Shown here: positions 1 to 64,000 of the stretch, piece by piece
Layout: the number at the start of each line of letters is the position of its first letter
How positions within the stretch are numbered: position 1 is the first letter of the stretch
Made by a program: the position numbers and the translations under genes
NCBI GenBank assembly: GCA_965223265.1
Contig: OZ244999.1
Location: 8,352,001-8,416,000 of the forward strand
Reading direction: 5' to 3'
Length of the DNA: 64,000 bases
Source of the DNA: Planctomycetota bacterium
GTDB taxonomy: Bacteria > Planctomycetota > UBA8108 > SXIK01
The notes under the pieces: generated by a model
The model's database searches: none
What the model was told of the DNA's origin: nothing
Seen by the model: only the letters and a program-made list of their open reading frames with translations

Positions 1-86
1 CGGGTTGTGGGCTGGGGTTATGATACATGCGTGCAGGAACGGATCCTTGAGGGGCTGGGGACAGTGCTGGAAGGGAGGATCGCAAG

Positions 87-2348
87 GTGATGCTCGTAGC
101 GAAGCGATTGTGTGGTGGCGGTGTTCGAACCGTTTCGAGGTGCATCGTTTGCCTGTTTTTGACCGCCGTGACTGCCGCGCCGAATGTCTTCGCGGCACCA
201 AAAAACGATGCGTTCGTGGATGCAACACTTCTTTTCCGGGTCTCGGGCCGGATTGAATCGACGAACGTCGACGCGACGAGTGAGGCAGGTGAACCGCTGC
301 ACGCTGGAGAGCGTAGCCATTCGGTTTGGTGGCGATGGACTGCACCCGATAGCGGTTCGCTTTCAGTCAACACGTTTGGAAGTGGCTTCGATACGACGCT
401 TGCAGTGTATAGGGGCGACTCGATCACCTCTCTCGCGCGGCTCGGCGAAGACGATGATGACCCGTTGGGCGTGCCTTATAGCCTGGTCGATGTAGACGTG
501 CAGAAAGGAACGACGTATCGGATCGCAGTCGATGGATTCGAGCAGTCACAAGGCAGCATACGATTGACGTGGTGGTTCGAGCGCAGCGGCGAGCGTCCCT
601 TGAACGACGTCTTCGACAGTGCGATCCCGATCGAAGCGGAGCGCGGCGAACTTCTCGCCAGTAGTGTCGGCGCAACCGCCGAGCCCGGCGAGCCCGACCA
701 TGTCGGTGTTCCCGGCGGCGCGTCCGTGTGGTGGAGATGGCGTGCGCCGCGCGATGGAATTGCGAGCGTCGAGACTGCCGGCAGCACGTTCGATACGCTT
801 CTTGCGATCTATACGGGTTCGCGGGTTTCGGCGCTGCAGCCGATCGCTGCAGACGACGACGGCGTGCTGCGTGCGAGCGCGACGGTCTTCCGCGTCACGG
901 CAGACACGCTGTACCACATCGCGGTCGATGGCTACGACGGCTCCAGTGGCATGATCGCGCTGCGGTGGCAAATTGAGGCGCCGTGTCGACCTGAATTGCC
1001 GCGGGCGCCGATTCCACCCGTCGGCAGCGAGGGTGTGCAGCGAGACGTGACGCTGCGGTGGGACGGTTCCACGATGTTGCGCCAGGCGGTCGTCTACGGC
1101 GACGATGACCGGTTCGATCTCTACCAGGTCGAGGACCCGAGCCTCGTCGCGGCTGCTGCCTCGACCGCCGCGCTCGTACTTCGCGACAACCTCGTCGACA
1201 ACGGCGACGGAACGTACACCCTCAGCGGCCTGTCACTGGCAAACGCTGACGGGCTTTGCCCTGGTGAGCCTTTCGGCGACCAGCCGACGCCCGCTTTCTG
1301 CTCCGGTTTCCTCGTGGCCCCTCAAATCATTGCTACAGCAGGTCACTGCATCGATCTCGACTGTGCACGGGTTGCCGTCGTCTTCGGCTTTCAGATGCTC
1401 GATGCGCGCACGCCGGTCACAGTCGTTCCCGCCAGTGACGTCTACTTTTGTTCCGACTTGATCGGGCGCGAAACCCAAACCGATTTCGACTGGGGACTGT
1501 GGGTTCTGGACCGCGCCGTCGCGGACCGCGACCCGCTACGCATCCGGCGCCAGGGGCAAGTTCGTCGCGGTCAGGAATTGGTGATGATCGGATATCCCTC
1601 GGGGCTGCCAGTCAAGGTCGCCGGCGGCGCGTCGGTACGCTCCCTCAGCGGGTCCGACGCGTTCATTGCCAATCTTGACGCCTTTCAGGGGAACTCCGGC
1701 TCTGCCGTCTTCGACCGTCAGACACTCATCATCGAAGGTATTCTCTACGCCGGCGAGGAAGACTATGTGGACAGCGGGGAATGCCAACGAGTGAATCGTT
1801 GCTCCGACACCGGTTGTGAAGGTGAACTCGTCGCCTCCACGGTTCGCTTCGCGGATTTGATCCCGGCCCACGAGGAGTCACTCAGCGACGTTGTGCATTT
1901 CGGCAAATGCGGCGAACTCGTTGCCGTCGGCACCACGTCCGATCGCAGCTGGACCGTGAGCGACCTCGACGTGGGTGAGGAGTACTGCTGGCGGGTTGTT
2001 CGCAGCGACGATTGCGGCGACATCGAGGGGCCTCTCTGGCGCTTTCGCGTCACCGATGTTGAGACGCCGATGTTTCGGCGTGGCGACGCGGATGCTAACG
2101 GCGGCAAAGATCTGTCGGATGGCGTCTCCGTGCTGAATTTTCTCTTTCGCGGTCAGCCGGAGGCTGTGCCGTGTCCGAAGGCCGCGGACTCTGACGATGA
2201 CGGCGTCGTCAATCTGGCCGACGCCATGGCCATCCTTCTGCATCTCTTTCGCGGCGGACCAGCTCCTGCGCCGCCGTACGACGCCTGCGGCAACGACCCG
2301 ACGCCAGACGACCTGGAGTGCAGCAGCTTCGCGGCGTGCGAGGGGTAG
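87..2348 (+). CDS. Secreted trypsin-like (S1) serine protease with two N-terminal PPC-like repeats and a C-terminal dockerin-like domain
   Basis: Signal-like N-terminus; duplicated 'ND.F..A...ATxExGEPxH...SVWWRWxAP...TxGSxFDTxLAxYxG' repeats; catalytic motifs TAGHC, DWGL and GNSGS; C-terminal FRRGDADANG..D.SD...DSDDDG. Confidence 0.85.
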   Translation: MMLVAKRLCGGGVRTVSRCIVCLFLTAVTAAPNVFAAPKNDAFVDATLLFRVSGRIESTNVDATSEAGEPLHAGERSHSVWWRWTAPDSGSLSVNTFGSGFDTTLAVYRGDSITSLARLGEDDDDPLGVPYSLVDVDVQKGTTYRIAVDGFEQSQGSIRLTWWFERSGERPLNDVFDSAIPIEAERGELLASSVGATAEPGEPDHVGVPGGASVWWRWRAPRDGIASVETAGSTFDTLLAIYTGSRVSALQPIAADDDGVLRASATVFRVTADTLYHIAVDGYDGSSGMIALRWQIEAPCRPELPRAPIPPVGSEGVQRDVTLRWDGSTMLRQAVVYGDDDRFDLYQVEDPSLVAAAASTAALVLRDNLVDNGDGTYTLSGLSLANADGLCPGEPFGDQPTPAFCSGFLVAPQIIATAGHCIDLDCARVAVVFGFQMLDARTPVTVVPASDVYFCSDLIGRETQTDFDWGLWVLDRAVADRDPLRIRRQGQVRRGQELVMIGYPSGLPVKVAGGASVRSLSGSDAFIANLDAFQGNSGSAVFDRQTLIIEGILYAGEEDYVDSGECQRVNRCSDTGCEGELVASTVRFADLIPAHEESLSDVVHFGKCGELVAVGTTSDRSWTVSDLDVGEEYCWRVVRSDDCGDIEGPLWRFRVTDVETPMFRRGDADANGGKDLSDGVSVLNFLFRGQPEAVPCPKAADSDDDGVVNLADAMAILLHLFRGGPAPAPPYDACGNDPTPDDLECSSFAACEG

Positions 2349-2411
2349 AAAGGGCGGAGAGAGCGCGTCTCTTTTGCAACAATGGGGACAGAGACGGAGA
2401 CAGAGACAGAC

Positions 2412-2619
2412 CCGACAGTTGCATAAGTTTTCGCAGGAAGGGCTCAGAAACCCTTTCCCTGAGGTTCGATCGGCAGTTGAAGGACGTCGCGGCGGACCTC
2501 ACGTTTGGTGAGGTTGACGGTGTGCCGTGTTCCCCCTCGCCCACGCACACCCACACGCAAACTTTCACTCAATCGCAATCGCGCACGGTCTTAAGGCGCG
2601 TCTCTTTTGCAACGTTGGG
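2412..2619 (+). mobile_element. 208-bp MITE, copy 1
   Basis: Near-identical to the reverse complement of 19252-19459; imperfect TIR CCGACAGTTGCATAAG / CTTTTGCAACGTTGGG; flanked by GAC on both sides (2409-2411, 2620-2622). Confidence 0.85.
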
Positions 2620-2710
2620 GACAGAGACAGAGACAGAGACAGAGACAGAGACAGAGACAGAGACAGAGACAGAGACAGAGACAGAGACAGAGACAGAGAC
2701 AGAGACAGAG
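2620..2710. repeat. Perfect (GACAGA)n hexamer microsatellite, about 15 units
   Basis: Directly visible; a shorter degenerate part of the array lies at 2387-2411 on the other side of the MITE. Confidence 0.95.
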
Positions 2711-2777
2711 AGTGTTCCGCCCAAGCGCGGCTTCAGCCTCAGGCTGCGATGTCCACGAGCTGCCGCACGGCCGCTAG

Positions 2778-4296
2778 CAGCCTGTTGAAAAACCCTCACC
2801 GGTCAGTCGCTGCGTGACCGTCGTCCTCCAGCCCATCGACGTCGTCACGAGGCATATGTTATACTGCCGCTTCACTTGAAGAGAAGAGGAGCGCGGTATG
2901 TCACTGGGAAAACGTAGAGAGAGCCGCCAGCTGTCGTTTCTGCTACCCGACAGCCTGCCAAAATCGCCAGGCCACCCATTCTATCAGAGATTGAACGGTC
3001 TGCTTGCGGAGGCTGGCTTCGATAGCTGGCTCGAGGATCGGTGTGCGGAGTACTACGCCGATAGCGGCCGTCCTGGAATCCCGCCAGGAGTGTACTTCCG
3101 CATGCTGTTCGTCGGCTATTTCGAAGGAATCCAGTCTCAGCGTGGAATCGCTTGGCGCTGCAGCGATAGCCTTTCGATCCGTTCGTTCCTGGGACTGCCG
3201 ATCGAGAAGGAATCACCGGATCATTCGAGCCTGACGAGGGTGCGCAAGCGCCTCCCTCTGGCGGTGCACGAAGAGGTGTTTTGTCGGGTCTTGACGCAGG
3301 CGATCGAGAAGAAGCTTTTGAAGGGAAGTACCGTAGCCGTCGACTCTACGACGCTCGAAGCTGACGCCGCGATGAAGTCTATCGTGCGTAAGGACACAGG
3401 CGAGAGCTACACCGAATACCTCCGGCGCCTGGCGGAGGAAGAGGGCATGGACGATCCGACGGACGAAGATCTGAGGCGTTTCGACAAGAAGCGCAAAGGC
3501 AAGAAGACGTCGAACACCGAATGGAAGTCCACGACGGACTCGGATAGCCGAGTCACGAAGATGAAGGATGGCCGCACGCACCTTGCATACAAAGCAGAGA
3601 ACACCGTCGACCTGGAGACTGACCTCGTGCTTTCGGCGAACGTGTTTCACGCTGATCATGCGGACAACGACTCGCTGACGATCAGTTTGGTCAGTGCACA
3701 GAAAAATCTCATCGAGAGCGGTAGCGAGGCCGCGATCAAAGAAGTCGTCGCTGACAAGGGCTATCACAAGGCAGAAACGCTAGCCGACCTCGACGCCATT
3801 GGAGTGAGATCGTACGTACCTGAGCCAGAGCGAAAACATCGACGACGCTGGAAAGCGAAACCGGCATCGCACAAGGACGCAGTGTACGCCAACCGACGCC
3901 GGGTGCGAGGTGAACGAAGCCGCAGATTACAGCGCAAGCGCAGCGAGCTCGTTGAGCGCACCTTCGCGCATATGTGCGAGACGGGCGGTGGCCGTCGCTC
4001 TTGGCTCCGCGGGCTCAGAAAAGTGAGCAAACGCTACTTGATCCTCGCCGCAGCGCGAAACCTCGGAGTCATTCTGCGTGCGCTGTTTGGATTCGGAACT
4101 GCGAGGTCACTGCAGCGGGGTATAGAGGGCCTTTCTGGCTACTTTTCAGCCGCATGGCGTTATCTAGAAGCTCTGGTGCGCCATCTTGACGGCATCGATC
4201 GAGCGATGACGATTTCATCCGTCAAACTTGCGAGTTGACGGACCGTGTCGCTTAAACGGCGAATCGAGCTCTGAGCCGCGGTTTTTCAACGGGCTG
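2778..4296 (+). mobile_element. IS1182/IS5-like insertion sequence
   Basis: TIRs CAGCCTGTTGAAAAA (2778) and TTTTTCAACGGGCTG (ends 4296); CTAG duplicated at 2774-2777 and 4297-4300; single transposase ORF. Confidence 0.9.
2898..4238 (+). CDS. IS1182-like DDE transposase
   Basis: DUF772-like GRPGIPP...RMLFVGYFEGI.S.R...PDHSSL; DDE motifs VDST, ADKGY and RSELVERTFAH; GAGGAG RBS. Confidence 0.9.
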   Translation: MSLGKRRESRQLSFLLPDSLPKSPGHPFYQRLNGLLAEAGFDSWLEDRCAEYYADSGRPGIPPGVYFRMLFVGYFEGIQSQRGIAWRCSDSLSIRSFLGLPIEKESPDHSSLTRVRKRLPLAVHEEVFCRVLTQAIEKKLLKGSTVAVDSTTLEADAAMKSIVRKDTGESYTEYLRRLAEEEGMDDPTDEDLRRFDKKRKGKKTSNTEWKSTTDSDSRVTKMKDGRTHLAYKAENTVDLETDLVLSANVFHADHADNDSLTISLVSAQKNLIESGSEAAIKEVVADKGYHKAETLADLDAIGVRSYVPEPERKHRRRWKAKPASHKDAVYANRRRVRGERSRRLQRKRSELVERTFAHMCETGGGRRSWLRGLRKVSKRYLILAAARNLGVILRALFGFGTARSLQRGIEGLSGYFSAAWRYLEALVRHLDGIDRAMTISSVKLAS

Positions 4297-5334
4297 CTAG
4301 GCGTACTGCGTCGCCATCGTTTCCAGCGACATCGGCTTGATCTTGCCCGCTTGCCCAGCTTGGCCGAACGCGGTCATGCGTGCGATGCAGACTTCCTTCA
4401 TCGCGGCCCGGGCTGGCTTGAGCCAGTCACGCGGGTCGAACTTCTCCGGGCTTTCCATCAGCACCTTGCGCACCGCACCGGTCATCGCCAAGCGGTTGTC
4501 CGTGTCGACGTTGACCTTGCGGACGCCGTGCTTGATGCCTTCCTGGATCTCCTTGACGGGCACGCCCCACGTCTGCTTGATCGCGCCGCCGTAGCGATTG
4601 ATGATGTCTTGTAGTTCCTGCGGCACGGACGACGAACCGTGCATGACGAGATGGCAGTTGGGTAGGCGACGATGGATTTCGCGGATGCGCTCCATCGCGA
4701 GAATCTCGCCGTCCGGCTCGCGGGTGAATTTGTAGGCGCCATGGCTGGTGCCGATGGCCACTGCGAGTGCATCGCAGCCAGTGGCCGCCACGAAGCGTTC
4801 GGCTTCTTCGGGGTCAGTGAGAAGCTGATCACGCGATAGAGTGCCTTCGAATCCGTGACCGTCTTCTTTGTCGCCTGCGAGGGTTTCGAGAGAGCCAAGG
4901 CAGCCGAGTTCCCCCTCGACCGTGACGCCGCGGCTGTGCGCTTCGCGTACGACCTCGGCGGTGACGCGCACGTTGTAGTCGAAGTCGGCCGGAGTCTTTC
5001 CGTCCTCTTCGAGGGATCCGTCCATCATGACTGACGTGAAGCCCATGTCGATGGCGCTCTTGCACGTCGCCGGACTGTTGCCGTGGTCTTGGTGCATGGA
5101 GACAGGAATCTGCGGATAGAGCTCTGCTGCTGCAAGCATCAAGTGGCGCAGGTAATTGTCCTGGGAATAGGAACGCGCGCCCCTCGAAGCCTGGACGATC
5201 ACTGGTGACTCGGTTTCCTCCGCGGCCTCCATAATCGCTTGGATCTGCTCCATGTTGTTGACGTTGAACGCCGCGATTCCATAGTCGTTCTCGGCGGCGT
5301 GGTCGAGTAGGTGGCGCATCGGTACGAGAGGCAT
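4297..5334 (-). CDS. fba: Fructose-bisphosphate aldolase class II
   Basis: Motifs [35 protein letters not shown] and HGSS; start moved to MPLVPMR after an AAGGAG RBS. Confidence 0.95.
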
Positions 5335-5677
5335 CGGGTACTCCTTGATTCCTCGACGCCGAGGCCGGAGCTGAGCGGCTGATTCGAGGCAGATTTTTGT
5401 GTCTGGGTTCTCTTGCGATCGGAAGTGCACTTGCGTGCGGTAGGTCCGGTGGCGTCTCACGAGGATGCCCCGGACCTTTCCCAGGCGGGCCGTGTCCGCG
5501 AGGCGTTTCGCGGGCGTCCGGCCGCCTGAAGGCGGACGGCTACCTTACCCTTTTCGAGGCCAAAACTCAAACCCAGTTCCCCGGCGGCGGCGGCTCCTCG
5601 CTCACTAGAACAGACCATGAGCGAGACCGCGTTTAGCAGTTCCTAGCGCCGCCTGACAGAGACGACTCACATTGAAG

Positions 5678-6160
5678 TCAGCGCTGCTTGCCTTTGCCGC
5701 GGCCCAAGCCGACGACGCACCGGTAGTGCTGCGGTTCTACCGGTTGTACCGAGAGGCGCTGGCCACGTCGCGTGACCAGCATACCCTCGAGCGCGCGGGT
5801 CGATTTGAGCGTGTCGAGGGAGACAATCTCAGGGAATTTCTCGACGAACTCTAGGTCGACCATCATCCACGTTGGGTCATCCCGCTTCGACTTGGGGTCG
5901 TAGTGTGGATCCTTGGGATCGAACGCGGTCGGGTCTGGGTACGCCGTACGGCTGACGCGCGCCAGTCCTGCAACGCCTGGCGGCTTGGCATTCGAGTGGT
6001 AGAAGAGCACCTCGTGACCGACAGCCATGTCGTCGCGCATGAAATTGCGCGCCTGGCAGTTCCGCACGCCGTCCCACGGCGCTGTCCGATCGCGCTTGAG
6101 GTCGTCGATCGAGTAGACGTCCGGCTCGCTCTTCATCAGCCAGTAGCGTTTCTTGGCCAT
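5678..6160 (-). CDS. EVE domain protein
   Basis: YWLMKSEP...WDGVRN.QARNFMR...FYHS...RLSVQPV. Confidence 0.92.
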   Translation of the reverse strand: MAKKRYWLMKSEPDVYSIDDLKRDRTAPWDGVRNCQARNFMRDDMAVGHEVLFYHSNAKPPGVAGLARVSRTAYPDPTAFDPKDPHYDPKSKRDDPTWMMVDLEFVEKFPEIVSLDTLKSTRALEGMLVTRRGQRLSVQPVEPQHYRCVVGLGRGKGKQR

Positions 6161-6260
6161 GCGTGGTGTGGTCCTTTCTGCTCCGAGATTGCTCAACGCT
6201 TGTTATGTCATAGAGATGCGAAGCGGAGTGATTCTTCGCAACTCCTTTGTGCCGCTCAGT

Positions 6261-6929
6261 TCACTCCGAGGGCGCCGGGCCGGCGCCAGTGCGGGTTGTT
6301 GTGAGCCGTGCCAGCTCTTCGAGTAGGAGCTTGACGGCGAGCGCGCATGTTGAAGTTGGTAGGGTTGGTGCGTGTGGAGAGTTCTCGGTGCCGCCCAGGG
6401 TTTGCAGTTGTGAGGGGTCGATCGGCAGGTGGACGAACATGGACCGCGTTCCCGCGCCGGTCGTGGCCGACCAGTGGCGGCTCCAGTAGAGCGTGGCATT
6501 GCAGAGATACGAGCCTGCCGACGTAGAGACGCGCGCCGGAATTCCTGCAGCGCGGAGGATCTGGGCGCAGCGGGCAAGCGGCAAGTTCGAACGGTACGAC
6601 GTCGGCCCACCCTTGAGAAGGGGGCGTAGGTCGCCAGGGTCTTCGTGTGGTTCGCGATGGAGGTTGAGACCGATGGCTTCGAGTGCGACATCAGAGCTGT
6701 GGGCCGCCTGACCCAGGTGCAGTGCGAAGTCGGGCTTGATCGCGAGATCAGCTTCGAGGCGTTCTCGGATCGAGGCGAACTCAACCGGGTAGATCCGCGT
6801 CGTCAGGTCGATCGTCGGTGGCCACGAGCCCGCGAGAGCCTCGAGGCACAGCGCGCTGGAGTTCGTCTGCCAGTGCGCAAACGGTTCGAACGCGGTGAGG
6901 AGAACGCGGGTGCTCGCTGGGGGCTTCAT
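6261..6929 (-). CDS. pcp: Pyroglutamyl peptidase I (peptidase C15)
   Basis: VLLTAFEPF...N.S; LHLGQA; SAGSYLCN (catalytic Cys); FVHLP. Confidence 0.88.
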   Translation of the reverse strand: MKPPASTRVLLTAFEPFAHWQTNSSALCLEALAGSWPPTIDLTTRIYPVEFASIRERLEADLAIKPDFALHLGQAAHSSDVALEAIGLNLHREPHEDPGDLRPLLKGGPTSYRSNLPLARCAQILRAAGIPARVSTSAGSYLCNATLYWSRHWSATTGAGTRSMFVHLPIDPSQLQTLGGTENSPHAPTLPTSTCALAVKLLLEELARLTTTRTGAGPAPSE

Positions 6930-6973
6930 TGATTCGTTTCGCTCTTGCGGTCTCGAGGTCCTCTAGCAGTCTG

Positions 6974-7675
6974 TCAGCTGCCGAACGGCAGGTACAGAGT
7001 TCGGATGGCGATCTCGAATAGCGGCCAAAACACGGTCGGAAAGCACTTCCACGCGATCAGCAGCCCGAGGAGTGACCACATCGGCTCGCTGAAGAAATCC
7101 TGAAAGCGCGTCGCCATCCGTTTCGGCAGAAAGAGCACAGCTACGCTGCTGCCGTCGAGAGGCGGCAAAGGTATGAGATTGAACGTGAACAGGATCATAT
7201 TGAGCGAGAAAAAGACGCTCAGCAAAAGAGCGACATTTTCGAAGCGGCCGAGTTCGCTTGCCTGAGCGATGCTGCTGAAGGTGAGGCTCTCAGGTGGCGC
7301 GAACACATCAAAACCGATGCCGATCGCGAGGAGGGCGCCCGTGAGAATCACAAGCGACAAGTTGGCCAGAGGACCGGCTAGAGCCATCAGCGCTGCCCGT
7401 CGCGGATGGTTGTAGGACCAGAACGGATCGTACGGGGCGCTGGCCCAGCCGATGCAGTACCCGGACAAAAAGAGCGACACGAGAGGAACCACCACCATGC
7501 CCACCGGCTCGCGCCGAATGTGCGGCAAGGGGTCGAGAGTCACTTGGCCGCCCAAGTAGGCCGTGCGATCTCCGAGCTTCAGCGCGCTCCAGGCGTGCGC
7601 GGCTTCGTGGAGCGTCGCCGAGATGACGAACACGCCATACCAGACGATGCCGAGGACTAGATCGTTCGTAGCCAT
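6974..7675 (-). CDS. Site-2 protease (M50) family membrane metalloprotease
   Basis: HEAAH, AGPLAN and FNLIPLPPLDG motifs; multiple TM segments. Confidence 0.92.
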   Translation of the reverse strand: MATNDLVLGIVWYGVFVISATLHEAAHAWSALKLGDRTAYLGGQVTLDPLPHIRREPVGMVVVPLVSLFLSGYCIGWASAPYDPFWSYNHPRRAALMALAGPLANLSLVILTGALLAIGIGFDVFAPPESLTFSSIAQASELGRFENVALLLSVFFSLNMILFTFNLIPLPPLDGSSVAVLFLPKRMATRFQDFFSEPMWSLLGLLIAWKCFPTVFWPLFEIAIRTLYLPFGS

Positions 7676-7897
7676 CCGATACGTATCCCGATGAGACTCA
7701 GCGTGTCTATCGCTAGGCTAGGGTCACCTCAGCACGGGAGGCTTCCATTCGACAGTCGTTACCCGCCCATTGTCAACTTCGACCGGAATCGGCGATGGTA
7801 TCCTCTCGGCAGAACCACCGCGGAGTTCGTGTGACGCGCGCTCCGTGATCGAGCGATTGCCGTCGTCGCCACACGAGACCACGCCTTCGAGACGGCG

Positions 7898-8584
7898 TCA
7901 CGTCTCGGCCGAGCGTCGCGCGGCGACCCGTCGTCGCCAGCTCTCCGCGCTGCTTCGCCGACCGCGCATGAGGAGAATTCGCTCCATCAAGAGATCCAGC
8001 GTCGCTTCTAAGCGGCTCGCGGCCTGCTCTTCACCATGGTGCGAGAGCACTCGCGATGCCGCCTCAAGCGTGCAAAAGTGGTTGCGGTCACGAGCGCGTC
8101 GTCCTTGCCAGCGCGGTGGGGGTTCCGAGGCGGGGAGCGCGACGTGCTGCAGGTCGATCAGTCCCGGCACGCGTGCGAGCATTCGCCTCGCCTGTCCCCA
8201 AGTGCCGTCCAGAAGCACGTACGTCAGCGGACCCCTTCCTGCGGTCGCTTCTGGTTGGCGGTCCGCGGTGGCAGCGCCTGCGAGCGGAAAAAGGATGAAG
8301 CTAGTCGTCGGATCGAGTGGCGCGATCGTTGGCGCTGCGCTGTCGTGCTCGCGATCCTGCCGCGACTCGCCATGAATGTACAACGCGCTGTTCGTGAGTG
8401 CTCGATGCACCCAGCGGCCGGTGTTACTTTGGCGGGGCAGCTCCGAGGCGTGCTGCACGACCACGAAGCGGGTCCGCGACGCGACGGGTCGTATGAGATC
8501 GCAGACGCAGAGATGCGGCGCGAAGTAGCAGTGGCGACAGCAGGCGGAATCTCTGAGGGGCTTTGCAGCTGAGCGCATTGACAC
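7898..8584 (-). CDS. DTW-domain protein (tRNA-uridine aminocarboxypropyltransferase family)
   Basis: CxxC...CxC; QH..E....SNTG; LLDGTW.QA; CTLEA. Confidence 0.85.
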   Translation of the reverse strand: MSMRSAAKPLRDSACCRHCYFAPHLCVCDLIRPVASRTRFVVVQHASELPRQSNTGRWVHRALTNSALYIHGESRQDREHDSAAPTIAPLDPTTSFILFPLAGAATADRQPEATAGRGPLTYVLLDGTWGQARRMLARVPGLIDLQHVALPASEPPPRWQGRRARDRNHFCTLEAASRVLSHHGEEQAASRLEATLDLLMERILLMRGRRSSAESWRRRVAARRSAET

Positions 8585-8590
8585 CGGCAG

Positions 8591-10270
8591 TCACTCGTCG
8601 GTGACGCAGCCCTCCGATGCTGATTTGACCCGCTGAATGTACTTGAAGAGGGTGCCGCGTTGAGCTTCGTACGGTGGAGCGCTCCATTCGCCGCGGCGTT
8701 TTTCCAGCTCCTTGGCATCGAGTTCGACGTCGAGGCGATTGTTGATTGCGTCGATCGTGATCTTGTCGCCGGTTCTCACGAGTGCGAGCGGACCGCCCTC
8801 CTGTGCCTCCGGAGTGATGTGGCCAACGATGAAGCCGTGGGATCCACCTGAGAAGCGGCCGTCGGTCAACAGCGCGACACTGTCGCCTAGGCCAGCGCCC
8901 ATGATCGCCGAAGTGGGCGTGAGCATCTCGGGCATACCGGGGCCACCTTTTGGGCCCTCATAGCGGATGACGACGACGTCTCCCGGCTTGATGGCGCCCC
9001 GCTCGAGCGCCTCGAGCATCTCTTCTTCTGAGTCGAACACGTTCGCCGTGCCCGCGAAGCGCTCCCCTTCCTTGCCCGTGATCTTCGCAACGGCGCCTTC
9101 GGGTGCGAGGCTGCCCCTCAGGATCTGCAGGTGTCCGGTCGGCTTGATGGGGTGTGCCATGTCGTGCACGACGTCTTGGCCGCTCTGGAGATCTGGAAGC
9201 TCCTCCAAGTTCTCGGCCAGGGTTTTTCCAGTGACCGTCAGGCAATCGCCATGCACGAGGCCTTCCCGAAGGAGCATCTTGAGCACACCTGGCAGCCCGC
9301 CGACGTTGTGCAGATCTTCCTGTACGTACTTGCCGCTTGGCTTCAGATCGGCGAGGTAGGGGACGCGGTCGCTGACGGCTTGAAAGTCATCGATTGTGAG
9401 CGGCACGTCGACCGCTCTCGCCATGGCGATCAAGTGGAGAACGGCGTTTGTTGATCCACCCAGGACGATCACGGTGACCAGTGCGTTTTGAAACGCCTTC
9501 GGTGTCATGATGTCCGTCGGTTTGATGTCGCGCTCGAGCAGCTCGCGGATCGCCGCCCCGGAGCGAAAACACTCGTCGAGTTTGCCTGGGTCGACCGCAG
9601 GGGTCGACGAGCTATAGGGAAGCGACATGCCCATGGCTTCGATCGCCGACGCCATCGTGTTGGCTGTGTACATACCGCCGCAGGCGCCGGCCCCCGGGCA
9701 GCTGTGCTGGACGATGGTCTTGCGCGTCTCATCGTCGATGCGCTCGCTGATGTATTCGCCGTATGCCTGAAATGCCGAGACGATGTCGAGCTTGAGGTCA
9801 TCGCACAGCCCCGGCTTGATCGTGCCGCCGTACACCATGAGTGCCGGGCGATTGACTCGACCCATGGCGATCAAGCAGCCGGGCATGTTTTTGTCGCAGC
9901 CGGGAATCGAGATATTTGCGTCGTACCACTGGGCGCCCATGACGGTCTCGATCGAATCGGCGATCAAATCGCGTGACTGGAGCGAGTAGCTCATCCCAGG
10001 CGTACCCATCGAGATGCCGTCGCTGACGCCGATGGTGTTGAATCGCATGCCGACAAGCCCCGCGTCGACCACACCTTCCTTCACCTTGGCCGCGAGATCG
10101 TTGAGGTGCATGTTGCACGTGTTGCCTTCGTACCAGACGCTCGCGATCCCGACCTGGGCTTTGTCCATGTCGCTTTCGCTGAGGCCGGTACCGTAGAGCA
10201 TCGCCTGCGACGCTCCCTGGCTTTTGACTTGGGTGATGCGAGAGCTGAATTTGTTGAGCTTTTTCGTCAT
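8591..10270 (-). CDS. ilvD: Dihydroxy-acid dehydratase
   Basis: [35 protein letters not shown] and TDGRFSGG. Confidence 0.97.
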
Positions 10271-10333
10271 CGATTTGTCTTGTTCTTTTCGTCCCTATCG
10301 TTAGCCAGCATTGTTCGTCGTGGAGAACGCCGC

Positions 10334-11413
10334 TCAGACATCAGATGATTTCTCCGCGCCGAATCTGTGGATCGTTGTCTGGCGATACGTCTCGCCTGGG
10401 CGCAAGAGAGTTGACGGGAATTCAGGCTTGTTCGGCGAGTCCGGATAGTGCTGCGTTTCGAGACAGAAAGCTGAATGCTTCTGAAACGTTTTGCCGCCGG
10501 CGCCGCGGATGCCGTCCAGGTAATTGCCGGTATAGAGCTGAACGGCAGGCTGCGTCGTCCACACCTCGAGGACACGTCCAGTCGCAGGTTCGACCACACG
10601 TGCCGCGAATGTCGGCTCTGTTTGTTCGTTACCACTTCGGTCGAGGATATGACCGTGATCGAGAATATAACAATGGTCGTAGCCGACGTCGAGCTCGGCG
10701 ATGCGAGCGCCAATGCGCGTGCTACGCGTGAAATCGAGCGGCGTCCCGCGCGCCTTCAGCAGCTCTCCCGTTGGCACGAGGTCGTCGTCCAGGGCGAGGA
10801 CATGGTCGCCAGCGATCAGAATCTCGTGGTCGTACACGGTGCCTGAGCCGGGGCCGCGCAAGTTCCAGTAGGTGTGGTTCGTCAAATTGACATGCGTCGG
10901 TCGGTCCGTTTGCGCCTCATAGTCGATGGCGAGGCTACCGTCGTCGTCGATGGAATACGTTACCGCGACGCTGAGTGCGCCAGGGTAGTTCTCTTCGCCG
11001 TCCGGGCTGGCGTAGTGAAACGCGATACCTGCACGCTGGGAATCGACGACCTCGGTTGCCGCCCACACGGCTTTGTCGAAGCCGCGTCGGCCGCCGTGGA
11101 GATGCGTTCCTGGCAAGTTTTCGGCGAGACGGTACTCCTTACCGTCTAAGCTGAAGCGCGCTCCGCCGATGCGGTTGGCATAGCGCCCTACCGTGGCACC
11201 GAAGTACGGGTGCTCGGCCTCGTACTCTGCCAGCGTATCGAAACCGAGCGTCACTTCTTCAGAGTGGCCGTCGCGATCGGAAATCTTCAGCGACGTCAGG
11301 ATGGCCCCGAAGTTGATCACCTTGGCGACCACCCCGCTCGGGTGAGATAGTGTGTACTCGCGGATCTCGTCCCCACTTGCCGTTTCCCCAAAGGCTCGGC
11401 TTTCGATCTTCAT
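10334..11413 (-). CDS. galM: Aldose 1-epimerase (galactose mutarotase)
   Basis: GRYANRI, HLHGG, NLTNHTYWNL, GYDHCY and FCLETQHYPDSPN. Confidence 0.95.
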   Translation of the reverse strand: MKIESRAFGETASGDEIREYTLSHPSGVVAKVINFGAILTSLKISDRDGHSEEVTLGFDTLAEYEAEHPYFGATVGRYANRIGGARFSLDGKEYRLAENLPGTHLHGGRRGFDKAVWAATEVVDSQRAGIAFHYASPDGEENYPGALSVAVTYSIDDDGSLAIDYEAQTDRPTHVNLTNHTYWNLRGPGSGTVYDHEILIAGDHVLALDDDLVPTGELLKARGTPLDFTRSTRIGARIAELDVGYDHCYILDHGHILDRSGNEQTEPTFAARVVEPATGRVLEVWTTQPAVQLYTGNYLDGIRGAGGKTFQKHSAFCLETQHYPDSPNKPEFPSTLLRPGETYRQTTIHRFGAEKSSDV

Positions 11414-11434
11414 GTCTTCGGCTCTATTTGAGCG

Positions 11435-12829
11435 TCATCGCGCCACCGCGTTTGCCGGGCGTGGCCCTTGCCACGGTACGCCTCCGGTGCGTCGGATGTG
11501 TTCTCGGAGCGCTGCGCCGAGCTCTCGCATCTTCACTGAATGGAGTTGGGAGAGATCGTTTTGCTCGCGCGGATCGAGCCGAAGATTGTACAACTCTTGG
11601 GGTGCATAAGGCGAGTTTTGTAGCAGTTTCCAATCGCCGCGGATGACCGCTTCGATCGTCTTGCCACCGTACGCTCTGCCGCCTTCGCGTCGTGTAAAGA
11701 AAACGTCGCGCGCTGGATAATCCACTTTTTCGCCAAGAAGCGTCGGAAGAAAGCTCCGACCGTCGATCCCGGCAGCTGGTTGGGCACCCGCCGCCGCGAG
11801 CAGAGTCGGAAAAATGTCCATCGTCAGGGCGACTTCTTGGGTGGTCGTCGCCGCACCAATGTGTCCCGGCCAGGCTGCGATCGTTGGTACGCGAATTCCA
11901 CCCTCGTATACGCTCTGCTTGCCGTCGCGATAGGCTCCGTTGTTGGCGCCGACGCGGAGCAGACCGCCGTTGTCGGACGAGAAGATCACGAGAGTGTTCT
12001 CTTCCAACCCGGTCTTTTTCAAAGTGTTGAGTACCTTGCCGATGCCGGCATCCAGGTGTTCGATAAAAGCTACGAGACGGGCTCGCGTCGGCGAGATGCC
12101 CTTCTCTCGTGCGAGGACTTTGTCGACCCACTCCTGCGGCGGCTGAATCGGTGTGTGAGGCGCGTTGTAGGCGAGATAGAGAAAGAACGGAACAGTTGAT
12201 CGACTCATCTCGATCAGGTAGTCAGACGCCCACGCGCTGAACAGATCTGTCGCATGACCGGGAGGATCGATGACGGTATCGCCCCGGCGCATGTAGTTGA
12301 TGCCGTGGCGGCGATGGTTGTAGTAGTCATCCATCATGTCGCCGAGAAAACCGTGGAAGAGATCGAAGCCTCGATCGTGCGGTCGATTCGGTTTCTCGAG
12401 GCCGAGATGCCATTTGCCCACGAGCGCAGTGTGGTACCCAGCTGCCTTCAGAAGTTGCGGCAGGAGAACCGCGTCAGCGCTGAGATAGCCCCAGTTGTTC
12501 TCGGCGTGGGTACGGACGACGCCGGGGATGCCGACCAGTTCGGGATATCGCCCCGAAAGGAGTGCGGCGCGGGTCGGAGAGCAAACCGGGCAGTTGGCAT
12601 AGAAGTTCTTGAACGACATACCGCGCGCCGCCAGTGAATCGATGCTCGGCGTGCGCATGTCTTTGGAACCGTATGAGGACAGGTCGGCGAAGCCGAGGTC
12701 ATCGACGAGAATGACGAGAAGATTGGGTCTCTTCGGAACGCCCTCTTGAGCCATCGTCGTCGCTGTCGTCAAGAGGAGATAACAAACGGAGAAAACCAAA
12801 AAGGTGGCGAAGTGACACTGTCGAAACAT
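11435..12829 (-). CDS. Secreted arylsulfatase-family sulfatase
   Basis: Signal peptide; DDLG; CSPTRAALLSG formylglycine motif; GKWHLG; SDNG. Confidence 0.95.
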   Translation of the reverse strand: MFRQCHFATFLVFSVCYLLLTTATTMAQEGVPKRPNLLVILVDDLGFADLSSYGSKDMRTPSIDSLAARGMSFKNFYANCPVCSPTRAALLSGRYPELVGIPGVVRTHAENNWGYLSADAVLLPQLLKAAGYHTALVGKWHLGLEKPNRPHDRGFDLFHGFLGDMMDDYYNHRRHGINYMRRGDTVIDPPGHATDLFSAWASDYLIEMSRSTVPFFLYLAYNAPHTPIQPPQEWVDKVLAREKGISPTRARLVAFIEHLDAGIGKVLNTLKKTGLEENTLVIFSSDNGGLLRVGANNGAYRDGKQSVYEGGIRVPTIAAWPGHIGAATTTQEVALTMDIFPTLLAAAGAQPAAGIDGRSFLPTLLGEKVDYPARDVFFTRREGGRAYGGKTIEAVIRGDWKLLQNSPYAPQELYNLRLDPREQNDLSQLHSVKMRELGAALREHIRRTGGVPWQGPRPANAVAR

Positions 12830-12914
12830 GGATGATGCAACCTCGATGGATGTCGACTCTGTGGTGGAAGGTGCGACGTGAGTGGTAGCCCGAGCGTCAG
12901 TCGCCTAAAGTTAA

Positions 12915-12963
12915 CAACCTGCCTGAAAAAGTGCTTCGGCCGAATGACTTTTTCAACGGGCTG
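12915..12963. mobile_element. 49-bp mini-MITE of the IS1182-like end family
   Basis: CAACCTGCCTGAAAAAGTGCTTCG|GCCGAATGACTTTTTCAACGGGCTG between two TTAA (12911-12914, 12964-12967); matches both ends of the 43400-43557 element. Confidence 0.75.
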
Positions 12964-14230
12964 TTAAGAGGCGGAGCACGTTTTGGCTGTCTTCGGCCGC
13001 TTTGACTTCGGTGTTCTTCTGTAGGATTTTGCCGTTCCTTCCGATCACGAATGTCCAGCGCTGTGCGGTTACGCCGCGCGTCAACGTCAACTTCTTACCG
13101 TCAACGGTGCGCTCGATCGATCCTCCTGGACGTAAAGGCACGCCGAATCGCCGTGCGACGCTGCCGTCTTCGTCCGCAAGCAGCCGAAAGTTGAGATCAT
13201 AGACGCGCTTGAAGATTTGGTGGTTGGCGACGCTGTCGCCACTGACGCCGACGATCTCCGTGTCCTTGCCCGCAAACGTCGCCAGTGCGTCGCGGAAGCC
13301 GCAGGCTTGCTTCGTACAGCCGCCAGTCATGTCGGCAGGATAGAAATAAACGACGACGTTTTTCTTCCCGAGGCGATCGAGTAAACGCCACGTCTCGCCG
13401 TTTTCGTCGACGGCCTCGAAGAGCGGTGCGAAATCACCCACCGCGACACTGCCTGCAGGGGTTGTCGACTTGTCGCGGTCCGTCAGTGGCCGAATCCAAA
13501 CGCTGCGAAAGCTCACAGCCGAGCCGTGATCCTGTAGGAAAAGAGGTTTCTTGTAGAGGGGCTTGGCAGGAACGATTGAATTGGTCGGACCGTAGATCGT
13601 GACGTTGTCGTGAATGAGGACGCCGTTGTGGAACACCGTGAACGTGCCGCGCTTGACCTCGTTGCCGATTGAATCGAAACGCGGAGCCCGGAAGATGATG
13701 TCGAAGCTCTCCCATTCGCCTGGCTTACGGCTGGCGTTCACCAAGGGGGGATGCTGCACGTAGACGGCGCCTGCCTGCCCTTCCGGACGCACCTCGCGCA
13801 TGTAGGAGTTGATGATCTGGATCTCGTAGCGTTCGTGAAACTTGATGCCGCTGTTGCCTTTATGCTTGTCCGCTTCGACATCGGCTGACGTACGCCATTC
13901 GACGTGGAACTGACAGTCCCCGAACGCGTCTTTGGTCGAGATGCTCCCGCTGCCGTTGCTCGTGACGATGCCGTCGGCGACCGTCCAGCGCGCTGGCCCC
14001 CGATCTTCAGTACTGACCCATTTCGAAAGGTCTGTGCCGTCGAAGAGGACGATCGCGTCGGAAGGCACACGAGCGGGTTGTTCGGCTGGAGGGCCAGGAT
14101 TGACATATCGCGGCGGCGGAACGTCGAGCCGTTTCTTGTCAGCGTTTACGGAGCCAGAAGTGAGCGAAATCGTCAGCAGAACTGCGAGCGACGCGAATCG
14201 ATGCAGCAAGACTCGATGGATAGAGCTCAT
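12953..14230 (-). CDS. DUF1080 (3-keto-disaccharide hydrolase-like) domain fused to a BCP/PrxQ peroxiredoxin
   Basis: Signal peptide; PSDAIVLFDG, GNSG, YEIQI and LQDHG (DUF1080); FYPADMTGGCTKQACGFRD (peroxiredoxin). Confidence 0.85.
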   Translation of the reverse strand: MSSIHRVLLHRFASLAVLLTISLTSGSVNADKKRLDVPPPRYVNPGPPAEQPARVPSDAIVLFDGTDLSKWVSTEDRGPARWTVADGIVTSNGSGSISTKDAFGDCQFHVEWRTSADVEADKHKGNSGIKFHERYEIQIINSYMREVRPEGQAGAVYVQHPPLVNASRKPGEWESFDIIFRAPRFDSIGNEVKRGTFTVFHNGVLIHDNVTIYGPTNSIVPAKPLYKKPLFLQDHGSAVSFRSVWIRPLTDRDKSTTPAGSVAVGDFAPLFEAVDENGETWRLLDRLGKKNVVVYFYPADMTGGCTKQACGFRDALATFAGKDTEIVGVSGDSVANHQIFKRVYDLNFRLLADEDGSVARRFGVPLRPGGSIERTVDGKKLTLTRGVTAQRWTFVIGRNGKILQKNTEVKAAEDSQNVLRLLTAR

Positions 14231-14300
14231 CGGCGTACCTCAACGAGATGATTGGGCAGGAGGGATTGTTCTCCACGCATCGATCGAGTCGCGGAAAACT

Positions 14301-14481
14301 TAGCCCGCATTTCTCACCAGAATCCGAAGCGAGGAGCCGTAAGTCGTGTCGTGGCAAGGAAGACTTTGCGATGCGACCGCAGGCGTGCTTCCTGCACATT
14401 GAGGATCGAATCGTGAAGTCTGACGCAGTCCACGGCGCGACTTACAGCCCGCAGTAGGAATCTGGTGAGAAATGCGGGTTA
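14301..14481. repeat. About 180-bp imperfect palindrome (MITE/REP-like)
   Basis: CCCGCATTTCTCACCAGA (14304) pairs with TCTGGTGAGAAATGCGGG (ends 14478); further paired blocks GTAAGTCG/CGACTTAC and AGACTT/AAGTCT; TTA on both flanks. Confidence 0.75.
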
Positions 14482-14615
14482 CATGGGAGACCACCACTCT
14501 AACCCGCAGCTGTCCCGGATTCTACCGCCCGGCAGCCCGGTGTTGGCCGGCATCTCGAGTTGCTAAAGGCCGCGAAGCGACAGCGGCCAAACTGGCGAGT
14601 CGCCAGGTCTGCGCA

Positions 14616-15641
14616 TTACTTCTGCGGCGAGTTCTTGCGGTGTTGGCTCAGCCAGGCAACGCTTGCGGCTGGCAGCATTTCGTGACCACCTTCGAAAATG
14701 GTCAGGCGAACTTTTCCTGCGGATCGGCGCAGATGGATTACGCGCCCGTACGTCGGGTCGACCACCTGGTCAGACGCCTGAGGGTTTCGCAGGTGACCGT
14801 TCTGGCGCGACAGGTCTTTGATGTCGCCGGCTGCCACCACTTCGCCTCCGGCCGCCGCCGCGACGACGTTGTACGCCGCGACGCTGTGCCACACTGGAAC
14901 CGAGCCGCGGTGGCCGTCGTGGACTCCTGTGGCAATATCGAGCGGCACGTTCGTCGCAGCCTCGAGAAAGTGGATCGGGGAACGCTGGTAAAACTCGGCT
15001 GTCACCTCCGCGCTGGTTCCAGGAGCGCCGCCGCAAACGCGTCGCATCATTTCACCGTAGCTCGATCGAGCTTGGAACCGGTGCCACTCCGTGAGGTCGC
15101 TGATGCCTGCCCAGGCGCTCGCGGCCGTCCACACTTCAGGATGACGGGCTACCATCAGCAGTGTCATGTGCCCGCCGCCCGAGACGCCTGTGAGGTAGAC
15201 GCGTGAGGCGTCGACTGCGTGATGCTTCTTTGCCCACGCGACCGCGTCGAGGATGTCGCGGCGCGCCTTGTCGGAGCCGCAGGCGTCGGGTTGATCGTTG
15301 CGGCCGCGAAAATGAGGAAAGAGATAGATCCACCCCCGTTCAAGCGCCGCCCGTTCGAGTTCGGTGTGGCGCTGCTCGAGTCCGCCACTCCATGTGTGCA
15401 GAGCGACGAGAAGCGGCACGGCGGGGCTGCGTTTGTCGTAGCCGGGCGGAAGGATGATCCAGCAAGGCTGCTCCGTGCCGTCGAGGCTGCTTGTGATGAT
15501 GGTCTTCTCGCGATGCGATCCCGCGGGAAGTTCGTCGTCCGCGGCGGACCCAGGTTCGCAAAGCGTGAGCGCACTAAGAAGCAAGCTGAGGAATCGAATT
15601 GACGCCACTTGTCGGCTGGTCGAGAGGGAACTACGTCTCAC
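14616..15641 (-). CDS. Secreted alpha/beta hydrolase (S9 prolyl oligopeptidase/esterase-like)
   Basis: LVALHTW; GVSGGG nucleophile elbow; FEGGHE. Confidence 0.85.
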   Translation of the reverse strand: MRRSSLSTSRQVASIRFLSLLLSALTLCEPGSAADDELPAGSHREKTIITSSLDGTEQPCWIILPPGYDKRSPAVPLLVALHTWSGGLEQRHTELERAALERGWIYLFPHFRGRNDQPDACGSDKARRDILDAVAWAKKHHAVDASRVYLTGVSGGGHMTLLMVARHPEVWTAASAWAGISDLTEWHRFQARSSYGEMMRRVCGGAPGTSAEVTAEFYQRSPIHFLEAATNVPLDIATGVHDGHRGSVPVWHSVAAYNVVAAAAGGEVVAAGDIKDLSRQNGHLRNPQASDQVVDPTYGRVIHLRRSAGKVRLTIFEGGHEMLPAASVAWLSQHRKNSPQK

Positions 15642-15791
15642 TATCCGCTATCCTGTCGTTGTGGATGTGTGGAAGAACCGCTGCGGCGACGCGGTTTGCT
15701 GCGATCGTGGGTGGGAGTGCGGCGGGGAGGGGCTAACCATCAAGCTACGCAACGAATCGCACGTAAACAAGCGGAAACGACTGCGCGTCGC

Positions 15792-16241
15792 TCACTCGTG
15801 GAAGCGGTCCACCCATTCGGGACGCGGAATGTGACAGGTCTCGCGTCGCCCGAACCAGCGGTAGCGGTTGCGAGCAATCCAGCGATAGACGGCGTCGCGG
15901 ACGAACACGGGAACGACGCGAAAGGCGGCGAGGAGTTTCCACGGCAGCGGCAACTTCGCAAACACGCGGAGGATGGCGGTCGAGTGTGTCGACACGGAAC
16001 CGTCGACCTCGACGAGGACGACGCTCTCAAGGCTATCCTGAGGCAAGTCGTGGCGGTGCAGGAGGCCGCGCGCGAACTCCGATTGGAGCGGTGCAAAGTG
16101 GAACAGGCCGCCTCGGTCGCGCTTGAGAACGAAGAGGACCGTTCGGTCGCAGAGGTGGCAGACACCGTCGAAAAGCATGACTGGATGTTCCAGTCCGCTG
16201 CCAGCGGGTGATTTCATCGATGGCTTAGACCCGGCGTCCAT
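15792..16241 (-). CDS. DCC family thiol-disulfide oxidoreductase
   Basis: FDGVCHLC; FAPLQS; RDAVYRWIARNRYRWFG...C; start position uncertain. Confidence 0.9.
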   Translation of the reverse strand: MDAGSKPSMKSPAGSGLEHPVMLFDGVCHLCDRTVLFVLKRDRGGLFHFAPLQSEFARGLLHRHDLPQDSLESVVLVEVDGSVSTHSTAILRVFAKLPLPWKLLAAFRVVPVFVRDAVYRWIARNRYRWFGRRETCHIPRPEWVDRFHE

Positions 16242-16385
16242 CTTCTTCTGCTTCGAAGTTAAAAACCTAACAGGTGGGAACGTCGTCTCTTCCCAACCGC
16301 GGAATCGCGGCGGCGATCACAGTCTTTCTACCGTTTTCGCCACGGCGCCGCTCTCCCTCTCTTCGTCTCAACTCAGCATCTGACT

Positions 16386-17087
16386 TCACTCGTGCGGCTC
16401 GACCGCCAGAAACGGCAGCTGACCGTCCGGGCTTGAGACGAGCCGCGGAACGAGGTCGCAGACTTCGGTGCGCAAACAGTACTCAAGGTCCGCTGTAGGA
16501 TAGTTGGTGTTCGTCGGATCGAGAAACTTCTCCCCCTGCGGGTGGCTGCGAATCGTTTCCCAAGCCGCTTCGAGGTCGAAACGCCTGCCCTCGATGAGCG
16601 CTTCGACGTACGCAGCGGCGAGATCATCCTCGGGCGACGGTATCTCTCCGGCGGTGCCGAGCGCCAGGAGCGACACCTGAGCAGGTCGAGCCCCGTCGAT
16701 GTAGCTCTTGACGGCGTGCGCGTTGAGAAAGGAGCCGCAAATGACCTCTGACGCTTTCTCCCAGGCGGCGACGAAGCCGCGACTGCCCGCGGAGGTGGTG
16801 AGGACGACCGTGCGCCTGGTCAGATCGATGCTCGCCGTCTCCGTCGGTGAGTTCCCGAGATCGAAGCCTTCTGGTGGAATGCCGCCGCGCTCGCCCGCCA
16901 AGACGTAGTCAGGGTGCGCCGCTTTGACCTCTCGCGCTTTGGCCACGGTGGCGACAGGAATGACCCGATCGGCACCGCGGGAGAACATCGTGACGATGTG
17001 GGAAGAGGCACGAAAGACATCGAAGACGACGGCGAGTCCGGTCGCGCGGCGGGCGCCCTCGACGAGCTGAAGTTTCTTGATCTGCAC
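16386..17087 (-). CDS. comB: 2-phosphosulfolactate phosphatase (ComB family)
   Basis: VVFDVFRASS; LAGERGG; FDLGNSP; LTTSAGS; EDDLAA. Confidence 0.85.
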   Translation of the reverse strand: MQIKKLQLVEGARRATGLAVVFDVFRASSHIVTMFSRGADRVIPVATVAKAREVKAAHPDYVLAGERGGIPPEGFDLGNSPTETASIDLTRRTVVLTTSAGSRGFVAAWEKASEVICGSFLNAHAVKSYIDGARPAQVSLLALGTAGEIPSPEDDLAAAYVEALIEGRRFDLEAAWETIRSHPQGEKFLDPTNTNYPTADLEYCLRTEVCDLVPRLVSSPDGQLPFLAVEPHE

Positions 17088-17338
17088 TTGCGCTGGAAGG
17101 AGGGGAATCGTTCCGGAAAAAGTTGATCAGAACGAGGCGAATCGAGGTGTCGTCGATGCTGCTTCGGTGCACCTACTCGCGTCATGCGCCTCCGTCGCCC
17201 AATTCGAACTATACACTTTCAAGCTCGTAGTAGAAACTCATCAGCGCTCCGGGTTAGTGTGGCGCCTACCAGAGACGCGGTACTCGAGACGCTCGCGAAG
17301 CGCTGAGCGTAAAGACTTCGATTGCTGAGAGGTCCCCC

Positions 17339-18367
17339 ATGAACACGAATCACGAAGAGCAGAAACAAGAGCTCACGCGCCGCTCCTTCATCGGCACCGG
17401 AGGATCATTGGTCGGCGCAGCGGCGCTTGGCGTCTCGCTGAGCGGATGCGAGACCAGCGCTCAGCTCTCCGGCGCCTCGAAAGGGTCTACGGACCTCGGT
17501 GAGATACCGCGTCGGCTGCTCGGACGCACAGGAGCGAAGGTCAGTCTTCTTGGCCTCGGTACTGCGTGCACTGGTGAAGGGCCTCAAACCACGGCCGAGT
17601 GCGTCGAGGTCTACAGCGAAGCGATCGACCGCGGTATCAACTACATCGACACCGCGCGAATTTACGGCAATGCCGAGGAGGCGCTGAAGGGGGTGCTGAA
17701 GACGCGGCGTGACGACGTCTTTTTGGTCACGAAGTGTTTTACGGACACGGCAGCCGAAGCGCAGGAGTCGTTCGAGACCTCGCTGCGCACCATGGGCGTC
17801 GATCACGTCGACGTTCTGCATTTACACTCGGCGGGCGATCGTGACCTCGATCGTGTTTTGGCGCCTGGCGGCGCCTGGGAGTATCTCCTCAAGATGAAGG
17901 AGAGCGGGAAAGCACGCTTCCTTGGCATCACCGGGCATAGTCGTCCTGCGAATTTTGTCCGCATGCTCGACACCAAACAGGTCGACGTGATGATGGTGGC
18001 CATGAACTTCGTCGACCGACACGTCTATGGTTTCGAGGAAAAGGTCCTCCCCCGGGCGCGAGAACTCGGCACCGGTGTCATGGCCATGAAGGTGTTCGGC
18101 GGAATCTTGGGTGGATTCGCATTCAACCGCCAGCGTCGTCCGTCGCAGATGAATCCCGCATTTCTGCAGATCGCGGCGCGCTACTCGCTCAGCCTTGAGG
18201 GTGTCACCGGCGTCGTGATCGGGTGTCACGACACGTCGGAGCTGCGGCAGAACATTCGTTACGTGCTCAACGCTCCGCCACTCTCCGAGGCGGAGCTCGC
18301 GGCTCTGAAGTCGCACGGCGAACGGCTGGCGGCAGAGTGGGGCCCGCGTTTCGGGCCGGTTGTGTAG
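17339..18367 (+). CDS. Aldo/keto reductase with Tat-type signal
   Basis: TRRSFI twin-arginine motif followed by LSGC; GINYIDTARIYG; FLVTK; LHLH; GITGH. Confidence 0.9.
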   Translation: MNTNHEEQKQELTRRSFIGTGGSLVGAAALGVSLSGCETSAQLSGASKGSTDLGEIPRRLLGRTGAKVSLLGLGTACTGEGPQTTAECVEVYSEAIDRGINYIDTARIYGNAEEALKGVLKTRRDDVFLVTKCFTDTAAEAQESFETSLRTMGVDHVDVLHLHSAGDRDLDRVLAPGGAWEYLLKMKESGKARFLGITGHSRPANFVRMLDTKQVDVMMVAMNFVDRHVYGFEEKVLPRARELGTGVMAMKVFGGILGGFAFNRQRRPSQMNPAFLQIAARYSLSLEGVTGVVIGCHDTSELRQNIRYVLNAPPLSEAELAALKSHGERLAAEWGPRFGPVV

Positions 18368-18380
18368 TCGGCGTTAGGAT

Positions 18381-18617
18381 CAGAAGCAGAGACGGAAGCA
18401 GAGACGGAAGCAGAGACGGAAGCAGACGGAAGCAGAGACGGAAGCAGAGACAGAAGCAGAGACAGAAGCAGAGACAGAAGCAGAGACAGAGCAGAGACAG
18501 AAGCAGAGACGGAAGCAGAGACAGAAGCAGAGACAGAAGCAGAGACAGAAGCAGAGACAGAAGCAGAGACAGAAGCAGAGACAGAAGCAGAGACAGAAGC
18601 AGAGACAGAAGCAGAGA
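18381..18617. repeat. Tandem array of a 12-mer (CRGAAGCAGAGA), about 20 units
   Basis: Directly visible; two units carry small deletions; starts 13 bp after the AKR stop codon. Confidence 0.95.
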
Positions 18618-18642
18618 AGAGGTGTGCCGCCAAGGGGCGTTT

Positions 18643-18825
18643 GCGGCGGCGGTATTGTCGAGCGTAGCCGGAGTGCGGACGGGGTCAAGGGTGCCCTCGC
18701 TTCGCTCGGCGCTTCGCGCCTTCTGAGAGTGACCGCACCCCGTCCGCCCTGCGGCTCGGGGAGTGAAACGCCGCCGCGTCGGGCGTGCGGCGACAAGTCA
18801 CTGGGCCGTTGACCGGAGTCTTCTC
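18643..18825 (+). other. Conserved structured non-coding leader, copy 1 (cis-element or ncRNA candidate)
   Basis: Shares CGGCGGCGGTmTTGTCGAGCGTA and GTCAAGGGTGCCCTCGCTkCGCTCGGCGCTkCGCGCC with the reverse complement of 19949-20115; nested inverted repeats. Confidence 0.7.
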
Positions 18826-19149
18826 ATGGGCTTTCTCGCTTTGGATCACTCTGTTGGCATCGTTCGTCAGTTGCGTCCGCTTGTCTCGCGTGTGCGTCGT
18901 CACGACTCGAGGCTTGCCGCTCAGCTGCGCGACGCGGGGTCCTCCGTGGCGCTGAATTTGGGCGAGGGCAATCGGCGCTCTGGTCGTGACCGCGGGCATC
19001 TCTGGCGTGTTGCCTCAGGCAGTGCCGAAGAGGTGCGTACGGCGCTTCGTGTTGCTGAGGCTTGGGGCTACGTCGATGCGCAGGAGACAGCTTCGGTGCT
19101 TGGGGACATCGACGAGCTGCAGGCGATGCTTTGGAAGCTGACGCGCTGA
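18826..19149 (+). CDS. Four-helix-bundle protein (23S rRNA IVP / Avd-like family), 107 aa
   Basis: Family signature L..QLR.A..SV.LNL.EG..R......HL.R.A.GSA.E...L..A...GY; GGAG RBS before the ATG at 18826. Confidence 0.88.
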   Translation: MGFLALDHSVGIVRQLRPLVSRVRRHDSRLAAQLRDAGSSVALNLGEGNRRSGRDRGHLWRVASGSAEEVRTALRVAEAWGYVDAQETASVLGDIDELQAMLWKLTR

Positions 19150-19162
19150 GCTTGGGGTCTTG

Positions 19163-19194
19163 GGCCCGTCGTGCCTTTTTTGGCGCGGCGGGTT
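19163..19194 (+). terminator. Hairpin downstream of four-helix-bundle gene 1
   Basis: GGCCCGTCGTGCC-TTTTTT-GGCGCGGCGGGTT imperfect stem; weak U-tract. Confidence 0.45.
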
Positions 19195-19195
19195 T

Positions 19196-19575
19196 GAGGC
19201 GGGGGAGAGGCAGAGGGAGAGACGGGGACGGAACCGGAGGCAGAGACAGACCTCAACGTTGCAAAAGAGACGCGCCTTAAGACCGTGCGCGATTGCGATT
19301 GAGTGAAAGTTTGCGTGTGGGTGTGCGTGGGCGAGGGGGAACACGGCACACCGTCAACCTCACCAAACGTGAGGTCCGCCGCGACGTCCTTCAACTGCCG
19401 ATCGAACCTCAGGGAAAGGGTTTCTGAGCCCTTCCTGCGAAAACTTATGCAACTGTCGGGACAGAGTCAGAATCAGAGACGGATGACGGATAGAGATACA
19501 GAACCAGATGACAGAGTCAGCGACGGAGACAGAATCAGAGACGAGATGACAGAGTCGGAATCAGATCCAGAAGTC
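19196..19575. repeat. Degenerate GAnnCR hexamer array between the convergent four-helix-bundle genes, interrupted by the MITE
   Basis: GAGGCG GGGGAG AGGCAG...GAGACA on the left; GAGTCA GAATCA GAGACG...GATACA GAACCA...GATCCA on the right. Confidence 0.7.
19252..19459 (-). mobile_element. 208-bp MITE, copy 2 (inverted)
   Basis: Reverse complement of 2412-2619 with one visible near-terminal mismatch; GAC at 19249-19251 and 19460-19462. Confidence 0.85.
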
Positions 19576-19584
19576 GCCGTGAGC

Positions 19585-19612
19585 AGCGCCCGCTACGAAA
19601 GTAGCGGGCGCT
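19585..19612 (-). terminator. Perfect 12-bp hairpin downstream of four-helix-bundle gene 2
   Basis: AGCGCCCGCTAC-GAAA-GTAGCGGGCGCT; no U-tract. Confidence 0.5.
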
Positions 19613-19624
19613 TGGGCGTCTCGC

Positions 19625-19948
19625 TCAGCGCGTGAGGCCGCTGAGAAGAGCTAGGAGTCGATCGAGGGTCTGGAGAGGCACTGAGACGTCTTCGGTCTTG
19701 AGATCGCCCCAGGCCACAGAGAGCTGCAGGGCAGTCTCGACCTCCCGGGCACTGCCGCGGGCAGCGCGGTAGAGGTGCAGCGGATCTTTCCCAGCGCGCT
19801 CGGCCCCCTCCGAGAGATTGAGCGCGACGGAAGAGGCAGCCCGACGAATCTGCCGATGGAGATCGGGATCAAGCCTCCGAAGCCGCAGCAATGGAGCCCG
19901 CAAGTCGCGAATCAAACCAAGACTGACATCGAGAGCGATGAAGCGCAT
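19625..19948 (-). CDS. Four-helix-bundle protein (23S rRNA IVP / Avd-like family), 107 aa
   Basis: QIRRAASSVALNLSEG..R...ARGSARE; gap-free alignment to the 18826-19149 product; GGAGG RBS before the ATG at 19948. Confidence 0.88.
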   Translation of the reverse strand: MRFIALDVSLGLIRDLRAPLLRLRRLDPDLHRQIRRAASSVALNLSEGAERAGKDPLHLYRAARGSAREVETALQLSVAWGDLKTEDVSVPLQTLDRLLALLSGLTR

Positions 19949-20115
19949 GAAAGACCTCCGCAGAACGTAGAGTGAACAGCTCCGCCGCGTCCGGGCGGCG
20001 GTACTCCACCCCCCGACGCGGAGCGGAGTGGGTGTCAAGGGCGCGCAGCGCCGAGCGCAGCGAGGGCACCCTTGACAGTTCCGAGCACCGCGTACGCTCG
20101 ACAAGACCGCCGCCG
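19949..20115 (-). other. Conserved structured non-coding leader, copy 2
   Basis: Homologous to 18643-18825; contains the perfect stem TGTCAAGGG...CCCTTGACA. Confidence 0.7.
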
Positions 20116-20123
20116 TACGGTGA

Positions 20124-20231
20124 CCTCCCACTCCTCCCACTCCTCCCACTCCTCCCACTCCGCCTCCCACTCCGCCTCCCACGCAAACGCAAACGCAAAC
20201 GCAAACGCAAACGCAAACGCAAACGCAAACG
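20124..20231. repeat. Compound microsatellite (CCTCCCACT)4-(CCGCCTCCCACT)~2-(ACGCAA)8
   Basis: Directly visible upstream of leader copy 2. Confidence 0.95.
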
Positions 20232-20344
20232 AAGAGCCTGCCACCTTGGCGGCCGAATGGCGAAACTCCGACTAGCTCAGCGCCAGACCCAGGCTAGAAC
20301 ACCGTCCGGCAACGAACACGGGGTCCCATCGCGTGCGTCCGCTC

Positions 20345-21439
20345 TCACGGCGACGGTTTCCCCGCCTCTGACTTTTGAAACCGCTGCTTCATCCGACCCC
20401 AAAGACGCTGCAGCCAACGACCGCGGACGACCTTCTCGGTCGTTGTCTCCGCCGAGGCGTCAAACAGGTGACGCAGATCATCGACGAAGGCATCGTAGGA
20501 TTCCAGCACCGACTCGTAATAGCCCTTTTCGTGGATGCGCCTGAACGCCGTCGCGTAGTAGTCGATGAAATTGTCGTCGATCAGATCGAGCGCCACTTTG
20601 GCCGCACCGTGCGCGGTCTTGCCGGCGCGCACCATTTGTGTGAACGTCATCATGGCGACAGCGTTCGACACCTCGAAGAGGGAGCGCCCTTCGAGGCGAA
20701 CTGTGTCCTGGATCTCATTCCAGACGCGCTCGATGTCTTTTATGGGAACGAGACTCGCGAGGTCGGTCGTCTGCGATTGCTCGCGGAGCTGGGCGACCAT
20801 GGCCCGCAATTGATCCACTGTGACGGGTGGTGTGTCGAGACCATCTGCGAGGGTCCCCGAGGTCTTTTGTAACGCGTCGAGGAGACCATCGACGTTTTCG
20901 ATCGTATCGCTTTCGTCGATGACGCCTTGCTGACGCAGCTCGTCAACGAGCGCGTTGAGATAGGAGCGTGCGCCGAGGGCCACGTCGCTAAAGATGGCGA
21001 TCACCCAAAGCGGTGAAACGTGCATCACGGAGAGCCCGGCGATGTCGATGACGTTGCCGACGGCCTTCTTGACGACGAATTGATCATCTTCGCCGCTCGT
21101 GGTCTTCGCGTCTGCTTCGGGATTGTCTTTGTCACCCGAAGGTTTCAGACGTCCGACGTCATCGGCAAGAAAACCGAGCATCTTTTGCACCGTAATGTCG
21201 TAGAGGCGGCCACCCTTGAACGCGTCCGGCACAACGACCTTGGCTGCGTCGCGGACCGTGCGGCTGGTAGTGCCGATCATCGCGCGAGCCAACCGCTCCG
21301 GCACGCTCAAGCCTTAGACGGCAGCGTCGACGGCGGCCGACAACGCGTCTGTTGCCCCATCTTCGGGGCGGTTCGCCTCTGGGGACGCCTCATTCTCCAG
21401 TTCTCCGGAGCGTACGGAATCGCCGCTGCTCGCGTCCAT
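20345..21439 (-). pseudogene. Conserved hypothetical protein (LSxPER-type) with an in-frame TAA at 21314-21316
   Basis: The frame is open from ATG 21439 (AAGAGG RBS) as MDASSGD...AAVDAAV*GLSVPERLAR, then continues as the 321-aa ORF 20345-21310. Confidence 0.55.
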
Positions 21440-21767
21440 GTTTGCCTCTTGTGGCTGGGTGGGATCGTTTGCTGGCATGTGAGGTCACCTGCTGCGGTGG
21501 TCGCCGACCGGCGTACTGCTCGAATAGACGTTGTGTTCCGCGGGTCGTTTCAAATCGTTCCCTAAAATATCGGCCATCGGGGTTCGAATTTCGCAGGAGA
21601 TTCTTGTGGAGCCAAGACACGGAAGCCCGCACGCGTACACGATCGCCTACTCCCCACGCCCACGCAATCGCCCACGCCCACCCACACGCAAACCCAAGTG
21701 CGAGGCAGATACGGCGTCAGTCGCACCCAGAGTACGGACGAAGACGCCAACTCCTCGGCCCACGGAA

Positions 21768-21792
21768 GCCGAATGACTTTTTCAACGGGCTG
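21768..21792. mobile_element. Solo right end of the IS1182-like MITE family
   Basis: GCCGAATGACTTTTTCAACGGGCTG followed by CTAG; identical to the right end of 43400-43557; no left end found. Confidence 0.65.
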
Positions 21793-22026
21793 CTAGGTCA
21801 CAACCCCGATCGTCAGCAGCAGGTTGGCGTAGATGCGCTGCTCGGCCGTCGCCACGGTTAGGGCCACGTCTGGTGAGGCCGCGGCGTCATAGAATGTGAA
21901 GCGCCCGAGGCGTTCCAGCTTGACGTCGGCTCGCGCCTCGACGAGGAGCGATCGGAACTCATCCCAGATTGGCGGCTCCACACCATCCGCAGGATCCATG
22001 ACCGCGGCGCTCTCGACAGGAATCGC
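21793..22026 (-). pseudogene. RbsD/FucU family mutarotase/pyranase, 3' fragment
   Basis: AIPVESAAVM...PPIWDEF...LGRFTFYDAA...VATAEQRIYANLLLTIGV; joins in frame with 26092-26289 across the TSD. Confidence 0.88.
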
Positions 22027-22267
22027 TGCTGAGTCCCACAAACTCTGGCTCGTGAGCAGCGACGAGTCTCAGATTCACTGACCCGGAAACGCCCCGGCAT
22101 ACCCCGCCGAACCGACCGTCCGATCATACCCCGCCTACCCCGCGCCCCCCGTTCGACGCTGCGCCCTGGACCTTCGCTCGACTCCTCGCCTCACCTCGAG
22201 TAAAGAGGGGAGCGGAGAGACCGGTGTTGGTGCACTTCTCTCCGCAAGTCCCCGTACGGAGAGAGCG

Positions 22268-22936
22268 ATGCTACCCCATTTGGTCAACGCGATACAGAGC
22301 TATGGCGAAGCTGTTCGCCGCCGTGAGATCCAGCCGACCTGTAACCGCTGCCCGAATTGCAGCGGGGAGCCAGATCGGTTCCGCTACCGCGGTCACCGAG
22401 AGCGCGTGTTCCTCGTTATCGTCAGGCGTCTGGTCGAACCTGTCCTGTCGCTTCTGAGTCGCTGGAAGTGTCCTCTGTGTAAGCGCTCCTTCACGCTCTA
22501 CCCGCCCTTCGCGCTGCCGGGGAAACGCTACGTTCGCGACTGCGTTTTCGATCACGCTCGGCGCTACCTCCAGATCGACGAGCTTTCGTATCGCGAAGCC
22601 GTCAAGGTCGAACACATGCCCGTCTTCCACGAGGGTGACGACAGGGGAGCGATCGACGAGCGCAGCCTCGCGCACTCAACACTTCATCGTTGGCTTTCGT
22701 TCTTTCGCTCTCTCAACGCCACGCTCCTGGAGGCTCTCCGCCTCATCCGAGAGCGCTCGGCGAGGTCCGACATCTTCCGCAAGGTCTTCGCCGTCCGTCC
22801 AGCCAAGTACCGAAGCGAATCACGGCGGGACACTCTCGTCGCGGCACTTCGAGCTCTCTCGATCGACCAGGTGTTCCGTTCCCTCTTCGGCCGATCGATC
22901 TTCCCCGACTTGGCAACCTCCGCAGCCTGGGCGTGA
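22268..22936 (+). CDS. Transposon-associated zinc-ribbon protein (DUF6431-like)
   Basis: CPNC...RWKCPLCKRSFTLYPPFALPGKRY...HSTLHRW. Confidence 0.7.
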   Translation: MLPHLVNAIQSYGEAVRRREIQPTCNRCPNCSGEPDRFRYRGHRERVFLVIVRRLVEPVLSLLSRWKCPLCKRSFTLYPPFALPGKRYVRDCVFDHARRYLQIDELSYREAVKVEHMPVFHEGDDRGAIDERSLAHSTLHRWLSFFRSLNATLLEALRLIRERSARSDIFRKVFAVRPAKYRSESRRDTLVAALRALSIDQVFRSLFGRSIFPDLATSAAWA

Positions 22937-22976
22937 GCGAGAATCACGCCTCGCTCGCCCCATGCGAGGTGTGATC

Positions 22977-24539
22977 ATGAAAGCGAAAGATCTCGATTGG
23001 GCTATCTTCTGGGCGGCTCTTCTCCAGCCCGTCGTCATCGGCGAGGTGCCGGAGGAGGAAGCCGCGCGATTTCTCCGCGAGCTCGCCAAAGAAGAGCGCA
23101 TCTTTCCCGACGGATCGCGACGCAAGCCGGCTCTTTCGACCCTGAGGCGGAAGCTTCGCATCTATCGCGAGGAGGGCTTCGAGGGTCTTGCCCGCAGGCC
23201 GCGAAGCGATCGCGGGAAACCGCGTGCCCACGGCAAAGAGCTCGTCGAGAAAGCCGTCGAGCTGAAGCGTGATCAGCCACTGCGCTCCCACTTCGCCATC
23301 AACAAGTTCCTCCAGGCTCAGCACGGAAAGACCATTCCGCGTTCGACCCTCTTCCGCTACCTCAAGATCGCCGGCGCGACGCGGCTGAAGCTCGGTGTCG
23401 AGAGGAGGAAAGTCCGGAAACGCTGGACTCGTGACTCCACCCATGCCCTCTGGGTCGGCGACTTCGCCGATGGACCCTACGTGCTGCACGACGGCGAAGT
23501 CGTCCCCACCTTCCTCTGTGTTCTCATCGACTGCTACAGCCGCTCGCTCGTCGAGGGGCGCTACTACCTTCGGCAAAATCTCGAGGTCTTGATCGACTGC
23601 TTGCTGCGGGCGTGGGCCAAGCACGGTGCTTCGGACGAGCTCTATGTCGATCAGGCGAAGGTCTATATCTCCAAAGCGCTCAAGGCGGCATGCCTTGCCG
23701 TTGTCACCCGGCTCATCCATCGCGGCAAGGGCGATCCGCCACCGGGTGGTCTCGTCGAACGACTCATCGAGACGATACAGGGCCAGTTCGAGGCCGAGGT
23801 CAGAGCCGGCGAGATCCTCACTCTCGACTCGCTCAACGGAAGCTTCGATTCCTGGAAGACCGTGGCCTACCACCGCCAGGTCAACACCGAGACCGGCGAA
23901 ACACCCGAGGCACGAGCCGAGGCCGGCCTCAAACGGCCTATCCGACACGTCGACATTCAGCGCGTCACCGAGTTCTTCATGTGCCGCGAGACGCGGCGCG
24001 TTCACCCGGACTTCTCCGACGTCCAGCTCGATCGCCGCTTCTATCGCGTCGACAAGAGTCTGCGCGGTGACAAGGTCGAAGTCCGCTACGATCCCTTCTC
24101 CGCGCCCGACACGGTTCTCATCTACTCCAGCAACGAAGAGTACCTCGGAAAGGGCGTCCTTCACGAGCGCGAAGAGGGCGAGGACGCCGGTGCTCCCGCC
24201 CCTCCCGCCAAAGCGAAGCACAACTATCTGGAGCTTCTTCGCCGTGAGCACGACGAGGAGCTCAAGAAGCGCGCCCAGGGGATCGACTACCGTCGTGTCA
24301 TCGCCTCTCGCCAGTGGCCCTTCACCGACTTCGCATGCCTTCTCGGCCGGCTCATGGGGCGCAAGGGCGCCCTCTCGAGCTTCACCGCCGAGGAGCTCGA
24401 GGAACTCAAGAAGTTCTACAACCGTACTCCCAGCCTCACCGAAGTCCTCTTGCTGAGGGCCTTCGAGAAGGCTCCGGAGAAATCCATTCCCTACATCGCC
24501 TACGAGCTTCAACGACTCGCAGGCAGAAAGGAGGACTGA
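22977..24539 (+). CDS. DDE-type integrase/transposase (HTH + rve core + Mu-transposase C-terminal-like domain)
   Basis: STLRRKLRIY...GLARRPRSDRG HTH; LWVGD, LYVDQ and GLVER DDE triad; VEVRYDPF; start at MKAKD after a GAGGTG RBS. Confidence 0.9.
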   Translation: MKAKDLDWAIFWAALLQPVVIGEVPEEEAARFLRELAKEERIFPDGSRRKPALSTLRRKLRIYREEGFEGLARRPRSDRGKPRAHGKELVEKAVELKRDQPLRSHFAINKFLQAQHGKTIPRSTLFRYLKIAGATRLKLGVERRKVRKRWTRDSTHALWVGDFADGPYVLHDGEVVPTFLCVLIDCYSRSLVEGRYYLRQNLEVLIDCLLRAWAKHGASDELYVDQAKVYISKALKAACLAVVTRLIHRGKGDPPPGGLVERLIETIQGQFEAEVRAGEILTLDSLNGSFDSWKTVAYHRQVNTETGETPEARAEAGLKRPIRHVDIQRVTEFFMCRETRRVHPDFSDVQLDRRFYRVDKSLRGDKVEVRYDPFSAPDTVLIYSSNEEYLGKGVLHEREEGEDAGAPAPPAKAKHNYLELLRREHDEELKKRAQGIDYRRVIASRQWPFTDFACLLGRLMGRKGALSSFTAEELEELKKFYNRTPSLTEVLLLRAFEKAPEKSIPYIAYELQRLAGRKED

Positions 24540-25330
24540 TGTTCACCACCCATTTCAAGATGACGACGCAGCCCTTTCTCGAGCGCGCGCCCGTCGAGCA
24601 GATTCTTTCCGACGAGCGCATCACCCAGGGACTCGCTCGACTGGAGTACCTCGCCAAGTCGGGCTCGATCGGCCTGGTGACCGGACTCACCGGGGTGGGG
24701 AAGTCGTCTCTGGTGAAGCTCTTCGTGCGCTCGCTGAGCCGCAACCTCTACGACCCGATCTATCTCTCGCTGACCTACGTCGGGGCAAACGGCATTCTGA
24801 AGCTCCTGGTTTCCAGCCTCGGCGAGCAGCCCCGCCGTGGCAAGGAGCGGCTCTTCCTCCAGATCCTGGATCGCGTCGGGGCGAACGAGCACACGACAAT
24901 CCTCGTCATCGATGAAGCGCACCTGCTTCCTTCGGAGTCGCTCACCGATCTGAGACTTCTGGTCAGCTCCGGACTCGAGGACGGCCCGCCATTGAAGATC
25001 CTCCTCAGCGGACAAGAGACCCTGAGAAAGGAGCTTACCCGAGCGCGCCACGCCGATCTCACGCATCGGCTCAGCGTGCGCTACCACGTGCCGCCGCTCA
25101 GCAAGGAGCAGACGGTCGAGTACATCGACTTTCAGATGCGCGCAGCCGGCGCCTCGCAGAAAGTCTTCGAGCCTGAAGCGAAGTCGCTCATCCACGACTA
25201 CTCAAGCGGCGTGCCGCGGCGCATCAACAACATCGCCACCGCCTGCCTCATTCAGGCCGCGAGCAAGAACGTCCAGAAGATCTCCGAGGCGCTCGTCAAC
25301 GACACCGCCCCCGAGTTCCATCTGCCCTGA
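24539..25330 (+). CDS. ExeA/TniB-like AAA ATPase (transposition helper)
   Basis: GLTGVGKS Walker A; VIDEAH Walker B; LSGQ; SGVPRRINN; ATG overlaps the integrase stop (TGATG) with an AAGGAGG RBS. Confidence 0.9.
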   Translation: MFTTHFKMTTQPFLERAPVEQILSDERITQGLARLEYLAKSGSIGLVTGLTGVGKSSLVKLFVRSLSRNLYDPIYLSLTYVGANGILKLLVSSLGEQPRRGKERLFLQILDRVGANEHTTILVIDEAHLLPSESLTDLRLLVSSGLEDGPPLKILLSGQETLRKELTRARHADLTHRLSVRYHVPPLSKEQTVEYIDFQMRAAGASQKVFEPEAKSLIHDYSSGVPRRINNIATACLIQAASKNVQKISEALVNDTAPEFHLP

Positions 25331-25349
25331 GAACGGAGACTGACGCGCC

Positions 25350-25643
25350 ATGTTCCACAAGACCCTGATGCCTCGAGTCAACGACTTCGCCGAGTATCCT
25401 GAGCTCGCCGTTTTGATGACCCTCGCGACGAACCTCGAGATCGCCCTGTTCGCTCTGAACGCCGCGTACCCCGATCTCGACTTCGACTACACGCAACGCT
25501 CCTCCTACACCGAGCAAGACGCCTATCTCGCCGCCTTGGGCGCTCAGCTGCGAGCGCTCCAGATCGTCCTCGAAGAGTATCTCGAGAGCCTGCAACGAAT
25601 CCGATATTTGAAGGCGCCGAGCGGTGGAGGTGGCGTCGCATGA
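25350..25643 (+). CDS. Small hypothetical helical protein inside the transposon
   Basis: 97-aa ORF co-oriented and tightly packed between the ATPase and the zinc-finger gene (ATGA overlap). Confidence 0.65.
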   Translation: MFHKTLMPRVNDFAEYPELAVLMTLATNLEIALFALNAAYPDLDFDYTQRSSYTEQDAYLAALGAQLRALQIVLEEYLESLQRIRYLKAPSGGGGVA

Positions 25644-25957
25644 CAGGACGATTCTCCGGCAAGCTCCTGCGGTCGTTGAGAAACGATATACCGATCGCGT
25701 GGCTCCTCGATCTGCTCGGCGTCCCCGCGAAAATCTCCGAGGGCTACGTGCGCTTCCTCTGTCCGCGGTGTCGCGAATTCAACACCGCGACGAAGGCGTC
25801 CACCAACCTCGCGCGTTGCTTTCGCTGCGAGACGAACTTCAACCCGATCGACCTGGTCATGATCGTCAAGCGGCTGAATTTCGTCGACGCCGTCGAGTTC
25901 CTCGCCGAGCTCCGCGATCGTCGCGGTGACGCTCGCGCCACGCCTCGCCCTTCGTGA
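25640..25957 (+). CDS. CHC2-like (primase-type) zinc finger protein
   Basis: FLCPRC...NLARCFRCETNFNPIDLVM....NFVDAVEFL; GGAGGT RBS. Confidence 0.8.
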   Translation: MTGRFSGKLLRSLRNDIPIAWLLDLLGVPAKISEGYVRFLCPRCREFNTATKASTNLARCFRCETNFNPIDLVMIVKRLNFVDAVEFLAELRDRRGDARATPRPS

Positions 25958-25962
25958 TTCCC

Positions 25963-25996
25963 CGGGTCGTCGTGCCGTCCGGGACACGACGACCCG
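25963..25996. terminator. Hairpin after the last transposon gene
   Basis: CGGGTCGTCGTG-N10-CACGACGACCCG perfect 12-bp stem; no U-tract. Confidence 0.4.
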
Positions 25997-26091
25997 CGCC
26001 TTCTCGCCTCGCAAATCGCATCTCGCACCCGCGAATCAGCACCATGCCATTTAATCTGGGATTTCCGCGCCAGATACTGTGGGACTTAGCA

Positions 26092-26289
26092 AATCGCCGT
26101 TAGGAGGGCTTTGAGCGCTTGCGTGCAGCTGACGACGCCTGGAGCCAGGTTGAGCTCGACGAGCTCGGCGTTTGGGCCGAGCTTGGTCGCGAACGGGAAG
26201 TTGCCATCAGCTAGCAGCACCTTCGAGCCGTGCCCGGCACGACCCAGGGCTGCAAGAATGCGTGGGTGGATCAGCTCGTGTTTGAGCAT
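26092..26289 (-). pseudogene. RbsD/FucU family protein, 5' fragment
   Basis: MLK..LIHP.IL.ALGRAGHGSKVLLADGNFP; truncated at the transposon end. Confidence 0.88.
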
Positions 26290-26345
26290 GACATGCGATC
26301 AGGCGACGCCTAGGTTCGATGCCGCAGATTCCGAACGCGCTGCAT

Positions 26346-26876
26346 TCAGTCCCCGAATCTCGGGATCTGTGAGCCACACGCCTGGATCGGCACGATCTTT
26401 TCCAGTTCCTCGCGCGGGATCGACGGTCCGGCGCGCTTGCAATGTTCATTGAAAGCCGCAGCCAAATCGTTGGCGATTTCGACTGGACCTCGCCCTTCGA
26501 TCTCGTGACGCTGCAGGATCTTGGCAACCTTCTTTTCCTTGAACAGGGCGATGCAGGGAGAAGAGGGCTGGTATTCGCTCATGTAGCCACGTGCCCGTTC
26601 GACGGCGTCGCGTTCCATGCCGGCGAAAACCGTCGTCAGATGGTCAGGGATCAGCTGGTTTTGCAGCGCCAGCATGACTCCGGGCCTGGCGTTGCCGGCG
26701 GCGCAGCCACAAACCGAATTGACAACCACCAAGGTCGTCCCTCCCTGGTCCATCACCGCATCAACGTCATCCGCGCTCAGCAGCTCTTTGACACCAACGA
26801 GCTTCAGTTCCTCGCGCATCGGGCGCACGGCTTCGGGGTCGTACATTGGCTGACCACCGAGGATATTCAAATTCAT
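26346..26876 (-). CDS. BrxA/BrxB family bacilliredoxin
   Basis: PMREEL...VVNSVCGCAAGNARP...TVFAG...PSSP.IALFK...RHEIEGR. Confidence 0.9.
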   Translation of the reverse strand: MNLNILGGQPMYDPEAVRPMREELKLVGVKELLSADDVDAVMDQGGTTLVVVNSVCGCAAGNARPGVMLALQNQLIPDHLTTVFAGMERDAVERARGYMSEYQPSSPCIALFKEKKVAKILQRHEIEGRGPVEIANDLAAAFNEHCKRAGPSIPREELEKIVPIQACGSQIPRFGD

Positions 26877-26939
26877 TCCGATATCTCCTAGTGAGACCTT
26901 CCTAAATCTTCTGGCGCGAGAGTTCCGGTCGAGCTCGCA

Positions 26940-27590
26940 TCACTTTGTAGAAGGACGGTTTTTCTTTTTCTTGCTGCTGCGCGGCGTCCGAGTTGTCGCG
27001 CCCTGCTTCTTGCGAGCGGCAGTGCGTCTCGTCTTCGCGCCGCCTGACGGCGTGGTTTTGGATTTGTCTTCAGCTCCTACCTGAGACGCCTCTCGGGCTA
27101 CAGATACTCCAGTGTCGTGACGGGCCTTTTGGCACTCGCGCGCAAACTTTCGCCGGAAGGACTGCGCCGCTGCTTCATGAGACAGGAGCAACTGCACAAG
27201 ACCCATGACTTTGTGTCCGGTGGTTGGGCTCAGGAGGTGCTCCATTTTACAGGCGTCGATCTGCGCCTGTTCGTCGTCGACTCTTAGAATCGTCGTCAAG
27301 AAATGGATCAACGTGGCGCGATTGTACACGATCTGGCGGGCGACAGATTCGCCCGATTCGGTGAGGCTCAAGTGTCGAGCGCGATCTTCTCTCACGAACC
27401 CGAGGTCTTTCAGGCGGCGAACCTCGAACGATACGGCGCTCTTCGTGACGCCGAGCTCGTCAGCGATATCTGTGATGCGTGCGTAGCCGTTTTCCGTGTG
27501 CAGGTCCCGCAGCGTCACGAGGTAGTGAGCCATCGAATGCGAGATCTCGTTGGCGTTGTACTCCTTCCAGGTCGAGTTGGGGTTGCCCAT
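26940..27590 (-). CDS. DtxR/MntR family metal-dependent transcriptional regulator
   Basis: SHSMAHYL...GYARITDIA..LGV.K.AVS...DACKMEHLLS; Lys-rich tail; start at MGNPN after a GGAG RBS. Confidence 0.88.
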   Translation of the reverse strand: MGNPNSTWKEYNANEISHSMAHYLVTLRDLHTENGYARITDIADELGVTKSAVSFEVRRLKDLGFVREDRARHLSLTESGESVARQIVYNRATLIHFLTTILRVDDEQAQIDACKMEHLLSPTTGHKVMGLVQLLLSHEAAAQSFRRKFARECQKARHDTGVSVAREASQVGAEDKSKTTPSGGAKTRRTAARKKQGATTRTPRSSKKKKNRPSTK

Positions 27591-27845
27591 GCCGCACCTG
27601 GCTGTATGGAGATCACCGCTACTGCTGGCTTTCGAATGCGCTTTGTTCGACACGATTCGTCGGGTTTCGTGATCTACTGATCCTGGGGTGAGGCCGATGT
27701 ACGTACACGACGCGGCCAAACGTGCCATCCTCGTGAGAGGAACGATCACTGCATCTTTCAATCTCCGGCGGGATGTGTCAAGGAGTCGATCGCTGCGCGG
27801 TCCTGCACAATGGCTGCGCACGAACAGCGCACCGTCCTGTGCTCG

Positions 27846-29156
27846 TCAGCGACGACGGCGTGCCTCAGCCTCGTCTGCCGCCGCACGCCGCAGCAGCTCG
27901 AGCGCGAAAATGACGCTCTGCTCTCGAACTGCAGCTCGATTGCCCAGGAACCGTCGCTCGTGAGTAGCGGTTTGGATGACTCCGTCCCGATCCCTGCTCA
28001 AACCGATGTAGACGAGGCCGACAGGTTTCGCATCGCTACCACCGCCCGGGCCGGCGATCCCCGTCGTCGAGATGGCAAGATTCGCTTGGTAGCGCGCACA
28101 GGCGCCGCGGGCCATGGCTTCACAGACGGGCTTCGATACCGCGCCGTGGGCGTCGAGGAGGGCGCGTGGTACTCCCAGAAGCTTTTCCTTCGCCGAGTTG
28201 GCGTAGGCGACAACGCCGCCGAGGAAGTACTCCGACGAGCCGGGATTCTCCGTCAGGGCGGCTGCGATCCCACCGCCAGTACACGACTCCGCTGTCGCGA
28301 CCGTCAGGCCGAGCGGCGCGAGGTTGGCGTGGACGACCTGCGCGTGCGCGGTCTGCTGCACGGCTCCGGAAGCGTCGAGGATACCTTCCGGCAGCGGCAC
28401 GATCTCGCGTGCGAACTCGTTCTCGATGAGACGCTTCGCTGATTCAACGAAACGAAAACGGTCGCCTTGGTAGGCGACGACTTTGACGAGCAACTCGCCA
28501 GGACGTGCCGCGATACCATATTCGACGTGGTTGAACTCGATCGCCAGCTGCTGGATGCGCGCTTCCGCGACGGACTCGGGCACGCCGATGATCTTGGCGC
28601 GCCAAATGCGCGGCGGTTCGATTTCGAAGCGTGCCTCGAGCCGCGGCCGGACTTCTTGCTCGTAAAGTGCCTGAAGTTCTCGAGGCACGCCAGGGAGCAC
28701 GAACAAGAGGGCTCGCGTGGTTTCGAGCGCCATGCCTGGGGCTAAGCCCACCGGATTGAGCAGGACGTCCGCCCCCTCAACGACTTCAGCCTGTTTGAAA
28801 AAATTCGCTGGGATGTCGTCGTCGCTCGCAAATCGGCGCCGAGCGACCTCGTGCATTCTCCGGCGTGCTTCTTCGTGCCGATAGATGGTGCGGCCGAAGA
28901 CTTCGGAGACAATGGCGACCGTGTGGTCGTCAGCTGTCGGCCCTAGACCTCCCGAGACGATGACGACGTCCGCGCCTTGGGACGCGCCGTCGATCGCCCG
29001 CTTGAGCAGTTCCGGCTGATCCGGGACGAGCTGGATCTCATCGACGTGAACTCCAATGCTTGTCAGCTGGCGGGCGAGGTATGGGCCATTAGCGTCGTGT
29101 GTCTCGCCTCGAGTCAGCTCCGACCCCGTCATCAGCACGATCGCGCGTGGATGCAA
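27846..29156 (-). CDS. cinA: CinA family protein (MoCF-like domain + nicotinamide mononucleotide deamidase)
   Basis: GSEL..G...DAN; SGGLGPTADD; LPGVPRE; TAESCTGG; STTGIAGPGGG. Confidence 0.92.
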   Translation of the reverse strand: MHPRAIVLMTGSELTRGETHDANGPYLARQLTSIGVHVDEIQLVPDQPELLKRAIDGASQGADVVIVSGGLGPTADDHTVAIVSEVFGRTIYRHEEARRRMHEVARRRFASDDDIPANFFKQAEVVEGADVLLNPVGLAPGMALETTRALLFVLPGVPRELQALYEQEVRPRLEARFEIEPPRIWRAKIIGVPESVAEARIQQLAIEFNHVEYGIAARPGELLVKVVAYQGDRFRFVESAKRLIENEFAREIVPLPEGILDASGAVQQTAHAQVVHANLAPLGLTVATAESCTGGGIAAALTENPGSSEYFLGGVVAYANSAKEKLLGVPRALLDAHGAVSKPVCEAMARGACARYQANLAISTTGIAGPGGGSDAKPVGLVYIGLSRDRDGVIQTATHERRFLGNRAAVREQSVIFALELLRRAAADEAEARRRR

Positions 29157-29219
29157 TTCAGGAGACTCCCACTGATCGCGCTCGGTGAGCGTCGCGGCTC
29201 GGTCGGGGGTGACGACCGG

Positions 29220-31043
29220 TCATGCGTCGAGACAACTTGAGAGAAGGCACTTCATGTCGTCGTCGGTGGTGTCGGTGGCGCACTCGAGCGGCGGTGACGG
29301 CACGAAAATCGTGAAGAGCGCGTTGAGCACGTGGATCGCGTCGCTGACGTCGATGTCGCCGTCGTCATTGGAGTCTGTCGCATCGCGGCAGACCGGCTCG
29401 ATGCTCAGATCAACGAACAGAAACTCGAGCGTAAATAGTGCGTCTGAGACGTCGACGTCGCCATCGTGGTTGCTGTCGCCGCGCAAGATTGGTGGACCGA
29501 CGAAGCTGACGCTGACGTCGACGAACATCGCCGACGATCGCTCGCCATCGCTCACGGTGACGCGGAAGCGGTACTCGCCTTCGTCAGTGAAGAGAATCGA
29601 CGTCGACGCGGCGGTGGGCTCCACAATCGTGTGGCCGCCTGGGCCGCGCACTCTCGACCATTCGAAACTCAAAGGCGCGCTGCCGTCATCCCCATCCGTG
29701 GAGGCGCTGGCATCGAGGATCACCTCAGCCGGTTCAGCTGTGATCGCGACCTCGGCTGGGTCCGGTGTGGTGACGACGCTGGGGACCGGCTCCCGATTGA
29801 TTTCACTGAGGGGGATGACTCGATAGAGTCGCCCGCCCAAGCTGCCGATGTAGACCTCTCCGCGGGCGTCCTGCCCGAAGCACGAGACGCTACTGATGTT
29901 GCCGTCGATTCCATCGTTCATGGCGTTCGTCCGGTCGACGACGTCTGCCACCGGCGCGTTGGGCGCGTCGGGATCGAACTCATAGTTGAACGTCGCGACC
30001 CAGCTGTTGCAGAAGTCTGCAAAGAAGTACGCTCCGTGCAGGTCGGGAATGCGACAGCCGCGGTAGACGACGCCACCGGTCACCGAGCAGCCCTGAATGC
30101 GGCCACTACCGTGCGGGTAATCAAAAATCGGGTCGACGAACGGTCCGAGAGCGTCATGCCGCGACGGACTGCAGTTACTGACGCTGCTTGGCTCAATGCC
30201 CTCCCGGGTTCGCCATCCGTAGTTCTCGCCACCGACGCTCGACCCTGGCGCGTAGCTGATCTCCTCACGGCGATTCTGCCCAACGTCGCCGATAAAGAGT
30301 TCGCTTGTCTCAGAATCAAAGCTGAATCGCCACGGGTTGCGTAGGCCCGAAGCCCAAATCTCCGGCAGGATTCCTTCGACCCCAACGAACGGGTTGTCCT
30401 CCGGAATGGCGTAGACCGGTTCGGCGTCGGGATTGAGATTGCTGACGTCGAGGCGAAGCATCTTGCCTAAGAGCGACAAAGGATTCTGTGCCAAGTCGGG
30501 AGGATCGCAGCCGCTGCCGCCGTCGCCCATGCCGACGTAGAGGAAACCATCGCTGGGTCGGAACGCGATCTGACCGCCATTGTGGTTGCCCGCGACTTGA
30601 TTGACCTCGAGGAGGATTAGCTCGGATTCTGGATCGGCGACGTCTGGGTCGTCGGTGACTTCGAATCGCGACACGATCGTGTTGTCCGAGTTCTTCTGCG
30701 TGTAATTGACGAAGAAGAACCCGTTGTCGGCGAAATTGCGATCAAACGCGAGCCCCAGCAGTCCCTGCTCGCCGCCGAATTCGACCAAACCGGAGATTGC
30801 AAGCAAAGGGGTCTCGTCCACTTGGTTGGTGGAAAGGCGGAGAATCCGGATGTCGCCGCGCTGTTCGACGACGAAGAGGCGCTCGAAGTCACCGGGGATC
30901 GATTGTATATCGACCGGGCTGCGCAGCGCCGAGGAGACCAGCTGGAGCGTGATTTCGTCTCCTGCTACCTGCGAACAATCCTGGCCGCAGATTTGCGCGG
31001 AGATCGTGAGGGTCAGTAGGAGAGCGCGGGTTAACTGAGGCAT
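29220..31043 (-). CDS. PQQ-dependent sugar dehydrogenase (GSDH family) with PKD-like and dockerin-like domains
   Basis: EQGLLGLAF, NHNGGQIAF, GDGG, LLGKMLRLD, GLRNPWR and NYGW; C-terminal RGDSNHDG; start reset to MPQLTR. Confidence 0.88.
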   Translation of the reverse strand: MPQLTRALLLTLTISAQICGQDCSQVAGDEITLQLVSSALRSPVDIQSIPGDFERLFVVEQRGDIRILRLSTNQVDETPLLAISGLVEFGGEQGLLGLAFDRNFADNGFFFVNYTQKNSDNTIVSRFEVTDDPDVADPESELILLEVNQVAGNHNGGQIAFRPSDGFLYVGMGDGGSGCDPPDLAQNPLSLLGKMLRLDVSNLNPDAEPVYAIPEDNPFVGVEGILPEIWASGLRNPWRFSFDSETSELFIGDVGQNRREEISYAPGSSVGGENYGWRTREGIEPSSVSNCSPSRHDALGPFVDPIFDYPHGSGRIQGCSVTGGVVYRGCRIPDLHGAYFFADFCNSWVATFNYEFDPDAPNAPVADVVDRTNAMNDGIDGNISSVSCFGQDARGEVYIGSLGGRLYRVIPLSEINREPVPSVVTTPDPAEVAITAEPAEVILDASASTDGDDGSAPLSFEWSRVRGPGGHTIVEPTAASTSILFTDEGEYRFRVTVSDGERSSAMFVDVSVSFVGPPILRGDSNHDGDVDVSDALFTLEFLFVDLSIEPVCRDATDSNDDGDIDVSDAIHVLNALFTIFVPSPPLECATDTTDDDMKCLLSSCLDA

Positions 31044-31071
31044 GACTCTCCAACTAGTAACGGATGGATGT

Positions 31072-32940
31072 TCACTCGTCAACGAGCGGACAGTTCGAAA
31101 CTTCGCATCCGAAAGCGTCCGCTGACGAATCCGGTCCACAAACGTTCGGCGGTGGGATGGGCGCGCCGCTCGTGAACAAGAAGTTGAGCGTGAAGATCGC
31201 ATCGGAAATGTCCTGTCCGCCGTCATCGTTGGAGTCGAGCGCATCGCGGCACCGGTTGCTCTCTAACGCGCCGCCGAAGAGATCCTGAAGGGTAAAGATT
31301 CCGTCAGAGATATCGATGCTACCATCAGAGTTAGCGTCGCCCCGAACGAAACTGCCTGCAGCCACCACCCTAAGGAGGATCTCGACCGTGCGAGAGGTGT
31401 TGCCGTCATCCACCGTCAGCCGGTAGCGATAGGTGCCAGGCACAGTGACTTCTATGCTGGTGCTTGGGGCGTCTGGATCGTCGACGGCGCCGCCCTCGGG
31501 GCCCGACTCTTTCTGCCACGAAAAAGAGAGAGGGGACGTTCCGTCATCGCCGTCCGTGGAACCACTAGCGTCGAGTGTGACGCTGACAGATTCTCCCGAC
31601 AGCTCGACCACCGGGCCAGGATCCAGAGTCAGCACGACGTGTGGGGGTTGGTCCTCATCTTGACGCGGAGCGATCCGCATGATCAGTCCCGACCCGTGGG
31701 TCGCGATGTACATCTCTCCTGCCCCATCGGTGCCAAACGTAGAGATCGAATCGACGCCGACATTCACACCTTCGAGGAGATTGCTCGTGCGATCGATCAC
31801 TTCGGATACCGGATTCGGCTGCCCAGCGCCGTTTGCCGCGTAGCGGAAACTGGCGATCCAGTTGTCGCAGAAGTCTGCGAAGAAATAACTGCCGACCAGA
31901 TCCGGCATGCGGCAGCCCCGATAGACGACGCCACCGGTGACCGAGCAGCCGTTGAGCAGCCCATTCGATCGACCGTAGACGTAGATTGGCTCACGAAGCT
32001 GTCCGATCGTCGGCCAGAGGGAATCGGAGCAGCCACTGATCGAGCTTGACTGATCACCCTCACGCGTCCTCCAGCCATAGTTCTCGCCGCCATCGCTTGA
32101 AGCGGACTGAAAGTCGATCTCCTCGATGCGCCACTGGCCGACATCACCGATGTAGAGGTCTCCTGTTTCAGAGTCGAAAGCGTATCGCCACGGATTGCGC
32201 AGTCCGACCGCCCAAATCTCATCAGGCACTTGCGCGTCATCTACGAAGGGATTGCTTGCAGGAATACCGTAAACCGGGTCTCGCTGCGGATCGATGTCGT
32301 CGACGTCGAGGCGAAGCATCTTGCCGAGCAAAGACGAGGGCCTCTGGGAGTCGTCAACGGGGTCGCAGCTGCCGCCGCCGTCTCCAGTCCCAATGTAGAG
32401 GTAGCCGTCGACGGGACTGAACGCCAGCTGCCCGGCATTGTGGTTGAGATTCGTCTGTGCGATCTCCAGCAGCACCAGCTTCGACGTCGGTTCGGCGCGA
32501 TCAGGGTCCGCCGCCGAAACCTGAAATCTGGCGATCACCGTCCGTTCCTGTCGCTCTCCGGCGGCAGCAGGACGGATGTAATTGACGAAAAAGAAACCGT
32601 TTTCGGCGTAGTTGGGATGAAAGGCCAGACCGAGTAGGCCCCGTTCGTCGCAGCACGCCACGTCAAGGTTGAGGAAAGGATCGGCGTCGATTGAGCCGTC
32701 GGCCAACCGGATGATGCGGATCGTTCCGGTTTGCTCGACGACGAAGAGCCGAGCCGTATCGCCGGCAGGAGCCTGGATGTCCACCGGTGCGACGAGACCG
32801 CTCGCCACGGGCTCTAAAATCAGATCGTCGCCAAGAACGGGCTCGATGCCTTGGCAGTCGGCAGCCCGCACTCCGGTCGCGGCGAGAAGCAGGCAGAACA
32901 GGCTCATTTTGGTCAAACGATGATTGGACATGCGGGGCAT
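31072..32940 (-). CDS. PQQ-dependent sugar dehydrogenase (GSDH family) with PKD-like and dockerin-like domains; paralog of the adjacent gene
   Basis: ERGLLGLAFHP, NHNAGQLAF and GLRNPWR; C-terminal FVRGDANSDG. Confidence 0.9.
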   Translation of the reverse strand: MPRMSNHRLTKMSLFCLLLAATGVRAADCQGIEPVLGDDLILEPVASGLVAPVDIQAPAGDTARLFVVEQTGTIRIIRLADGSIDADPFLNLDVACCDERGLLGLAFHPNYAENGFFFVNYIRPAAAGERQERTVIARFQVSAADPDRAEPTSKLVLLEIAQTNLNHNAGQLAFSPVDGYLYIGTGDGGGSCDPVDDSQRPSSLLGKMLRLDVDDIDPQRDPVYGIPASNPFVDDAQVPDEIWAVGLRNPWRYAFDSETGDLYIGDVGQWRIEEIDFQSASSDGGENYGWRTREGDQSSSISGCSDSLWPTIGQLREPIYVYGRSNGLLNGCSVTGGVVYRGCRMPDLVGSYFFADFCDNWIASFRYAANGAGQPNPVSEVIDRTSNLLEGVNVGVDSISTFGTDGAGEMYIATHGSGLIMRIAPRQDEDQPPHVVLTLDPGPVVELSGESVSVTLDASGSTDGDDGTSPLSFSWQKESGPEGGAVDDPDAPSTSIEVTVPGTYRYRLTVDDGNTSRTVEILLRVVAAGSFVRGDANSDGSIDISDGIFTLQDLFGGALESNRCRDALDSNDDGGQDISDAIFTLNFLFTSGAPIPPPNVCGPDSSADAFGCEVSNCPLVDE

Positions 32941-33484
32941 GGGCGGAGCGCCGGAAGGGGGATGGGGAGTGAAGTCAGGTGCGACGACGCTAAGGCGTAA
33001 CTGGTGTAGGCGCGCGCCGTTGACGGAGCTCCCAACTCTACCCCAATACAGCGAAAAAACGACGGCAAAAAACCGCTTCCCGGGAAGAGCCGCGAGCCGG
33101 CGGTGAGCCCTAAGCCCTGGGCAAGACGCGCGCGCTCCGGGTGCGCCGACGCGGCACGTTGGGGTTGAACCGATTAGGGCCCGCTGACGACGGTCAGCAT
33201 GGCGGTCGCGCGCGTCAGCGCTCTCCGGCGCGAAACCTTCGCCGACGAGCCCCTCCGGTGACGGAATAGCGACGCCAACATCGCACGAACCACTAGCGAT
33301 GGCGGTCGCGCGGACACGGCGATGGCCTTGCGCCTGTCAGGATGAAATTAGGTTTTGCCCGCGGCTCGGAGGGAAAGCTATTCTACTCCTCGCTTTTCTC
33401 CAGGCCGTGAAGACTGCGCCTTAGGAGCTTCGTGCGCTGCGCTTCGTTGATCGAGCACACGACCTTGGCGTTCTCGCCGTACTA

Positions 33485-36400
33485 ATGATCCATCACGCCA
33501 TCTTGGGAGACTTCATGTCTTCGCAGTCCCGATTCTCATCTCAAGTTGCGCAGAGACTTGAGCATTGGAAACACAAGCTCGTCGATCTGTCGCGTCGCAA
33601 TCGGTTGGTCCACTATCGGCCGGCGTCGAAGAGCAGTGTTCGCGTCATCGATGAGTTGCCGCCCGAGATTTTCCGCATGACGGTGCTCAAACGCGTCTCG
33701 CTCACACTGACGCCCGGGGATCCCGACTCTAGCGCTGGCTCCGGTGCGAGCCAGTCACAGCCGTACGAGCCGTACGAGCCCGACCAGCTCGAAGCGCATC
33801 AAATGGATCGCGCGCTCAAGACCGATCTCGAGAAAGAACGACTCGGCACCAATCTGCTGCACATTTACCGTAAAGCGCGTTCGATCGAGGAGGAGCATGG
33901 TTACAACACCCTCTTTCTCGCTCTCGGGTTCCTCGAGTGGTACGAGTCCGAGACCTCCGATGAGCTCATCCACTCGCCTCTCGTGCTTGTGCCCGTCGAG
34001 CTCACACGGCGGCAGGCTGGGGGACAGTTTCATCTACGGTCGCGCGACGAAGATCCAATTCTGAACCCGGCGCTCGAGCAGCGGCTGACTCGTGAACTCT
34101 CGGTGCGCCTGCCGGTTCTGCCTGACGATCTCGACGATTTCGAGCCGCGCGAGTTCTTCAACGAGCTCGCTCTTTCGGTTGCGGTTCAGAAACGCTGGCG
34201 TATGACGACGTCGATTTATCTCGGCCTTTTCTCGTTTACGAAATTCACGATGTACAAGGATCTCGAGGCTCACCCCGAGGCTTTCGCGACGCACTCTCTC
34301 GTCGCCGCGCTTGCCGGTGATGTTGAGTCACGCCAAAGCCTGCGCGCGCCCATGGCTCCTCGCGGCGCCGAGCTCGACCAGCTCGATCCGTCTGCTTGTT
34401 TTCATGTCATGGATGTCGACTCCAGCCAGCAGGAGGCCATCGAAGCTGTCAAGAACGGCAGCAATCTTGTGATCGAAGGGCCGCCGGGGACAGGTAAGTC
34501 GCAGACGATCGCGAATCTGATCGCCGAGTGCCTCGCAGCTGGCAAGAGCGTCTTGTTCGTGAGCGAGAAGATGGCAGCGCTTGAGGTTGTCTATCGACGA
34601 CTCGAGAGGTGTGGGTTGAGTGACTACTGCTTCGAGCTTCACAGTCACAAGACGACTCGCCGCCGCGTCATCGAGGAGCTTCGTCGGGTACTCGACTTGC
34701 CGCCCGAGAAACGGAGCGTGAAGCCGGAGGTGTTAGAACGACTCCTCGATGCCCGCGAGACACTCAATCAGTATGTTCGCGCGCTGCACGCGCCGGTCGC
34801 ACCGCTCGAAGAAGCACCTTACGATGTCATGGCTCTGCTGTCATTGAGGCCGGAACCCGAAATGACGGCCGACATCTTCCTGCGTGGGGCTGGTGATTTC
34901 GACGCGCCGCGGTTCTCTGCGGCGCGGGAGGCGCTTGTCGATCTTGCCCGCGCCCTCGATCGCGTCCGTCCGTGCGACGAGCATCCTTGTAGAGGGATCG
35001 GGTTAACGGCGATCGACTACGAAGGTCGCCGCGCTCTGCGGCGACTCCTGGAGCGAGTTCTCGAGGCTCACGCAACGCTCGAGCGCGTTGCGGGCGACGT
35101 CGCGGCGCAGCTGCAGACCGACCCACCGACGACCATAGCGAGTGCGCGAGATCTGCACACGCTTGCTCGGCTGTTGGCGACCAGCCCGCGGCCGAGTATG
35201 GAGCTGCTAATCGGTGAGGCGTTCGAGGCGCTCGAGCCAGCCGCCCGGCACGTAGCGGAGCTCGGCGCCGATCTTGAAACGTCCACTCAGCGGTTGTTGA
35301 CGCAGTTTCACGAGACGATGCTGAGCGTCGATGTGGAGCCTGTTTGGCGTTGGTGGAAAGACAACGCGCGAAGCATCCTCCGGTTCGTGAAACCAAGTTT
35401 TTGGCGTCACCGGAGGGCAGTTCGTTCGTGGACTCGTTCAAAGCTTGAGCACGAAGAAGTCGTGAACGGGCTTGGCGAGGCGGTGCGCCTACGGTCCGTC
35501 CGTGCGGAGATCGAAGAATTCGACGGCACGGCCTTCACTACACAGTGGCGAGGCGTCCAGACCGATTGGGCGGCGTACTCTAGCTATCTCGATTGGATCA
35601 AGAGTTTTCGCGAGCTGCGCCAGCGCGGTCGTGTCTCCGATGCGATCTTGACCTTGGCACTTGATGGTCACGACGTGGGAGAGATCCGCGAGCGACTTGA
35701 GAGTGCGTGTACGGCAATGGAAGAGGCATGGGACGCGTTTGTTGAAGGCGCGGACTATGCCGATACCGACCTCGAACTTGAAGCTCTACGCGACCGGCTG
35801 GAGGGTTTGGAGGAGGGACTTGACCGCCTGGACGATTGGGTTCGGTACCGTCACCAGTTGGCGCATGCCAAGGCTTCGGACGCAGCGTCACTCGTCGACG
35901 TGGTCCACGAGGTCTCCACCGATCAGATCGGGGAGGTTTTCGAACGCTTCTTTTATCGATCATGGATCGAAGAGGTCTTGCCGGAGATTCCCGAGATCCG
36001 CTCGTTCGACGCGTCGGCGCACGAAGACTTGATCGAGAAGTTTCGCGAACTCGACTCGAAGCTGATCGAGCTCAATCGCATTCGTGCTCAGCGCACGCTC
36101 GCGAGTCGGCTACCGGATCGCGACTGGGAGGCATCAACGGGGTCGGATCTTGGACTCTTGCAGCGTGAAGTGCGCAAGAAACGGGGTCACGTGCCGTTGC
36201 GGAAGCTCTTCGCTCGGGTTCCACGGTCGCTGCGCCGCTTGAAGCCGTGCATGATGATGAGCCCACTCTCCGTAGCGCAGTTCCTCGAACCGACCGCCGA
36301 ACCGTTTGACATCGTCGTCTTTGACGAGGCCAGTCAGATTTCTACCGAGGACGCGCTCGGAGCGATTGCCCGGGGAAGACAACTCGTCGTCGTCGGCGAC

Positions 36401-38302
36401 AGCAAACAGTTGCCACCGACGCCGTTTTTTCGCAGCGAGCTCCCGGACGGCGAACCGGGCGACGAGGAAGTCGGGGAAGGCGACCTCGAAAGCGTGCTAG
36501 ACGAGTGTGTCACGGTGTTTCCCCACCGAGCGCTTCTCCGTTGGCACTATCGAAGCCGAAGCGAAGCACTCATCGCGTTTTCGAATCATACGTACTACGG
36601 TGACCAGCTCTTCACCTTCCCCTCGCCCCGCGACGGCGGGGCTCAACTGGGCGTCCAGTTCGTGCATGTTTCTGATGGCGTGTACGACCGCGGCGGCACG
36701 GGAAAGAATGCGATTGAAGCTGCACACGTCGCGGCAGCCGTGTTTGAACAGTTGAAGGAGTTTCCTGACAAGAGCGTCGGTGTGGGAGCATTCAGCGTCG
36801 CGCAGCAGGAGGCGATCGACGATGCGCTCGAAGAGCTGCGCCGTGAGGATGCATCGCTCGAGAGTCATTTCGACCACAGCCACCCTGAGTACTGTTTCGT
36901 CAAGAATCTCGAATCGATCCAAGGTGACGAGCGCGATGTGATTTTCCTCAGTGTCGGCTACGGGCGCGACCCGGATGGACGTATGTCGATGAACTTCGGT
37001 CCGCTGAACCAACAGGGTGGGGCCCGGCGACTCAACGTGCTCGTGACGCGCGCGCGAGAGCTCGTGCGTGTCTTTTCGTCGATCACAGCGGAGGACGTCG
37101 ATCTCAGCCGTACTGCGGCCGAAGGTGTCAGCAACCTCCGCTCGTACCTCGACTACGCACGACGCGGCACTGACGCCCTGAGAATCGCTGGCGAAGCGGA
37201 CGCCGCTGACAGTGACCCCCTCGCTGTTTCGGTACAGCGGCGTCTCGAGGCGGAGGGCTGCGAAGTCGGCTTGAGCGTCGGATACTCGGGTTATCGAGTC
37301 GATCTCGCCGTGCGCGATCGGCAACGCTGGAGTCTCGGCATCGAGCTCGACGGCGCGACGTATGGTCTTGCCTCGACGGCGCGCGATCGCGACCGACTTC
37401 GTGGGCAAGTGATGGCACGACTCGGTTGGCGTCTGCACCGCATCTGGTCGCCGGAGTGGTTCCGCGATCAAGAGCGCGAGTTTTCGCGGCTCCTCGGTGC
37501 GGTCAAGGCTGCGCGTCAGGAGTCTGATGATGGCGCGTCGGACGAAGAAGCCCAGGTCGGCTCCTCCGCAGACGCTCGCACCGCCGACGTCAAGCTGACA
37601 GGTGGCACGGCCCAGGTCGAGGAGGAGGCCTTCTTCGAGGAGAGCACAGCCGCAGAGGATGCCGCCGTGATTCCCTACGAACTGACGGAGGTGAGCGAGT
37701 TCGGGGACAATCAAGCGTTCTTTCGACAGCGAGTCACGAGACTGGTGCGTCTGCTTCGCGACGTCGTTCGCACCGAAGGGCCGATTCATACCACCGAAGC
37801 GATTCGACGTGTGGCGCAGCACTGGGGCATCAAGCGTCTGACGGCGAAGGTGACCGACGTGATGGAGTCGACGATCGCCAAGTGTCTGCGCGAGGAGAAG
37901 ATCGTGCAACGCGGTGATTTCTTCTGGCCGCCTGGGTTGGACCAGTCGCCGATTCGTCGCCGCGACTCGAGCGCGCCTCGCGATCCTGAGTTGATCGCCC
38001 CCGAGGAGATCGCAGCCGCAATCACCCTGATCCTCCACAAAGAGTATCGCGTCGCGGGCGCCGGCTTGATCGACCGCACGGCTCGTATCCTCGGGTTTTC
38101 GCGCACCGGATCGAGAGTCAAACAGCGACTCGAGGACATTCTCGAGGATCTACTGCGCGCCGGCGAGGTAGTGGAGAACGACGGAGAGTATCGTGCTGCT
38201 GCTGCCGCACCGGCGAATCTGGAGAGCGACCAACAGATTCAGGCCGAAGGCACCAGCGAAAGCACGTCGAGTGAAGACCAGGGCGACGGGAAGGACGGCT
38301 GA
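33485..38302 (+). CDS. DUF4011 - SF1 helicase - Vsr/REase-like - DUF3320 protein (Hhe-like)
   Basis: W..KLVDLSRRNRL; GYNTLFLALGFLEW; GPPGTGKSQT; FDEASQ; VGDSKQLPPT; WHYRS; QGDERD; RRLNVLVTRAR; IELDGATY...ARDRDRLR...LGW..HRIWSPEW. Confidence 0.9.
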   Translation: MIHHAILGDFMSSQSRFSSQVAQRLEHWKHKLVDLSRRNRLVHYRPASKSSVRVIDELPPEIFRMTVLKRVSLTLTPGDPDSSAGSGASQSQPYEPYEPDQLEAHQMDRALKTDLEKERLGTNLLHIYRKARSIEEEHGYNTLFLALGFLEWYESETSDELIHSPLVLVPVELTRRQAGGQFHLRSRDEDPILNPALEQRLTRELSVRLPVLPDDLDDFEPREFFNELALSVAVQKRWRMTTSIYLGLFSFTKFTMYKDLEAHPEAFATHSLVAALAGDVESRQSLRAPMAPRGAELDQLDPSACFHVMDVDSSQQEAIEAVKNGSNLVIEGPPGTGKSQTIANLIAECLAAGKSVLFVSEKMAALEVVYRRLERCGLSDYCFELHSHKTTRRRVIEELRRVLDLPPEKRSVKPEVLERLLDARETLNQYVRALHAPVAPLEEAPYDVMALLSLRPEPEMTADIFLRGAGDFDAPRFSAAREALVDLARALDRVRPCDEHPCRGIGLTAIDYEGRRALRRLLERVLEAHATLERVAGDVAAQLQTDPPTTIASARDLHTLARLLATSPRPSMELLIGEAFEALEPAARHVAELGADLETSTQRLLTQFHETMLSVDVEPVWRWWKDNARSILRFVKPSFWRHRRAVRSWTRSKLEHEEVVNGLGEAVRLRSVRAEIEEFDGTAFTTQWRGVQTDWAAYSSYLDWIKSFRELRQRGRVSDAILTLALDGHDVGEIRERLESACTAMEEAWDAFVEGADYADTDLELEALRDRLEGLEEGLDRLDDWVRYRHQLAHAKASDAASLVDVVHEVSTDQIGEVFERFFYRSWIEEVLPEIPEIRSFDASAHEDLIEKFRELDSKLIELNRIRAQRTLASRLPDRDWEASTGSDLGLLQREVRKKRGHVPLRKLFARVPRSLRRLKPCMMMSPLSVAQFLEPTAEPFDIVVFDEASQISTEDALGAIARGRQLVVVGDSKQLPPTPFFRSELPDGEPGDEEVGEGDLESVLDECVTVFPHRALLRWHYRSRSEALIAFSNHTYYGDQLFTFPSPRDGGAQLGVQFVHVSDGVYDRGGTGKNAIEAAHVAAAVFEQLKEFPDKSVGVGAFSVAQQEAIDDALEELRREDASLESHFDHSHPEYCFVKNLESIQGDERDVIFLSVGYGRDPDGRMSMNFGPLNQQGGARRLNVLVTRARELVRVFSSITAEDVDLSRTAAEGVSNLRSYLDYARRGTDALRIAGEADAADSDPLAVSVQRRLEAEGCEVGLSVGYSGYRVDLAVRDRQRWSLGIELDGATYGLASTARDRDRLRGQVMARLGWRLHRIWSPEWFRDQEREFSRLLGAVKAARQESDDGASDEEAQVGSSADARTADVKLTGGTAQVEEEAFFEESTAAEDAAVIPYELTEVSEFGDNQAFFRQRVTRLVRLLRDVVRTEGPIHTTEAIRRVAQHWGIKRLTAKVTDVMESTIAKCLREEKIVQRGDFFWPPGLDQSPIRRRDSSAPRDPELIAPEEIAAAITLILHKEYRVAGAGLIDRTARILGFSRTGSRVKQRLEDILEDLLRAGEVVENDGEYRAAAAAPANLESDQQIQAEGTSESTSSEDQGDGKDG

Positions 38303-38367
38303 GCGCCGCGATGCTGCGGTCGTTTCGGTGCTCTTCGTCCGTCATGCCTCCTTGGTGGAGAACGCGC

Positions 38368-40035
38368 TCAGGAGTGCGGGCCGTAAGATTTCAGCGTCCG
38401 ATACTCGCCACCGGAGCGTTCTGCGAGCAGTCGGAGCAGCTCCGAGGCGCGGCCGACTGAGATCGTATGGATGCGCGCTGGCAGGATCCGTCGATTGTTT
38501 GCTGCCTCGACGGCGCCCAGAAACCTTCTCGTCCGCGGTGAATCGAGCCCGTGATCGCGTCGACCTCCATTCAGGCCGTCGGTGAGCAGAAAGAGATTGA
38601 GCGAACTCGATCGTTCATCCCACGGCGAGGGGCCTCCGGAGTCAATCAATCCGTGCGGCTGTTCGATGTCGGTGTGACGCAGTACGTAGATCAAGGGTTC
38701 GAGGATGTGTGTGCCCGCGCGATTTTGCAGGCTCCCGACAAATTCGAGAGCAGCCCGACGCTCCTCCCCCGCGAGTCGGGTGGGTTGAGATCGCCATTGG
38801 CCAAACGAAGCGTTGAACCAGAGCACGTTGGCACGCAGCGAATCCGGCGCACCTCTCAAGAGGCGAGATAGTTCAGCTTTCGCGACATCGACACGCCTTT
38901 TAACACCCTCTCTCACTCGCGGCGGCGGTCGAAGCGGGCTCTTGCGCTTGGGCGCTTCAGCGTCCTCCCGTTGGCGCCGAAAATACGGCATTGTGCGAAG
39001 CATCGAATTGGAAACGTCGATCAGAAAGATCGCCCGATCGGAGAGCAGCTCGATGCCAAAGTATTGGCCGTAAGACTTCGGGGGCGCTTCAGAAACCTCC
39101 GGCCGAACTCGCGTCCGGCCGTGTCGCTTGGTGTTTTCATCCGCCGTCGCCGGTAGATCGCTCTGAAAACGGAACTCCGCTTTCGCCTGCTTCCACCACC
39201 TCTGCCATAGCTCGCCCCGTTCGCCGAAATCCTTCCCGGTGTGGAGATGGAGGAGTCGCCGCGCATCGATGAGCTGTCGAACGTGGTAGCGCTCGCGAAG
39301 AAAGTCTATGAGGGCGTCGATCGCTTCGATGCGCCTCGTTGACGCGAGAAGGCGAGAGGCTTCACGGCGGATGTCTTGTTTCCAGTGGCCGAGTGCCGAA
39401 ACCATCGTGCCCACCGCTTCCTCTCTTCGGCTGCGCCCGAGAGCCCGCAACGCGACAAAACGAAGTACGGGGTCGTCGGCGGCGAACGTGCGCTTCGCGA
39501 GGGCCATGGCTTCGGGTGTGCTGTCACCCACGAGCTGCTCCAGACGACGGCGGTCGAATTTCTCGCGAACTTTTGTCGTCGGCGTACGGAGGTAGCGCTC
39601 GATCGATTGGGCAGAAGCTTCGGAACCTAGGAGCGCGAGCGCTTCGAGACTCATCGCCTGGACGCGACTGGAGGCGTGTTGGAGGAGCGCTTCGAGGTGA
39701 GGTCGTGCCGCTTCGATCTTCAGGATTCCGATCGTCTCGATCAGCGGCGCAAGACGCGACGGGTCATGTGCCAGCTCTCTCAACGCCTCGTCCTCCAGCC
39801 ACTGGCGAAGTCGGAGTTTGCCGACATGGCTCTCAAGGGCATGAATCAACCGTTCGCCGAAGGGCGCACGCAGGTCATCGACGGCGCGGGCCGCCGGAAC
39901 GAACGCCATGACCAAATCCCTGAGGTTCGTGACTGTCGTCGCTTCCGCGCTGGGGGCGTCTGAAGACGCCTGGGCGCGGACAGTGCTATTCAAATGCGGC
40001 AGCAACGCCGCGAGCCAGATCAAGATCACTTTCAT
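38368..40035 (-). CDS. Secreted HEAT-repeat + vWA domain protein
   Basis: Signal peptide; HEAT-like helices; L...TGKDFG....WQRWW; YFGI...SDRAIFLIDVSNSM (MIDAS); FLLTDG; IHTISVG. Confidence 0.75.
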   Translation of the reverse strand: MKVILIWLAALLPHLNSTVRAQASSDAPSAEATTVTNLRDLVMAFVPAARAVDDLRAPFGERLIHALESHVGKLRLRQWLEDEALRELAHDPSRLAPLIETIGILKIEAARPHLEALLQHASSRVQAMSLEALALLGSEASAQSIERYLRTPTTKVREKFDRRRLEQLVGDSTPEAMALAKRTFAADDPVLRFVALRALGRSRREEAVGTMVSALGHWKQDIRREASRLLASTRRIEAIDALIDFLRERYHVRQLIDARRLLHLHTGKDFGERGELWQRWWKQAKAEFRFQSDLPATADENTKRHGRTRVRPEVSEAPPKSYGQYFGIELLSDRAIFLIDVSNSMLRTMPYFRRQREDAEAPKRKSPLRPPPRVREGVKRRVDVAKAELSRLLRGAPDSLRANVLWFNASFGQWRSQPTRLAGEERRAALEFVGSLQNRAGTHILEPLIYVLRHTDIEQPHGLIDSGGPSPWDERSSSLNLFLLTDGLNGGRRDHGLDSPRTRRFLGAVEAANNRRILPARIHTISVGRASELLRLLAERSGGEYRTLKSYGPHS

Positions 40036-40253
40036 GGATGAGTCCTCACTCGTGGAAATGCACGAGGCACGAACTCTTCTCTCTCAGTAACAACCATACC
40101 GACTGTTTGGGAGCCGCCACAGCTCGAACTGGTCCGTAGCGCCAGCCAGATTAGTACGAATCAAGCTTCCGGGTCTCTCCCGCGAGAGCCTTCGCGCCGT
40201 TTCCCCAAAGGCGGAACCGCCGCTTTGACAATCGCCGCGGTGCGGCAGAGCCT

Positions 40254-41201
40254 CTACTCCGCGCCACGCCCCGTGTCGGAGCCGAGGCCGAGCAGTCGCC
40301 GGTAAACGGCGTCGATGAGTTCCTCTGGCGTCGACGTTCCCGCGGTCAAGCCGACCGCTGAGAAGGCCTCGAACCATCGCGGATCGACGTCCGCCGCGGT
40401 CTGGACGTGGAATGCCGGCCGGCCAAGCCTCCGCACCTTACGGACCAGCTCCCGCGTGTTGTTCGAGTGTTTACCGCCGACGACGATAACGGCCTCAACT
40501 TCGCCGACGAGAGCGTCGATCGCCTCCTGGCGGTCGCGCGTCGGCGTGCAGATCGTGTCGATGAATCGCAGTTTCGCGCGCGGGTTGAGTTCACGAATGC
40601 GCCGCTCGAGTCGCGCGGCGGCGGCTGGCGACGTTGTCGACTGACACACGACCCCGATCCTCTCCCGGTTCCAACAAACGACGTCGTCGAGGCTTGAGAC
40701 GACGTCGTAACACTCCAAATCGTCGACGATGCCGATCACTTCTGCGTGCCCCGGTTTGCCCAGAATTACGACGAAGTACTCCTCACTTTGTAGCTGCATC
40801 GCGGCGCGATGGACCGCACGAACGAGCGGGCACGTCGTATCGATCAATGTGCGTCCCGTCGATCGCAGTCGTGTCTCCTCCTTGCGACTGATGCCGTGCG
40901 CAGTGACGAGAACCTCCTGTCGACAATCGTCGGGACTCCGGCGCGTTTCGGGGAGCGAGTGGAATCCACGCCGACCGAGTTCTTGGACCAATTCTTCGTT
41001 GTGAACGAGCTCGCCGTAGATGCTCACATCTTCTGGCCGGGTGACTTCGCGCGCGGCGGAAATCGCGTCGCGGACCCCAAAACACATTCCCAGGGCGCTG
41101 GCCTTAACGACTCGCCACGGTTTACGGCGTCGAGCTGAACCGTCGACCGCCGGTGCACTGGACGCAACTTTGGGGGCGGGAGGTCGTAGAGGGTTTTCCA
41201 T
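40254..41201 (-). CDS. ispH: 4-hydroxy-3-methylbut-2-enyl diphosphate reductase
   Basis: GMCFGV, LVHN, TAHG, DTTCPLV..VH, HAEV, DTIC..T..RQ, GG..SNNT and TAGTSTP. Confidence 0.93.
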   Translation of the reverse strand: MENPLRPPAPKVASSAPAVDGSARRRKPWRVVKASALGMCFGVRDAISAAREVTRPEDVSIYGELVHNEELVQELGRRGFHSLPETRRSPDDCRQEVLVTAHGISRKEETRLRSTGRTLIDTTCPLVRAVHRAAMQLQSEEYFVVILGKPGHAEVIGIVDDLECYDVVSSLDDVVCWNRERIGVVCQSTTSPAAAARLERRIRELNPRAKLRFIDTICTPTRDRQEAIDALVGEVEAVIVVGGKHSNNTRELVRKVRRLGRPAFHVQTAADVDPRWFEAFSAVGLTAGTSTPEELIDAVYRRLLGLGSDTGRGAE

Positions 41202-41243
41202 AACGATGACGCGTGGTCGTTTGGTCCGGGTTTCGATGAGGGG

Positions 41244-41651
41244 TCAGGAATTGAGCGCCCAGCCAGGAGGAAGGGACCTCCGAGCTGTCGACTTGCCCCT
41301 CCAGGCTTTGCGCGCTGCCATCGCGTCGCGCAGGACCGTCTCCAGGGCGTTGACGTATTCGAGGAACCGTTCGCGGCCCGTCGGAGTTAACCGACACAGA
41401 GTTTGCGGGCGCCCACTACCAGACTCCCGCTTCCAGATTTCGAGGAGGTCGGCTTCCTGCAAAACCTGGAGATGTCGACTGAGGTTGCCGTCGGTTAGAG
41501 AGCAGAGCTCTTTGAGATCGCTGAAAAGAAGACCCTCAGGATGCGATACGAGCGACGTCATGATTCCGAGTCGTGCTTTTTCGTGGAGCACTCGGTCAAG
41601 TCCGGTGTACGCGAAGCGTCCCGAAGGCAGGGGGCGTTTGCGGTCAGCCAT
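41244..41651 (-). CDS. Winged-helix transcriptional regulator (HTH_34/ArsR-MarR-like)
   Basis: GLDRVLHEKARLGIMTSL...FSDLKELCSLTDGNLSRHLQVL...GRPQT...LTPTGRERF..Y...LE. Confidence 0.9.
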   Translation of the reverse strand: MADRKRPLPSGRFAYTGLDRVLHEKARLGIMTSLVSHPEGLLFSDLKELCSLTDGNLSRHLQVLQEADLLEIWKRESGSGRPQTLCRLTPTGRERFLEYVNALETVLRDAMAARKAWRGKSTARRSLPPGWALNS

Positions 41652-42243
41652 TGTGCCTCTCGATTTTCCAATAGAGAACAGTGGCCGCGGCGAGCTGTCC
41701 CACGCCAAACGTCACGCCCATGGTCCAGGGCGCGAGACTTTGTCCACTTGGGGCTAACGCCAGAAGTGCAACGGATGAAATCAGGTAGAAGAGAGCGACC
41801 CACCCGGTCGCCCGCGGAAGATATGGGCGGGAGGCAAACACACCCAATGCAAAGATTGCTGACCAGATTCCCGGCAGTACCGGGATGCATTCGACGGCCG
41901 CGCGACCGACGCCGATGGTGACGAGGGTGCCGGCAGCGATGCACGGCAGAAACTGCCCGAGAACTCTGCGGGCCTGGCGCCGCATGTGCGGCGAGCCCTC
42001 GAAATATCGCGTCACGATTCCGATCGCTGCGATCGCAAGGCTGACGCTCGCGACAACGGCCCAGAACACCACGTATTCGAGCGGTGTCGACGGGTCGACG
42101 AAGAGCGGTTGAGTTCCGGCGCCCGCGAGCGCCACCGCGCCGGTCAGCGCAACGGGTATGGACCGATAACCGCGATAGACTTCACCCCGATCGAGGTGCT
42201 CGTGGATCTCTTCGATGCGGTTGATCGCTTCGCGGACGTGCAT
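41644..42243 (-). CDS. Conserved multi-pass membrane protein
   Basis: About 6 hydrophobic segments; EA...I.EI..HL.R...YRGY N-terminus; overlaps the regulator start. Confidence 0.75.
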   Translation of the reverse strand: MHVREAINRIEEIHEHLDRGEVYRGYRSIPVALTGAVALAGAGTQPLFVDPSTPLEYVVFWAVVASVSLAIAAIGIVTRYFEGSPHMRRQARRVLGQFLPCIAAGTLVTIGVGRAAVECIPVLPGIWSAIFALGVFASRPYLPRATGWVALFYLISSVALLALAPSGQSLAPWTMGVTFGVGQLAAATVLYWKIERHNG

Positions 42244-42386
42244 GGATTGCCTGAGGCCTCGATTCAGTGCGCCGCAACCTGGTTGGGAGCGCTATAGTTG
42301 CCATCAGTTGAAGCTGAAAAAGTCGTTCGATCGACCTGGACACGACAAACGCCGGTGTCGACGCCCAACGTGTTCAGTCGGCTATT

Positions 42387-42414
42387 ACTTTACATTGCAA
42401 AGTTAAGCTGTCAA
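42387..42414 (-). promoter_or_regulatory. Sigma70-like promoter with an overlapping palindromic operator
   Basis: Minus strand reads TTGACA-16 nt-TAAAGT; the dyad ACTTTGCA-A-TGTAAAGT (42387-42403) covers the -10; AT-rich island in GC-rich DNA. Confidence 0.7.
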
Positions 42415-42459
42415 GCATATCTCCAGCGGACTCCCGCAAAGATCGATGCGCACCGCACG

Positions 42460-43362
42460 TCAGTCGATCTCGTCGCGCCTCAGATGTGTCGACTCGAGTA
42501 ACATCGTCGCTTTCATGTCCTCTGCGTCGCGCCGCTGGAGAGCGTGGACCAACCGCTCCGCGAGACCGGAACGGACCGAGGAGGCGGCGGCGACGACGAG
42601 GACTTCACGTCCCGAGCGTTTGACAAGCGACTCGACGATACCGATGCCCACGTCGAGAATACGGGCTCTGTGTGCGGGAACGGAACGCGGCGCGCCGTTG
42701 GAGGCAATTTGCTCGCGAAGATTCTGAAGGTCACCCAGCGAGACGTGCGGCGCGCCGACGAGCGAGGCTAACGTTTGGCAGATGCCTCCGGTACCGACGA
42801 CGTCGGCGTCCGGTAATACGCCGGCGGCGTCGAAGTCCGCTAGGGCGTGCGCGGCAGACTGAGGATCAGCGTAGAGGGATCGAATGCACCCGAGTTTGAG
42901 GCTGCCGAATCGCCGCGCGACCCCGCCGTCAAACCAGGCCCACTCGGTCGTGGCACCGCCGACGTCACAGAGGAGTACCGAGGGCGCGCCAGGGCGAAAG
43001 CCCTTCGCCATCAATCGCGCTTCGTCGACGCCGCTCATAACACGGATGCGGACACCGACTTCGTCTCGAACTCGTTTCTCCAGTTCGTGCGTTCTGGTGA
43101 ACTCTCGGAAGACCCCCGTTGCGAAACACAGAGACTTGCCCAGCGGCACCGGCGATGAATACGCGTCTGCCTCTCTCAACGTGTCGACGATATGCTGGAC
43201 GGTTGAATCCACTAGTTCGCCGTGGCGATAGAAGTCGTGTGCGACTTCCCACGGAATCTTCCGGGTCTGAATCGAACTCTCGCTTCCGGTCGAGAGTGAG
43301 ACGACGTAATGCTTCAGCGAGTTTGAACCGAGCTCTAGAAGCGTGAAAGATTGTTCGCTCAT
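42460..43362 (-). CDS. Ppx/GppA family phosphatase-like protein
   Basis: LELGSNSLK; FATGVFRE; VMSGVDEARL; DVGGATTE; SLKLGC; VGTGG; SVRSGL. Confidence 0.8.
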   Translation of the reverse strand: MSEQSFTLLELGSNSLKHYVVSLSTGSESSIQTRKIPWEVAHDFYRHGELVDSTVQHIVDTLREADAYSSPVPLGKSLCFATGVFREFTRTHELEKRVRDEVGVRIRVMSGVDEARLMAKGFRPGAPSVLLCDVGGATTEWAWFDGGVARRFGSLKLGCIRSLYADPQSAAHALADFDAAGVLPDADVVGTGGICQTLASLVGAPHVSLGDLQNLREQIASNGAPRSVPAHRARILDVGIGIVESLVKRSGREVLVVAAASSVRSGLAERLVHALQRRDAEDMKATMLLESTHLRRDEID

Positions 43363-43399
43363 GCCCTACTCTTCGCTCGCGCCTGCGAGCTGCGGTTAT

Positions 43400-43557
43400 C
43401 AGCCTGTTGAAAAAGTGCTTCGAGCCGAAAACTGGTCTCTTCGCGTCCAGATCGGCTGCGGCAAACGGAGGCAATCTTCGGGATTTTCGAGTATTGACGC
43501 GGTCGAGCTGGGCGTGAAGAGACCAGTTTTCGGCCGAATGACTTTTTCAACGGGCTG
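43400..43557. mobile_element. 158-bp palindromic MITE with IS1182-like ends
   Basis: CAGCCTGTTGAAAAA...TTTTTCAACGGGCTG identical to the IS ends; TTAT duplicated (43396-43399, 43558-43561); internal arms GCCGAAAACTGGTCTCTTC / GAAGAGACCAGTTTTCGGC. Confidence 0.88.
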
Positions 43558-44844
43558 TTATGCCACAACTTTGAACGAAACTTTTTGGATCGAGTTGCGC
43601 CCCGATTTCGCGAACGGCCGCGGCATTGGTTGCGCGACACCGTTAGCGTCAATCGTGCGACATCGAAGCACATAATCGCCGACGGGGATGTCCTTCAACA
43701 GTGCTGCCCAGTGTGCTTTGGCGTAGCGCATGGGCCACTTCTTCGGTCGACTTGTGGCGGCTTCAAAGCCGAGTGGTGCCGGCCGAATCTCGGTGCCGAT
43801 GCCGCTCCCCCAATCCTTTGGGGGCGGAAGGATCGTCGCGTCCCGCCACGGTGCCTGGGTGAAGTGCGGGTCGTCGGCCGGTGGCTCGCGCCCCGCCGGT
43901 TCCCACCAGTACTGAACTTTTGCCAGACCCGACACGCCAACCTGCGCCAAACCGGTGATGGCGATCGGCTCTCCGACCAAGGCGGCCTTGGGACAGAACA
44001 CGCAGCGTGCGAAGGTCTTCATCTTTGTATCGACGTCATTGTTGCCGCGCTCGTACGTGTCGTTGGCGTTGAATTGATTGGTGAGTACGACGCGCTGCAA
44101 CCATTTGATTGACTTGAAACCATACGCATCTGGTACGAGCATGCGTACTGGACCGCCGCGCTTGCCGGAGATCCAGTCGCCGTTGAGCTTGTAGCACAGG
44201 ATGACGGGATACTCCCCCGGTGGATCCTCGAGTACGCGACCAATCGGCAAGGAGCTGCGAAACATCTGCTGCGGATCGTCGTTGTGGTATCCGTAGTAGA
44301 AAACGCGGCGAATGTTCTCCACTGGCCTCGCCATCCACAAGACGTCGCGCAGCGGAACACCTTCCCAAAGTCCCATGCCGAGCGGCTGGCCCATGTTCAA
44401 GCAGGTCATGATCTTTAGGTACTTGACGGCACGGGTCTTGGCGATCTCCATCAACGCATCGAAGGTGAGTGCGGTTCCAAGCTCCTTTGCGAGCGGGCGA
44501 TCGACTCGAGCCTTCGTCTCTGGATCCGCCACCACTTCGAGTTGCCACGACTGGCGCTCGAGTCCGACCGCGAGCCGCTGCTCTGGCGGCAACTTGTAAG
44601 GCAGAGGGTTGCCGCGTTCGACCGTGCCGAAATCCTCTGGACGCGTCAGATATTCAAGCTTCGCGATCGCGTCGTCCAGCTCTGACGAAAACGTCGAACC
44701 TCCCCGGCTCGCTTCCTGCGCGGCGGCACGGAGAAACGGCACGCTGGCGACGAGAGCCCCCGCGGCGCCAAGGCCGACAAAATATCGGCGCGTGACCTCG
44801 AGATGTTCTTGGGCGAAACGTGTTTCACTCTGGGGGCGCGTCAT
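43558..44844 (-). CDS. Tat-exported molybdopterin oxidoreductase (sulfite oxidase/MsrP-like family)
   Basis: TRRYF Tat motif; IMTCLN (Mo-ligating Cys); WEGVPLRDVL; GGPVRMLVP..YGFKSIKWL; C-terminal Ig-like domain. Confidence 0.85.
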   Translation of the reverse strand: MTRPQSETRFAQEHLEVTRRYFVGLGAAGALVASVPFLRAAAQEASRGGSTFSSELDDAIAKLEYLTRPEDFGTVERGNPLPYKLPPEQRLAVGLERQSWQLEVVADPETKARVDRPLAKELGTALTFDALMEIAKTRAVKYLKIMTCLNMGQPLGMGLWEGVPLRDVLWMARPVENIRRVFYYGYHNDDPQQMFRSSLPIGRVLEDPPGEYPVILCYKLNGDWISGKRGGPVRMLVPDAYGFKSIKWLQRVVLTNQFNANDTYERGNNDVDTKMKTFARCVFCPKAALVGEPIAITGLAQVGVSGLAKVQYWWEPAGREPPADDPHFTQAPWRDATILPPPKDWGSGIGTEIRPAPLGFEAATSRPKKWPMRYAKAHWAALLKDIPVGDYVLRCRTIDANGVAQPMPRPFAKSGRNSIQKVSFKVVA

Positions 44845-45182
44845 GCTCTATCCCAATCGTCTTTCCTTCGGCGGATCGATCGTCATGGCTTTACCATGAA
44901 GTATCGGGCGATGAAGATGGAAGTATCCGGCGATCCGAATTTCCGCAGTTCCGCTCCAAATCTTTTAACACGGTGACGCCCTCAACCCCAAGAGTTCGTC
45001 GGCTGACCCGGACCAGCCGGGCACGGGGTCGAGCGAAGAAAGGTACGCGTGCTGCGCTTGCAAATCGTGTCACGCTCCGACATAACAGCAGCGACGAGTG
45101 CATCTCGCGCGACCGATCGTGGTGGCAGACCGCGGGTGGTAGCGCGTTGGACGGGTTCGCGTGTGAGCGAGGGCGATGGCGC

Positions 45183-46871
45183 TTGACTTCTCAACCTGAC
45201 GGACACCTATCAGATCAGGATTTGATCTCGCGGTGGCGCCACCAAAGCGCACCGCTGCTGCCCCTTCTCCATGCGTTTCATGAGCGCGATGGATTCGTTT
45301 CAGAAGCTGCGATGACATCGATCGCCAAGGGTCTTCGCATTCCGCTCGCCGATTTGTACGGCACGGTGACGTTCTACCATCACTTCGCCAGAGAGCCAGG
45401 TGGTCGGGACGCGCCGCGAGTTTGCACAGGACCGGTTTGCGCACTCCGCGGTGGACCAGAGCTTGTGGACCAGCTGCGCTCGGAAGGTGCTCAGACGATG
45501 GCCTGTGCTGGACGCTGCGACGAGCCAGTGCCGGTGATTCGCGGCGATGATGTCTGGGTCGGCTCGGCGGCTGATCGTCTGCAGCGACGCACGTCGCCAT
45601 TGCCACCGCCGAGCCCGGGGTACCCGGGGTTCGAGGAGTGTGTCTTTGCTCACTTGCGACGATCCGATCGAGCCACGATCGCAGGCTACTCCCAAACCGG
45701 CGGTTATGAAGGGCTCGCACGCGCGGTCAAGGATCTGCGACCTGAAGATGTGATTGCAGAGCTCAAGGGCAGCCAACTCGCAGGCCGTGGTGGGGCCGGC
45801 TTTCCCACCGGCGCCAAGTGGCAGGCAGTGGCTGCCGCTTCGCGTTCGCCGAAGACGATCGTTTGCAACGCCGACGAGGGCGAGCCCGGCTGCTTCAAGG
45901 ACCGCGCGATCATGGACCACGACCCTCATGCAGTGATCGAAGGGATGTTGCTCGCGGCTTACGCCACTGGAGCGGCGCGCGGGTTCATCTACCTGCGCTA
46001 CGAGTACCCGGAGACCCGTCGCATTCTCGAGCGAGCCATCGGCGAGGCTGAGCAGGCAGGATGGCTGGGGCCGCAAGGGCTCGGTGGGCAGACTTTCGAA
46101 CTCTGCGTGCGACGTGGCGGCGGTGCGTACATCTGTGGCGAGGAAGGGTCGCTTCTCAACAGCCTCGAGGGGCGGCATCCGTTTCCGCGCAATCGACCGC
46201 CGTATCCCGTGACGCATGGCTACGAGGATTTGCCGACCGTCGTCAACAATGTTGAGACGCTCGCCGCGTCAGCGCAGATCGTCCGCCGCGGCGCCGATTG
46301 GTACCGCAGCCTTGGCGTGGGCGAGCATGCTGGGACGAAGGTCATTAGTCTTTCGGGGGACGTGGAGCGTCCTGGAAACTATGAGGTTCCGATCGGATTG
46401 CCGCTCAAGACGCTGATCCATGATTGGGCCGGGGGTGTGCCGCGCGGCCGGCGCGTGCAGGCCGTGACGATGGCAGGCTTGTCGGGCGGCTTCCTCGCGG
46501 CGGCCGATCTGGATGTCACGCTCGACGAGCCGAGCGTCCGCTCCAAGGGCTCCTTTCTCGGCGCCGGCGGCATCATCGTCTACGACGACACACGTGATAT
46601 GGTGGCTGCCGCGCGCGCAGCGATGCAGTTTTTCGCTGCGGAGTCTTGTGGCAAGTGTTTCCCATGTCGCATCGGGACGCAGCGGCTGACCGAGAGGCTA
46701 GCAGGTACCGCCGGGCCGTCCCAGGTGTCCGCGTGGACAGAAGAGGTCCGCGACATCGGCGCGACCATGAAGGCTACGAGTGCATGCGGCCTCGGAACAG
46801 CGGCGCCACTCATCACTGAAAGCTTGCTACGCTACTTTCCTGAACAGCTTGCGAGGCATTTGCAGCCGTGA
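45183..46871 (+). CDS. NADH-binding diaphorase subunit of formate dehydrogenase (fused NuoE/NuoF-like)
   Basis: LLPLLHAFHERDG...YGTVTFYHHF...VCTGPVC...CAGRC (NuoE-like); GRGGAGFPTG.KW, CNADEGEPG, YICGEE and ESCGKC.PCR.G (NuoF-like); start estimated at TTG 45183. Confidence 0.88.
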   Translation: MTSQPDGHLSDQDLISRWRHQSAPLLPLLHAFHERDGFVSEAAMTSIAKGLRIPLADLYGTVTFYHHFAREPGGRDAPRVCTGPVCALRGGPELVDQLRSEGAQTMACAGRCDEPVPVIRGDDVWVGSAADRLQRRTSPLPPPSPGYPGFEECVFAHLRRSDRATIAGYSQTGGYEGLARAVKDLRPEDVIAELKGSQLAGRGGAGFPTGAKWQAVAAASRSPKTIVCNADEGEPGCFKDRAIMDHDPHAVIEGMLLAAYATGAARGFIYLRYEYPETRRILERAIGEAEQAGWLGPQGLGGQTFELCVRRGGGAYICGEEGSLLNSLEGRHPFPRNRPPYPVTHGYEDLPTVVNNVETLAASAQIVRRGADWYRSLGVGEHAGTKVISLSGDVERPGNYEVPIGLPLKTLIHDWAGGVPRGRRVQAVTMAGLSGGFLAAADLDVTLDEPSVRSKGSFLGAGGIIVYDDTRDMVAAARAAMQFFAAESCGKCFPCRIGTQRLTERLAGTAGPSQVSAWTEEVRDIGATMKATSACGLGTAAPLITESLLRYFPEQLARHLQP

Positions 46872-47012
46872 GAAGATGGAGCGCTGCCGCTCGTGGACGG
46901 CATGAGCGCGCTCACCGACCTGCGTCTTTTCCGCACGTTTCGGTGCCCGCTGTGTCAAAATCCCACTGAGTTTCGATCTACGCTTTGAAAAAACGTCGAC
47001 AAGACGACAAAC

Positions 47013-49790
47013 ATGACGCGCGAAGAATCATTGAGCGACCAAGCGCCCGCGCCGCCGCCACAGGACGGCTCGCAGCACACCGAGACTCTGACTCTCGACG
47101 GCCGTGAGGTAGCGTTTAAACCCGGTGAGACGCTCTACGAAGTTGCCGCTCGACATCGGATCGACGTGCCAACGCTCTGCTACGATCGGCGCCTCGAACC
47201 GTTCGGTGCCTGTAGACTCTGTGTCGTCGAGGTCGAGGGGGTTCAGAACCCAGTAGCCTCGTGTACGGTTCAAGCGACTGCCGCGATGGTAGTGAAAACA
47301 CAGACCGCGCAGCTCGAGAAACATCGCAAGGTTCTTCTCGAGCTCGTCGCCTCAGAGAATGAATGTGTCGACGTCGACCCCCTCAGCGGTTACGCGTCGC
47401 AGGAGCTTGCGAGCCTTGTCGATCGCTACGGTGCGCGTACGGGGAGGTTCGCTGGTCGTCGTTCGGGCCGCAGTCGCGACGACGATGACAATCCGTTCAT
47501 CCGACGTCACTACGACAACTGCATCTCCTGCTACCGCTGCGTTCGCGTCTGTGCCGAGCAGGAGGGCGACTTCGCGATCACTGTGAGCGGACGTGGTTTC
47601 GAGACCTCCATCACAGCGGAGTTCGACGCGCTCTTGAAGGATTCCTCCTGCACGTTTTGCGGCCAGTGTGTGCAGACCTGCCCGACCGGAGCGCTTGCCG
47701 ATCTGAAAAGCCTCAGATCGACCGACGTCCCGGGGGCGACGCAAACGACGCGTACGGTATGCCCCTACTGCGGGGTCGGTTGTTCCGTCGACCTCATGAC
47801 GCGAGGCGATCGAGTCGTCGGGGTTCTGCCAGCTATGGATGGACCTGCGAACCTTGGCGCGCTCTGCGTCAAGGGACAGTTTGCCTTTGATTTCGTGCAG
47901 CATCCTGATCGCTTGACGACGCCCCTGGTGCGCGGGACTGACGGGAATTTGCGCGCTGCTTCGTGGGATGAGGCTCTCGACTGTGCGGTGAACGGCTTTC
48001 AGCAATCCGTCTCGACTCACGGCCGCGAAAGCGTTTATGCGATCGCCTCCGGGCGGGCTCCGAGTGAGGGTGCCTACACGATCCAGAAGTGGATCCGTTC
48101 TTCCTTTGGTACCAACTACGTCGACAACTGCAGTCGCGCCTGACACGCCCCGACGGTTGCCGGTCTGGCAGCTACGATCGGCCGCGGAGCGATGTCGAAT
48201 CCTCTCGCGGACATGGAGAAGCCCGATGTGATTTTTTGCATCGGGACCAACATGACAGAATGCCACCCGGTCGCCGCCGCGCGATTGAAGCGAGCGCTGG
48301 CGCGCGGGGCGAAACTGATCGTAGCTGATCCTCGACGCATCCGTCTTGCGGAGCTGGCCGATCTCTATCTGCCGATCCGAGTCGGCAGTGACGTCGCGCT
48401 TCTGGCGGCAATGGCTCACGTGATCGTTCGCGATGGACTCGTCGACGAGCAGTTCGTCGCCGACCGCACGCGCGGCGCGGCCGAGTTTTTGACGCATGTT
48501 GAGTCATTGACTCCGGAGTGGGCCGAGTCGATCACCGGCGTTGATGCCAGAGACATTGAAACTGCAGCGCGTTGGTACGGCGACGGGGAGCGGTCGGGCA
48601 TCTACTACACGCTCGGAGTCACGGAGCACATCTGCGGCGTCGACAACGTGCGGAGTCTCTGCAACCTAGCGCTCCTGACCGGCAATCTCGGCAAGGAGGG
48701 ATGCGGTGTCAATCCAATGCGTGGTCAGAACAACATTCAAGGCGCCGGCGACAGCGGCGCGCTGCCGAACAACTACCCCGGTTTTCAAGCTGTCACCGAG
48801 CCGGAGAACCAAGCCAAGTTCAGCGCCGCGTATGGACGCGAGATCGATCTCGAGAAGGGGGTCACCAAGGTCACCGCACTGGATCTGTGTGGCGACCGAA
48901 TCCACGCTATGTTGATCGCCGGTGAGAATACGGTCGTCAGTGATCCCGATCGCAATCATTGCCAGAAGGCGCTCGAGCGCCTAGACCATCTCGTCGTGAT
49001 GGACATTTTCTTGACGGAGACGGCAGCACTGGCCGACGTCGTGCTGCCGGCAGCAGCATGGGCGGAAACCGACGGCGTATGCGTCAACACAGAGCGCCGC
49101 GTTCAGCGCCTCCGCCAGGCAGTGCCGCCTCCGGGCGAGGCTCGACCCGATTGGTGGATCGTGTCCGAGATGGCCCGGCGTATGGGAACGCCAGGGTTCG
49201 ATTTTGCTTCGGCGAAGGATGTGTTCAACGAGCTCTGCAACTTGTCTCCGATCTACGCCGGGCTCGATTGGGACCGCATCGAGAACAGCGAGTTCCAGTG
49301 GCCCGTGCCCGAGAAGGGGCATCCGGGAACGCCGATCCTTCACCAGGGGGAGTTTCTGAACGGGCGCGGCAGCTTCTCGGTTGTGAACTACCGTGACCCG
49401 GCAGAAACCATCGACGAAGAGTATCCCGTGTGGCTAACAACCGGCCGCCGGCTCGAGTCGTACCACACGCGTACGCAGACGGGGCGAGCTGCCGGTATGG
49501 ATTACCTGTTGAGCGAGGAGCACCTCGAAGTGCATCCGAGCGACGTTGAGGCGTGGGGACTGAGCGACGGCGAGTGGTGTCGTCTTTCGAGCCGTCGCGG
49601 TGCCGTCGACATAAGAGTCCAAGCGACGCCGCGTTCGCCGCGCGGGACGGTCTTTGCGAGCTTCAGCTTCAACGACGTGCCGGTGAACGTGCTGACCGGA
49701 TCTGGGTATGACCCGATCACCGAGACCGCAGAGCTCAAGGTGTGCCCGGTGCGCGTCGAGCCTCTGTCCACAACGTCGGTAGAGAGATGA
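47013..49790 (+). CDS. fdhF: Formate dehydrogenase alpha subunit, selenocysteine-containing (one ORF read through UGA 48141-48143)
   Basis: N-terminal 2Fe-2S and 4Fe-4S motifs; CPYCGVGC; VDNCSRA-U-HAPTVAGL in frame with the downstream 532-aa ORF; PMRGQNNIQG; LTTGRR. Confidence 0.92.
48156..48172 (+). promoter_or_regulatory. Bacterial SECIS element
   Basis: GTTGCC-GGTCT-GGCAGC hairpin 12 nt after the in-frame TGA, closely resembling the E. coli fdhF SECIS. Confidence 0.8.
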
Positions 49791-49838
49791 CGGAATCCGA
49801 TGGTCGCCGCGCAGCGAACCATGTGCGCGGAGGCGGAG

Positions 49839-49979
49839 GCAAACACTCGCACTCCCACGCACTCGCACTCGCAAACTCCCACCCTCACTCCCACGCGCAC
49901 GCGCACGCGCACGCGCACGCGCACGCCCACGCAAACGCAAACGCAAACGCAAACGCAAACGCAAACGCAAACGCAAACG
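49839..49979. repeat. Compound hexamer microsatellite (ACTCSC)n-(ACGCGC)5-(ACGCAA)8
   Basis: Directly visible between fdhF and the next gene; bracketed by CGGAGGCGG at 49828 and 49978. Confidence 0.92.
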
Positions 49980-50052
49980 GAGGCGGCGACGCAGCCGCTA
50001 CAACCACTCTTCGCCGTTTCGCAGACGTTGGGGTCTAGAGACTGACACGATC

Positions 50053-51069
50053 ATGACAAAGCTTCTCGTCGAGCTGCCGGTCGACGACCGAGCTAGCCAA
50101 GAGTTACTGCAGCGATCGGATCTCGACATCGAGCGCGTCGAACCGGTCTACGAAGTGCGATCGCTGCCGCGAGATCGCATCGAGGACGTCGATGTCCTGT
50201 GCTGCGTCTATCCGCCAGCGAACCTCGAAGACATGCGGCGACTGAAATGGATTCAGCTCGCGACCGCCGGGTACGAACAACTTTACTCGCTTTCTTTAGC
50301 CGAGCGTGGCATCCGTGCCAGCAACGCGCGCGGAGTTTTTGACGTTCCGATTGCGGAATGGAACATCGCCATGATGGTGAACCTGAAACGTAATTTGCGT
50401 CAAATGATCCGTCATCAAGATGCCAGACGTTGGGAGATCGCCGACGAGTTCCAAAAGGGGATTCATGGCGAAACGGTTGGGCTGTGGGGATACGGCGGCA
50501 TCGGCCGCGAGACGGCGCGCTTGGCGCGTGCGATGGGGATGCGTGTGCACGTTCTGTCGCGCCGCCGCGGGCCTGTTGCCCGGCAGCAAGATGTCTACAC
50601 CGCTCCAGGTACAGGCGATCCGAAAGGTGAATTACCACACCGCTATTTTCAGTCAGGGGAAGAACGTGAATTTCTCGCGGGGCTCGATTTTTTGGTTTTG
50701 GCGATGCCGCTGACGCGAAGTACCGAGGGGATCGTCACGGCGGAGCATCTTCGCGCGCTCCCACGGCACGCGTTCGTTCTCAACCCGGCGCGCGGACGGC
50801 TCATCCAGGAAGCGGCGTTGATCGAGTCGCTCGAGAAGAGTTGGATCGCCGGTGCTGCGATCGATACCCACTACGCCTACCCGTTGCCAGCGGAACATCC
50901 GCTTTGGGCGTTTCCGAACGTGATCCTCACGCCGCACGTTTCTGGTTCGCCTGCAAACCAGCAGTTCGGGGAGCGCATGTGGGGGATTCTGACGGAGAAC
51001 GTTCGGCGCTTTCTGGCCGGCGAGACGCTTTTGAATGAGCTGACCGCAGAGCAGCTCGGCGGCGCTTGA
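50053..51069 (+). CDS. D-isomer-specific 2-hydroxyacid dehydrogenase
   Basis: GLWGYGGIG; AMPLTRST.G; LNPARG; LTPHVSG. Confidence 0.92.
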   Translation: MTKLLVELPVDDRASQELLQRSDLDIERVEPVYEVRSLPRDRIEDVDVLCCVYPPANLEDMRRLKWIQLATAGYEQLYSLSLAERGIRASNARGVFDVPIAEWNIAMMVNLKRNLRQMIRHQDARRWEIADEFQKGIHGETVGLWGYGGIGRETARLARAMGMRVHVLSRRRGPVARQQDVYTAPGTGDPKGELPHRYFQSGEEREFLAGLDFLVLAMPLTRSTEGIVTAEHLRALPRHAFVLNPARGRLIQEAALIESLEKSWIAGAAIDTHYAYPLPAEHPLWAFPNVILTPHVSGSPANQQFGERMWGILTENVRRFLAGETLLNELTAEQLGGA

Positions 51070-51103
51070 GGTAAGCGTGGTCTCAGCGCCAACGCATGGC
51101 GAG

Positions 51104-51877
51104 CTATTTCGCCGTGTAGCCGCCGTCGACCATGAGGCATTCACCCGTGATGAAGGAGGCCTCAGACGACGCCAAGAAGAGAACGGCGTTGGCGATTTCG
51201 CGCGGCGTTGCCAAACGCTCAATCATGTGGGCGCCGCCGAAGTCTGGGTGAGTTTCAGCCTCCTCTCGGGTGAGTCCCATCTCCTGCGCCATGCGTTCAA
51301 CAATCGGGGTCCAAACAGTGCCAGGGCAGACGGCGTTGACGCGGATGCCGTCGGCCGCAAGGTCGAGCGCCAGGCAGCGCGTCATGTTGGCGACCGCAGC
51401 CTTCGACGTGTTGTACGGCACAAAGTCGGGCTGAGCGATAAAGCTTGAGATCGAGCCAAGGTTGACGATCGCGCCACCGCCGCGGCGCCGCATCGGCTTC
51501 GCCGCATGCTTAGCCATAAGTGCTGCGCCCAAAACATTGACGCGTAGGATTCCCTGCCAATCGTCGACAGTCGCGTCGTCGATGTTCTTCAGCACGAAGA
51601 TAGCCGCATTGTTGACGAGTACGTCGAGGCCACCAAACTCGTCAACCGCAGTTGCCACAGCCTGCTTGGCGCTTGCCTCGTCTCCCACGTCCGTGTCGAC
51701 GAACAAAGCGCGCCCACCGCGCTCCTGTATTTCACGGGCGGCCGCTTTCCCCGTCTGTTCGTTCATCTCCGCGACCACGACAGCTGCCCCCTCCTCGGCG
51801 AGCCGATCGCAAATCGCCTTGCCAATCCCTTGGCCGCCGCCTGTGACGATGGCGACTTTGCTTTCCATGCGACTCAT
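51104..51877 (-). CDS. Short-chain dehydrogenase/reductase
   Basis: TGGGQGIG; LVNNA; YNTSK; VNAVCPG; VDGG. Confidence 0.95.
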   Translation of the reverse strand: MSRMESKVAIVTGGGQGIGKAICDRLAEEGAAVVVAEMNEQTGKAAAREIQERGGRALFVDTDVGDEASAKQAVATAVDEFGGLDVLVNNAAIFVLKNIDDATVDDWQGILRVNVLGAALMAKHAAKPMRRRGGGAIVNLGSISSFIAQPDFVPYNTSKAAVANMTRCLALDLAADGIRVNAVCPGTVWTPIVERMAQEMGLTREEAETHPDFGGAHMIERLATPREIANAVLFLASSEASFITGECLMVDGGYTAK

Positions 51878-52055
51878 CGATTCAAACTCCGGCGAGATGC
51901 CTCATTCTATCGGTCGGGTAACCTCTGTCAAGGAACCCGGCCGATCGGTGCGATTCATCGAGGCGTTTGTTTTTGCCTTTCCAGAGGAATCAGCGACGAT
52001 GCGACGCGTTGATCTAAAAACTCGCTTCGACAAGTTGGAATGTGGAGATCGAATC

Positions 52056-52955
52056 ATGAAGATCGTCGTTTCGGGTTCAACCGGACTCGTTGGCGAACCA
52101 CTGTGCGCACGACTGCGAGAGCACGGCCACGGGGTGCGGCGACTCGTGCGCCGTGCGGCGCAGGCCGCGGATGAAATCGCATGGAATCCAGCGGCCGGTG
52201 AACTGGACCGAGCGTCGCTCGAGGGGGCGGAGGCGGTTGTCCATCTTGGCGGCGAAAACATTGCGGCGCGGCGCTGGACCCCAGCGCAGAAAGAGAAGAT
52301 CCGTGCCAGTCGTGTCGATTCGACGGCGCTCCTCAGCCGCGAGATCGCAGCGCTGGCGGCTCCTCCGCGTGTCTTCGTCGTCGCCTCTGCGATCGGCGTT
52401 TACGGCGATCGCGGCGAGAGCGTGCTCACGGAAGAGAGCGAGGCCGGCGAAGGCTTTCTCGCCGAGGTGTGTTCGGCATGGGAGTCCGCGGCGGCGCCGG
52501 CCGCGGAGGCCGGGGTGCGTGTTGTCCACTTGCGCTATGGCGTCATCTTGAGTCCGCGCGGCGGCGCGCTGCGCAAGATGCTGACGCCGTTCAAGCTCGG
52601 CGTCGGCGGGGTGCTTGGCAGTGGCAAGCAGTACATGAGTTGGATCACTCTCGACGATGCCGTGCGCGCGACCGCCCACGCGGTCGAGTGCGGCACGCTG
52701 AGCGGCGCCGTCAACTGCGTCGCCCCGAACGCCGTCACCAACGCCGAGTTCACGCGTGCAATGGCGGCGGTGCTTCACCGCCCTGCGGTTTTGCCGATGC
52801 CGGGATTCGCGGCCCGCCTAGCGTTCGGCGAGATGGCGGACGAGCTTCTCCTCGCCAGTACGCGCGTGCAGCCCACAAAGCTCGCTGCATCCGGTTTTGC
52901 GTTTCTTCACGCCGAGCTGCAGTCGGCGCTGGGTTATCTTTTGCGGTCGAAGTAG
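52056..52955 (+). CDS. TIGR01777-type NAD-dependent epimerase family protein
   Basis: MKIVVSGSTGLVG; HLGGENIA..RW; FLAEVC.AWE; GSGKQYMSWI; FGEMA; start reset to ATG 52056. Confidence 0.92.
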   Translation: MKIVVSGSTGLVGEPLCARLREHGHGVRRLVRRAAQAADEIAWNPAAGELDRASLEGAEAVVHLGGENIAARRWTPAQKEKIRASRVDSTALLSREIAALAAPPRVFVVASAIGVYGDRGESVLTEESEAGEGFLAEVCSAWESAAAPAAEAGVRVVHLRYGVILSPRGGALRKMLTPFKLGVGGVLGSGKQYMSWITLDDAVRATAHAVECGTLSGAVNCVAPNAVTNAEFTRAMAAVLHRPAVLPMPGFAARLAFGEMADELLLASTRVQPTKLAASGFAFLHAELQSALGYLLRSK

Positions 52956-53169
52956 CGCCGCCGCGTTACCGACCCTAAGATGGTGGCGACGACCCTTTGG
53001 CGTGAGGCAGGATTCGCAACGCTGCAGTTGATTTGTTCGGTCGTGGAAGTGCGCCCCGCAGCTTCGATGCCCACGTGTTCGATGCCGACATGTTCGATGT
53101 CGCCGTGAACGTCTCTGCCGATCCGCCGTTGGCAGAGCTCTGCAGCGAGCTTTTCGAGGTCTCGAAACC

Positions 53170-56100
53170 ATGAACGCGATTCGCGCCGATCGTCACCGTG
53201 CGTCTTGCTTCTCCTCCCTTACGCTCCTCGTCAGTGTCGCCGCGTTCGTCTTTTGCTGCATAGCCAAAGCAGAGGATTCTTCGGCTGACTACGCTGATCT
53301 CATGCGGCGCGCGGAGACCCTCTACGCCGAGGGCTCCTACGCTCGAGCGCGCGACCTGTACCTCGAGACGGCGGGTGCGTTCGAGCTTGCGGGCGCGGCA
53401 CGGCGCTGGGTGGAGTTTCGCGTCCTGGATTGCCAGTGGCGCTCGCTCGCAGGCACCGAACGTCGCGACACGACGCGAAGCGAACATCCCCGCTCAGAGC
53501 TCGCCGTCCTCGCCGGCGCGGCAAAGCGTACAGAGGACCGCGATCGGATCTGGGCGGAGATTCAGGAGTCTCTCGGCGATTACCACCGCCAGCCCCAGTT
53601 GCACGATTGGCAACAGGCATGGGGCCACTACGCTAAGGCCCTCGAGTGGTGGGCGGGTTCGTCAGACCTCGACGCGGCGCGTCAGCGTTATCTCAAGATC
53701 GTGTTCGATGCGGCGTCAGACGATGGGTATCGTTTCGAGGCCGACAAGAAGGCGCGAAGCGAGCTGCTTGCTGCACTCGAGAATGCCGCGCAGATTGCCG
53801 TGACGCCGGCGGAACGTGCCACCGCGCGCTTTCGTCTGGCCACCGTCTTGAAGTCCGAGGAAGAAGACTCTGACGAGGAGGAAGACGTTGAAGATGGCAG
53901 ATGGGCTCAGGCTGAAGAGGCTGACGACCGCTTTCAGAGAATCCGCCGCGTGGCTCGGGAATTCGAAGCAGTGCTCGCCGAGAAATTCGCCAGCGAGTGG
54001 TACGACGACGCGCTCTTTTTGTACGCCGAGTGGCTGAGCGATCAGGGCGACGTTGTCCGAGACGACGAGGGCTCGTGGAGCATTGTGCCAAATCACAAGA
54101 AGGCCTTGTCACTGCTTCGACGGCTTCGTGCTGAGTACGACAAGGGCGAGACGCGATTCTACTATCGAGCCCGAAACCTGATTGAACGAATCGCGAAACC
54201 GTCGCTTTCGGTTTCCGTGGCGAGCTTTTTCTTGCCCGACTCCGAGATTCAGTATCACGTCAGATCGCGCAATCTCGACGCCATCTCGTTCGCGCTTTAC
54301 AGCGTCGATCTGACCGCTGATGTGCCGGCCCACTCGCAGCAGGGTTATTGGCTGAGTCGTATTGAGCTTGCCCGGCGTCAGGCGGTCGCTGAATGGAGTG
54401 AGACCACCGGCGATCAAGGCGATCATAGAGTCCTTCGCCTCTCCTTTCGGCTCAAGACGAAATTGAAACCGGGTGCCTACGTTCTCGAGGCCACTGCAGG
54501 CGGGATTCAGGGACGCGAGTTGTTGCTGGTGTCCGATGCCAGTCTCGTTGTTAAGACATCGCCGAGCGGCGTGCTCGCCTACTTCTGCGACGTGATCACA
54601 GGAGCGCCGATCGCGGGCGCCAAGGTGACGCTGCTCGCGGCGCACCCCAAGACGCCAAGGATTTGGGAATCGAGCGCTCGTGCGACGAACAGTGACGGCA
54701 TCGCGACCTTTGCGGTCACGTCGACGCCGCGCAGGTACCGTTTCTTTGCGGCTCGTCACGGCTCTCGCCAGGCTTTTGTCCGGCTTCACGACTCGGAGCT
54801 CGGCGCGCTACCAGCGCGCTGGAAGATCTACGCCTACGCCGATCGCCCCGCGTACCGGCCCGGGGAGACGGTCGAGTGGAAGATGATCGCCCGTCTTGAG
54901 AAGGACGGCCAGCTATCGACCCCCAGCGGCAAGGAAGTCGCCTACGAAATCAGAGGTCCGAGCGGCAATCAGATCTTCGCGGGTTCGTGCAAGTTGAACA
55001 GCTTTGGGAGCTACTGGGACCGGCTCGAGCTCACCGAGCCGATGCAACTCGGTGAGTATCGCATCATGTTTCGCGACGGGAGAAACAAACGACGGCGGTT
55101 CGGTGGCGCGACGCTGTTTCGTCTCGAGGAGTACAAACTCCCGGAGTTCAAGGTCGCCGTCACGACGCCGGAGGAGAACGGCCGGCGAAAAGTCTTTCAG
55201 CTCGGCGACGAGATCGACGTGAAGGTCGCGGCGGACTACTACTTTGGCGGCCCGGTGGCCGGAGCGGACGTTGAAGTGGTCATCTACCAGCGTCCACTCG
55301 AGACTTCGTGGCAACCACAGCGGGAATTTGACTGGTACTACGCTCCGGCACCACGGTGGCGCGACTGGGGCGGGACCGCCAACGCTATCGAACGCCGGCG
55401 CATGAAGACCGACGCGACCGGGCGCGCGGTCGTCAAGTTCCGGACGCGGCGAAGCGGCGATCACGATTTCGAGTATCAGTTGGAGGCCCGCGTCGTTGAC
55501 GCGTCGCGCCGAGAGATCATTGGGAGTACCTCACTGCGCGTTGCCCGGCATCCCTATAGCGTCCACCTTCGGCCCGAGCATTCGCTCTACCGCCCGCAGG
55601 ATAAGGTGTCTGTCGTGATCGCGACGCGCGCCGCGGAAGGCAGCGCGGTTTCGGCCTCCGGCCGGCTCCGTGTGATGCGCGAGGGCAACGTGACACGAGA
55701 GAACAACGGCGAGTCCAGGGGAGACCGCAAGGAACGCTCGCCGTCCGGGGCGCATGGCACGGAGTCGCGTGCACTTGGTGTCGTGCCGCGCCAGGTCATT
55801 TTGGAAACAAGTGTGACGACCGACGCCAGCGGCGAAGCGACCGTCACCTTCGTTGCACCGCGGGACGGGTATTACCGCATCGCGTGGCGGAGCTTTGACG
55901 ATCGTTCTGGACCCATTGAGAGTGAGGCGACGGTCTGGGTCGCAACCGAGTCGACGCGGAACCTCGGCCACCGCGCCGGCGGAGTGAACATCGTTCTCGA
56001 CGCGGATTCCTATCGCACCGGAGACACCGTGCCCGTCATCCTGAGCGTCGAGCGACCGAACAGTTACGTCCTCTTTCGCGTCGAAGCCGATGACCTCTAC

Positions 56101-58977
56101 GATTACGAGCTTCTCCACGTCTCCGGGAACGTTAAGCTCATCGAGGTTTCGATCGAAGCGAACCACGTTCCGGAGGTGACGCTTTCGGCGCTAGCGGTCT
56201 GGGAGCACGCGCTCTTCAGCGACGAAGAGCGCGTCCGGGTGCCACCGCGAGAGAATTTTCTCACCGTCGACGTCACGTCCGATCGTGAGGAGTACGAGCC
56301 GCGCCAGCATGGCCGATTGAAGGTGACGACGCGCGACCATGAAGGGCGACCGACGTCCGCTGAGGTGTCTCTTGCCCTCTTCGATGCGTCGATCCTTTAC
56401 GTGCAGCGGGACTACGCCGTTGACCCGAGGCGATTTTTCGTTCCCAGCAGGCGATGGGTCCGCGGCACGATGCGATCGAGTTTTGGTGAACTTTCTTACG
56501 TACAACTTGCTCTCGACGATCTGCGGGCCCGCGCCGAGGAGTGGCGGCAAGAACGGTGGGATGTGTTCCATGAGTCGGACGCCGAGGGCATGGAGACTAC
56601 TCAGTTGGCCGCAGTGGGGGAAGGCGACGCGGTCGAAGTACGTACCGATTTTCGCTCGACGATTGCCTGGCACCCGGCGATCGTCACCGACGCGAATGGC
56701 GAGGCGACCATCGACGTCTCATTCCCCGATGCGCTGACGTCGTGGCGAGCGTCGGCACGCGCTGCGACCGACGGCAATCGCTTCGGAGTCGCCGAGACGA
56801 CGACGCGCACGAGCTTGCCGTTGATCGTGCGGTTGCAAGCACCGCGTTTCTTCGTCGTCGGCGACAAGGTCGTCCTGTCGGCGGTGATCAACAACAACAC
56901 CGACGCGCCGCTCGACGCCACAGCTGCGATCGAGGCGGACGGACTCGAGATTCTCGGTCGCTACGCTGCGGACGAGGTCACGAGCGCCGAGCGAACTGCG
57001 AGGATTGCCGTACCCGCCGGCGGGGAAGCGCGAGCCGATTGGCTCGCGCACGTCACCGAGCCGGGGACTGTACGCGTGCGCGTGCTCGCACGCAGCGACG
57101 GCAACGCCGATGCCATGGAGAAAACGTACACTGCGTATGAGCACGGCATCGAGAAGTCGATCGCCCAGTGCGGAAAGATCCGCGGCGATGACGTGACGCT
57201 CCGGTTTCAGTTGCCCCAGCACCGCCAAGGTTCGTCGCGGCTGGATGTCCAGGTGACGCCGAGCTTGGCAGTGGCGATGCTCGATGCGTTGCCGTATCTG
57301 ATCGACTATCCCTACGGCTGCATCGAACAGACGATGAGCCGTTTCTTGCCTGCCGTGATCACGCTGCGCACGCTGAAGGGGTTGGGGCTCGATCCGATGG
57401 ACACGGCCGCAAGAGCGTTCGGTGGCATTGGGGAGGAATTTCGAGACAAGACGCACGGCGGCGACAAGCAGTACCTCGGTCGTCTCGACGAAATCCTTCA
57501 GCTAGGTCTCGACCGTGTGTACGCTTCCCAAAGTGGCGACGGCGGCTGGGCCTGGTGGCCAGGGGGAAGAAGTGATCCTTTCATGACCGCCTACGTCGTC
57601 TGGGGGCTGTCACTGTCGGCTGAGGCCGATCTTGACGTGCGGGCTGAGGTTTTGGACGCGGCGCTTAAGTTCCTCGACCAAGCGGTCGTAGAAGCCGAGT
57701 CGAGTCCTGACCTTGCCGCGTGGATCCTGCACGCACTCGCGCGCGAGGGTCGGCGGCGCCAGCGCGGTGAGATCGGGCGATTTCAGAAGCGCGCGTTCCG
57801 TGTTTTGTGGTCGCAGCGCGATCAATTGAACGCGTACACCCGCGCCTTGTTCGCGCTGGCGGCGAAGGATTACAACCTTGAAGGTAGGGCACGCGCTCTC
57901 GCGCGTTCGCTGACCAACGGTGTTCAACGCGATGCGACGCCTGGCACATCGGTGCTGGGTTCCGCCGGTCAGGTATCTTCGCACAGCGCCTTCGAAACGG
58001 CACACTGGGGTGACGCCGACGGCTACGGGACTTGGTCGAACGGTGGCGTTGAGGCCACGGCCTTTGCGCTTCGCGCCTTGCTTGCGATTGATCCCGGGAG
58101 CGAGCTCATTGAGCCGGCGTCGAACTGGCTCCTGCAGAACCGCCGCGGCGCGCACTGGTCGAACACTCGCGACACCGCGATCGTTGTCCTGGCGATGAAC
58201 GATTACCTGCAGCGCAGCGGCGAGCTCGAGACGGAGCTTGAGTACGAGATTCAAGTGAACGGCCGCGCGATTGCCCGCCGCACGGTGTCCCCGGCCAACG
58301 TGTTACGTGCCCCCAGCGTCTTCGCGGTGGACCCCGAGCTCCTCCGCCCACGCGACAACGTCGTCAAGATCGTGCGCCGGAGAGGCCGCGGCCCGCTCTA
58401 CTTCTCGATGACGGCTCGCTTCTTCTCGCTTGAAGAGCCGATCGAGCCAGCGGGAAACGGGATCTTCGTGCGGCGCGGGTACTATCGCATCGTCTCACGC
58501 CCGACTCTCTTGAAGGGACACGCTGACGACAGAGTGGAGCTGGGCGACGGCGAAACCGTCTCTAGTGGCGAGCGCGTCGAAGTCGTGCTCACGATCGAGG
58601 CGAAGAACCGCTCTGAGTATCTTGTTTTCGAGGACCTGAAACCGGCAGGATTCGAGACCGTCAGGGTGCGTAGCGGCGCGTCGCTCCGCGCCCGCGAGCT
58701 GAGTGTCCGCGGCGTCGAGGTGCTCGAGCGGCGTGTCGCTCCCAGCGCGAGTGACTACACTGGCCGCACGCGGCGGGTGCACCAGGAGCTAAGGGATCGC
58801 AAAGTAGCGTTCTTCATCGACCAACTCGAGGGCGGAGTGTGGGAGCTCAGATACGAGCTGCGCGCCGAGGTGCCAGGTGAGTTTCATGCACTCGGTGTGC
58901 TCGGCCATGCGATGTATGTGCCGGAGATTCGATGCAACAGCGCCGAGGTGCGCGTTGGCGTCGTAGATTCGGAGTGA
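53170..58977 (+). CDS. Bacterial alpha-2-macroglobulin with helical N-terminal extension
   Basis: DRPAYRPGETV; EEYKLPEF; VRTDF; FPDALTSW; PRFF..GD; YPYGCIEQTMS thioester motif; WSNTRDTA; YELRAEVPG. Confidence 0.93.
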   Translation: MNAIRADRHRASCFSSLTLLVSVAAFVFCCIAKAEDSSADYADLMRRAETLYAEGSYARARDLYLETAGAFELAGAARRWVEFRVLDCQWRSLAGTERRDTTRSEHPRSELAVLAGAAKRTEDRDRIWAEIQESLGDYHRQPQLHDWQQAWGHYAKALEWWAGSSDLDAARQRYLKIVFDAASDDGYRFEADKKARSELLAALENAAQIAVTPAERATARFRLATVLKSEEEDSDEEEDVEDGRWAQAEEADDRFQRIRRVAREFEAVLAEKFASEWYDDALFLYAEWLSDQGDVVRDDEGSWSIVPNHKKALSLLRRLRAEYDKGETRFYYRARNLIERIAKPSLSVSVASFFLPDSEIQYHVRSRNLDAISFALYSVDLTADVPAHSQQGYWLSRIELARRQAVAEWSETTGDQGDHRVLRLSFRLKTKLKPGAYVLEATAGGIQGRELLLVSDASLVVKTSPSGVLAYFCDVITGAPIAGAKVTLLAAHPKTPRIWESSARATNSDGIATFAVTSTPRRYRFFAARHGSRQAFVRLHDSELGALPARWKIYAYADRPAYRPGETVEWKMIARLEKDGQLSTPSGKEVAYEIRGPSGNQIFAGSCKLNSFGSYWDRLELTEPMQLGEYRIMFRDGRNKRRRFGGATLFRLEEYKLPEFKVAVTTPEENGRRKVFQLGDEIDVKVAADYYFGGPVAGADVEVVIYQRPLETSWQPQREFDWYYAPAPRWRDWGGTANAIERRRMKTDATGRAVVKFRTRRSGDHDFEYQLEARVVDASRREIIGSTSLRVARHPYSVHLRPEHSLYRPQDKVSVVIATRAAEGSAVSASGRLRVMREGNVTRENNGESRGDRKERSPSGAHGTESRALGVVPRQVILETSVTTDASGEATVTFVAPRDGYYRIAWRSFDDRSGPIESEATVWVATESTRNLGHRAGGVNIVLDADSYRTGDTVPVILSVERPNSYVLFRVEADDLYDYELLHVSGNVKLIEVSIEANHVPEVTLSALAVWEHALFSDEERVRVPPRENFLTVDVTSDREEYEPRQHGRLKVTTRDHEGRPTSAEVSLALFDASILYVQRDYAVDPRRFFVPSRRWVRGTMRSSFGELSYVQLALDDLRARAEEWRQERWDVFHESDAEGMETTQLAAVGEGDAVEVRTDFRSTIAWHPAIVTDANGEATIDVSFPDALTSWRASARAATDGNRFGVAETTTRTSLPLIVRLQAPRFFVVGDKVVLSAVINNNTDAPLDATAAIEADGLEILGRYAADEVTSAERTARIAVPAGGEARADWLAHVTEPGTVRVRVLARSDGNADAMEKTYTAYEHGIEKSIAQCGKIRGDDVTLRFQLPQHRQGSSRLDVQVTPSLAVAMLDALPYLIDYPYGCIEQTMSRFLPAVITLRTLKGLGLDPMDTAARAFGGIGEEFRDKTHGGDKQYLGRLDEILQLGLDRVYASQSGDGGWAWWPGGRSDPFMTAYVVWGLSLSAEADLDVRAEVLDAALKFLDQAVVEAESSPDLAAWILHALAREGRRRQRGEIGRFQKRAFRVLWSQRDQLNAYTRALFALAAKDYNLEGRARALARSLTNGVQRDATPGTSVLGSAGQVSSHSAFETAHWGDADGYGTWSNGGVEATAFALRALLAIDPGSELIEPASNWLLQNRRGAHWSNTRDTAIVVLAMNDYLQRSGELETELEYEIQVNGRAIARRTVSPANVLRAPSVFAVDPELLRPRDNVVKIVRRRGRGPLYFSMTARFFSLEEPIEPAGNGIFVRRGYYRIVSRPTLLKGHADDRVELGDGETVSSGERVEVVLTIEAKNRSEYLVFEDLKPAGFETVRVRSGASLRARELSVRGVEVLERRVAPSASDYTGRTRRVHQELRDRKVAFFIDQLEGGVWELRYELRAEVPGEFHALGVLGHAMYVPEIRCNSAEVRVGVVDSE

Positions 58978-59020
58978 CCACGCAATCCGGAATGAGTAGG
59001 TGCCGTGCTGGCCCGCGCGA

Positions 59021-59686
59021 TCACAAAGGCCGGCGGAGGCGGCGCCAGCGGTACCAGTAGAGAAAGAACACACCCGGGCCGAAGGCGCAGAGCATGACCG
59101 AAAGCCCTGTCGCCAGGCCTGCGAAGGTCAGAACCCCGGCGCAGCAGTAGTCGCGCGAGCGCGCGACGATGTGCGTCGGCACGGCGACTAGGAGTTCGAG
59201 GATGCTGCCGCAGAATAGGTAGCGACACTGCCGCGCGACGAAGTGGCGCGGCCTCTCGGGCGAACGAGCGCCGAAGAAGAAGACGCAGGCCCAAACGATC
59301 CAGGTGAGAAAAAAGATGTTCACCGCCGCGATCCAACCGGCGTCCCGGGTCTTCTCCTGGACTTGGAATTCGTAGAGCGAGAGGAAACCGCCGGCGGCGA
59401 GGAGGCCAATGAGAAAACCGGTCGTGACGATGGGCCACAGGAGTGAAAGTCGACTCACTGGGCGACGGCTCGCGACCTTCACCGGCACCACCAGAAGCAG
59501 TACCTGACTGAGGACCAAGACCCCGAACGGCCCCCAATAGCCAACCGTAGCGTAGACGACGAACACGTCGCCAAGATTGCCGATGCTCCCCATCTCATCG
59601 AGGAAGCCGATCGCGATCACCGGCACCGTCAGGAGAACGAGAAGCAGGCCGTAGAGGCCGACGACGATCACCGCCCAGTGCAACAT
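59021..59686 (-). CDS. Conserved membrane protein (about 6 TM)
   Basis: Hydrophobic segments; GSILELLVAVPTHIVAR.R.YCCAG..TF.G...G..VML..FGPGV.FL; start estimated. Confidence 0.7.
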   Translation of the reverse strand: MLHWAVIVVGLYGLLLVLLTVPVIAIGFLDEMGSIGNLGDVFVVYATVGYWGPFGVLVLSQVLLLVVPVKVASRRPVSRLSLLWPIVTTGFLIGLLAAGGFLSLYEFQVQEKTRDAGWIAAVNIFFLTWIVWACVFFFGARSPERPRHFVARQCRYLFCGSILELLVAVPTHIVARSRDYCCAGVLTFAGLATGLSVMLCAFGPGVFFLYWYRWRRLRRPL

Positions 59687-59856
59687 TGGCGCATTCCCCG
59701 TTGTCGCTTCCTTCCGAGATGAAGCCGCTACCGCATCATACGTCATCGGGTATGCAAGTGAAGCGGGCTCGTTCACAAAACAGCCCATGCCGTGCCGCGG
59801 ACTTTTGACATGCTTTCGCTTACCGTCCTGCCTGTTGAATACCGTATGATCCACTT

Positions 59857-61773
59857 ATGAAACTCATGAAAGATTCGACCGCCACGACGGCGCTCCTCAC
59901 GCTTAGCCTCGTGGTTTGGACTTCCCACGTTGCATTCTTGGCGGCTGACGACCAAGCCCTCGAAGTCGCCCCGGGCCACAACCTCCTGACGGAGAGCGAC
60001 GCCGGTGAGCGCGCAGTGCACGTCGGCACCGCCGTCAGGCCGATCACGTTCCGCGACATCGCCGGGAGCGGTTATCGACTCGAAGAGCTGACAGAGCGGG
60101 GCCCGGTCGTCTTCGCCTTTGTCTCCAGCTCTTGCCCGCTCGCGGGGCGCTACATCGAGCGTCTGAAGCGCCTACACGCAGAGTTTTCGCCACGCGGCGT
60201 GTCGTTTTTCAGCGTCCACTCGAGCGCTGAAGAGACGGAAGCGACCGTCGGCAGTTTCGCAGCTGCCGCAAACTTCCCATTTCCCACGGTGCGCGACCCT
60301 GAGGCGTTCATCGCCCTACGCCTCGGTGCTACGATGACACCGCAGGTATTCGTTGTCGATCGCGAGCGCGTCCTTCGCTATCGCGGTGCGATTGACGATC
60401 ACCGCTACGAGACGCGCGTCAAGAAGCGCTTCTTGGCGTCAGCACTGCGCGCCGTCGTTCGAGGCGACAAGATCGAGCCGGCGTCGACACAGACGATGGG
60501 CTGCACGCTGCATTTGCCGAAGCCGGGCGGCACCGGAGAGATTACTTACACGCAGCACATCGCAGCGATCCTGCAAGCTCACTGCCAAGACTGCCATCGA
60601 CCTGGTGAGGTCGCCCCCTTCGCGCTTTTGAGCTACGACGACGCCGAGCGCTGGTCGAAGGAAATCAAAGCCTACACCGCGGCGCGCGTCATGCCGCCAT
60701 GGAAGGCGGCGCCGGGCTTCGGAACTTTTCGTCACGATCGTAGCTTGGCGCAGCGTGAGATCGATCTGATCGCGGCGTGGGTCGATGGCGGTACGCCGCG
60801 TGGTGAACCGCAGCACCTGCCGCCGCCGCGTGAGTTTCCTGAGGGCTGGGCCCTGGGTGAGCCGGATTTGGTGATCGAGATGGCCGCGGAGTACCGTGTG
60901 GCGCCGGAGGGCGAAGACGACTACCGCCACTTCGTCATTCCGACGCAGTTCAGCGAGCACAAGTTCATTCGCGCCGTCGATGTGCAGCCAGGTAACCGCA
61001 AAACGGTACACCATGTGATCGCCTACGTCGACACGAGCGGCGTGGCGCGGGAGCTCGACGCCGCGGATGAGGGGCCCGGTTACTCTCGTTTTGGTGACGT
61101 CGGCTTCGAGGTCGCGTCGGTTCTGGGCGGCTGGGCGCCCGGAGATCGCCCGTTTGTTTACCCACCGGGCACTGGTCGCTGGCTGCCGAAGGGCGGCGAC
61201 GTCGTCCTCCAAGTGCACTACTATCGCACCGGTGTTTGGGAGGCTGATCGGACGCGGATGGCACTCTACTTCACCGAAGAACCGGATCCGATCCCCGTGC
61301 GCTGGGGCGTCGCGATCAATCAGGAATTCGAGATCCCACCGGGCGCTGAGCGTCACGAAGTGAAGGCACGATGGCGCGTGCGCAAACCGATTTATGCCCT
61401 CGCAGTCTACCCGCACATGCACCTCCTCGGACGTGAAATGAGGGTGACAGCCCAGCTTCCCAACCAGAGCTCACGGCCGCTCGTCTGGATCAAGGACTGG
61501 GATTTCAATTGGCAGGGAGACTATTTTTTCGACGACTTGATCTACCTGCCGGAAGGTACTGTCGTGGAGGCCGTCGCCTACTACGACAATTCGCAAGGGA
61601 ATCCGAACAATCCTACGACCCCGCCGCGCGCTGTCGGCTGGGGTGAGAAAACGACGGACGAAATGTGCATCGCGTTCGTTTCGTACCTTGATGCCCGCCA
61701 GTACGAGCGTAAGCAAGCGCAGAGACAGCGCCAGGAAGACGACAGAACCTCGGCGCGCTCTTCGAGCCAGTAG
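59857..61773 (+). CDS. Redoxin - cytochrome c-like - copper type II monooxygenase-like multidomain protein
   Basis: SCPLA...GATMTPQVFV...YRGAIDD (redoxin); CQDCH...MPPW (heme c); VHHVI, QVHY, PHMH and DEMC (Cu ligands). Confidence 0.85.
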   Translation: MKLMKDSTATTALLTLSLVVWTSHVAFLAADDQALEVAPGHNLLTESDAGERAVHVGTAVRPITFRDIAGSGYRLEELTERGPVVFAFVSSSCPLAGRYIERLKRLHAEFSPRGVSFFSVHSSAEETEATVGSFAAAANFPFPTVRDPEAFIALRLGATMTPQVFVVDRERVLRYRGAIDDHRYETRVKKRFLASALRAVVRGDKIEPASTQTMGCTLHLPKPGGTGEITYTQHIAAILQAHCQDCHRPGEVAPFALLSYDDAERWSKEIKAYTAARVMPPWKAAPGFGTFRHDRSLAQREIDLIAAWVDGGTPRGEPQHLPPPREFPEGWALGEPDLVIEMAAEYRVAPEGEDDYRHFVIPTQFSEHKFIRAVDVQPGNRKTVHHVIAYVDTSGVARELDAADEGPGYSRFGDVGFEVASVLGGWAPGDRPFVYPPGTGRWLPKGGDVVLQVHYYRTGVWEADRTRMALYFTEEPDPIPVRWGVAINQEFEIPPGAERHEVKARWRVRKPIYALAVYPHMHLLGREMRVTAQLPNQSSRPLVWIKDWDFNWQGDYFFDDLIYLPEGTVVEAVAYYDNSQGNPNNPTTPPRAVGWGEKTTDEMCIAFVSYLDARQYERKQAQRQRQEDDRTSARSSSQ

Positions 61774-61833
61774 GCGCGTTCGCCCCGGTGCTCACACGCC
61801 GTCGTCGCGTCGCCACGGGTTGAGTCGAAGGAA

Positions 61834-62604
61834 ATGGATCGAAAGCGTGGCCGTCGCGTAGCAGTGGTGTTGGCTCTTGGCGCTCTGATCGCAGCTGCAG
61901 CGTCATGGATGGCGCTTCCAGGACGTTTTCTAGAATGGTACTACCGGGACGACTTGTTTGCTGCGATCCGCGCGCGGGACCCGGCAGCTGTTCGGAGCCT
62001 CTTGGCTCAAGGCGCCAGTGTGGATCTCCCCGACGCGCGTGGTCGTACACCGGTGTTCGTCGCCTCGGAGCTCCTGGCTGATGATGTTGTCCTCGCGCTC
62101 GTCGAGGCGGGCGGAAACGTCGATAGCGTCGATGCGGCGGACACGCCTGCTTTGGTGGCGGGGTGCCGTCGCCTACACCGCAGCGCAGCGATCCAGCGCA
62201 GCTCTCTTCGTAGCCGCGCCAAGAAGACCGTGACCCGATTGCTGCGCAGTGGAGCGAATCCAAACGCGTGCGACGCGCAAGGCGTCACAGCACTCATGCT
62301 GGCGGCATCCATCGGCTACGCTAGCATAGTTTCTGACCTGCTCGAAGCCGACGCCGACGTGGACTTCAGGGACGAGCGCGGTCGAACCGCACTCCACTGG
62401 GCTGTCGAGGCCGGTTGGCCCCACGTCGTGCAGGTCCTTCTCATTCATCACGCCGACCGCACCGCGGCCGATGACGAAGGTCGTACGGCACTCGATCGCA
62501 TTGGCGCCATCGGCGACGTCGACAAGCGACAGCGTGTGCGCGATCTGCTCGAGAGTTGGTCGCCACCAAAGCGGCGCCTGCCACCGGGAAGAGGGGCGAG
62601 ATGA
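61834..62604 (+). CDS. Ankyrin repeat protein with N-terminal membrane anchor
   Basis: GRTPVFVA, GVTALMLAA, GRTALHWAV and GRTALD repeats. Confidence 0.88.
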   Translation: MDRKRGRRVAVVLALGALIAAAASWMALPGRFLEWYYRDDLFAAIRARDPAAVRSLLAQGASVDLPDARGRTPVFVASELLADDVVLALVEAGGNVDSVDAADTPALVAGCRRLHRSAAIQRSSLRSRAKKTVTRLLRSGANPNACDAQGVTALMLAASIGYASIVSDLLEADADVDFRDERGRTALHWAVEAGWPHVVQVLLIHHADRTAADDEGRTALDRIGAIGDVDKRQRVRDLLESWSPPKRRLPPGRGAR

Positions 62605-62770
62605 AGCGTGGCCTCGTTCCCGCAGATCGTCTTCTGAGTAGAAGGCACAACCCCGCGTGACGCCAGGAACGCGACCCTCAGAAGACTCACATCCTCTCTG
62701 TGGCGTCTGGTTTTTCGCTGGCTACGCACACAGGAGGTCGTGCGCTCTGCGTTGGCGCTGGGCGCCAGGT

Positions 62771-64000
62771 TTATCTTGCCGCCGCTGTCTCTGCCTTCGC
62801 CTTGGGCGGAAGACCCAACATGCGACGGAGGTCGTTCTCCGCGATTGGCACCGATGGCACCCCCCGCTCTGGCACCTCTGCCTTGGTGATCCAAACAATG
62901 GCGTTCAGCATCAGCGTGCGGAAGTCATCGTGCGCGAAGCTCCACAGGTAGTGGCCGCCGGTGAGGCCGAAGCCACGCCCGCCGTCCGGCCGTTCGGTGG
63001 CCCACGCCAGGTGCTGCGGTTGGCCGAGCGTCTTGCGGACGTGAGGGTTGCCGCTCCTTGGGCCGTCTTTGCGCTTCAGTGATTCAGGAGGTGGCACGGC
63101 GGTCAAGATCGGCGTGACCCGATCCATGTTGTCGCGAAAGCGCATGAAGTAGTACCACTCGTCGTTGAGCGTGAACGGCTTGACGCCGCGCGTGATCGGG
63201 TGCGCCGGTAGCGACTTGATCTCCGCCGTCCAGTGTGGGTTGACGGACCAATTGAGCTCGAAGTAACCACCCAGCCAGTCCAGGAAGTAGTTCCCCGGCT
63301 CACCCTTTTCGATTTCGACGGCGAAATGAATGCAGGCCAATCCGACGCCCTTTTTCATGAGCGCGTCGACCTCGGCGGCATGACCCTCGCCAGCAAAGAT
63401 CGGATGCCTTCTACTCGTGCCGTCGCTATAGACGACGATCGCGTCAGCGTTGTCGAACGCCGTCGGATCGTCTGGCCAACCGCCGGCGTAGAGCACCGCG
63501 TCGATGTTGCGAAGGCTTTCGTTCAGCGCCTTGACCATCACCTGGCACCCGGCCAGAAACTCGTGCTCGCCACGCCCATGGCTCGCTCGCCCAGCGACGA
63601 AGACAACCTTCTTGCGATCTGGGAGCTTGAGGCGTTTGAGCCGAATGTTGCGGAACTGCACTTTCATCGGCGGTCCGGAGTGTAGCTGCAGCGCCAAGAT
63701 TCCACGATCGCGCCGGTCAAGCGTTCCCATATCGATCACGTCGGACATGATCTGTCCGTTGATCTTGTGGATGAAGCGATTGCCGCTGGCGATGATGTGA
63801 TACTCGTTCCAGTCGTCTTTGCGGATATGACCTTGGAGCGCCGCGCCGTCTCCGAGGCTGCCAGTGACCTGACGCTTCTTCCCTTTGTCGTAAACGATCG
63901 TGCGCTCGCCACGTTTTGCGAGGATGCCGCGGCCGCGTTCGTGGTAGTGGGCACCGGACCAGACATCGCCCGCTTCGAGGTCGGCCTGGTAGCCGGCGAC
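62771..64000 (-). CDS. DUF1080 + ThuA-like domain protein (5' end beyond the window)
   Basis: Frame open to the window edge: VAGYQAD...DWNEYHIIA.GN...INGQ...GILALQLHSGPPMKVQFRNIRLK, then FVAG..SHG.GEHE...HPITRGV...DEWY...TGGH. Confidence 0.85.
   Translation of the reverse strand, partial: VAGYQADLEAGDVWSGAHYHERGRGILAKRGERTIVYDKGKKRQVTGSLGDGAALQGHIRKDDWNEYHIIASGNRFIHKINGQIMSDVIDMGTLDRRDRGILALQLHSGPPMKVQFRNIRLKRLKLPDRKKVVFVAGRASHGRGEHEFLAGCQVMVKALNESLRNIDAVLYAGGWPDDPTAFDNADAIVVYSDGTSRRHPIFAGEGHAAEVDALMKKGVGLACIHFAVEIEKGEPGNYFLDWLGGYFELNWSVNPHWTAEIKSLPAHPITRGVKPFTLNDEWYYFMRFRDNMDRVTPILTAVPPPESLKRKDGPRSGNPHVRKTLGQPQHLAWATERPDGGRGFGLTGGHYLWSFAHDDFRTLMLNAIVWITKAEVPERGVPSVPIAENDLRRMLGLPPKAKAETAAAR

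Follow-up and report, generated by a model that had tools for sequence, protein, structure and literature searches.

Facing PF05635 gene cassettes with a covarying leader hairpin and direct hexamer-based arrays in a planctomycete genome

The 64,000-nt window analysed here (Planctomycetota bacterium, contig OZ244999.1) contains, at 18381-20231, two convergent genes of the PF05635/TIGR02436 family, each of which encodes a protein of 107 aa and sits in a cassette that runs from a tandem array through a leader homologous between the copies and an RBS to the ORF and a 3' hairpin (Table 1). The interval represents one copy of a composite block of ~1.8 kb, arranged as array, cassette A, spacer, cassette B and array, that has undergone at least six copying events. 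Based on the evidence laid out below, we consider it probable (roughly 0.65) that the two cassettes belong, as non-autonomous members, to the PF05635 (S23p/Avd-fold) family of rRNA-IVS-type elements, with their arms replaced, and are copied at the DNA level with the help of host or trans functions. The inverted heptamer arms would have given way to a ~125-nt leader hairpin whose tip is invariant, a 3' hairpin rich in GC and direct hexamer-based arrays.

The two cassettes and their proteins

Table 1. Features of the cassette pair, in positions of the 64,000-nt window.
Feature	Position	Strand	Basis
Cassette A upstream tandem array, unit CAGAAGCAGAGA	18381..18617	+	TRF; period 12, 20 copies
Cassette A leader hairpin (model R1) with invariant tip	18644..18779	+	Covariance-model match, 97.5 bits
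Gene A RBS GGAG, 7 nt ahead of ATG	18815..18818	+	Read from sequence; column conserved in alignment
Gene A, 107-aa four-helix-bundle protein (PF05635/TIGR02436)	18826..19149	+	ATG to TGA
Cassette A 3' hairpin: GC-rich stem, T6 loop, then TTTG	19157..19199	+	RNAfold
Separate dispersed MITE-like repeat between cassettes A and B	19249..19460		Inverted blastn matches
Degenerate purine-rich arrays between cassettes A and B	19460..19559	+	TRF
Cassette B 3' hairpin (GCGCCCGCTAC / GTAGCGGGCGC)	19573..19604	-	Sequence, RNAfold
Gene B, 107-aa paralog of A	19625..19948	-	ATG to TGA
Gene B RBS GGAGG	19955..19959	-	Read from sequence
Cassette B leader hairpin (model R1)	19993..20115	-	Covariance-model match, 117.5 bits
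Cassette B upstream arrays, CCTCCCACT-type then ACGCAA x8.5 (+ strand reading)	20124..20231	-	TRF; split into 20124-20182 (period 9/12) and 20181-20231 (ACGCAA x8.5)

The sequence-only reading of the interval had described two gap-free 107-aa paralogs that face each other, each with array, leader, RBS and hairpin, and this description has been confirmed: proteins A and B align without gaps at 53/107 identical residues (E 2e-24). The end ACGCGCTGAGC is common to both copies, as is a GC-rich hairpin that follows the stop by 12-13 nt, and a 3' hairpin has been obtained with RNAfold in 36/36 copies of the genome's cassettes. The leaders (18618-18825 and 19949-20123) are alignable and share a block of ~40 nt that is near-identical, in contrast to the much stronger divergence of the coding sequences, which bears out the earlier remark that parts of the leader are better conserved than the proteins. 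The CAGAAGCAGAGA-unit array is found upstream of 6 A copies in the clade of paired genes, and the homology among pair loci begins at the start of this array. The MITE-like repeat in the spacer occurs in opposite orientation in four other loci, with tens of related array zones, and the pair is flanked by two genes, one for an aldo/keto reductase and one unnamed. A scan of 17000-22000 with the Rfam covariance models (both strands, E<=1) has returned no match, rRNA families included, and a search of 18200-20400 for promoter and terminator consensus sequences has given one promoter-like site, located in the arrays of the spacer, and a single terminator-like site, no more than shuffled sequence yields; these sites have been left aside. 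A stretch of 9 nt in the leader tip that is complementary to the 'GEGN' codons of gene A has been dismissed as chance, as gene B lacks the match.

Both proteins pass the curated thresholds of PF05635 (A 54.5, B 48.8 bits; cut-off 33.8) and TIGR02436 (A 56.5, B 49.2 bits; cut-off 24). The AF2 model of A (pLDDT 96.4) comprises four helices (2-26, 28-50, 53-80 and 85-106), and Foldseek searches with this model have retrieved 2GSC (Xcc0516, TM 0.82-0.87), 2RLD (BT_0352, TM 0.88-0.90) and the DGR accessory protein Avd (8UB7_E and 4DWL_D, TM 0.84-0.86); 2GSC, which is also matched by phmmer at E 9e-6, is described as a homopentamer in the available text of PMC4990558. Among the paralogs, dN/dS amounts to 0.144 (A) and 0.135 (B) at a dS of 0.55-0.62, and the cassette proteins thus evolve under purifying selection. 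The wider family, sampled by a Pfam search over about 300 genomes of the phylum, is common and multi-copy across the planctomycetes (PF05635 genes in 165/301 genomes sampled). In the literature, as far as its accessible parts go, PF05635/TIGR02436 has been called functionally uncharacterised, and solved structures exist.

The leader hairpin and its invariant tip

The leader folds into a hairpin of ~125 nt, here modelled as R1, that is located upstream of 35/36 intact genes in the 9.18-Mb genome (G000), and it recurs in three other genomes: G007 with 13 hairpins and 13 genes, G041 with 4 hairpins ahead of 4/5 genes, and G021 with one hairpin ahead of a gene. The earlier suggestion of a conserved, structured leader tied to the gene has held on this wider set. 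In the alignment, the 37 pairs of R1 are formed in 97.6% of cells, compared with 34-63% when the partners are slid, and the covariation score of 0.274 (versus 0.131) has been reached by 0/500 shuffles. Changes on both sides have been observed in 10/13 pairs of the middle helix, G.U cells outnumber A.C cells by 119 to 8 (of 1034), and on the reverse strand the model scores 32-35 bits versus about 130. Covariation supports the R1 fold, which is sense-strand-specific, and sense-strand G.T pairing would hold for ssDNA as well as for RNA. By analogy with the IVS stem, which is cut by RNase III, R1 would act on the sense strand, most likely as an mRNA leader that serves as a processing site, a protein-binding site or both, and the 3' hairpin may end or stabilise the transcript.

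While the stems of R1 covary, its tip is invariant across copies and is built from AAGGG/CCCTT as closing stem, 17 unpaired nt (TGCCCTCGCTKCGCTCG) and a small hairpin that itself covaries. An identical 21-nt tip is present in attC sites that adjoin integron integrase genes in Desulfolunaceae, again with a covarying mini-hairpin, and it has also been found in orphan hairpins of Acidobacteriota and other phyla that are not followed by a four-helix-bundle gene; the gene beside the orphan hairpins in two MAGs has matched no Pfam family above threshold. About 18/49 tip-bearing loci have been set aside as chance or unrelated, being GC-rich and apparently coding, with 26-31 nt of the model matched or none. 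The rejected loci include Streptomyces, Labedella, Achromobacter and several Myxococcota. A 2.7-kb serine-recombinase element occupies the B leader in six other copies, as recognised from split leader matches, and the unoccupied counterpart of its site lies at about 20076-20082 in the leader of cassette B of the window.

The orientation of the cassettes is linked to the direction of replication. With origin and terminus placed by GC skew alone, A is co-directional with replication in 17/18 matches, B is head-on in 19/23, and solo A copies are co-directional in 10/11 (p 0.012), while cassette-near arrays are T-poor on the fork-direction strand (54 vs 11). The orientation bias and the occurrence of the tip in attC sites point towards DNA. 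One may regard R1 as a folded ssDNA site of the attC, REP or IS200/IS605 kind that is moved at the fork by a trans enzyme, with the arrays as by-products of slippage or repair, and the orientation counts, the invariant tip in attC sites and in gene-less hairpins, and the use of the B leader by the serine-recombinase element would all suit such a site. However, A and B have opposite orientations relative to the fork and nevertheless share the same sense-strand fold, and therefore a simple lagging-strand-template hairpin model fits only one of them; moreover, the place of R1 before the RBS is fixed. Suitable enzymes have likewise not been found: for the integron integrase (TIGR02249) the best score across G000, G007 and G041 is 96 bits versus a cut-off of 265, and no match to the Y1 (HUH) transposase PF01797 has been obtained at E<=1e-5 in G000, G007, G041, G001 and G002. 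Taken together, we hold this explanation to be decidedly unlikely.

The cassette resembles an integron cassette in its small promoter-less ORF, its long imperfect hairpin and its 21-nt identity with the attC tip of Desulfolunaceae, but in integron cassettes the hairpin is 3' of the ORF, R''/R' boxes are present and the units are arrayed, whereas here the hairpin is 5', no such boxes are found and the units are scattered. The R1 leader has been rejected as an attC site on geometry (AAC/GTT is at the outer end of the middle helix, with unpaired sequence beyond it) and for want of an IntI. Elements of the REP/RAYT and IS200/IS605 types are dispersed hairpin-bearing units, the orientation of which follows the direction of replication; the cassette shares this dispersal and orientation but differs in its conserved protein gene and in that no Y1 has been found at E<=1e-5.

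Copies, arrays and distribution

In G000, tblastn has detected 41 gene matches, among which 36 are intact 107-codon ORFs (17 of subfamily A and 19 of subfamily B), and 38 matches to the PF05635 profile have been counted. Seven convergent A/B pairs are present; the A genes of six pairs fall into one tight clade and the B genes of six pairs into another, and near-identical pair blocks sit at unrelated loci of the genome. About 8 copies are decayed, made up of 5 partial genes and of hairpins that are orphaned or fused. The sequence-only reading had proposed a multi-copy cassette that lacks a transposase or RT of its own, and both parts agree with these counts and with the content of the unit, in which no recombinase or RT gene and no enzyme gene of any kind has been found. 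At the ends of the seven pair blocks neither target-site duplications nor terminal inverted repeats have been seen, and these ends are located in arrays that would hide them.

Such repeats might raise the suspicion of an assembly artefact, given that arrays are hard to assemble and that draft genomes with cassettes are broken at them, many matches in G007 and G017 being situated at contig ends. We find this scarcely credible, as G000 is a single 9.18-Mb contig in which 36 copies show the same order of parts with different arrays and flanks, and independent assemblies agree.

In G000, 37/41 genes have a tandem array no more than 600 bp away, compared with 10.8% of 20,000 random positions, and arrays are present at 10/10 foreign hairpin-gene loci. 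The association of arrays with the cassette that had been read from the single locus is strongly supported. The layout proposed for each cassette stands with one correction: the same polarity and similar units on both sides had been overlooked. Direct sharing exceeds inverted sharing between the two flanks in 34/36 copies, with 626 shared 7-mers in direct orientation versus 138 (unmatched flank controls, 7.9 vs 8.0), and the array units of this branch measure 6/12/18 nt rather than 7/8 nt and are similar on the two sides. Only 32 of the 589 array zones of G000 contain a cassette, which weighs against the favoured reading. Arrays of ACGCMM and GAGRCR are numerous in G000 and, among 20 relatives, are essentially confined to carriers of this gene subfamily. 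The direct polarity of the flanks fits arrays that serve as insertion target, and the co-occurrence of arrays and cassettes at the genome level fits arrays that arise as by-product.

The occurrence of the branch is patchy: three genomes of the same family have yielded 0 genes and 0 hairpins, R1 is matched in only 1/150 other genomes of the phylum, and the hairpin-bearing branch is also found in an unrelated MAG. No empty site and no orthologous interval have been found among the genomes compared, of which the nearest, in which the flanking genes have 70% and 61% aa identity, are non-syntenic here: in G001 a distance of 30 kb separates the orthologues of the flanking genes, and in G003 the second of these genes has not been found. 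For these reasons movement of the cassette is inferred, not seen. As a separate observation, 64-76% of sampled sequence words are present in four sequencing runs of unspecified kind.

All 36 ORFs being intact under purifying selection also fits a useful host gene family. The genes would then be, for instance, small nucleic-acid-binding regulators or defence accessories, duplicated and gene-converted, with R1 as a cis-regulatory and possibly autoregulated leader, the arrays as hypervariable spacers or promoter regions, and nothing mobile. The full length of all 36 copies at a dN/dS of about 0.14 (dS about 0.6), the fixed distance of the RBS, the presence of PF05635 in more than half of the sampled genomes and the missing co-occurrence with any mobility enzyme are in line with this idea, yet the absence from same-family genomes, the rarity of the branch elsewhere in the phylum combined with its presence in an unrelated MAG, the decayed copies and the near-identical blocks at unrelated loci speak against it, and we judge it rather unlikely.

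Relation to known elements and possible function

The 23S rRNAs of Coxiella burnetii (helix 45) and Leptospira carry S23p-bearing IVS, according to the accessible part of PMC4990558, which reports for Coxiella a 28-bp terminal stem cut by RNase III, tandem heptamers ahead of the S23p ORF (three purine-rich GACAGAT repeats, variable among strains), a sporadic distribution and decay of the ORF, and the authors of which call the element selfish. Like the cassette, such an IVS combines a small PF05635 ORF framed by strong secondary structure with short tandem repeats and sporadic occurrence. It differs in being placed in an rRNA gene with one stem over the ORF, whereas the cassette is outside rRNA and has separate 5' and 3' hairpins; the cassette arrays are 6/12-nt and direct, and its ORFs are intact and selected rather than decayed as in Coxiella. 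Also related are free-standing PF05635 cassettes with inverted heptamer arms. Among canonical PF05635 loci, one taken per genome from 30 planctomycete genomes, arrays of 7/8/14/21 nt have been found in 22/30 and flanks that are inverted copies in 21/30, an arrangement similar to that of the S23p-bearing IVS. These loci share with the present cassettes the protein family, the small size, the arrays on both sides, the multi-copy state and the patchy occurrence, and differ in the polarity of the arms and in R1, which has been found in this branch only (1/150 other genomes of the phylum).

The literature search has found no paper that describes the hairpin cassette family or the free-standing heptamer-armed form. 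The label of an undescribed cassette has been retained in part: it is an unusual branch with features of its own, but not a wholly new kind, being a divergent branch of PF05635 cassettes. New here are the direct arrays, the co-occurrence of arrays and subfamily, the rule of replication orientation, the tip common to attC and the lack of RT or HUH co-occurrence.

The fold invites a comparison with diversity-generating systems. PF05635 has been treated as Avd-like (PMC10053308, as far as its available text goes), and the DGR Avd (4DWL, 8UB7) has the four-helix-bundle fold in common with the cassette protein, but a DGR has an adjoining RT and a template/variable repeat pair, and the cassette has none of these. 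A retro-mobile cassette, in which the Avd-like protein recruits an RT encoded elsewhere and the arrays result from template slippage, could appeal to this fold match and to four identical RT genes in G000 (at 1.90, 3.42, 3.52 and 5.91 Mb). None of them is beside a cassette, no RT gene has been found in the carriers G007 or G041, and a template/variable repeat pair is missing; this route appears very improbable. The sequence-only reading had further pointed to an RT or HUH nuclease acting in trans, and no such co-occurrence has emerged, as RT genes are found in G000 only and the Y1 search of five genomes has remained negative.

For the rRNA-IVS-type cassette that we favour, a ring-forming, nucleic-acid-binding protein would target the tip or the repeats of its own cassette, and new copies would arise by DNA-level recombination into, or along with, the arrays, which would provide portable homology and require host or trans functions only. 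A further reading, which we offer as speculative and think unlikely, takes the tip as a portable recognition module, placed on hairpins that otherwise have nothing in common (cassette leaders, attC sites and orphan hairpins), that is read by the four-helix-bundle ring or by a shared host factor on single-stranded nucleic acid at the fork, such that cassettes are copied without a recombinase of their own, orientation is set by replication and the hexamer arrays are the trace of this process. If true, it would provide a first function for PF05635 proteins and link rRNA IVS and integron sites with the microsatellite arrays found throughout the genome.

The PF05635/TIGR02436 family is very large, and G000 offers an unusually rich natural experiment with 36 intact paralogs under selection, two often-paired subfamilies, a hairpin with covarying stems and an invariant tip, arrays that come and go with the gene among related genomes, and an orientation rule. 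These features turn the function of PF05635 into concrete tests of binding and processing, and, with the same tip occurring in attC sites of integrons from a different phylum, two kinds of genetic unit built on hairpins are unexpectedly connected.

The window locus and its gene family

The two convergent four-helix-bundle genes of the window, A and B, have been found to encode proteins identical at 53/107 positions in a gap-free comparison, both of which exceed the curated cut-offs of PF05635 and TIGR02436. They share a cassette layout of tandem array, homologous leader, RBS (GGAG or GGAGG), an ORF with the common end ACGCGCTGAGC, and a GC-rich hairpin 12-13 nt downstream of the stop. As ORFs, identity, family scores and shared layout have all been recovered, the observation of the sequence-only reading at 18381-20231 (paralogs, arrays, leader, RBS and 3' hairpin) is correct in all particulars. 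The AlphaFold model of A (pLDDT 96.4) has four helices and is closest to Xcc0516 (2GSC) and BT_0352 (2RLD), followed by the DGR protein Avd. The locus is bordered by the gene of an aldo/keto reductase (PF00248) on one side and that of a 321-aa protein without Pfam family on the other. Between A and B, we have also noted a dispersed repeat, bounded by imperfect inverted repeats and containing two hairpins, which has tens of relatives beside arrays elsewhere and is flipped at four other, otherwise homologous loci. The stretch just outside the B-side array is homologous to the same place at the 8.30-Mb pair, which reflects either a longer copied block at these two loci or another small repeat.

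Features of the window, serine-recombinase elements of its source genome (G000), and loci with the 21-nt hairpin tip
Feature	Position or locus	Strand	Remark
Gene A	18826-19149	+	107 codons, convergent with B
Gene B	19625-19948	-	107 codons, convergent with A
Upstream tandem array of A	18381-18617		basis TRF
Upstream tandem array of B	20124-20231		basis TRF
Dispersed repeat between A and B	19249-19460		~210 nt
Homology outside B-side array	20232-20275		~45 nt
Empty serine-recombinase site, B leader	~20076-20082	-	
Further short CCCACG/CACGCAAACCCA array	21653-21696		next intergenic gap
DUF6431-like ORF overlapping start of 634-aa ORF	22268-24539		21.1 bits, below cut-off
Serine-recombinase element, G000	7186463-7189140		
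Serine-recombinase element, G000	6779124-6781801		
Serine-recombinase element, G000	8597852-8600529		
Serine-recombinase element, G000	8835399-8838076		
Serine-recombinase element, G000	2581248-2583921		
Serine-recombinase element, G000	8979587-8982260		
attC or attC-like loci with 21-nt tip	L061, L067, L076, L093, L105, L098, L079; L136, L137		

G000 is a single contig of 9.18 Mb with 60.8% G+C, in which tblastn of A and B has returned 41 matches, namely 36 intact 107-codon ORFs from ATG to TGA (17 type A, 19 type B) and five fragments. Protein identity amounts to 80-100% within a type and ~50% between types. Convergent A/B pairs occur at seven loci; in the coding-sequence tree, six pairs contribute their A genes to a single tight clade and their B genes to another, and therefore this A/B block has been copied as a whole. 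The seventh pair, at 8.82 Mb, attaches to older branches. Homology between pair loci starts exactly at the start of the upstream array, in the window 13 nt past the stop of the neighbouring gene, and the distal array units vary from pair locus to pair locus. For type A, 134 pairwise comparisons have given a dN/dS of 0.144 at a median dS of 0.55, and for type B, 170 comparisons have given 0.135 at a median dS of 0.62; selection maintains the proteins in many diverged copies. Decay is seen in the five partial genes and in at least one case where a hairpin is joined to the final 30 nt of an A gene.

Leader and 3' hairpins

The leader has been analyzed in an alignment of 30 uninterrupted copies, which excludes one truncated copy and the five leaders that a recombinase element interrupts. 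The RNAalifold prediction is a long hairpin with 37 pairs, and standard pairs occupy 97.6% of the cells of this structure, compared to 34-63% after shifting the partners by 1-3 columns. Covariation amounts to a score of 0.274 versus 0.131 in shuffled alignments, none of 500 shuffles being as high. Both sides have changed in 10/13 pairs of the middle helix; these changes partly represent a single A/B split, yet several distinct compensated variants occur within A alone. The 1034 pairing cells include 119 G.U against 8 A.C, and R1, the covariance model of this hairpin, scores ~130 bits on the forward strand versus 32-35 on the reverse strand of the same sites. Consequently, the fold belongs to the sense strand. 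R1 sites number 41 in G000 and precede 35/36 intact genes, the others standing before gene fragments or alone; both the multi-copy cassette and the conserved structured leader claimed at the outset have thus held up. The 3' hairpin folds in 36/36 copies, with arms that differ between A and B yet stay complementary, and in the window copy of A it needs G.U pairs too.

The leader hairpin tip has shown no variation. Comparison with other genomes suggests, as the better reading, that the tip consists of a closing stem AAGGG/CCCTT, an unpaired block of 17 nt, and a small hairpin with the covarying forms GCGC/GCGC, GCGGC/GCCGC and GCGAC/TCGC. A large serine recombinase of 702 aa (Resolvase, Recombinase, Zn_ribbon_recom) is encoded by a 2,678-bp element that has been observed in six G000 copies, 99.9% identical, all at the same point of B-type leader hairpins and with the recombinase gene opposite to the cassette-gene strand; the junctions suggest a TG crossover beside the invariant tip.

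Three genomes of the same family have given zero PF05635 and zero R1 matches. G007, of the same order and another family, holds 13 genes and 13 hairpins, each hairpin ~125 nt upstream of its gene, and G041, reached via a MAG contig, holds four hairpins before 4/5 genes, whose products are only 32-37% identical to A. A single hairpin, before a gene in G021, is the sole match among 150 other genomes of the phylum. All ten hairpin-gene loci examined in G007 (6/13) and G041 (all four) have 6-7-nt arrays of unrelated units directly upstream of the hairpin.

Tandem arrays, replication orientation and the hairpin tip

TRF has detected 782 arrays (0.6% of G000) in 589 zones, 32 of which hold a cassette. 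An array lies within 600 bp of 37/41 gene matches versus 10.8% of 20,000 random positions, as the proposed enrichment had implied; arrays occur within 450 nt upstream at 32 and within 350 nt downstream at 22 of the 41. Between the upstream and the downstream flank of a cassette, shared 7-mers are mostly in direct orientation (626 direct vs 138 inverted, direct ahead in 34/36 copies), with means of 7.9 direct and 8.0 inverted for unmatched control flanks; each cassette thus looks as if embedded in a single array. In G000 and 20 relatives, arrays of five ACGCMM units are matched 837 times in G000 (overlapping pattern matches), once in G007 and never in the remaining 19, and the counts for GAGRCR arrays are 523 in G000, 138 in G017, 17 in G007, six each in G014 and G016, and none in the other 16; A/B-like PF05635 matches occur in G000, G007, G014 and G017, with none in G016. 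This accompaniment of the gene subfamily by arrays is a pattern rather than a test, the kin being non-independent, and the co-occurrence suggests, as an alternative to pre-existing homology, that arrays arise from the same process as cassette spread. REP-like short hairpins (GGCACAC-NNN-GTGTGCC, AAAGTAGCA head) alternate with hexamer arrays at many G000 sites, among them sites upstream of the B copies at 4.59, 5.65, 5.66 and 6.17 Mb, and a separate palindromic repeat of ~170 nt with GTTGAAAAAGT ends is common (~25 array zones).

Cumulative GC skew places the origin of G000 at ~7.95 Mb and the terminus at ~3.52 Mb; on this basis, 17/18 A matches run co-directionally with replication and 19/23 B matches head-on (solitary A co-directional 10/11, p 0.012; solitary B head-on 12/16, p 0.077). 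Arrays are T-poor on the fork-direction strand in 54 vs 11 cases near cassettes and in 256 vs 194 elsewhere.

The 21-nt tip motif has been located at 49 loci of a species-level genome collection. Full-length or end-cut R1 hairpins account for 21, of which 15 lie in two cassette-bearing MAGs and six are orphan whole hairpins of ~115 nt (L058, L069, L084, L090, L095, L094) in Acidobacteriota (Vicinamibacterales, Thermoanaerobaculia), a betaproteobacterial MAG and a Hydrogenedentota MAG, with neither array nor PF05635 gene found within 800 nt. L058 and L069 stand just past the stop of homologous genes without a Pfam family above threshold. Seven further loci are attC-like, having bulged bases and the ends ..AAC and GTT... 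In a Desulfolunaceae genome, the tip-bearing attC sites have integron integrase genes scoring above cut-off at distances of ~1.6 and 5.5 kb; a second attC of the same array has a compensated mini-hairpin, and the adjoining cassette ORFs are mutually unrelated. Tip-bearing attC-like elements also occur in an Acidobacteriota MAG and a gammaproteobacterial MAG, and the other tip-motif loci are probably chance or coding matches. The small hairpin stands 5' of the conserved block in these attC and attC-like sites, whereas it stands 3' in the cassette leader. This link to attC, together with the replication-orientation bias, keeps alive a role of the leader hairpin as single-stranded DNA, against which A and B show the same sense-strand fold in opposite fork orientation.

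Kinship with rRNA intervening sequences

PF05635 is present in 165/301 planctomycete genomes, often in multiple copies, and is labelled uncharacterised in papers that mention it. In the best-scoring locus of each of 30 planctomycete genomes, arrays of period 7, 8, 14 or 21 lie beside the ORF in 22/30, and flanks share at least five inverted 7-mers in 21/30 (control mean 1.5); therefore, a long stem encloses the ORF in its loop. This anatomy matches the S23p-bearing rRNA intervening sequence (IVS), of which the Coxiella element, as described in its report, has a terminal stem of 28 bp that RNase III cleaves and, upstream of the ORF, a tandem series of GACAGAT heptamers differing in number among strains (PMC4990558). 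Our literature search has found no paper on the hairpin-led cassette or on a free-standing PF05635 cassette with inverted heptamer arms. One such canonical cassette, L115, apparently sits inside a DNA methyltransferase frame, between YYTPPELV-type and DPACGSGHFL-type motifs recognised by eye.

The sequence-only reading of a selfish cassette has stood as regards a multi-copy unit with conserved leader and without transposase or RT, no enzyme gene being present in the unit, and has found no support as regards a co-occurring RT or HUH nuclease in trans. Among the cassette-bearing G000, G007 and G041, RT genes have been found in G000 only (four identical copies, far from any cassette) and none in G007 and G041; no Y1 transposase has been found at E<=1e-5 in five genomes, and no integron integrase in three cassette-bearing genomes. 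Based on this missing enzyme gene and the negative RT, Y1 and integrase results, we read the cassette as a variant form of the S23p/IVS cassette, a non-autonomous branch. The direct flank polarity and the block homology starting inside arrays suggest that copies would spread by recombination with the arrays as homology. Because its fold belongs to the sense strand and its spacing to the RBS downstream is constant, and because RNase III cleavage has a precedent in the family, the leader hairpin would most likely act in RNA, as a processing site and/or a binding site for the ring protein.
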